Positions 1 to 24,001 of a stretch of 24,001 nucleotides of DNA are shown here, in pieces. The DNA comes from a virus. Its lineage: Duplodnaviria > Caudoviricetes. Below the pieces are notes generated by a model. The model saw only the letters and a program-made list of their open reading frames with translations, was not told the origin of the DNA and did not search any database. Where the stretch lies: IMG/VR virus record IMGVR_UViG_3300012953_000227, positions 1-24,001 of that record; one strand, 5' to 3'. Positions within the stretch are counted from its first letter, which is position 1; each line of letters opens with the position of its first letter. A program made the translations under genes and the position numbers.

Positions 1-1
1 C

Positions 2-85
2 GATCAGCTTCGCAAGAACATACTTATGTATGCACTCGAATACGGTATCAATACCGGAATGACAGTGAGGCGTGATAATGTCTAA
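2..85 (+). CDS. 3' end of a hypothetical protein (partial)
   Basis: Frame 2 is open from the window edge (DQLRKNILMYALEYGINTGMTVRRDNV*) and overlaps the next start. The frame choice is uncertain because frame 1 is also open to 75. Confidence 0.3.
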   Translation, partial: DQLRKNILMYALEYGINTGMTVRRDNV

Positions 86-281
86 GAAGCCGAATTTTAT
101 TGTGCGCTTCGAAGAAGTGCAGCGCATCGATGTTAAAGTTTTTGCTAAAGACGAAGATGATGCTCGTAGCAAAGCTATGAGTGACGCCAGCGTAGATTGG
201 CAGTACGCGAAAGCTAAATCGCAAGAGCGTATTAAAGAGAAAACGATAGTCAAAATTCCAAAAGTGGCGAAAATATCATGA
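78..281 (+). CDS. hypothetical protein (67 aa)
   Basis: ORF MSKKPNF..., GAGG upstream, ATGA-coupled to the next ORF. Confidence 0.7.
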   Translation: MSKKPNFIVRFEEVQRIDVKVFAKDEDDARSKAMSDASVDWQYAKAKSQERIKEKTIVKIPKVAKIS

Positions 282-490
282 GTAACGATACTGTATTAGC
301 GTCACAAGTTACCGATATCAAACAAAGGTTTCTGTATTACGGGTTTTTAGCGTCACCGCTAACGACCCGCGAGATAGTTAAGCTATTGATGCGCGGCAAA
401 AGTCACGACGATATTTACAGCATCGGTTGCGATTTAGCTTGCGGCTATTCATGGTCGGAAACTTTACATGGAGATGGCGATAAATCATGA
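278..490 (+). CDS. hypothetical protein (70 aa)
   Basis: ATGA overlaps at both ends. Confidence 0.75.
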   Translation: MSNDTVLASQVTDIKQRFLYYGFLASPLTTREIVKLLMRGKSHDDIYSIGCDLACGYSWSETLHGDGDKS

Positions 491-669
491 GTAAGGCGAA
501 GTCTTTAATGGTGCAAGTTATTTACTACGTACATCTTACACCAAACGAGTATGCCGAATATGAAAAGGGTAAGGACCCACGAACTTTTAAGAACTGTGTA
601 AGTGGTGATCCGGATGAGCTCGAAGTAGAAGACGGTGACCCGTGGAATATACTCGATCATGAACAGTAA
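487..669 (+). CDS. hypothetical acidic protein (60 aa)
   Basis: ATGA overlap; GGAG upstream (470-473). Confidence 0.7.
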   Translation: MSKAKSLMVQVIYYVHLTPNEYAEYEKGKDPRTFKNCVSGDPDELEVEDGDPWNILDHEQ

Positions 670-823
670 TCTTATTATTGCGTATGATCTCAAACACCAA
701 ATCGAAAATCTACCATCGCAGCAACGCGACAGTAAGGTTGTCGATGGTGGCGACACAGAGTTAACAATGTACGAGCGAATATGCTTGATAGTCATTGCAC
801 TCGAATTAGAAGGCCGGACGTAA
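659..823 (+). CDS. hypothetical protein (54 aa)
   Basis: ATG at 659 overlaps the previous stop; the stop codon lies in the terminator hairpin. Confidence 0.6.
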   Translation: MNSNLIIAYDLKHQIENLPSQQRDSKVVDGGDTELTMYERICLIVIALELEGRT

Positions 824-838
824 GTCTGGCCTTTTTTT
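811..838 (+). terminator. intrinsic terminator
   Basis: AGGCCGGAC-GTAA-GTCTGGCCT stem with GNRA loop, followed by a T run. Confidence 0.9.
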
Positions 839-864
839 CATTTTAAACGTGCGTTGCTTACAAG

Positions 865-886
865 CGCAAATTTTTGCCCTTAGTGG
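865..886 (+). promoter_or_regulatory. putative phage RNA polymerase promoter, copy 1
   Basis: CGCAAATTTTTGCCCTTAGTGG, 20/22 identical to the copy at 1657; followed by GGAGGT RBS and ATG 909. Confidence 0.75.
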
Positions 887-908
887 ACTAACTACTATGG
901 AGGTAACG

Positions 909-1127
909 ATGTCTATTGAACTAAACTTAAACGGTGTTGACGGCAACGCGTTTGCTCTTATCGGGCATGCACGATCATACGGCAGACAACTCGGCTTATC
1001 GCAAGATGAGATCGAGGAAATCAGTAATGATATGATGTCGTCAGACTATACTCATTTACTCAAAGTGTTCGACAATAATTTCGGCCATGTAATTAAACTT
1101 GTACGAAATGAGGTTGACGATGAGTGA
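909..1127 (+). CDS. conserved small phage protein (GxDGNAF...SxDY motif)
   Basis: Strong GGAGGT RBS. LNGVDGNAFALIG...MMSSDYTHLL resembles a widespread phage hypothetical family. Confidence 0.85.
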   Translation: MSIELNLNGVDGNAFALIGHARSYGRQLGLSQDEIEEISNDMMSSDYTHLLKVFDNNFGHVIKLVRNEVDDE

Positions 1128-1494
1128 AATTAAGTGGCCTACCGATGTAGGTGAAGTAGTTCTCGAAGTAATCGAGAATGCTTGGGATAATAATGTGCAC
1201 AATAACAGCTTGGGAAGTGCCTTTGCCGAAATCAAGCAGTTTGTTATTGACAAAACAACGTGGCGTGCACACGAGCTTAATTGTCAAGCTACGGTTAATT
1301 TCACGGCTACAATTAAAGTGCCTCCGGGCACTGATTTTGACGATGATTTTATTGTTAGCGAAATTGTTCAGCAAATGGACGGTTATGTTGAAGTTAATGC
1401 TAGCTGCAACGATGATGAGCTAGACGAAGGCTGTGTGTTGACAGACATCACAGACGAAGAAATCAACGACTTCATACTTTCTGACGCAACGTGA
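1120..1494 (+). CDS. hypothetical acidic protein (124 aa)
   Basis: GAGGT RBS before ATG 1120; overlaps the upstream stop. Confidence 0.8.
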   Translation: MSEIKWPTDVGEVVLEVIENAWDNNVHNNSLGSAFAEIKQFVIDKTTWRAHELNCQATVNFTATIKVPPGTDFDDDFIVSEIVQQMDGYVEVNASCNDDELDEGCVLTDITDEEINDFILSDAT

Positions 1495-1589
1495 GACTAA
1501 TTAAGTGGCTAGTCGTAGCCGCTATAGCACTAACCGTTTTTTCAATTGTGTTTCTAGCATTTATTGCACGAAACAATATGCGTGAGTGA
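1491..1589 (+). CDS. small single-pass membrane protein (32 aa)
   Basis: GTGA-coupled start; MRLIKWLVVAAIALTVFSIVFLAFIARNNMRE; ends just before the terminator. Not in the ORF track. Confidence 0.6.
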   Translation: MRLIKWLVVAAIALTVFSIVFLAFIARNNMRE

Positions 1590-1612
1590 ATCCCTCCCAA
1601 GACCACGCATAC

Positions 1613-1643
1613 GAGGCGGGCCGACGGGCTCGCCTCTTTTTTT
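1613..1643 (+). terminator. intrinsic terminator
   Basis: GAGGCGGGCC-GACG-GGCTCGCCTC followed by T7. Confidence 0.9.
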
Positions 1644-1656
1644 CGTTTATTTCGAG

Positions 1657-1678
1657 CGCAAATTTTCACCCTTAGTGG
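1657..1678 (+). promoter_or_regulatory. putative phage RNA polymerase promoter, copy 2
   Basis: CGCAAATTTTCACCCTTAGTGG, followed by GGAGGT RBS and ATG 1703. Confidence 0.75.
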
Positions 1679-1702
1679 ACTTAACTAACGATGGAGGTTG
1701 AT

Positions 1703-1906
1703 ATGGGTCTATCACGAAAACATTTTATCAATATATCGAAACATATTCGAGAAGCTAATATGCCTCGCGAATATAAACTCGATCTTGCAAGTCATCTTGC
1801 ATCTTATTTCGTAGACGATAATCCGCAATTTAAGCTCGACAAATTTATGCGTGCTTGTGTTTCGGATGTCACTGACGAGGAGGTGCGTTATGGCTGGCGA
1901 GCGTGA
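1703..1906 (+). CDS. conserved small phage protein (RKHF...DNPxF...KF..AC type)
   Basis: GGAGGT RBS; MGLSRKHFINIS...FVDDNPQFKLDKFMRAC. Confidence 0.85.
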   Translation: MGLSRKHFINISKHIREANMPREYKLDLASHLASYFVDDNPQFKLDKFMRACVSDVTDEEVRYGWRA

Positions 1907-2273
1907 TAAAAAATCTAAAAAGTTTCGAGCAAACCAAAGCGGGGATTTTCCGTTTTCATATGCTGATGATGCTGAAATGTTCGAAACAAGTGATGTCGAA
2001 GGTTTTGACCACGAAGGTAATTGGATTAAAGATCCAACGATTTCAGAATGTGGTCGATTCCCTGTTGGTTCGGATTATTATAAAGACGGAACAACACGTG
2101 ATGAATTAGTCGAGAAGTATCACGACTTGTACGTTAGACATGTAGTCAACAGCGGTGATCCTTACGGTGCCGATTGGCGAACCATGAGGATTACTAAGCC
2201 TGAAGTTTACGAAACTATGAAAGAGTTACTTGCTCGTATTCGTGCTCATGATGACGGTGTTTGTCATGAATAA
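1890..2273 (+). CDS. hypothetical protein (127 aa)
   Basis: GAGGAGGT RBS before ATG 1890. Confidence 0.8.
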   Translation: MAGERDKKSKKFRANQSGDFPFSYADDAEMFETSDVEGFDHEGNWIKDPTISECGRFPVGSDYYKDGTTRDELVEKYHDLYVRHVVNSGDPYGADWRTMRITKPEVYETMKELLARIRAHDDGVCHE

Positions 2274-2625
2274 GTTCGTTAAACAAAGGCTTAAATTTGA
2301 TGGATACGTCAAAGCTCAGTTTATTTGCGGCGACGATTTTGGTTCAGTTCGACCTTACCAAGGTTGGCATAATCCAAAATATCGTTGGAACGGCTGGGCG
2401 ATGCCTATGTTCGGCAAAGAAGAGTTTCGTAGGTTTGTTAAAGATCTCAAAACTAACGAGTTCGAATGTATGGTAGATATGACTAAACACGATTGGAAAG
2501 AAACTCAAATCGAAAATCTTCACGAATTTATGTCTGAAGTAATCGAAGCGCTTATTGATCCAAATCCTTACGGTATGTATTCATTTAAAAATGCTGATTG
2601 GTGTTGGGACGATGTGAAGTCATGA
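2266..2625 (+). CDS. hypothetical protein with WNGWAMPxF motif
   Basis: Overlapping start; YQGWHNPKYRWNGWAMPMF resembles a motif seen in phage/plasmid accessory proteins. Confidence 0.75.
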   Translation: MNKFVKQRLKFDGYVKAQFICGDDFGSVRPYQGWHNPKYRWNGWAMPMFGKEEFRRFVKDLKTNEFECMVDMTKHDWKETQIENLHEFMSEVIEALIDPNPYGMYSFKNADWCWDDVKS

Positions 2626-2957
2626 CTTTTTTCGAAGAATGTTTATCTGACTTTATCGATATAATTCCAAAAACGTGGGTATACGAAGGCTTTGCTAACG
2701 ACGCTTGCCCTTCGTACTCATTTAATGGATGGCAAATTTTCATCGATCATCCTGACCCTGACAAAAGGGAATTGAAACCGATGGAAAGATTTGGCGTTAT
2801 CGTCTTTGAGAATTACGGCAACGGTCTTCGTATCGACACGCCGGAGTTTAATACAGAAGACTTTCAAAAGGTTTTGGAATATGTAAGCAAACCTGCTCCG
2901 AAATATGAGCAGGACGAAAATTGTAACTACGTTGAGGTCAAGAACGAGAAAGGCTGA
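2622..2957 (+). CDS. hypothetical protein with NDACPS motif
   Basis: ATGA coupling; W...NDACPSY...IFIDHPDPDKRE; the stop lies in the terminator. Confidence 0.8.
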   Translation: MTFFEECLSDFIDIIPKTWVYEGFANDACPSYSFNGWQIFIDHPDPDKRELKPMERFGVIVFENYGNGLRIDTPEFNTEDFQKVLEYVSKPAPKYEQDENCNYVEVKNEKG

Positions 2958-2979
2958 GCGAAAGCTCGGCCTTTTTTTT
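2951..2979 (+). terminator. intrinsic terminator
   Basis: AGGCTGAGC-GAAA-GCTCGGCCT followed by a T run. Confidence 0.9.
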
Positions 2980-3006
2980 CATATAAACGAAAAATTTTTT
3001 AATAGA

Positions 3007-3119
3007 AAAATGAGCCGTGCGAAAACGGCTTTCATTTTGTTTTTGAGTATGCCTAGGAATGACAGGGGAGCACCCTAGGAATCAAAATCATTTTGTTTTG
3101 ATACTAGGCTACCCCCCTG
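3007..3119. repeat. cluster of direct and inverted repeats at the convergence point
   Basis: TCATTTTGTTTT x2 (3032, 3088), CCTAGGAAT x2 (3052, 3074), hairpins at 3007-3038 and 3063-3119. Confidence 0.6.
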
Positions 3120-3125
3120 CTGCAA

Positions 3126-5036
3126 TTACTGTATCTCGCAGCTCCCTGCTGCACAGGCGAGCTCTTGGCTTCCGACAGTCTCATCAGTCTGCTCAACCAG
3201 AGCTTCCCAATTAATCGTCGTAGGCATAATTGTCTTGTATTCGTTGTATGTGTCAGGATCTGTTTCCTGATACGGCGCTTGTCTATATGTGCCGCCATCG
3301 TACGGCAAGAAACTGATGCCACTTACGATGTCAAAGTTATTCCATACCCAGGCACCGACCTCAGGCCACTCAGCCTCGGTAACAGACACAGTGATAGACG
3401 GCTTATGCTCACACCAATGCAGCTGGTATGTCTTCCAGAGCTCTAAGTGCTCCATAGCTGTCATATCGTGTCTAGTGATGCACGCTTCAGGCGCTTTTAC
3501 AGGAAATGTGAATACCGTTGTTGTATCACCTTTCATGACGCATGGTTCCGCAGGCACCCCCGCATCTTTTAAGAACTGTGTAAGCGGATCTTTATTATCG
3601 CCCCGGACAGTCCGCAGGTAATACTTGCTATGACGAGCATGGATACCGCTCGCACTGTCGACCAGTTGAGACACTGTGCCACTCGGTTTAACGCAAGTGA
3701 TCGCAGCGGACTCATTTATCTTGAGTGCCTTGGCCATCTTCTTATTTGTCTTGCGGGCAACGTCCCTAAGTGACTCAAGCAGCTCTGGGAGCTCCCTAGA
3801 CGCCGCCTCTGACTGACCAGCAGTCAATGGGCTGTCTAGTATGCCGGTAAGTGAAACACCTAACAGACGCTCATCCTCTGTGTTCTTTTTCCAAATCTTC
3901 CGAAGGTACGGAAAGTTTGTAAAAGTTGATTGAATTGACCCGAGGACACTGGCGACTCTAACTTTATCTCTGAGAGTATCTTTAGTGTCGTCGGGCCGAA
4001 TAACGACCTCGGTGAGGTTACAGAACTGATACGGACGCAAGATGATCTCGCTGCACGGATTAGTTCCGAAGTCATAATTTGCATCTCTGCCGCCAAATTG
4101 TTCAGCTTGCCTTTGAGACGCAACGCGATTGAAGATACCTCGTTCGCCAGAGTGTGAGTCATATAGTGATACCCACTCGCGCATAAAGGCGCCTACATCA
4201 GGTTTTTCGGTATAACAAACGCTATTGTTCGCTAAGGCGCGCTGGCCATTTTGTGACCACCATTCGCCTGACTTAGCATGGCGCATGCGATCATCGGTCA
4301 GATTAGACAGGCTAATCATTGCTGACCTGCGGACACCGCCGACCACTACGACCTCGCCGATCTTGCACATGAGGTCATGGCACTCGACGGAGGTTAGCTT
4401 ACGTCCTGCGGCTTGTTTAAATAGGTTTACTGTAAATTCGAATAGTTCGACTAGCGGCTCAGGTCCTGAGGCTCTGCCGCCAAACTTTTTGAGACGTGCA
4501 CCTGCGGGTCTTACGCGGCTTGTGTCCCATTTAGGCACCTCACCGCTGTAAAGCAGTGCTATGAGCTGCCGGAAGGCTTTAGACCAGCCCTCTTTGCTGT
4601 CTCTCACTACAATAGTGATGTCATTGTCATAGAGTGTCTCGGGGATCTCAGGTAGCTTGCTTACATATTGACGCTCAACACTGAAGCCGACGCCGGTGCC
4701 ACACATGAGAATAAACATAGTCTCATCGAAGGCTTTGACGTCATCGATTGGTAAATAGCTGCAATTGTAGCCACAGGTGTTGTCTCGATCTAATGCTTCA
4801 CCTGCGGTCATTAAGGCACGCATAGATGGCATTACTTCTTTAGCGACAATGTACTGGCGTGCCTCATCGACATGCTCGTGTACTGATTTTGGCACATGGG
4901 ACTTGATGTACTTAATGTATCTATCGACAGTCTCGGTCCAGTGCTCTCTTCTTTGGTGTTCTTCTAGGTACTTTGCGTACCTCGATTTATGGATAAACTC
5001 TTGATACAGAGTCTCGGGATTATTATTTAGTGTCAT
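3126..5036 (-). CDS. nrdJ: class II (adenosylcobalamin-dependent) ribonucleotide reductase, monomeric RTPR-like
   Basis: GYNCSY, GTNPCSEI, CNLTEV, TCVKPSGT and a C-terminal CAAGSC Cys pair; no beta-subunit gene. Confidence 0.93.
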   Translation of the reverse strand: MTLNNNPETLYQEFIHKSRYAKYLEEHQRREHWTETVDRYIKYIKSHVPKSVHEHVDEARQYIVAKEVMPSMRALMTAGEALDRDNTCGYNCSYLPIDDVKAFDETMFILMCGTGVGFSVERQYVSKLPEIPETLYDNDITIVVRDSKEGWSKAFRQLIALLYSGEVPKWDTSRVRPAGARLKKFGGRASGPEPLVELFEFTVNLFKQAAGRKLTSVECHDLMCKIGEVVVVGGVRRSAMISLSNLTDDRMRHAKSGEWWSQNGQRALANNSVCYTEKPDVGAFMREWVSLYDSHSGERGIFNRVASQRQAEQFGGRDANYDFGTNPCSEIILRPYQFCNLTEVVIRPDDTKDTLRDKVRVASVLGSIQSTFTNFPYLRKIWKKNTEDERLLGVSLTGILDSPLTAGQSEAASRELPELLESLRDVARKTNKKMAKALKINESAAITCVKPSGTVSQLVDSASGIHARHSKYYLRTVRGDNKDPLTQFLKDAGVPAEPCVMKGDTTTVFTFPVKAPEACITRHDMTAMEHLELWKTYQLHWCEHKPSITVSVTEAEWPEVGAWVWNNFDIVSGISFLPYDGGTYRQAPYQETDPDTYNEYKTIMPTTINWEALVEQTDETVGSQELACAAGSCEIQ

Positions 5037-5077
5037 TGTTGTTGTTTTCCGTAGGACCCTAGGGTCTAAAGTGCGGC

Positions 5078-5332
5078 TTATAAACGAGTTAGTATGCCCA
5101 TAACGAGCAATGCAGCCGCTGCCGCGTTCATAATCATTAGTGCTCGGTCATGCCAAATGATGGCTACAATGAGCCATCCGATGGTGCCATTGAGCGTAAG
5201 TGCCATGTCTAAAACGGTGTGATAGTCGGCTGCACGTATCGACAGCCCGATCATAATAAAAGCGGTAGAACACCACTTCAGCCACCAATCAAACGTATGT
5301 GTTGGCGTAACTTTTTTTATCATTCTTGTCAT
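5078..5332 (-). CDS. small multi-pass membrane protein (DUF6552-like)
   Basis: KKVTP...DWWLKW...GWLIVAIIWHDRALMIMN. Start moved to ATG 5332 because the upstream part of the track ORF is a structured RNA and terminator. Confidence 0.75.
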   Translation of the reverse strand: MTRMIKKVTPTHTFDWWLKWCSTAFIMIGLSIRAADYHTVLDMALTLNGTIGWLIVAIIWHDRALMIMNAAAAALLVMGILTRL

Positions 5333-5345
5333 TATTCGCTCTCTT

Positions 5346-5381
5346 AAAAAAATGCCCCCTGCAACAGTTGCTACAGGGGGC
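5346..5381 (-). terminator. intrinsic terminator closing the ncRNA
   Basis: Minus strand GCCCCCTGTAGC-AACT-GTTGCAGGGGGC-A-T7. Confidence 0.85.
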
Positions 5382-5522
5382 CTATTTGTATGGGGATTTT
5401 CACCCCGACAAAACGCGTGCCAGTCTCCACATGCACATCGCTCTGCCAAACTGTACGAACTGCCTCAGACAGAAGCCTGAGGCAGCCCGGACAAAACTAA
5501 AGATATGGAGATCTTTAGTCCC
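5346..5522 (-). ncRNA. putative structured phage ncRNA (~177 nt, five hairpins)
   Basis: Begins at the GGG of promoter copy 3. Stems 5493-5522, 5457-5488, 5407-5447, 5392-5406 and 5354-5381; most close fully only with G-U pairs on the minus strand. Ends in a terminator. Confidence 0.75.
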
Positions 5523-5542
5523 AATAAGTGTGTTAATTTGCG
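5521..5542 (-). promoter_or_regulatory. putative phage RNA polymerase promoter, copy 3
   Basis: Minus strand CGCAAATTAACACACTTATTGG, 18/22 identical to copy 2. Confidence 0.7.
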
Positions 5543-5856
5543 TCTGAACTTTCCAACAACTCAATCAGCATTTTGCAGTATTGTTTTGCTTTTTTGATGT
5601 CTTCGGCACCGTTCTTGCGTTTATAACGTGACGCATATTTTATGATATTGCCTGCATAATAGTCTTCGGCAATACCAATACTTTCCATAAACTCAGCTGG
5701 CTCTATGCCGCCGATATTATAATGAGCTGGTCTGCTTACCGGATCGGTGTTTTTTTGTTTGTTGCGATCTGGATTAGCAGCCCGTGCCAGACGACGTAGA
5801 AAATCGCCGTGTCTTTCGCCTTCTATTGGCTTGATTTTATCTTCTTCGGCTTCCAT
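5533..5856 (-). CDS. DUF3310 family protein (T7 gp1.7 nucleotide kinase-related)
   Basis: DPVSRPAHY...GIE...GNIIKYASRY..KNG.EDIKKA..Y signature. Confidence 0.85.
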   Translation of the reverse strand: MEAEEDKIKPIEGERHGDFLRRLARAANPDRNKQKNTDPVSRPAHYNIGGIEPAEFMESIGIAEDYYAGNIIKYASRYKRKNGAEDIKKAKQYCKMLIELLESSDAN

Positions 5857-6575
5857 AGCTTCACCTTTTTATTTTTAGCGTCATAGTCCTCGCTACGGAG
5901 TATGCGTGCGAGCCTAGCCTGTATAAGTGCGGCTGACTCATCAAGCCCAGCTTTATCGTAAGCAGCCACAACTTTTGACCAGTCTGCACCGCTTTCAAAT
6001 ATAGCTTCGGCGCGTTTAGCACCGATGCCTGGGCAGCCTTTGTAACCATCTGTTGCATCACCGACAACGCACTGCACAAAGAAATTATAATCGGCAGTAG
6101 GACGATCGATGTTATGAAGAGTATCAAGCCGATATACCATCGCAGGAATACTAAGCATATCTTTGTCATCCGATATGATGACGCTATCTTCGTATTGATC
6201 CGACGTTGCAAGTATCCCCAATATATCGTCAGCCTCAAGAGTAGGCCAAATGTGCGCTCGGTATTTAGCGCAAACATAATCTTTAAGAGCAGAGTAACAC
6301 AGAGGCTTTCGACTCTTTTTACGGTTGCTCTTATATGTTTCATCGACTTCTTTTCTAAAATTGCTTTTATCTGAAAAGGCGAAGATAAAATTGTCTGACT
6401 CAAAAACGTCATTCATTTTGTTTCGCCAATTGTCAAACAGATCCACTGCATCATCAAATTTTGAGTGAAGCGTGTGGACGTCGTCTGTCCATCGCACCTC
6501 GACCTCTGATGCAGCAGCTGCTTGAAAAATCACCATGTCACCATCGACAAGCAGTGTTTTACTCTTCTTTTTCAT
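5823..6575 (-). CDS. 5'-3' exonuclease, T7 gp6-like
   Basis: LLVDGD, YKSNR, LEADD, DKD, GDATDGYKGCPGIG, ARLARIL motifs. Confidence 0.93.
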   Translation of the reverse strand: MKKKSKTLLVDGDMVIFQAAAASEVEVRWTDDVHTLHSKFDDAVDLFDNWRNKMNDVFESDNFIFAFSDKSNFRKEVDETYKSNRKKSRKPLCYSALKDYVCAKYRAHIWPTLEADDILGILATSDQYEDSVIISDDKDMLSIPAMVYRLDTLHNIDRPTADYNFFVQCVVGDATDGYKGCPGIGAKRAEAIFESGADWSKVVAAYDKAGLDESAALIQARLARILRSEDYDAKNKKVKLWKPKKIKSSQ

Positions 6576-6900
6576 CGTCTATTTCCTGTAAAACGTCACA
6601 CAAGAACTGCAGCCCCGGGGGTGTAATCTTCCAAAAGTTTGTCCAATCGTTGCCTACACCTGTTGTTATCAGACCGCAGCAGGCTAGCATCGCAACTACA
6701 TCTGCGTGCTCTCGCGCTACGTCGCTTTTTGTTGTAAATCCTTCGAAATGTGCTCTGCCAAGTATCTCCATAGCTTGACGATCATTGTCAGTGGGTTGTT
6801 GCCCAGCTGCGTCCGACACTAAAGTCGGCGTCAATTCTGCACCGGAATTCAAAGTCTTCGCCCGCTTTTTGCGCGCTTCTTCTAATGATATTACCGACAT
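6559..6900 (-). CDS. T7 gp5.7-like protein (start uncertain: 6900, 6918 or 6771)
   Basis: KSDVAREHADVVAMLACCGLIT...WKITPPGLQFL parallels T7 gp5.7 as recalled (QSNYVRNNASLVAEAASRGHIS...WEITASGTRFL); same position, between DNA polymerase and exonuclease. Confidence 0.7.
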   Translation of the reverse strand: MSVISLEEARKKRAKTLNSGAELTPTLVSDAAGQQPTDNDRQAMEILGRAHFEGFTTKSDVAREHADVVAMLACCGLITTGVGNDWTNFWKITPPGLQFLCDVLQEIDDEKEE

Positions 6901-8506
6901 CTTCTTCTTTTCCTTCACGAACCGCTACTTGAACTTCATCATGAACCCAAGCACTAAACACATAATCTGCGCCCCAACCATGCGAAAAGCCCTGTGTTTT
7001 CAAGTCTTTACGCGCGTTTATGAGCCATTGTTTAGATATAACGGCTCCCGCACTTTGCAATAAAATGTTGAGTGCACTATGCGAACTGCGTGGGAAGAGC
7101 TTGCGCTCGTCTAGGCCAAGTAAGTGGTTTTGTGTTTCGAATTTTTCTATTACGGCGTTTCTAAGTTGTTTAATTGCAGGCATGCTAGCGAAGAATTTTT
7201 CGCGTATTGCCTTGCCCGCATCTCGACCTTTGCCAATAACTTCACCTAGCTTTGCATCGCCTGCGCCGTAAATAAGCGAATAAATAAATGTCTTCGCACT
7301 ATCACGAGTTGGCAAGCCTGCTGCTTCTTGGTTGCTAGTGTGAATGTCGCCGGTTAGCACGGCTTTTGTATATGCTCCATTGTCCCAATGGCTTGCATAA
7401 TGTGCCAAGCATCTGAGTTCGAGACCAGACAGGTCAACACCGACGAGTCGCCAACCAGCGGGCACGGTAAAGCAGCTGCGAATTTCTTTGCCGAACGGCA
7501 ACCGCATGCTTGGCACCTGTGCCATGTTTGGTCCGAAATGAGTTGCTCGTCCAGAGACTGCACCATTTGGTATGTACCTTCCTCGAAGTAAGTTGTTTTT
7601 GTCGACCAGCTTTAAATAGCCTTGGTCGCCGTCTGCCAACATTGCTAAACGTTTTTCCAACATGAAATATTCGGAAAGCATCTGTGCTTCCGGATAATCA
7701 AGATCGTTGAGTATGTTCTCATCAATTTTTGGACTGCCTTTTGGCGTTAAATGCTTCGGCTTCCAATTGTATTTGTTAATGAGTGCATCAGCGATTTGCT
7801 GCCGTGATGACGGATTAAACGGTATTACTTTCGTTTTAGTTTTTAGTTGAATAACTTTTGGTTCAAACGTCTCAGCCATTTTATTGCTGATCTCGTCGCG
7901 CTTTTGGCTTAATTCCCCGTAAAGTTCTGCGGCTGCTTTTTTGTCAAATACAAAACCTGTTTCTTCGATGTCCGCACAAACATAAGCAATGTCATGTTCG
8001 ACGCGCAGCGCATGTTTCGCAGGCTGTTTTTCAATTAAGTTATCGTACAACTTGCGAGTAACGACTACGTCCTGCTCCATATATTTGAGCATGTCTTCGT
8101 TGTACTCTTCAAAGCCGCCTTCATATTCATCTTTATATTCTGATAGCCTATGGCCCCATGCTTTCAAACTATGGCTTCCATACAGCTTCAGAGGCATGCC
8201 GTCATGCCGATCTATAAAGTCTTTGTCTTTCAAGCCTGAATAAACAAGGCGCGAAATAACTAGTGTGTCGATCACATTTTTTTCGACAAAATCAGGATAA
8301 ATTTTCTTAATAGCTTTTAAGTCAAAGCCGATGATGTTGTGGCCGATAAGCACATCAGCATTTGCTAACGTGTTAATAGCTTCATCTATTTCGTCTGGCT
8401 TGTAGCTTTTAGTAAAATCCGAGTCTAAATCTTGTACGGCAATGCAATGGATTTTTGTCATTGAGTCGACAAAATTGTCTGTCTCAATGTCGAAAACTAA
8501 TCTCAT
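6788..8506 (-). CDS. family A DNA polymerase, T7 gp5-like
   Basis: Exonuclease motifs FDIET and HNIIGFD; polymerase motifs DLSGLELR, RDSAKTFIYSLIYGAG, VHDEVQ. Confidence 0.96.
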   Translation of the reverse strand: MRLVFDIETDNFVDSMTKIHCIAVQDLDSDFTKSYKPDEIDEAINTLANADVLIGHNIIGFDLKAIKKIYPDFVEKNVIDTLVISRLVYSGLKDKDFIDRHDGMPLKLYGSHSLKAWGHRLSEYKDEYEGGFEEYNEDMLKYMEQDVVVTRKLYDNLIEKQPAKHALRVEHDIAYVCADIEETGFVFDKKAAAELYGELSQKRDEISNKMAETFEPKVIQLKTKTKVIPFNPSSRQQIADALINKYNWKPKHLTPKGSPKIDENILNDLDYPEAQMLSEYFMLEKRLAMLADGDQGYLKLVDKNNLLRGRYIPNGAVSGRATHFGPNMAQVPSMRLPFGKEIRSCFTVPAGWRLVGVDLSGLELRCLAHYASHWDNGAYTKAVLTGDIHTSNQEAAGLPTRDSAKTFIYSLIYGAGDAKLGEVIGKGRDAGKAIREKFFASMPAIKQLRNAVIEKFETQNHLLGLDERKLFPRSSHSALNILLQSAGAVISKQWLINARKDLKTQGFSHGWGADYVFSAWVHDEVQVAVREGKEEDVGNIIRRSAQKAGEDFEFRCRIDADFSVGRSWATTH

Positions 8507-8517
8507 GATGCTCTCCG

Positions 8518-10140
8518 TTAAAATGGTACGGAGTCATCGAACACATATTCTCGCAAACGACCTGTGTCTTGGCTGTAAGTAAGCTCTGTGCCGACGCCAG
8601 TGTCGCCTGTAAATCTGTTTTTAACGACGCGTACTATTGTTCTGTTTTTTTCGTTTGATTGTTGGTCGCGTTCTAAAGCAATAACAAGGTCTGATAACTG
8701 ACCAATGCTATGACTGCCTCGGAGGCTGTTTAAAGACACCTGAAGACCATCCTCAAAGCCTTTATTGCCTTCAGGTCGCCTCAGATGACTCACTAACAGC
8801 AGGCCCACCCCTGTCTCTTCAACAAGTGTGCGCAGCCGTGTCATGCAAACATCGATAGCTTTGCGCTCATCGGCTATGTCTAGCCCACTTACTACAATCG
8901 AAATGTGGTCAAGTATGATCCATTTGCAATCGAGACCTTTAGCAAGATAACGGATCTTATTAATTATGTTATCAATACTGCAGCTGCCAAAACTATCGTA
9001 AAAATAGCAGTTTTCGTTTTTGAAAACTTTATTAAAGGCAGCTTTAAGTTCCTTGTCTTCGACCTTGTGTTCCTGCGTGTGGAGCAGCTTATTGAGTTCA
9101 ATGCCAATAAGTCCCAACGCAGATCGTTTGACGCTTTCTTCAAGTGCAATATATCCAACTTTTTCTCCGTGTGTTAGAAGATGGTGAGCGCATTCACGGA
9201 CGAAGGCGGACTTGCCAATCCCAGATCCTGCCGTGACCGTTACTAATTCGCCCTGTCGCAAGCCTCTTGTTATGTTATTTAGCTTGTCGAAAGGGTACTC
9301 GATGCAAGGCGCTGCTTCCTTGCTGCTCACCACTTCCCATGTATTATTGGCAGCGATTATGCCGTCTGGTCTGTACTGCGGTGCGTTCCACGCGGCAGTG
9401 ACCAGATCTTTAATACGACCGGCTTTAAGCATGTCGTTAGCATCTTTAAGTTCGAAACTAGCGATGTGTGCTTTGCCAGGTTCGAGCACTTCGGCGCACT
9501 CTTTTGCAGCAGTGCGCCCAGGCTCGTCGTTGTCAAACATGAAGACAACTTCATTAAACCGTTGCAGCCATTCTAGTTCACGCCTCACAGCCTTAGCTGC
9601 ACTTTGGGCGCCCCCTGGAACACTTACAACAGGCCATTTATTACCTAAAACTTGGCTTAGGCTCATGGCATCTATTTCGCCTTCACAGACAAAAAGTCTT
9701 TTACCTTTGTTTTGAATTTGCTGACCGAAGAAAGGCAAATTTGTGCCATCTCCGACAATTGAGAAGTCTTTGTTTTGACCACGCGTTTTGACAGCAACCA
9801 TTTTTCCGTTACGGTAATAAGGCGCGAGATGTCTTGACGCACCCACTCGATAGCCAAAGTGACGGGCTGTATCTGCCGTAACACCTCTTGCTTTAAGCGG
9901 GCGCGTTTCCCCTTGCGCGTATAAGTTTTCGTGCTGCGTACTACTCGTTTTCTGTATATCTTCGAACATAGTGCCTTCGCATATTTGTTGTGCTTCATCT
10001 TCGTTCCCTCTGTATGTGTGACAAGAAAAACAGTAAGTGTGACCGTCCGAATACAAAGAATTTGCGTCGCTGCTACCGCACGCTTCACATGGAACGTGTT
10101 TCAAAAAATGCGTCGTCGATGAATCCTGTGTTTCCGTCAT
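8518..10140 (-). CDS. primase-helicase, T7 gp4-like
   Basis: Zn ribbon CEACGSSD...CFSC, TOPRIM EGEIDA/FDNDEPG, Walker A AGSGIGKS, LDHIS, LRGS, KNRFTG. Confidence 0.96.
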   Translation of the reverse strand: MTETQDSSTTHFLKHVPCEACGSSDANSLYSDGHTYCFSCHTYRGNEDEAQQICEGTMFEDIQKTSSTQHENLYAQGETRPLKARGVTADTARHFGYRVGASRHLAPYYRNGKMVAVKTRGQNKDFSIVGDGTNLPFFGQQIQNKGKRLFVCEGEIDAMSLSQVLGNKWPVVSVPGGAQSAAKAVRRELEWLQRFNEVVFMFDNDEPGRTAAKECAEVLEPGKAHIASFELKDANDMLKAGRIKDLVTAAWNAPQYRPDGIIAANNTWEVVSSKEAAPCIEYPFDKLNNITRGLRQGELVTVTAGSGIGKSAFVRECAHHLLTHGEKVGYIALEESVKRSALGLIGIELNKLLHTQEHKVEDKELKAAFNKVFKNENCYFYDSFGSCSIDNIINKIRYLAKGLDCKWIILDHISIVVSGLDIADERKAIDVCMTRLRTLVEETGVGLLLVSHLRRPEGNKGFEDGLQVSLNSLRGSHSIGQLSDLVIALERDQQSNEKNRTIVRVVKNRFTGDTGVGTELTYSQDTGRLREYVFDDSVPF

Positions 10141-10486
10141 GATCTGGTGCTCTCCAATCTTCGGGCTTTATTAAATCCCAACCTCCAGTGTCTGGACGTG
10201 TAGGTTTAATGCCTCTTATTTTTGACATGTTTGCATCGTGCACTTCGTCCCACGCCTGCTGTATATCAACGCCGGCAATGGCGAGTGTGCCTAAAGCAAA
10301 AACTGTTAAATCGATAAGTGCGTCTACGGCTTCTTCTGGGTTGCCAAATTCTAAGGCGCTTTCATATTCGCCTAATTCTTCTTTCATCATGTCGTAACGC
10401 AAATGCAGCTTGTCGAGTGTTAGTTTTTCTTTTTGAAAACCGTATTTAGCTTGCAGCGCGTAAATGTCAGCTACTATCGTGCTCAT
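10085..10486 (-). CDS. MazG-like all-alpha dNTP pyrophosphatase (DR2231/PRA-PH type), candidate dCTPase/dUTPase
   Basis: EELGE...EAVDALID metal-binding motif, VHDANMSK, KPEDW. Confidence 0.85.
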   Translation of the reverse strand: MSTIVADIYALQAKYGFQKEKLTLDKLHLRYDMMKEELGEYESALEFGNPEEAVDALIDLTVFALGTLAIAGVDIQQAWDEVHDANMSKIRGIKPTRPDTGGWDLIKPEDWRAPDHDGNTGFIDDAFFETRSM

Positions 10487-10961
10487 TGTTCACTCCGTTT
10501 ATTGTTTTTATAAATTCGCGAGAATCTTGTTGACGGTAGTCATATGTCCACCATTTGCCGTATTTGCCTGTGGCTACGTGCGACTGATAAAGCTCTGATA
10601 AGCCATCAACTGTTTCAAACATTTCAGCCCGTTTTATTTTGTTGTATTCTTCGTGCGGATCAGCTGTGCATAAAATCAACGTAGGATTGTAAGCTGCAAT
10701 AATTTCGCTCATTAATTCTTTTGTGTCGTATGACGGACCACCACGAAAGCGCGATCCATAAACAGCTTCGCTTAAGCATAGCCTATCAATCACACAAGGA
10801 ACGTTCGCGATTTGTTCTAATTTCCCTGCCGTATGAGCAATAAGTCTATGGTACGTTTCAATGTCCCATCGATCACCATAAGAACAGTGAAAATACTGAC
10901 CGCCAAATTTTTTTGCTAAAGTCGTTTTACCAGTGCAGTCTGGACCTTCGATAATAATCAT
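10467..10961 (-). CDS. P-loop deoxynucleoside monophosphate kinase (dTMP kinase-like)
   Basis: IIIEGPDCTGKTT Walker A; IDR..LSE.VYG motif. Confidence 0.85.
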   Translation of the reverse strand: MIIIEGPDCTGKTTLAKKFGGQYFHCSYGDRWDIETYHRLIAHTAGKLEQIANVPCVIDRLCLSEAVYGSRFRGGPSYDTKELMSEIIAAYNPTLILCTADPHEEYNKIKRAEMFETVDGLSELYQSHVATGKYGKWWTYDYRQQDSREFIKTINGVNNEHDSS

Positions 10962-11728
10962 TGTAAATCAGCTGCAGCGGCGTCCAAATTACTTATAAAA
11001 ATATTTGGGTGTACTGTGTCGCGCGCCGCATTGAGTGCTGCCTCTGCTTCATTATTGTTGTTTTGAGGTGCCTTTATCCATAGTGCGGCGTCTTCATAAT
11101 GCCGCTCATAAATATGCATCGATCCAGCTCTTACATAAAGCCGACCAAGACGAACACCAATGTCGTGGTGCGTCCAGAGTAACATTTGCATATGATAGGC
11201 TAGTGTAGAAAACGTAAAGATGTCGTAAGGCATGCCGAAAACAACGTCTTGGCTGCGCATGTTGACTAATACGTTTAATTTACCTGCTCGAATTATAAAC
11301 TGAACACCGCACGTACACGGTATGTCAGCAGACTCGCCAGGGCGCTCTCGCCAAATGTTGATATAAGCTCTGCGCGAGTCTTTATCGTTAGCTAGCTCGG
11401 CGGCTGCCCAGCTAATTTGGTCAATTACTTTTGGACCATAAGCGCCATTGTATGTGTATTTATCGTCTGAATATTTGCCGTAGTCTCGCAAATATTTAGT
11501 TATGTAATCGTAGTTGTTTGAACCGCTATTGATCCAGTGTGCTTCTGCGAACATAAATGAATAATTTAATTTACGTTCTTCAATACCTATTATTGGTTTT
11601 TCCAAATCGGTTCTGTAGTTGTAACCGAGGACTTCACGCACCTCAAAACCTCTAGGCTTTGATATGTGCTCATATTGCTGCAGCGTCTGCATGAGCGCTC
11701 GCTGCCATACCGTGTTTGTATTTATCAT
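10958..11728 (-). CDS. thymidylate synthase-fold enzyme, T4 gp42-like dCMP hydroxymethylase/methylase
   Basis: GAYG, DSRRA, catalytic PCT, VNMRSQDVVFGMPYD with Asp at the specificity position, GSMHIYERH. Confidence 0.85.
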   Translation of the reverse strand: MINTNTVWQRALMQTLQQYEHISKPRGFEVREVLGYNYRTDLEKPIIGIEERKLNYSFMFAEAHWINSGSNNYDYITKYLRDYGKYSDDKYTYNGAYGPKVIDQISWAAAELANDKDSRRAYINIWRERPGESADIPCTCGVQFIIRAGKLNVLVNMRSQDVVFGMPYDIFTFSTLAYHMQMLLWTHHDIGVRLGRLYVRAGSMHIYERHYEDAALWIKAPQNNNNEAEAALNAARDTVHPNIFISNLDAAAADLQ

Positions 11729-11742
11729 TATTATTATTAAAG

Positions 11743-11770
11743 AAAAAAGGGACCGGCCTAAGCCGATCCC
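11743..11770 (-). terminator. intrinsic terminator
   Basis: Minus strand GGGATCGGC-TTAG-GCCGGTCCC followed by T6. Confidence 0.85.
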
Positions 11771-11784
11771 TTGCGCTTCTCTCC

Positions 11785-11979
11785 TTACGCTAAAAAGTAT
11801 TCGCTATATCTGGTACCACGAGTGTCAACTCTTTCGTTGCGTTTGATGTCCATGCCACGCTGACGTAATTTGCTAATCATAGCTGTCAGGTTTTGAACAT
11901 CGAACTCGTGCATCGCAATAATACGCGTTACCTTTTTACCTCGTTTAAGGTGGTCAACTAGGTTGTTCGTTTTCTTCAT
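11785..11979 (-). CDS. small winged helix-turn-helix protein
   Basis: HLKRGKKVT...A...F....L...IS.LR..G..I...Y pattern; basic, 64 aa. Confidence 0.75.
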   Translation of the reverse strand: MKKTNNLVDHLKRGKKVTRIIAMHEFDVQNLTAMISKLRQRGMDIKRNERVDTRGTRYSEYFLA

Positions 11980-12376
11980 TTAACCATTCCTTTGGAATTA
12001 ATTTATCTGAGTACTTAAATCCGTAACGGCTACACCAATCGGCATAGGTTGTTTTAGAGCCTTTATTTATTTTTGAGCTGCTGCGAGTAAACACAAAACG
12101 TATGTCTAGTTCTGGGTTTTGCTCTTTAACCAGGCGCATTTTGCGTCGATCTTCTGACGTAAATCTGCCTTTGCACTCAACAATAATTCGATTAGGCAAA
12201 ATAAAATCCGGTATGTATTTTGCGTCAATGCAGTATGAGATCTTTTGCGTCTCATATTCGAAGTCTATACCGGCTTCTACCAATTGCTCTGCAACGTTAG
12301 CCTCTAAGCCCGATCTGTAGCCGTTCGCAAATTTAATAAACTTAAAAGTCTGCGAATGGGTCGTCGGTTTGCTCAT
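11954..12376 (-). CDS. endonuclease I / Holliday junction resolvase, T7 gp3-like
   Basis: GYRSGLE, YIPDF.LPN.IIVECKGRF...DRRK, LDIRFVF, KGSKTTYADWC; ATG 12376 preferred as start. Confidence 0.95.
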   Translation of the reverse strand: MSKPTTHSQTFKFIKFANGYRSGLEANVAEQLVEAGIDFEYETQKISYCIDAKYIPDFILPNRIIVECKGRFTSEDRRKMRLVKEQNPELDIRFVFTRSSSKINKGSKTTYADWCSRYGFKYSDKLIPKEWLNEENEQPS

Positions 12377-12869
12377 CGCTTCCGTTAACCTGTTGCTCAG
12401 TGTGTACGTATCCACCGTCTTCAGCTGAAAACGCATTTGATCCGAACTCTACTAAGTCTATAACTTGCACTGCATTTAAGTACATTGTGACACCTGTGTT
12501 GCCGCCTGCGCTGTACGTAGACAGCACACCTGCAACTTTAATTGTCGACCCAGTGCCAACGTTAAGGTTGCCCTTAATCACTTGGCCTTGGCTATCGAAC
12601 AAGGCTGGTTTATTACTTGATTTAGCTCTAAACCGTACTCCGCCGCTTTCTTCATCGACGGAAAAAGGCCACTTAGCAGCCTTGATACTTGTTTCTCCAA
12701 ACTCGTCAAGAAACAATTCCTTGCACTTTGTCATGAGATCTTTTGCATCGTCTTTAGAAAATAAAATATCTGTTTTGTATTTTCCGTTGTCATCAAACTT
12801 GGTGTCAGGATTGATGAGCCAAGGCCACTGTGCCGTGCCTTTTGGCGTAACAATTTGAGTTTTACTCAT
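12342..12869 (-). CDS. single-stranded DNA-binding protein, T7 gp2.5-like
   Basis: TPKG.A.WP.L..PDTKF...G.YK, AVQVIDLVEF, acidic tail ending in Phe. Confidence 0.92.
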   Translation of the reverse strand: MSKTQIVTPKGTAQWPWLINPDTKFDDNGKYKTDILFSKDDAKDLMTKCKELFLDEFGETSIKAAKWPFSVDEESGGVRFRAKSSNKPALFDSQGQVIKGNLNVGTGSTIKVAGVLSTYSAGGNTGVTMYLNAVQVIDLVEFGSNAFSAEDGGYVHTEQQVNGSDEQTDDPFADF

Positions 12870-12889
12870 TTGCCTACCTTTTTTTATTG

Positions 12890-13057
12890 TTATTGTAAGT
12901 CACAACGAGTCACAGAACTTGCTGCCTCGCTGAACAGATCGGAGAGGAGAACCCCGTACCTGTCCAGCTCGGCTAACAAATCAAGTGGAATCGCTGCATT
13001 TTCGTGAATTAGGCGAACAGCCTTATTGATGAGCTGCTCGCGCTCATCTTGAAACAT
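12890..13057 (-). CDS. hypothetical protein (55 aa)
   Basis: AAGGA RBS; MFQDEREQLINKAVRLIHENAAIPLDLLAELDRYGVLLSDLFSEAASSVTRCDLQ fills the RNAP-SSB gap. Not in the ORF track. Confidence 0.7.
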   Translation of the reverse strand: MFQDEREQLINKAVRLIHENAAIPLDLLAELDRYGVLLSDLFSEAASSVTRCDLQ

Positions 13058-13078
13058 TAGCTTTCCTTTGTTTTGTTT

Positions 13079-15574
13079 TTAGCTAAATGCGTATTTGCTT
13101 CGTATTACTTCCCCAATGTCCAAATCGCCTTTTTGAGGTGGCATTGTTAATTTATCGGTGGCATCACTAGCTACTGCTTGAAAACATCCATCGTACAAAT
13201 CTTGGAAAACATCGTATTGCTCGTACATAGCAACAAACTGTTCACGAATAACGTGACCAAATTGTGCTGTTTCGTTGCAATGCGTAGCAAAACTATCGTG
13301 GATCAACATAAAATCATTTATGCCGTGATCCTCGTGTGCCGCTAACACGCTGTACATTAAGTGCGAGGCGTCTAGCGAATGGATAAAATTTGGCGCAGCA
13401 GCATTGCGTTGCTTCGTTTTATCAATCTTACCTGTAGGCTTACTTCGTAAATTAAGCATGATGCAATTGTAGACGTCGCCGTCTTTGTTGACCTTGCTAT
13501 TTTTACTTGCTTCCGAAGGAATAATGTCCTTGTCGTATAAAAATATACGTACCCTGTTTATGTCCCACGTTTCATAGTGGTGCACGACAGGTAAGCCTAT
13601 AGGCGAAGTCCATATTAAAGGCTTACGCTCGTGTGCTAGCACTGCAGCGCAATTTTGTATGAACTTCATACCTTCGGCAGCTTTTTCAACAACATCAGTA
13701 ACAGAACGCCATACTCGACCTGCGAGGTAACCTGCTGCTCTTGATCCGTTGTCATCACCGAAAGGATGTGCATCGAGTGTACCTTCAAGAACATCTTTAC
13801 GTAGAGGCTCCATTAAGTCTTCGATAATTTGCTTTCTAAATCCAAACTGCTCGCTTGAGTAAGCAAATGTCATAACATTACGCTTAACAACTTTACGAGT
13901 TACACCATATTGTAACCATTGCTCGGCTTCTGGGTGTTCGAAATCATTGTTAATGGTTTCGTTCACCAAGTCTGCCACTTCTTGGTATACGTCTTGTGGT
14001 TGCTCTTCATCTGTAAGATTTACGAGCCGACCGGCTTGGCGGTCTCTAAGTGCGGCGCTATAGTGTTGCACGCCGCTGTTTGCTCCATCCATCGCTGGAG
14101 GCAAGTGACAAACGTAGTCATCGCCTTCTTCCATATATCGAGCAAATTCCATGCATGCTGCAAGAAAGCAAAACGGTTTATCAGCGTTGTGCCAAAACTT
14201 TTTCGTTAAGCCTGGTTTTCTTGCAATTGCATAAATTAAATTTTGATTTTGGTTTACCCACGCCACGCGTTCATCAAAAGATTTTTTACTAATCTTGTCA
14301 AAATCGCCGCAATTAGCGACATGAACCGCTAGCCAATAAGACCCGTCTGGTCCTAATTTTTTGCCTTTGGCAAACAAGAACAGCGACCTTACAAAGTCTG
14401 CTCGTTGATGGTTGAATGACGGTATAGGATATACACGACCACGAAAATCCAAATTATGAGGCAGATAAAACTTATCGTGCTTCGATAATTCTTTAGCAAT
14501 TTCAATATCAGCACGAAAATTAACCATGTCAGCATCGACTGCACGGTTTTGCAGTATTACTGCTTCTCGTTGTTTTTTAATGTGCTTGCGTTCTTCGTAG
14601 TCAAGGACATCCCAATTATCAGTCTTTTTCTCGACCTTAATTTTTCGTGCTTTTGGAAATTTAGCTATTTTTGCCTGTTCATCGTAACTTTGAATTACAA
14701 CATCAAGAATTTCCGTATTAATCTTAAAAGCTGTGTTTTGAATTAAGTTAAGGGCTTTTAAGACACGATCTAAATTTCCCGAGGCCAAACGACTTTGAAT
14801 CAACGTTTGCTGATCTTTGCTTGCTTTTCGCACCATAGGTACAAGTGAACTTACTCGCGGATCATGATATGCGCCGGTGTCAAAGTCTACCCAAGCCTTC
14901 GGCTTAGCTAACATTGGTCTGAAACACGGATACATCCATTGTGCTTGATCGCCTAAGTCAGCAACTAATCGCTGACCAGTTTCAGTAAGACCTAACGCCT
15001 TTGCAAAATATTGTTTTTTAGGCTTATCATAGATTTCAAATAAGCCTGATCCGCGAATTACTGCGTTAAGTACCGCAGATCCTACGTTGATATTTTGCTC
15101 TGGCTCCCAAATTTCTCTCGGATAACCTTCGCGCCCAGCGACAGCTGACATAGCTTTGAGTCTATGTTTTTGCGAATTATGGTTTTTCGTTGCCATACGG
15201 AAAATTCTTTTAAAAAGAGCTTCGTCTTTTGCTTTTAGATCTAAAGCCCATAGCTCTATGGCAACTTGCTTTCCAATTTGAATACATGTATTCGTTACAT
15301 CTGTGTCTTGACCAATAGCTGTAAATGCTTGGTTTAAGCCTATGTACGCCGACACTCCATTATCTAAAGTCTTAAGCGGATAAAACCAAAATGGTTTTTT
15401 ATTTATTGGTGTTGTAAATGCTAAGTCTTGTTCGATGCATCTACATACCTCTCTCATTGTCGCTGCAGTTAGTTTAGTTTCTACGGATCCTAAGATACCT
15501 GCAGCTTTAATTTGTTCTTGCTGTTTTCGGTACCTTTCCGCACCGTCCTCCAGCATTAGATCTTCAGTCAGCAT
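13079..15574 (-). CDS. single-subunit DNA-directed RNA polymerase, T7 gp1-like
   Basis: DFRGRVY, DGANSGVQH, RKVVKRNVMTFAY, APNFIHSLDASHL, IHDSF and C-terminal YAFS; ATG 15574 follows GGGGG. Confidence 0.97.
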   Translation of the reverse strand: MLTEDLMLEDGAERYRKQQEQIKAAGILGSVETKLTAATMREVCRCIEQDLAFTTPINKKPFWFYPLKTLDNGVSAYIGLNQAFTAIGQDTDVTNTCIQIGKQVAIELWALDLKAKDEALFKRIFRMATKNHNSQKHRLKAMSAVAGREGYPREIWEPEQNINVGSAVLNAVIRGSGLFEIYDKPKKQYFAKALGLTETGQRLVADLGDQAQWMYPCFRPMLAKPKAWVDFDTGAYHDPRVSSLVPMVRKASKDQQTLIQSRLASGNLDRVLKALNLIQNTAFKINTEILDVVIQSYDEQAKIAKFPKARKIKVEKKTDNWDVLDYEERKHIKKQREAVILQNRAVDADMVNFRADIEIAKELSKHDKFYLPHNLDFRGRVYPIPSFNHQRADFVRSLFLFAKGKKLGPDGSYWLAVHVANCGDFDKISKKSFDERVAWVNQNQNLIYAIARKPGLTKKFWHNADKPFCFLAACMEFARYMEEGDDYVCHLPPAMDGANSGVQHYSAALRDRQAGRLVNLTDEEQPQDVYQEVADLVNETINNDFEHPEAEQWLQYGVTRKVVKRNVMTFAYSSEQFGFRKQIIEDLMEPLRKDVLEGTLDAHPFGDDNGSRAAGYLAGRVWRSVTDVVEKAAEGMKFIQNCAAVLAHERKPLIWTSPIGLPVVHHYETWDINRVRIFLYDKDIIPSEASKNSKVNKDGDVYNCIMLNLRSKPTGKIDKTKQRNAAAPNFIHSLDASHLMYSVLAAHEDHGINDFMLIHDSFATHCNETAQFGHVIREQFVAMYEQYDVFQDLYDGCFQAVASDATDKLTMPPQKGDLDIGEVIRSKYAFS

Positions 15575-15635
15575 GTTTGCCCCCAAAATTGAGAATAATG
15601 ACTAGTGTTCACTAAAGAGCGGCTTTTTAGCGCAT

Positions 15636-15665
15636 ACAAAAGCCAGCGGCATATTGACGCCACTG
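15636..15665 (-). terminator. weak terminator-like hairpin between att core and RNAP gene
   Basis: Minus strand CAGTGGCGT-CAAT-ATGCCGCTG followed by GCTTTTGT. Confidence 0.45.
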
Positions 15666-15772
15666 CATCAATTTGTCGTTACTTCGTATATAAATTCAAG
15701 ACTGCACTAAAGCCGATATATAGTGCGACTATCTAGTGGTGTGATCTGAAACTGTCTGATGATAGCGAGAGG

Positions 15773-15837
15773 TGGCGCACCGGGGAAGATTCGAACTCCC
15801 GACCCCTTGATTCGTAGTCAAGTACTCTATCCAGCTG
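15773..15837 (-). other. attP core: 3' 65 nt of tRNA-Arg(ACG), 5'-truncated
   Basis: Minus strand CAGCTGGATAGAGTACTTGACT-ACG-AATCAAGGGGTCGGGAGTTCGAATCTTCCCCGGTGCGCCA. The 5' acceptor strand (expected GCACCGG) is absent. Adjacent to the integrase 3' end. Confidence 0.92.
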
Positions 15838-15893
15838 TAAAACTTTACGTTTACTTTGGATACCGTGGCGCCACCGTGATACCTAATTCATAA

Positions 15894-16730
15894 TTAGGAG
15901 TTCACCGCATCATAAAGGTCATCATCATCAATATGCGCATAACGTAGCGTTGTTTGAATTTTTGAATGACCTAACATTTTTTGCACCATAGCGATGTTTT
16001 TCGTCTTGCGCAGCAAGCGAGTAGCACAGCTATGTCTTAACATGTGCAGCACAAATTGTTCGTCATTTTCAAGACCAATGTCCTTTTTGGCACGACACCA
16101 AAAATAATATAGACGCCAGTCTTCTATGTCGAACGGCACAAACTCGTTTATAAGAGCCTTTGCTCGCGGGGTCATAGGGACTGACCGCGGTTTACCTGTT
16201 TTGGTTTTCCAGAGACGTAACCAGTCTCCATCGATGTTGTCAGGTTGCAAATTTAATAGCTCCCCCCGCCTCAAGCCAGTATCAATCAAGATAATGACTG
16301 CTGCGCGAGCTTGCTCGTACATGTGCAGTTTTCTAGGATTTGAGCATTTATTAATTCGCTCTTGCATAACTTGTAAAAGGTTACGCTCCTCTACATCCGT
16401 AAGCCAACGCACTCTGTGCTGGTTTTCAGTTTTCCAACTAAAGTGCGGCTTTTTTAAAAGCCACTCACGTTTGTGCGCATAATCAAGCACGCTGTGCAGC
16501 ACACTTAAGTTACGATTAATCGTACTGTTAGTGAGCGGCGTGCCTTTATGCGAGATGGTATTTTCTAACTTCTTTGTAAGTTCGTCAATCATCTCCGTAT
16601 TAATATCATTGATCTCTGGATCATTTAGATATTGAACAACACGTCTAAGTTGTGACTTAAAAATATCAACACCTTTGCAGTCCTTCCACAAAGGTTCGAT
16701 TGATTTGTCGTTAAGTTCCGACAGTTTCAT
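15894..16730 (-). CDS. int: tyrosine recombinase / integrase
   Basis: TGLRRGEL, KTK, HMLRH and LGHSKIQTTLRY give the full R-K-H-R-H-Y catalytic set. Confidence 0.96.
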   Translation of the reverse strand: MKLSELNDKSIEPLWKDCKGVDIFKSQLRRVVQYLNDPEINDINTEMIDELTKKLENTISHKGTPLTNSTINRNLSVLHSVLDYAHKREWLLKKPHFSWKTENQHRVRWLTDVEERNLLQVMQERINKCSNPRKLHMYEQARAAVIILIDTGLRRGELLNLQPDNIDGDWLRLWKTKTGKPRSVPMTPRAKALINEFVPFDIEDWRLYYFWCRAKKDIGLENDEQFVLHMLRHSCATRLLRKTKNIAMVQKMLGHSKIQTTLRYAHIDDDDLYDAVNS

Positions 16731-16752
16731 TTTTCGTTCCTTTCCTTGAAAT

Positions 16753-16800
16753 CAAAAAACACCGGTCCACGGTATGTGAACCATGAATCAGTGTTTTTTG
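16753..16800 (-). terminator. long hairpin / terminator between lysis genes and integrase
   Basis: Minus strand CAAAAAACACTGATTCATGGT-TCACAT-ACCGTGGACCGGTGTTTTTTG; ~21 bp with G-U pairs and one mismatch. Confidence 0.7.
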
Positions 16801-16822
16801 CGTCTGAAAAGGGATGAGTATA

Positions 16823-17209
16823 TTATTTGCGTCCAAACTGTGAAACAGCCCAGCGGATGCCCATACTCGCGCCTATAGCGCCTAAAAAGGCATAAGTGTA
16901 CCAACTCGGCGCGTGCTCATTTAAATGCTTCCAGCCTTGTGCAACGTATTCTTGTGTCCACGGCAGAAAGCTGCCGACAAAAGGCGCTAGCACGACGACA
17001 AGGGCTACTTCGTCTTTCCAGCTATACTGTGTTTGGCGCAGCGCTTCGACATCGTAGTCAGCAGCTGCAGTAGCCTCGTGCTCAATTTTTCTTATTTTTG
17101 CAATCGTCTTAGCTTCGTTAATTCTGCTTTTAGCTTCAGTTTTTATGCGACGAGTTTCCATATATGCACCAGCGATGTTGCCAGCGACACCTAAAAGCGC
17201 CTGTATCAT
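16823..17209 (-). CDS. putative holin (3TM-holin-like membrane protein)
   Basis: SWKDE...hydrophobic...PSWY...GASMGIR pattern; ATGA-coupled to the endolysin. Confidence 0.7.
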   Translation of the reverse strand: MIQALLGVAGNIAGAYMETRRIKTEAKSRINEAKTIAKIRKIEHEATAAADYDVEALRQTQYSWKDEVALVVVLAPFVGSFLPWTQEYVAQGWKHLNEHAPSWYTYAFLGAIGASMGIRWAVSQFGRK

Positions 17210-17619
17210 TTTGCACCTCGTATTAAATTAGCTAACTCGTTTGCTCGTGTGCCAACCTGTGTTGCGTATTTGCTATCTAAAAGTTCTTCGGCTGCAGTCT
17301 CAAAGTCAAACTGTTGAAGTGCGGACCACATGCGTTTAAATCGTAGTGCACGCGTAATACCCACATTAAATACAAAATTTGCTAGAGCACGCTGAACTGG
17401 CTCAGGAAACTCTCGCCAATATAAAACATTACGATCTAAATCTTCCTGAACACGAGCTATATCGTTTTTAAGCATATAATCTGCTTCATCATCCGATATG
17501 CCGATGTCTTCAATGTTTCTACCAATGCCGATAGTTAACTTGTCGGCTGAACACTTGTATGGATAATTTCTCATACCTTCGTGTCTACGAAGGTCTTTTA
17601 TTAGTGTGTCAATATTCAT
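17206..17619 (-). CDS. endolysin, GH24 / T4-lysozyme-like
   Basis: HEG...PYKC.....TIGIG (E-x8-C-x5-T triad), FNVG, AA.ELLDSKYA.QVG.RA. Confidence 0.9.
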   Translation of the reverse strand: MNIDTLIKDLRRHEGMRNYPYKCSADKLTIGIGRNIEDIGISDDEADYMLKNDIARVQEDLDRNVLYWREFPEPVQRALANFVFNVGITRALRFKRMWSALQQFDFETAAEELLDSKYATQVGTRANELANLIRGAK

Positions 17620-17627
17620 AGCGTCCT

Positions 17628-18092
17628 TTATGTAACGATAACTAAGATCAGGACGAAAGCTACGATTAGGGCGCCGCCTACGGACATTGTTAAAATTTTT
17701 AGTGTTTCCTGAAATTGTTCTCGTTCCTTCTTTTTCTTTGCTTTTGCTGCGCGCACGGCTTCTTTTTCGTCTGCAATGCGCTTTGCTCTTTCGTTAATTA
17801 TTTGCCTCCACGTGCCGAAACCAAAACGATTATCGATTAGTATTGAAAGTTCGTGGAGTTGTTCCTGTGCTAGCTTCGCATCAATAACTGAAGTAGCTGC
17901 ATCTTTGTGTTGGCCGATTACGGATTTTGTGCCGAAGCGTTCTTTTTGTATTTGTTTTTCGCCGGCAAACGCAGAGTCTATCGTGCTGGCTATGTCGCGT
18001 ATGTCATTTACTGTATTAATATTCGACTTTATAAATTCTACAGATTTTTGAACTAGTGCGAGACCAGCAAGTCCGCCACTAATTGGATCCAT
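17628..18092 (-). CDS. hypothetical coiled-coil protein with C-terminal TM helix
   Basis: AAGCAGGT upstream; basic coiled-coil followed by a hydrophobic tail; lies in the lysis cluster. Confidence 0.8.
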   Translation of the reverse strand: MDPISGGLAGLALVQKSVEFIKSNINTVNDIRDIASTIDSAFAGEKQIQKERFGTKSVIGQHKDAATSVIDAKLAQEQLHELSILIDNRFGFGTWRQIINERAKRIADEKEAVRAAKAKKKKEREQFQETLKILTMSVGGALIVAFVLILVIVT

Positions 18093-18095
18093 TTT

Positions 18096-18323
18096 TTACC
18101 TGCTTAATACTCGATCTAATTTATCTTCTACTCGATGAAGTGCTTCAAGCACTCTATCGATGTCTTCACGTAGCTCTTCTTTAGTCGCGAAGTCTTCGCG
18201 GGTCCTGTTGAGTAGTATGTCGATACGTTTTACTTCAGCAATAAGTGACCGCGCAGTCCATAGAGCTGGTGCGATAACTAAAGTAAGAATTACGTTCCAA
18301 AACATAATTGGTGTTATTTCCAT
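18096..18323 (-). CDS. small N-anchored membrane coiled-coil protein (lysis-associated?)
   Basis: AGGAG RBS; N-terminal TM segment, then heptads ending VEDKLD. Confidence 0.8.
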   Translation of the reverse strand: MEITPIMFWNVILTLVIAPALWTARSLIAEVKRIDILLNRTREDFATKEELREDIDRVLEALHRVEDKLDRVLSR

Positions 18324-18395
18324 TCGAGTTTACTCCTAAAAAACCAAATTAGATGTAAAACCCAAGTTAGTCGGCTTGGTTTGATAAATAATGGA

Positions 18396-18956
18396 TCAAG
18401 CACTGTATTTACCTATAACGAAACAACGCATTGTATCTGGGTTACTAATTTTATCTCGTGCGTCACCGAAAGTTTCTTGCATCGTTTTAACTAGAGGTTT
18501 TTCAAAGTATTGGCGGCTGCCCCACCGCTGCCCCCATGTCGCTTCCGCCGCAAGAGCGGCTGGACTGCCCGGATTAAAAATTGCAAGGAGCTTGTCAAAG
18601 CCATCGTCATCACAAAACGCGCGCGCTTGCTTTGCAAACTCTTCGGAATACCACCAGCTTCGTGAGCCGGCTTGGGTCTCGCCGTACAGCGGAGTTACAT
18701 ACCATGCCCATCTTTCTGGTTGGCCTTCGTACAAAATATCGAGCTCCATCAACGCGGCAGCTCCAACAAGATAATCATCGACAAGGTAGCGATGTGTGAA
18801 AGCATCCTCGCGCTCGAATTGTAGCCAGATGTCTTCGCGCATATTGTCGCCAAGACGCTGGCGTTCGTGCGACATATAATAAAATGCCTCATCAAACAGC
18901 CGATCAAACTCTGCGCGGGATAGCGTGTTTGAAGTTTTATCAATGCTAAAACTCAT
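18396..18956 (-). CDS. hypothetical protein, possibly GNAT-fold
   Basis: ATGA-coupled; a beta-hairpin-like YLVDDYLVGAAAL and a helix-strand pattern loosely resemble GNAT. Confidence 0.7.
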   Translation of the reverse strand: MSFSIDKTSNTLSRAEFDRLFDEAFYYMSHERQRLGDNMREDIWLQFEREDAFTHRYLVDDYLVGAAALMELDILYEGQPERWAWYVTPLYGETQAGSRSWWYSEEFAKQARAFCDDDGFDKLLAIFNPGSPAALAAEATWGQRWGSRQYFEKPLVKTMQETFGDARDKISNPDTMRCFVIGKYSA

Positions 18957-19432
18957 GTTTTCCTACCCCCGTAAAATTGCGAAAGACTAATTTGGCCGGA
19001 CGTCGGAACGCTTTGGTTTACTGGGGTGCTAGTCGTAGTTGTGACTGAAGACTGTCTGCGCCGTACTCGATAATAAGCTACAGTGGCAGTCGATTTGCCG
19101 GAGCCGCTTGTTATGCTCTGAACATAGGTTCCACGTTGATAATCATATCCGCCAATACTAAAAGTGGTGCTGTTATAAGAGATGCCTGTGTTGTTGGACG
19201 TAATGGTGCTGTTGTTCCACCGAATAGACCCAAAAACAAACGTACTCCAATAATATGAATTCACATTATATTGATAGGCCGTGTACGCGCCGGGGCCAGT
19301 TGAACTCGACGTAAGTGCATTTGGTACCAAACTGCCGTTTCTGTAATACTCGCTCAACGATATTGGATTCGATCCGCCATATTCGCCTTGAAGTTGAGAC
19401 AAAGATATTGTGCCACTGGATTGCAAAGTCAT
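18953..19432 (-). CDS. tail fibre-associated virion protein
   Basis: MTLQSSGTISLSQL...PISLSEYY with a C-terminal echo VPTSGQISLSQFYG; ATGA-coupled to the fibre. Confidence 0.75.
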   Translation of the reverse strand: MTLQSSGTISLSQLQGEYGGSNPISLSEYYRNGSLVPNALTSSSTGPGAYTAYQYNVNSYYWSTFVFGSIRWNNSTITSNNTGISYNSTTFSIGGYDYQRGTYVQSITSGSGKSTATVAYYRVRRRQSSVTTTTSTPVNQSVPTSGQISLSQFYGGRKT

Positions 19433-21768
19433 GATTGGCACCCGCAGCACGCAGATTTCAGTTCTTCGACTTCTGCTTTTAGGTCTTTGATGGCTTCAAT
19501 CAGCAGACCAACCATATTTCCGTAAGCGACGGAGTAATGACCCTCTTCATCTCCAGTTACGGCTTCTGGTAAAACCTCTAAAACTTCTTGAGCGATAACA
19601 CCTGTTTGACGAATTGGCCTGTCGGGTGTTCCTTCATCGTCAAAACTCACATCGGTTCGGTCAAAGGTGTATCCGCTTAACTGACAAACTTTATCGAGAG
19701 CATCGGGAATTTGCTCAATATTGGTTTTGACGCGAATATCTGAATAGGCTGTGACATTGCCTGAAGTCCAAATGTTGGAACCCATTGCGGCTGTACCGCC
19801 GCCGTTTTGACACCAAACCATCATGTGTCCACCGGCCATAGTCCCGCCGGTACCGTTGTTGGTGTGCTTGTATGCTAATCCGTAAAGGTTTCCAAAGTTT
19901 GTTCCCGAAGCATGGTTGCGGTACGCCGTACCCATCCCCCAAATATGGTCTGTAAGATGCGAACTATAAGTACCAAAGTTGCCTCTGCTTCGCGCAGAGG
20001 AAACAATGTCCCGTGATGTGCTGAGGTCACCGCTGGCGTTAAAAGTAAACCCATCGTGGCTCAAGGTGTTGCCACGAAGGTGAGTGGTATCGCCAGAGGA
20101 AGAACCTAAATAGGTATTAGTGGCGTAAAGGTAGGTGTTACCCACATCTGCTTTAATGTAAAAGTCACCGCCGGTGAAAGCTGTACGACCATTAGTGTCA
20201 CTATAGAAATAACCGTCGTTTCCGTCACCTGGATAAAACCTAGGTGCATATATGTATCTATTCGTGTCAATGACACTTGTGCCAGCCACTCTATAGCCAT
20301 TCAGCGCGTCCATTTCGCCAGCGTTAGCAGTCGCCGCGGAATAAGATGTTCCGGCGTAGACAGACCGCGCTAAAACATTTTGCGCTGCGCCACCATTTAA
20401 GAATTGGAAGTTTGACGAAGAGCTAAAGTTCCCGCCAGTAAGACTTGAGGTATTACCATCAAAAGCATCTGTGATGCCATATCCAGCGATGGTGGTTGGC
20501 TTACCTGTAACGTCAGCAAAGGCAGTGCTGCTTGCTACGTCACCAAAGGAGAAATTGCCCGCGCCATCGGTTTTCAAAGCCTGACCATTTGTTCCGTCAG
20601 ATATACTAAGATCGGTCAGGCTTGAGACAGCGGTTGCGCCAGTCGCAACTCCATCCAGTTTCGTGCCATCGGCTGAGACATCACGACCATCCACATTACC
20701 CGCTGTAATAAGGTTAGGGACTGTCACATCACCAGTAAAGGTTGCTCCGGATAGAGCAGCAAAGCTGCCACCGCTGACATAGGCGGCTACCCAAGCCGAG
20801 CCTGTGTAAAGCATCATTGTGCTTGTGCTGCTATTAAAATAAAGCGTGCCGGCAACAAGAGTGTTTCCGTCGTTGTCGTTGCTCGGATCGCTTGTCTTTG
20901 ATCCTAAATAGCGGTCATCGAATGAGTCAAAAGCTGCTAGCGCTGAGTCTCGTGCGGACTCTGCTGCTGTTTGTGCTGTTGCGGCGTTTGTTGCCGAGCC
21001 TGCTGCGGCGGTTGCTGAAGTTCCTGCGTTCGTTGCTTGTGTTCCGGCGTTAGTTTCTGCGGTTGCGGCGTTTGTCGCAGAGGTAGCAGCATTTGTTGCC
21101 TGCGTTGACGCTGAAGTTGCGTGACCTGACGCAGTATTTGAATGTGTTTGTGCATTTGTTTCCGATGTAGATGCTGCAGACGCCGAGCTAGAGGCTGCCG
21201 CGGCAGAAGTTGCAGCAGCGTTTGCTTGGTTTGTTGCGTTAGTAACTTCGGTTTGTGCGTTAGTTACTTCCGCTTGTGCGTTAGTTACCGATGTCGCAGC
21301 TGAATTAGCAGACGTTGCTGCATTTGTTTCAGACGTAGCAGCGTTGGTCGCCGATGTGGCAGCGTTGGTCGCCGATGTGGCAGCGTTCGTTTCAGAAGTA
21401 GCAGCGTTAGTTGCCGATACATTTGCCGCCGACTGACTATTTGTTGCAGATGTTGCCGAAGTTGCTGCACTAGAGACATGGTTGCTCGCCGATGTTACAT
21501 GAGCACTGGCGTTAGTTTCTGATGTTGCAGCTGCTGAAGCAGAGCCAGCAGCGGCAGTTGCCGAGTTGGCAGCAGCGGTTGCTTCATTGCTTGCATTAGA
21601 TGCCTCAGTTGCAGCTTGTGAGGCAGCAGTTGCTACTGACGCAGCGGATGTTGCCGCGGCAGCAGCCGAGTTTGCCGCATCAGTTTTACTAGTTTGTACT
21701 TGCGTAAGGAGATTCGGCAGATCACTTTCAGTCACGGATACCGACTGAAACACACTACTTTTTGACAT
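19429..21768 (-). CDS. tail fibre with Ala/Thr/Ser-rich shaft and C-terminal intramolecular chaperone (peptidase S74)
   Basis: ATNAATS-type heptads; FDDRYLG...YFN module; SDIRVKTNI...GVIAQEV...VAYGNMVGLLIEAIKDL. Confidence 0.92.
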   Translation of the reverse strand: MSKSSVFQSVSVTESDLPNLLTQVQTSKTDAANSAAAAATSAASVATAASQAATEASNASNEATAAANSATAAAGSASAAATSETNASAHVTSASNHVSSAATSATSATNSQSAANVSATNAATSETNAATSATNAATSATNAATSETNAATSANSAATSVTNAQAEVTNAQTEVTNATNQANAAATSAAAASSSASAASTSETNAQTHSNTASGHATSASTQATNAATSATNAATAETNAGTQATNAGTSATAAAGSATNAATAQTAAESARDSALAAFDSFDDRYLGSKTSDPSNDNDGNTLVAGTLYFNSSTSTMMLYTGSAWVAAYVSGGSFAALSGATFTGDVTVPNLITAGNVDGRDVSADGTKLDGVATGATAVSSLTDLSISDGTNGQALKTDGAGNFSFGDVASSTAFADVTGKPTTIAGYGITDAFDGNTSSLTGGNFSSSSNFQFLNGGAAQNVLARSVYAGTSYSAATANAGEMDALNGYRVAGTSVIDTNRYIYAPRFYPGDGNDGYFYSDTNGRTAFTGGDFYIKADVGNTYLYATNTYLGSSSGDTTHLRGNTLSHDGFTFNASGDLSTSRDIVSSARSRGNFGTYSSHLTDHIWGMGTAYRNHASGTNFGNLYGLAYKHTNNGTGGTMAGGHMMVWCQNGGGTAAMGSNIWTSGNVTAYSDIRVKTNIEQIPDALDKVCQLSGYTFDRTDVSFDDEGTPDRPIRQTGVIAQEVLEVLPEAVTGDEEGHYSVAYGNMVGLLIEAIKDLKAEVEELKSACCGCQS
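21235..21387. repeat. two 21-bp tandem repeat tracts in the fibre shaft
   Basis: GCAGCGTTGGTCGCCGATGTG exact x2 plus partial (21338-21387); TGCGTTAGTWACTTCSGYTTG x2 plus partial (21235-21288). Confidence 0.85.
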
Positions 21769-21777
21769 TTTTGTACC

Positions 21778-22431
21778 TTAGTTAAAAAGATCTGGTTCGT
21801 AGCTAAAGCTGGGTTGTATAGCTGAGTCACTCGTTGCCATATCTGTAGAATTATTTAGGTCTTCAACAGCTTGATAAATACCAGCGTATGTCTTGCCAAA
21901 TTCTTCTTTGCGTTGATCGTTAAAGTAGTCGCATGCATATAACAATGCGCCATAAACAACGAGATCAGGTGCAATGATTGACAAAACGTTTGTGCCTGTA
22001 TTGGTTGTAAGCACGGCCGGATCGCTGTGATAAATTAGGTTAATTATAGTTCCTGCGTCAGGCGCAGGCTTAACTACAAAGTTGTTTTGGATTCTTGTGT
22101 AATAACGAGGCTTACCACTAGACGGCACAGATCCCGTAAGTTCAATAAATTGTCGCAAAGGCACTCTTTGTAAAATACGATCATCTGTATACAAATAAAC
22201 AGTTTCTAAAAAGTCGCCTGGTATTGATAATTCTTGTGTTGTCGTGTTGAAGACTGTTTGCGCTGAAGTACCCACAATTGCCGTGTATTTTGACTCTAGC
22301 GATGGGATACGCAGAGTCCGCGCAATATTTCGAACAGCTTGATTTACAAAAGTGCCTGCAAGTGTATCGGTGCAGTCTGTTCTGTTAATTAAGTTAATTA
22401 CGTCTGTTTTTAGGTCTGCAAAAGTGGCCAT
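21778..22431 (-). CDS. putative head-tail adaptor protein
   Basis: MATFADLK..V....NR.D, R.LR, GKPRYY, PAPD, PDL..YGAL pattern; downstream of the capsid gene. Confidence 0.7.
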   Translation of the reverse strand: MATFADLKTDVINLINRTDCTDTLAGTFVNQAVRNIARTLRIPSLESKYTAIVGTSAQTVFNTTTQELSIPGDFLETVYLYTDDRILQRVPLRQFIELTGSVPSSGKPRYYTRIQNNFVVKPAPDAGTIINLIYHSDPAVLTTNTGTNVLSIIAPDLVVYGALLYACDYFNDQRKEEFGKTYAGIYQAVEDLNNSTDMATSDSAIQPSFSYEPDLFN

Positions 22432-22727
22432 TATAATCTCTTAGTGCTCGTTAAAAATCCATCCATGTCATGATTATTAAGCCACTTAATAATGTCCTTT
22501 ACAGGCGCTTTATAAACGTCAATGCCTTCGCGTTGCATGTGTTCGACTACCGCCACAGGTATGCTTGCGAGCTTGACCATTTCGCCACTAGCTGTAACGC
22601 CGTTTGACTCATGTTTTTCGTCATGCAGTTGCTTTAAAAATGATGCTGGTATGTTTTGTTTGGTGACGCGAAAAAGGTCGTCGCCCTGCTGTGCGATAGT
22701 AAAATCGCTATCAATAAATTTTGTCAT
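22431..22727 (-). CDS. conserved hypothetical protein downstream of capsid (ASIP.....W/M motif)
   Basis: AAAGGT RBS before ATG 22727; KLASIPVAVVE...KWLN; TAATG coupling to the adaptor. Confidence 0.75.
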   Translation of the reverse strand: MTKFIDSDFTIAQQGDDLFRVTKQNIPASFLKQLHDEKHESNGVTASGEMVKLASIPVAVVEHMQREGIDVYKAPVKDIIKWLNNHDMDGFLTSTKRL

Positions 22728-22738
22728 GTCTAACCTTT

Positions 22739-22796
22739 TAGGTAGAGGTGCCCGCGAGGCAAAGGAGAGCAAAATCCCCGCGGGCACACTTACCTA
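22739..22796 (-). promoter_or_regulatory. capsid 3'-UTR hairpin with anti-Shine-Dalgarno loop
   Basis: Minus strand TAGGTA-AGT-GTGCCCGCGGGG-ATTTTGCTCTCCTTTG-CCTCGCGGGCAC-CTC-TACCTA; no U tract. Confidence 0.7.
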
Positions 22797-23738
22797 GCTG
22801 ATGTAACGGAGCATGCCTGAAGACTTGTAATTAGCGTGCTTCAGACCGTATTCGGTTACCATCATGTGAGTGTCCGCATCACCGGTTTTAGCAAGCAGTT
22901 CGCGCGTCATTGGGCGAAGCTCACAAATTTTCCAGTTCTCCGGATCATAAAGAAGTGCGGTTGATGTCTTGATAAAGCGGTTCATCACGACGCGATACTC
23001 GCCGTAGGGCGAAATATAAACGTCAACCACGTTCATCAATGTGCGACCACCGTTAACAAAGTGCTCTTGACGAGCGTTACCTGAGCCAACAGCAGAACGC
23101 GTAAATCCTGCAATGACCAAAGAGTCAGCTGGCTTAATCATAAGCACTGAAGCTGTTGCTCCTTCGTCATATAGCTTGTCGCCAAGGTTTAGGATGTCTT
23201 GTTCCGTTAGGGCTGCAGCAGTACTGTTAGTACCTACATCTTCGATAACGGCAGAGTTAATAACAGCAGCTGATCCGGCGTCATTACCGTGAATATTTGC
23301 TGTAAACCGAGCAGTTGTGGCGTTACCGGCAGCAGCGTTGTTACCACCAGTAGTACGGTCACCAACCAAGTTAAATTCAATGTCTCGCTTAAACTCAGCG
23401 GCTTTCTTCGAAAGTTGATACGCTGTTTCTTGTGCGCGTCCGTAAGCATCTACAGCATCGTTAGTGCCAGAGATTTTTACGGTTTTCGATTGAATTTGGG
23501 TGTGGTTTGAACGCATTGTGGTTGGCGACAGTGTTGCACTGCTAGCCGTAAAGCCTTCAACTTCTGCATTTTCTGCAGTCGAGGCAAGAGAATCTTCTTG
23601 CCATTGAAACAGAGTGTTATGAACACTCTCGGTGCCGATTGAACTTAGGAAAGGCGTCGTTGTTGGCGAAATATTTGAAATAATATCGCTGACGTCTTCC
23701 TTCAGACCAACCTGCGTATATGTTTGATACGTAGCCAT
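22794..23738 (-). CDS. major capsid protein, SU10/DUF5309-type (not T7 gp10-type)
   Basis: VGLKEDVSDIISNISPTTTPF...WQEDSL, NHTQI..K...ISGT, E.KRDIE, LAKTGD signature. Confidence 0.9.
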   Translation of the reverse strand: MATYQTYTQVGLKEDVSDIISNISPTTTPFLSSIGTESVHNTLFQWQEDSLASTAENAEVEGFTASSATLSPTTMRSNHTQIQSKTVKISGTNDAVDAYGRAQETAYQLSKKAAEFKRDIEFNLVGDRTTGGNNAAAGNATTARFTANIHGNDAGSAAVINSAVIEDVGTNSTAAALTEQDILNLGDKLYDEGATASVLMIKPADSLVIAGFTRSAVGSGNARQEHFVNGGRTLMNVVDVYISPYGEYRVVMNRFIKTSTALLYDPENWKICELRPMTRELLAKTGDADTHMMVTEYGLKHANYKSSGMLRYIS

Positions 23739-23761
23739 GTTTAGGTCCTTGTATTAGAAAG

Positions 23762-24001
23762 TTAAGCTCCATCAGACCAACGTTGTAAAAATGCGTTTGT
23801 TGCATCCTGCGTGCTGCCAGTTTTCGTTAGCTTTTCCATAGCTTGCCGACCGGCTCGCGCTTGTTTTGTTTGTGCAGGAGCGGACGCACCAGGTTTAATT
23901 ACCTTACGAGGTGCTGCACCACGTTTTTTAACTGCCACCTTCTTACTCCGATCGTACTTCATTGCTTTAAGTAAAACTTTGATTGCAGCGGGATCGACTA
24001 A
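23762..24001 (-). CDS. scaffolding protein, C-terminal part
   Basis: Frame open to the window edge (LVDPAAIKVLLKAMKYD...); basic C-terminus KLTKTGSTQDA directly upstream of the capsid gene. Confidence 0.75.
   Translation of the reverse strand, partial: LVDPAAIKVLLKAMKYDRSKKVAVKKRGAAPRKVIKPGASAPAQTKQARAGRQAMEKLTKTGSTQDATNAFLQRWSDGA

Follow-up and report, generated by a model that had tools for sequence, protein, structure and literature searches.

What is encoded in the short interval between the DUF3310 gene and nrdJ of an uncultured marine podophage? The DNA analysed here, referred to as the window, is a stretch of 24,001 nt from one such record. Its minus strand carries genes for a SU10-type capsid, a lysozyme, a tyrosine integrase and a T7-like RNA polymerase, followed by replication genes, DUF3310, DUF6552 and nrdJ, and positions 1–3000 of its plus strand hold a series of small genes without known function (Table 1). 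The sequencing runs that contain this stretch are marine or aquatic metagenomes. Because the tRNA-Arg piece near the integrase is identical at 65 of 65 bases to a gene of G205 (301 genomes searched, class of G001, MAG titled Rhodobiaceae), the host is probably an alphaproteobacterium, a call that holds at class level only since tRNA genes are conserved. The best RNA polymerase matches listed were ~32% identical, and blastn found no match to the element in cultured phages. Relatives came from a sister clade whose polymerases are ~53–62% identical to that of the window (profile searches, RNA polymerase and exonuclease alignments). This clade was reached only through the alignments, a single exonuclease query having returned 41 loci, most of them from distant phages that lack the element. 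No prophage of the clade was present among 69 genome loci (best match 40% among the top ones listed), and a model of the cassette described below (R1) had no match in the 20 of those loci that were searched with it.

Table 1. Positions of the predicted RNA, its candidate targets and neighbouring features in the window.
Feature	Position	Strand	Remarks
Predicted target leader 1	885..911	+	GGAC ... AUGGAG ... ATG at 909; follows box 859–884
Predicted target leader 2	1677..1705	+	ATG at 1703; follows box 1651–1676
nrdJ	3126..5036	-	class II ribonucleotide reductase
T7-type phage-RNAP promoter-like motif	5066..5083	-	GCCGCACT core; lies before nrdJ
DUF6552 gene	5078..5329	-	membrane protein; 3′ of the terminator
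Predicted non-coding RNA	5346..5522	-	177 nt; window allele of the cassette; predicted ends
P5	5346..5381	-	intrinsic-terminator-like hairpin and U run
P4	5392..5406	-	lineage-specific 4-bp hairpin, 7-nt loop
P3	5407..5447	-	lineage-specific hairpin; loop 5422–5432 contains GGAG, could pair with the P1 loop
P2	5457..5488	-	aligns with the terminator hairpin of sister cassettes; U run missing
UUGUCC block (linker)	5489..5495	-	unchanged across the clade; antisense to the 5′-most bases of target leaders
P1	5494..5521	-	conserved guide hairpin; loop CUCCAU 5505–5510 antisense to target Shine–Dalgarno
Promoter-like box of the cassette	5523..5548	-	class common to opposite-strand units and integrase; overlaps the DUF3310 gene end
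DUF3310 gene	5533..5856	-	upstream boundary of the cassette
T7-like RNA polymerase	13079..15586	-	single-subunit
attP-like 65-nt piece	15773..15837	-	3′ part of a tRNA-Arg(ACG) gene, between integrase and RNA polymerase
Tyrosine integrase	15894..16730	-	preceded by a weaker promoter-box copy (16783–16808) and a terminator-like hairpin

Several features of gene layout were observed in passing. The related record G006 (20600–41775) has its structural genes in two blocks, the one for tail and ejection preceding terminase, portal and capsid; it combines a SU10-type capsid with a T7-like RNA polymerase. In the window, a tail-fibre-like gene contains repeats of 21-nt period (20969–21675), and an antisense ORF gave a weak Pfam ‘bee toxin’ match (E 0.005, below the cut-off) that was treated as noise.

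A reading of the sequence alone had described the interval as a minus-strand structured non-coding unit running from a promoter to a terminator through five hairpins, and this outline was confirmed. Positions 5340–5545 fold with −95.1 kcal/mol (z = −7.51; 0/200 shuffles as good), the five hairpins lie where they had been drawn, and a scan of the window with a matrix built from cassette promoters gives three hits (859, 1651 and 5548), the last of which is the promoter copy claimed ahead of P1. The exclusion of a cobalamin riboswitch and of a tRNA also stands: Rfam, searched with the nrdJ RNA motif included, returned no family at threshold for the window (best E 2.7), so the element is no described Rfam family, and neither ARAGORN nor the Rfam tRNA and tmRNA models detected a cloverleaf in it. 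Two close relatives (L001 and L002) keep all 62 tested pairs (186/186 cells across the three sequences), with P1 showing one compensatory change and P2 and P5 together three one-sided ones. This amount of covariation, which had been put forward as a check on the stems, is not significant in so small a set of three (160/500 shuffles). Contigs from 4 of 24 listed RNA-library runs were sparse and scattered, at depths of 2–5; they may be DNA and reveal neither ends nor expression.

The sequence-only reading had further proposed a tertiary fold with a possible kissing loop between P1 and P3. The complement itself exists, and only 14 of 2000 shuffles match it (a post hoc comparison). It never varies in the window, L001 and L002, and scans of the collection for the kissing-loop pair and the P3 apex gave chance matches plus the two close relatives only. 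The wider comparison of cassettes described next bears on whether this contact is a conserved function.

Comparison across the sister phages shows the element to be an allele of a variable cassette; in this clade of marine phages with an integrase and a T7-like RNA polymerase, the cassette occupies the interval from DUF3310 to nrdJ. The order of the cassette is a promoter-like box, optional cargo, a core consisting of CUCC and then UUGUCC, optional hairpins, a terminator, a T7-type promoter and the reductase gene. All 27 distinct cassette sequences carry the core and the upstream promoter-like box, and the terminator is common to those that are complete. The T7-type promoter lies downstream in 25/27, the other two being cut off; these 25 were picked by having that promoter, and every one of them carries the core. 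The TTGTCC block is invariant in 16/16 aligned cores. In 13 of these 16, CUCC is in or at the loop of a 6–11 bp stem that ends beside UGUCC, the window P1 being this hairpin, and in the remaining L287, L439 and L442 it is partly inside the stem. The core stems differ in sequence between cassettes yet still pair, with a modest covariation signal (23/500 shuffles, four distinct rows). RNAalifold on MAFFT alignments did not recover the P1 stem, which is why model R1 models only the terminator pairs; the window matches this model by construction. Rfam searches with loose thresholds (window, L354, L358 and the G006 arm leader) and at gathering score (ten sister loci) returned only tRNAs. In the G311 cassettes (L439 and L442) the parts are rearranged, such that the first stem takes up part of CUCC, and a large loop of the terminator hairpin contains another copy of it.

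The remaining hairpins of the window are distributed differently. CUCC is present in 27/27 cassettes, whereas GGAG between core and terminator is found in 3/27, all from the window's own lineage. The smallest allele (L354) is ~62 nt long, and the distance from core to cassette promoter ranges from 53 to 574 nt. Because GGAG is so restricted and the smallest allele so short, P3, P4 and P5 are best placed as later acquisitions of the window lineage, and the function of the family does not lie in the kissing loop. P2, without its U run, is likely a decayed terminator. Another lineage (L353:6200–6311, L355, L356, L357 and L358:6370–6644) carries a multi-stem module of another kind after the core and ahead of the terminator, again with a T-loop-like hairpin; L358 has further folded modules, and none of these has an Rfam match.

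A compact RNA that rests on the P1–P3 kissing loop, or alternatively one serving the DUF6552 gene and nrdJ as leader or attenuator, is for these reasons a quite improbable account of the locus. Its appeal is that the loop complement beats 1986/2000 shuffles, that P3 is identical in three genomes and that the P4 loop is what we take to be T-loop-like, but the GGAG partner is confined to three cassettes and the loop–loop pairs show no covariation. The leader version fails because nrdJ has its own T7-type promoter: terminator and promoter both separate the element from nrdJ, no Rfam riboswitch or nrdJ motif matched there, and the DUF6552 gene is absent from the sister cassettes inspected. Nor does the layout support transcription from a phage-polymerase promoter, as first suggested, since the T7-type motif is downstream and the upstream box is of a different class. 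The loop complementarity is better explained by a P1 loop that is antisense to Shine–Dalgarno sequences elsewhere in the genome.

The cassette slot also carries passengers and acts like a hotspot of insertion. A tRNA-Trp gene was found in 6/34 loci scanned (4 contigs), and small ORFs and extra hairpins occur as well. The tRNA-Trp(CCA) cargo is present in several lineages (L350:6174–6248, L360:6113–6186, L358:6268–6341), and a pyrimidine-dimer DNA glycosylase gene was observed as cargo, the cargo loci including L359:6130–6618 and L447. At L012:1775–1850 a tRNA-Trp copy differs from that of L013 by many C-to-T changes clustered over a short distance, and it now escapes detection by ARAGORN; these changes could be deaminase-type hypermutation or a library artefact.

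Where transcription begins matters for what the RNA could pair with. Besides the cassette, the integrase has the box in front of it, as do several opposite-strand units of small genes that are bounded by terminators. In four lineages the first stem starts at +1 or +2, the first G006 arm leader has an 11-bp stem from +1 onwards, and the tRNA-Trp genes of L350 and L360 start at +3 and +5, respectively, if +1 is the G that follows the box; from these positions we infer that transcripts start at this G. An almost invariant G was observed at the inferred +1 in 17/18 cassette promoters. With this start the box occupies −26 to −13, a geometry that fits neither sigma70 spacing nor the core region of T7-type promoters. 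Pairing through GGACAA requires transcription to begin at this G. If the box were instead read as a sigma70 promoter with 17-bp spacing, the start would fall downstream of GGACAAC, leaving only the loop side able to pair. The host RNA polymerase is more likely to be the reader of the box. The GCCGCACT-core motif before nrdJ, in turn, presumably resembles T7 promoters and looks like a true promoter of the phage polymerase. The promoter class, the leader arrays and the RNA are all absent from five outgroup genomes.

At the integrase, the box leads directly into a conserved hairpin with a U run (16745–16783 on the minus strand of the window; also G007–G010, G311, G313 and G314). This hairpin is likely an attenuator or a second tiny RNA, and it contains GGUCC, which could also pair with GGAC.

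On the opposite strand, units with the same class of box begin with GGAC(AAC), followed by a short A-rich spacer, GGAG and the ATG, which is the reverse complement of the two blocks of the core. To avoid circularity, the promoter matrix was trained on 18 distinct cassette promoters only, and 11 records were scanned with it. Among 62 opposite-strand matches, 41 had both a GGAC start and GGAG within ~30 nt, 3 had GGAG only (one of which reads GGAU and is wobble-compatible), 18 had neither and none had GGAC alone. Because no match carries GGAC by itself, GGAC goes with the ribosome site and not with the promoter. Up to six separate transcription units carry the tag at their 5′ ends, and no terminator was seen within these short leaders. 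A direct search for the pattern in five further clade records gave 1–5 leader matches besides the guide, on the strand opposite to it (controls, 0–1), and in five outgroup genomes it gave 0–1 matches. The records are related (window and G006; G008, G312, G314 and G315), so these counts are not independent.

The two leaders of the window stand out from its other gene starts. The GGAC–GGAG–ATG pattern before an ORF of at least 40 codons occurs twice in the window, at 885 and 1677, and when candidate starts are ordered by duplex energy these leaders take the first two places among 387; they do so again among 384 in a second ranking test. When folding of both RNAs is counted, the P1–P2 part is predicted to bind the two leaders with −8.3 and −11.0 kcal/mol, as against 0.3 to −3.6 kcal/mol at 30 other gene starts of the window; for the full RNA, binding to the two leaders is −6.3 and −8.6 (minimum free energy). 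Promoter-led starts exceed other GGAG-bearing starts at p < 0.02 in 9/11 records, the others being G314, with one target (p = 0.052), and G311, with the rearranged guide (p = 0.24). A shuffled-guide control gave 0/300 and is partly circular because the leaders were picked by motif; the start rankings, the matrix scan, the promoter-led comparison and the folding-corrected binding are free of this circularity. At most of the 30 other gene starts listed, the site is of the AGGA, AAGG or GAGG type. The guide binds at none of the 30, possibly a sign of avoidance.

One leader has a different architecture. The first arm promoter of G006 (L578:245–300, minus strand; G006 ~20245–20300) leads into a structured leader with an 11-bp outer stem and an inner hairpin, located before a GGACAA...GGAG site and without an Rfam match. 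It could partly pair with the 3′ arm of P3 and is absent from the top sites of a genome scan. A scan of G006 for separate P3 targets yielded no convincing leader.

Guide and leaders also vary together to some extent. The window-lineage guide reads UUUUGUCC, and 0/5 listed leaders of G006 start with GGACAAC; in the eight records with the guide GUUGUCC, 29/33 do. Similarly, AUGGAG, the complement of the window-lineage loop CUCCAU, is present in 4/5 leaders of G006 and in 10/35 of the other nine records. G010 is an exception, with the guide UUUGUCC and GGACAAC in 2/2 leaders. The window guide prefers its own leaders (−22.0 and −20.5 versus −13.4 to −19.4), and the guides of G007 and G009 bind the window leaders with −21.9 and −21.4, against −22.0 for the window's own guide. 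Cognate specificity is weak.

The comparisons show, at the level of sequence, a conserved core, a shared promoter box, GGAC...GGAG leaders and the complementarity of these leaders to the core. We consider it probable, at roughly three chances in four, that the cassette encodes a folded small RNA that binds the opposite-strand leaders in trans and blocks their translation, likely silencing putative early units.

Other accounts of the complementarity were weighed against this antisense reading. The GGACAAC block might act as DNA, either within the promoter or as the operator of a protein, with its inverted copy in the cassette acting at the DNA level or left behind when a promoter–leader unit was duplicated in inverted orientation, so that the two RNAs do not pair. 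The fixed distance between box and block in 41/41 cases is what such a site would produce, the geometry of the box is unexplained, and the 5′ arm of P1 itself resembles the start of a leader. Set against this, the tag is missing from the 18 opposite-strand boxes without a ribosome site and from integrase promoters, and cassette promoters of sister lineages lack it at +1, except for a few in which it is the 5′ arm of P1. The inverted copy, moreover, has its CUCC loop in a hairpin with compensatory changes, is accompanied by a terminator and lies 53 to 574 nt from the cassette promoter, and we therefore regard the DNA-level explanation as unlikely.

Still less probable is an anti-Shine–Dalgarno RNA directed at the host, where it would dampen numerous mRNAs. 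AbcR1 and AbcR2 of Alphaproteobacteria, which are host-encoded and act on host targets, are laid out with a C-rich motif in the first hairpin and another before the second (PMC5461406, available part), as is the present RNA, and the host here is likely alphaproteobacterial; the phage leaders would then match merely by having a host-type ribosome site. The motifs differ, however, being CUCC(A/G) and UUGUCC here against CUCCCA in the first hairpin and GUUCCC in the linker of the AbcR RNAs, and there was no Rfam match to AbcR. Other GGAG-bearing starts of the phage bind much worse, so the match needs the GGACAA tag. Host-directed and phage-leader roles could coexist. Least probable of all, the CUCC hairpin might be a decoy of the tRNA-Trp anticodon arm, in keeping with the tRNA-Trp genes in the slot (6/34 loci, 4 contigs) and with loops that in some cassettes read CUCCAAA, or TTGTC might be where a primase acts at an origin. 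In many of the loops the sequence is CUCCG and CCA is missing, and neither idea accounts for the match to the leaders.

According to the antisense model, the exposed CUCC loop and the UUGUCC linker would make first contact as two toeholds that flank the 3′ strand of P1. This strand would then unzip, giving an imperfect duplex of ~20 bp from the 5′ end of the leader to its Shine–Dalgarno sequence, and blocked ribosome loading would turn off translation of the first gene of each unit. In the full-length window RNA the linker is predicted to be paired with bases after P2; these bases, and P3 at the loop, may mask the toeholds until processing. A P1–P3 kiss would thus be a possible local switch in the window lineage, for which there are three invariant sequences only, and P3 may be a lineage-specific mimic of the targets. 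The guide itself may have arisen by inverted duplication of a promoter–leader unit, because the 5′ arm of P1 resembles a leader start.

The target units are inferred to be early genes. Close to where the arm begins there is a conserved gene, encoding 157 aa in G006, that is a homologue of gene 1 of pelagiphages HTVC200P and HTVC119P (E 7e-15 and 8e-17), in which gene 1 occupies the left end; no family was found for most arm genes. Such silencing could operate in a prophage, where the shared promoters would fire and need to be silenced and where the RNA would also act on incoming relatives as immunity. It could equally operate during lytic growth: because the cassette is the last part of the replication operon, RNA levels would increase through read-through in mid-infection, when the phage polymerase takes over, causing early shut-off. 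We favour the two settings acting together, a view with less support than the pairing. The integrase and attP of the clade fit the prophage setting, as does cassette cargo that would help a lysogen. No MarR- or CI-like repressor was detected among 80 small ORFs of G006 and the window, in which the sole helix–turn–helix is an HTH_39 in the replication block. The prophage setting is nonetheless not assured, because for T7-like cyanophages integration is reported to occur without stable lysogeny, and an integrase is no proof of lysogeny in T7-like phages (PMC8776855, in the text available). The most extended version, namely that a temperate marine T7-like clade without a recognised protein repressor uses one RNA, reading a common 5′ tag together with the Shine–Dalgarno sequence of every early transcript, both to silence these transcripts and for immunity to relatives, with P3 as a self-inhibiting decoy in the window lineage, is doubtful.

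The predicted mode of action has precedents among phage RNAs. The available text on C4 of phages P1 and P7 (PMC5320573) describes an RNA of three stems that RNase P cuts; its loops a′ and b′ pair in trans with two blocks, one of them over a ribosome-binding site, as is predicted here. The upstream block gives C4 its specificity, its target is an antirepressor operon, and it is tied to immunity and lysogeny in temperate phages. Two-block pairing with one block over the ribosome-binding site was found in silico for the present RNA as well, which uses one hairpin loop and a linker and has many tagged units as targets. Its fold differs, the Rfam C4 models had no match in the window or ten sister loci, and no antirepressor family was found among the arm genes scanned. 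The CI RNA of P4 is an RNA-only immunity factor that pairs with two target sequences and keeps lytic genes off; it is processed from the leader that it controls and causes premature termination (PMC4825925, available sections). By comparison, the present RNA lies at least 3.6 kb from its targets on the other strand, has its own box and terminator, and is predicted to block translation, unlike CI, which derives from the leader that also holds its targets seqA and seqC. P22 Sar and lambda OOP/aQ are small RNAs that silence phage genes post-transcriptionally in the lysis–lysogeny decision and are described as antisense to one gene each, whereas the RNA proposed here pairs imperfectly with many dispersed leaders. 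The part of a review of phage small RNAs that was available (PMC12197685) covers Sar, OOP, aQ, VpdS, PreS and 24B_1, none of them acting on a tagged set of early leaders. The best reading is that the RNA would work like C4 of P1 or CI of P4 without belonging to either family.

For temperate T7-like phages, lysogeny control based on MarR has been hypothesised in phages with integrase, attP and T7-like RNA polymerase side by side, as here (PMC10134795, available part). HTVC200P and HTVC119P have a MarR gene beside the integrase; none lies beside it in G006 or the window, and neither the promoter class nor the RNA was found in the two pelagiphages. Both contain a conserved GC-rich non-coding region of ~240 nt before the primase gene that looks structured (L609:9172–9420, L610:9341–9590). 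Within the literature searched, chiefly papers outside subscription, no paper listed dealt with the present RNA or with a multi-leader antisense RNA in T7-like phages. As far as this search reached, the RNA and its control scheme have not been described before; the supplements of PMC12197685 (38 phage sRNAs without function) and PMC12361551 may bear on novelty. The predicted targets are of more interest than the fold itself.

Among marine Autographiviridae, integrases are reported in 625 of 1143 populations (PMC12361551, in the text available), and for T7-like cyanophages the accessible text of PMC8776855 reports that no repressor was found. The cassette provides a concrete RNA-based candidate for holding lytic genes off, with a predicted guide, predicted targets and natural compensatory variants. 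If the antisense reading is true, an RNA of 60 nt able to silence whatever gene bears a short 5′ tag would also make a compact part for gene regulation.

Follow-up and report, generated by a model that had tools for sequence, protein, structure and literature searches.

The window, by which we mean the whole stretch of 24,001 nucleotides of phage DNA that was analysed, encodes a T7-like RNA polymerase, a primase-helicase, a DNA polymerase, an integrase and a capsid protein of phrog_1328, with nearly all genes on the minus strand. A hairpin occupies the 3' UTR of the major capsid protein gene (hairpin at 22739-22796, gene at 22794-23738, both on the minus strand); it begins at the capsid stop codon and is carried by the capsid mRNA. 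On its 3' side lies a 98-aa gene (phrog_3982; 22431-22727, minus strand), the ribosome binding site (RBS) of which begins directly behind the stem. Among 307 records of annotated phages the closest capsid has 42% identity, and the cultured relatives HTVC106P and Venkman are without the loop of this hairpin. Just after the integrase gene lie the 3' 65 nt of a tRNA-Arg(ACG) (15773-15837, minus strand), which are probably the attP core. This piece (65-66 nt) is 100% identical to the tRNA of 4 genomes in a sample of 401 drawn from the class to which a Parvibaculum-labelled MAG belongs, an identity that points to an alphaproteobacterial host without pinning down the host itself. In five candidate host genomes the hairpin model gave no match (150 candidates scored per genome, without a positive control).

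The hairpin is predicted to fold at -33.1 kcal/mol (z-score -4.2), and none of 200 shuffles was equally stable, which bears out the description of a GC-rich hairpin without a U tract given by an earlier, sequence-only reading of this DNA. With the U tract absent, the copy in the window does not have the combination of GC-rich stem and U tract that marks an intrinsic terminator. Its open 16-nt loop (22760-22775, minus strand) reads AUUUUGCUCUCCUUUG from 22775 to 22760 and holds an invariant core, GCUCUCCUU, at 22770-22762; opening the loop is computed to cost 0.37 kcal/mol. A pseudoknot with the RBS of the next gene was considered and set aside, as the 3-8 nt linker looks too short, judged by length, to span a stem of 13-17 bp. 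The motif AGAGC occurs at the RBS of the gene after the hairpin in 0 of 30 clades. In an rRNA-depleted library, in which DNA carry-over is possible, one 588-nt contig (X5, 22641-23208) runs across the capsid end, the hairpin and the start of the next gene, continuing about 100 nt beyond the stem; strand and RNA ends are not readable from such contigs. Contig X8 ends at 22781, inside the stem, and is uninformative on RNA ends because a probable DNA run, X1, also ends inside the stem, at 22776; stretches that no contig covers are likewise uninformative.

The hairpin is a conserved RNA family in a large group of uncultured phages. A search with the capsid of the window found 75 loci, of which 73 were examined (two stop short of the capsid end); GCTCTCCTT stands in a hairpin loop after the stop codon in all 41 loci with at least 75% capsid identity and in none of the 32 with 53% or less. 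Two loop patterns led to 153 loci, 149 of which were examined, and 123 of these closely follow a capsid homologue, the most distant one with 38% identity. Loci were also retrieved by capsid alignment searches that used no DNA motif. In the two largest of these sets, which overlap and reach capsids of about 40% identity, the 9-mer core GCUCUCCUU stands 3' of the capsid gene in 78 of 80 viral loci (the two misses are contig ends) and in 71 of 80 metagenome loci (the rest being eight truncated loci and one single-base variant), and it is present in 3 of 10 GTDB loci. The loop core is therefore conserved in relatives, where its absence had been named beforehand as grounds for giving up a regulatory role. 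In a set of 17 divergent copies picked by hand, each of the 13 stem pairs changes on both sides and 92.7% of cells pair; the stem co-variation score is 0.989 as against 0.244 after shuffling. The capsid strand folds better than the reverse complement in 96 of 102 distinct hairpins, which disfavours a function of the antisense strand, and the core is likewise unpaired in 96 of the 102. A covariance model finds one strong copy per genome, and a DNA search with one hairpin as query gave matches only to the 3' arm and U tract. Rfam at its gathering score returned no family for positions 22300-23100 of the window, C4 included, with three sub-threshold matches only; in six relatives it returned group I introns and no family for the hairpin.

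Sites complementary to the loop were counted before start codons across the family, each gene family of each clade contributing a single start region (-20 to -1). Genes were called over all loci by a simple in-house script, which placed some starts wrongly, and the controls were primase relatives and loopless capsid relatives. AGAGC ranked first of the 1024 5-mers before starts, with 48 of 1033 regions against 11 of 1127 in controls that are richer in replication genes and only partly matched in gene families (p = 8e-8, a value that overstates the independence of related clades). The top enriched 6-mers were AGAGCA (31 vs 2) and GAGAGC (24 vs 4). In the hairpin phages AGAGCA reaches 2.46 per kb of start regions as against 0.51 in coding sequence, a fivefold difference, and the controls are not enriched. 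Its reverse complement shows no enrichment before starts, which rules against an orientation-independent DNA site. As a separate observation, GCTCTCC turns up 6 times in 512 kb of hairpin-phage coding sequence and 31 times in 538 kb of that of controls, a scarcity that looks like avoidance of the loop motif.

Counted by clade, AGAGC precedes the gene that we call X in 7 of 8 cases, an 80-95 aa pre-scaffold gene in 10 of 28, terL in 9 of 25 and terS in 5 of 21, as against 2 of 30 for portal, 0 of 32 each for scaffold and capsid, and 25 of 787 for the remaining genes; outside the window, terS, terL, portal and scaffold were named by position, size and synteny with the annotated phage Venkman. 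The conserved candidate targets are head and packaging genes located outside the window, and those in the head module lie on the same strand, 2-7 kb upstream of the hairpin. Gene X and the pre-scaffold protein have no PHROG match, and Atlas gave none or only hypothetical proteins. In the nearest complete genome (99% capsid identity) the start of gene X is predicted to pair with the loop over 11 nt, at a net -12.9 kcal/mol. When 64 decoy loops were compared by energy, the real loop came first only weakly (18 vs 12 of 600), and the mean energies did not surpass those of the controls in strength. No clear G-U wobble signature was seen. The terL sites often coincide with E-E-Q codons at the end of terS, and one clade has the motif in another reading frame. 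Gene X (4417-4809 in L002, with orthologues in L006, L186, L192 and L197) runs into the putative terS in another frame, covering its first 150-190 nt, and the starts of the two genes are about 200 nt apart. In the pre-scaffold gene of L438, L439, L488, L492 and L495, AAGAAGAGCAA also occurs about 10-25 nt inside the coding region, as E-E-Q codons, and this internal copy is found in clades without a site at the RBS as well.

Co-variation of loop and target was followed in a family-edge set of 80 loci returned, of which 71 were examined (nine were already in the set or truncated). The 9-mer core is missing in 33 of the 71, and several of these have variant loops. L550 has the loop CCUCUCUCUCCU and the pre-scaffold RBS AGGAGAGAGAG, an 11-bp match; L574 and L575 have UCUCUCUCCU with the site AGGAGAGA; and in the L498 clade UUUGCUCUCC goes with GGAGAGCA. 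In clades whose loop is ACUCUC, the pre-scaffold site is missing and (G)AGAGU stands before the scaffold gene instead, with a match of only 5-7 bp. Among clades, drawn at 85% capsid identity, that have the pre-scaffold gene, GAGAG or AGAGC stands at that gene in 32 of 46 with a CUCU loop vs 3 of 27 without, on automatic labels of which about nine were judged wrong or unusable before the capsid tree. Where the loop has G at the G-C pair, 28 of 45 start regions carry C in the target, as do 0 of 7 where the loop base is another, and a loop U is accompanied by a target A in 4 of 5 regions; counter-cases are a target A in 14 of the 45 despite the loop G, and a mismatch in L590 and L592, where the loop has C. 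The sequence-only reading had asked whether loop and RBS co-vary in relatives: they do so in part for the variants at pre-scaffold and scaffold genes, and not at the base 5' of the core (0 of 7 and 0 of 5). In L569 a target-like site is present and no loop was found. In a quick capsid tree, carriers of the core loop form two groups apart from each other, and most variants belong to a single subclade adjoining the group of the window. Because the variants cluster in this way, independent events of loop or site change are few, and, the clades being related, p-values overstate independence.

From the structure, conservation, complementarity, enrichment and partial co-variation, we infer that the exposed loop pairs in the cell with a phage-specific RBS class and lowers translation as capsid mRNA builds up, a reading that we hold as moderately probable. 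The loop GCUCUCCUU of the capsid mRNA would base-pair with the class AAGGAGAGC and near variants of it, and more capsid mRNA would mean less translation of genes with a matching RBS. The conserved targets would be gene X, with which the packaging block opens, along with terS, terL and the pre-scaffold gene of 80-95 aa. The capsid start region, in the window as elsewhere, never carries the site. Pairing could take place within one long late transcript, over 2-7 kb, or between molecules. Its purpose would be to hold minor head and packaging proteins scarce relative to capsid protein, and the near-invariant core may be a seed locked by several targets.

The sequence-only reading had pointed elsewhere, to trans repression of primase-helicase and DNA polymerase, by which replication would stop when heads form. 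The DNA polymerase gene (phrog_17; 6788-8506) and the primase-helicase gene (phrog_239; 8518-10140), both on the minus strand, are candidate targets restricted to one lineage. GGAGAGCA occurs three times in the window, at the intergenic polymerase RBS (8509-8516, minus strand), in the primase-helicase start region (10148-10155, minus strand) and on the loop's own opposite strand (22764-22771, plus strand); shuffles lead one to expect 0.56 copies and reached three in 2 of 100. The earlier statement that the exact loop complement precedes these two genes and no other held up, as a count on coding strands finds only those two copies, and by duplex energy primase ranks first and polymerase second of the 36 called start regions in the window. 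The two partial sites reported with them fared differently. AGAGAGC at 5338-5344 (minus strand) does precede an 84-aa ORF (5078-5332), but 11779-11786 (minus strand) is not an RBS, because what comes next is a terminator-like hairpin and no start codon: AAGGAGAG stands there right after a stop codon, and the hairpin, at 11770-11740, is followed by a U tract.

Among relatives, the polymerase site is 12 bp long in G004, AAGGAGAAAC in G006 and GGAGAGU in G019, and among hairpin phages a wider pattern matches the polymerase start region in 3 of 7 cases (0 of 38 in controls) and the primase start region in 2 of 6 (0 of 40 in controls). On this evidence the candidate primase and polymerase sites are more than nothing, yet limited to part of the family. 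The primase site lies within the last codons of an overlapping MazG-like ORF (10085-10486), where it reads TGG AGA GCA, the codons W-R-A; it is present in 3 of 6 long genomes and tracks the W-x-A codons, which provide five of its eight bases. In the window its predicted net pairing energy is -12.0 kcal/mol as against -5.7 for the polymerase site, which is predicted to be partly folded and occluded, at an opening cost of 9.7 kcal/mol. Among clades having the gene, AGAGC stands before primase in 2 of 4 and before polymerase in 1 of 4; the widely conserved sites lie elsewhere, and the loop is unchanged in phages that have neither replication site. What stands of the sequence-only reading is the loop-to-RBS complementarity, in view of the invariant core, the co-varying stem, the top-ranked k-mer and the partly matched variants; its choice of the two replication enzymes fared less well, and that their repression is the main job of the loop seems unlikely. 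Given lineage-restricted sites, the W-R-A overlap and a folded polymerase site, replication shut-off is a possible add-on and not a conserved function of the hairpin. In terms of pairing with head and packaging genes, the lineage of the window may have recruited the primase-helicase and polymerase starts as extra trans targets.

It is rather improbable that the loop is fixed by some other partner, such as a nuclease, an RNA of the host or a protein of host or phage; the hairpin would then serve in termination, processing or 3' stabilisation, with the matches to RBSs arising as by-products. Such a partner would fit a core that is more invariant than its phage targets, the U tract found 3' of the stem in many distant relatives, the 2 to 9 AAGGAGAGC-ATG sites per candidate host genome and the coincidence of some phage sites with codons, but it leaves unexplained the strand-specific enrichment of the exact complement before starts, the absence of the site before capsid, its near absence in loopless relatives and the matched variants. 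That the loop pairs with these sites in order to loop or stabilise the late transcript or to time translation, and not simply to repress, is decidedly improbable. In its favour, the best-conserved sites stand at the pre-scaffold gene and where the packaging block begins, places at which late transcripts could have their 5' ends. Against it, the Shine-Dalgarno sequence falls within the paired stretch, in some cases together with the start codon, and pairing of this kind inhibits translation in icaR and in B. subtilis reporters. It is very improbable that the loop is a decoy of a generic anti-Shine-Dalgarno kind, damping numerous mRNAs of host and phage. CUCCUU does fit every AAGGAG site, and for many start regions the computed energy is -10 to -13 kcal/mol; but GCU, the invariant part, is unlike the canonical 16S tail of one candidate host, and the phage enrichment is specific for the AGC extension. 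A variant 16S tail in the host was also considered as the source of the RBS class and is disfavoured, as one candidate host has the canonical tail (one of five loci inspected was 16S) and the capsid RBS is without the motif.

A broader proposal may be advanced tentatively: the capsid mRNA of a widespread phage family would itself be regulatory, a single loop would fix how much capsid is made relative to minor head and packaging proteins, and targets would be gained or lost in individual lineages by way of AGAGC in the RBS, as here with primase-helicase and polymerase, which would couple head formation to replication shut-off. Protein ratios within one phage late operon are mostly explained by RBS strength or protein feedback. 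If true, the proposal would mean that head assembly is under RNA-only feedback, exerted by the most abundant late message. The family offers exact loop-target pairs, natural variants and, in the capsid RBS, a natural negative control. The hairpin is also a possible marker for a large group of uncultured phages.

Several known systems resemble the hairpin in part. The C4 antisense RNA of phages P1 and P7 has loops that pair with short sites in phage mRNA and controls an antirepressor; its fold is different, and the capsid hairpin has no Rfam C4 match. In the S. aureus icaR mRNA, a pyrimidine motif of the 3' UTR is complementary to the Shine-Dalgarno region and blocks initiation (PMC3868564). 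The capsid 3' UTR likewise has an anti-Shine-Dalgarno motif complementary to an RBS, but where icaR acts on its own RBS, the capsid RBS never matches, and the putative partners are cistrons further upstream, at 2-7 kb, joined in one lineage by replication genes. The Cuckoo/CcsR RNAs of Alphaproteobacteria are 3'-UTR-derived hairpins with anti-Shine-Dalgarno loops CCUCCUCCC, two hairpins per RNA, that lie beside DUF1127 genes and are cut out by RNase E (PMC8034643). Display of such a loop by a 3'-UTR hairpin is shared, but the core here is GCUCUCCUU and not CCUCCUCCC, and unlike the CIN1 subgroup, with its two hairpins and DUF1127, the phages have one hairpin per genome, flanked by capsid and phrog_3982. 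In B. subtilis, distal anti-Shine-Dalgarno 8-mers pair with the RBS and lower expression, which supplies a physical mechanism; these were synthetic 8-mers acting over hundreds of bases, and genes tend to avoid such motifs (PMC12697547). The phage motif, in contrast, is conserved, displayed in a loop and set at kilobase distances. Among the entries listed by literature searches none describes this element, and the passages covered of a review of phage small RNAs have no mention of capsid or terminase (PMC12197685). Six supplementary files of a survey of structured phage RNAs (PMC10690425) gave no match, with an unnamed listing possible elsewhere in that partly accessible source or in the supplement of PMC5737381. 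These comparisons suggest that, while anti-Shine-Dalgarno pairing by a 3' UTR is already known, a capsid-mRNA hairpin matching a private RBS class of other genes appears new.

The capsid region of relatives holds other structured sequences as well. In hairpin-bearing relatives, group I introns lie in or just before the capsid gene in L210 (3287-3572), L215 (3311-3538), L304 (2627-2859), L209 (9456-9680), L399 (95-317 and 458-665) and L410 (9727-9962 and 10235-10514). In the capsid 3' UTRs of L411 and L535, GGGAGAGC and GCTCTCCC make up the stem of the post-capsid hairpin and not its loop, and in that of L543 a tRNA-like sequence stands directly behind the capsid terminator.
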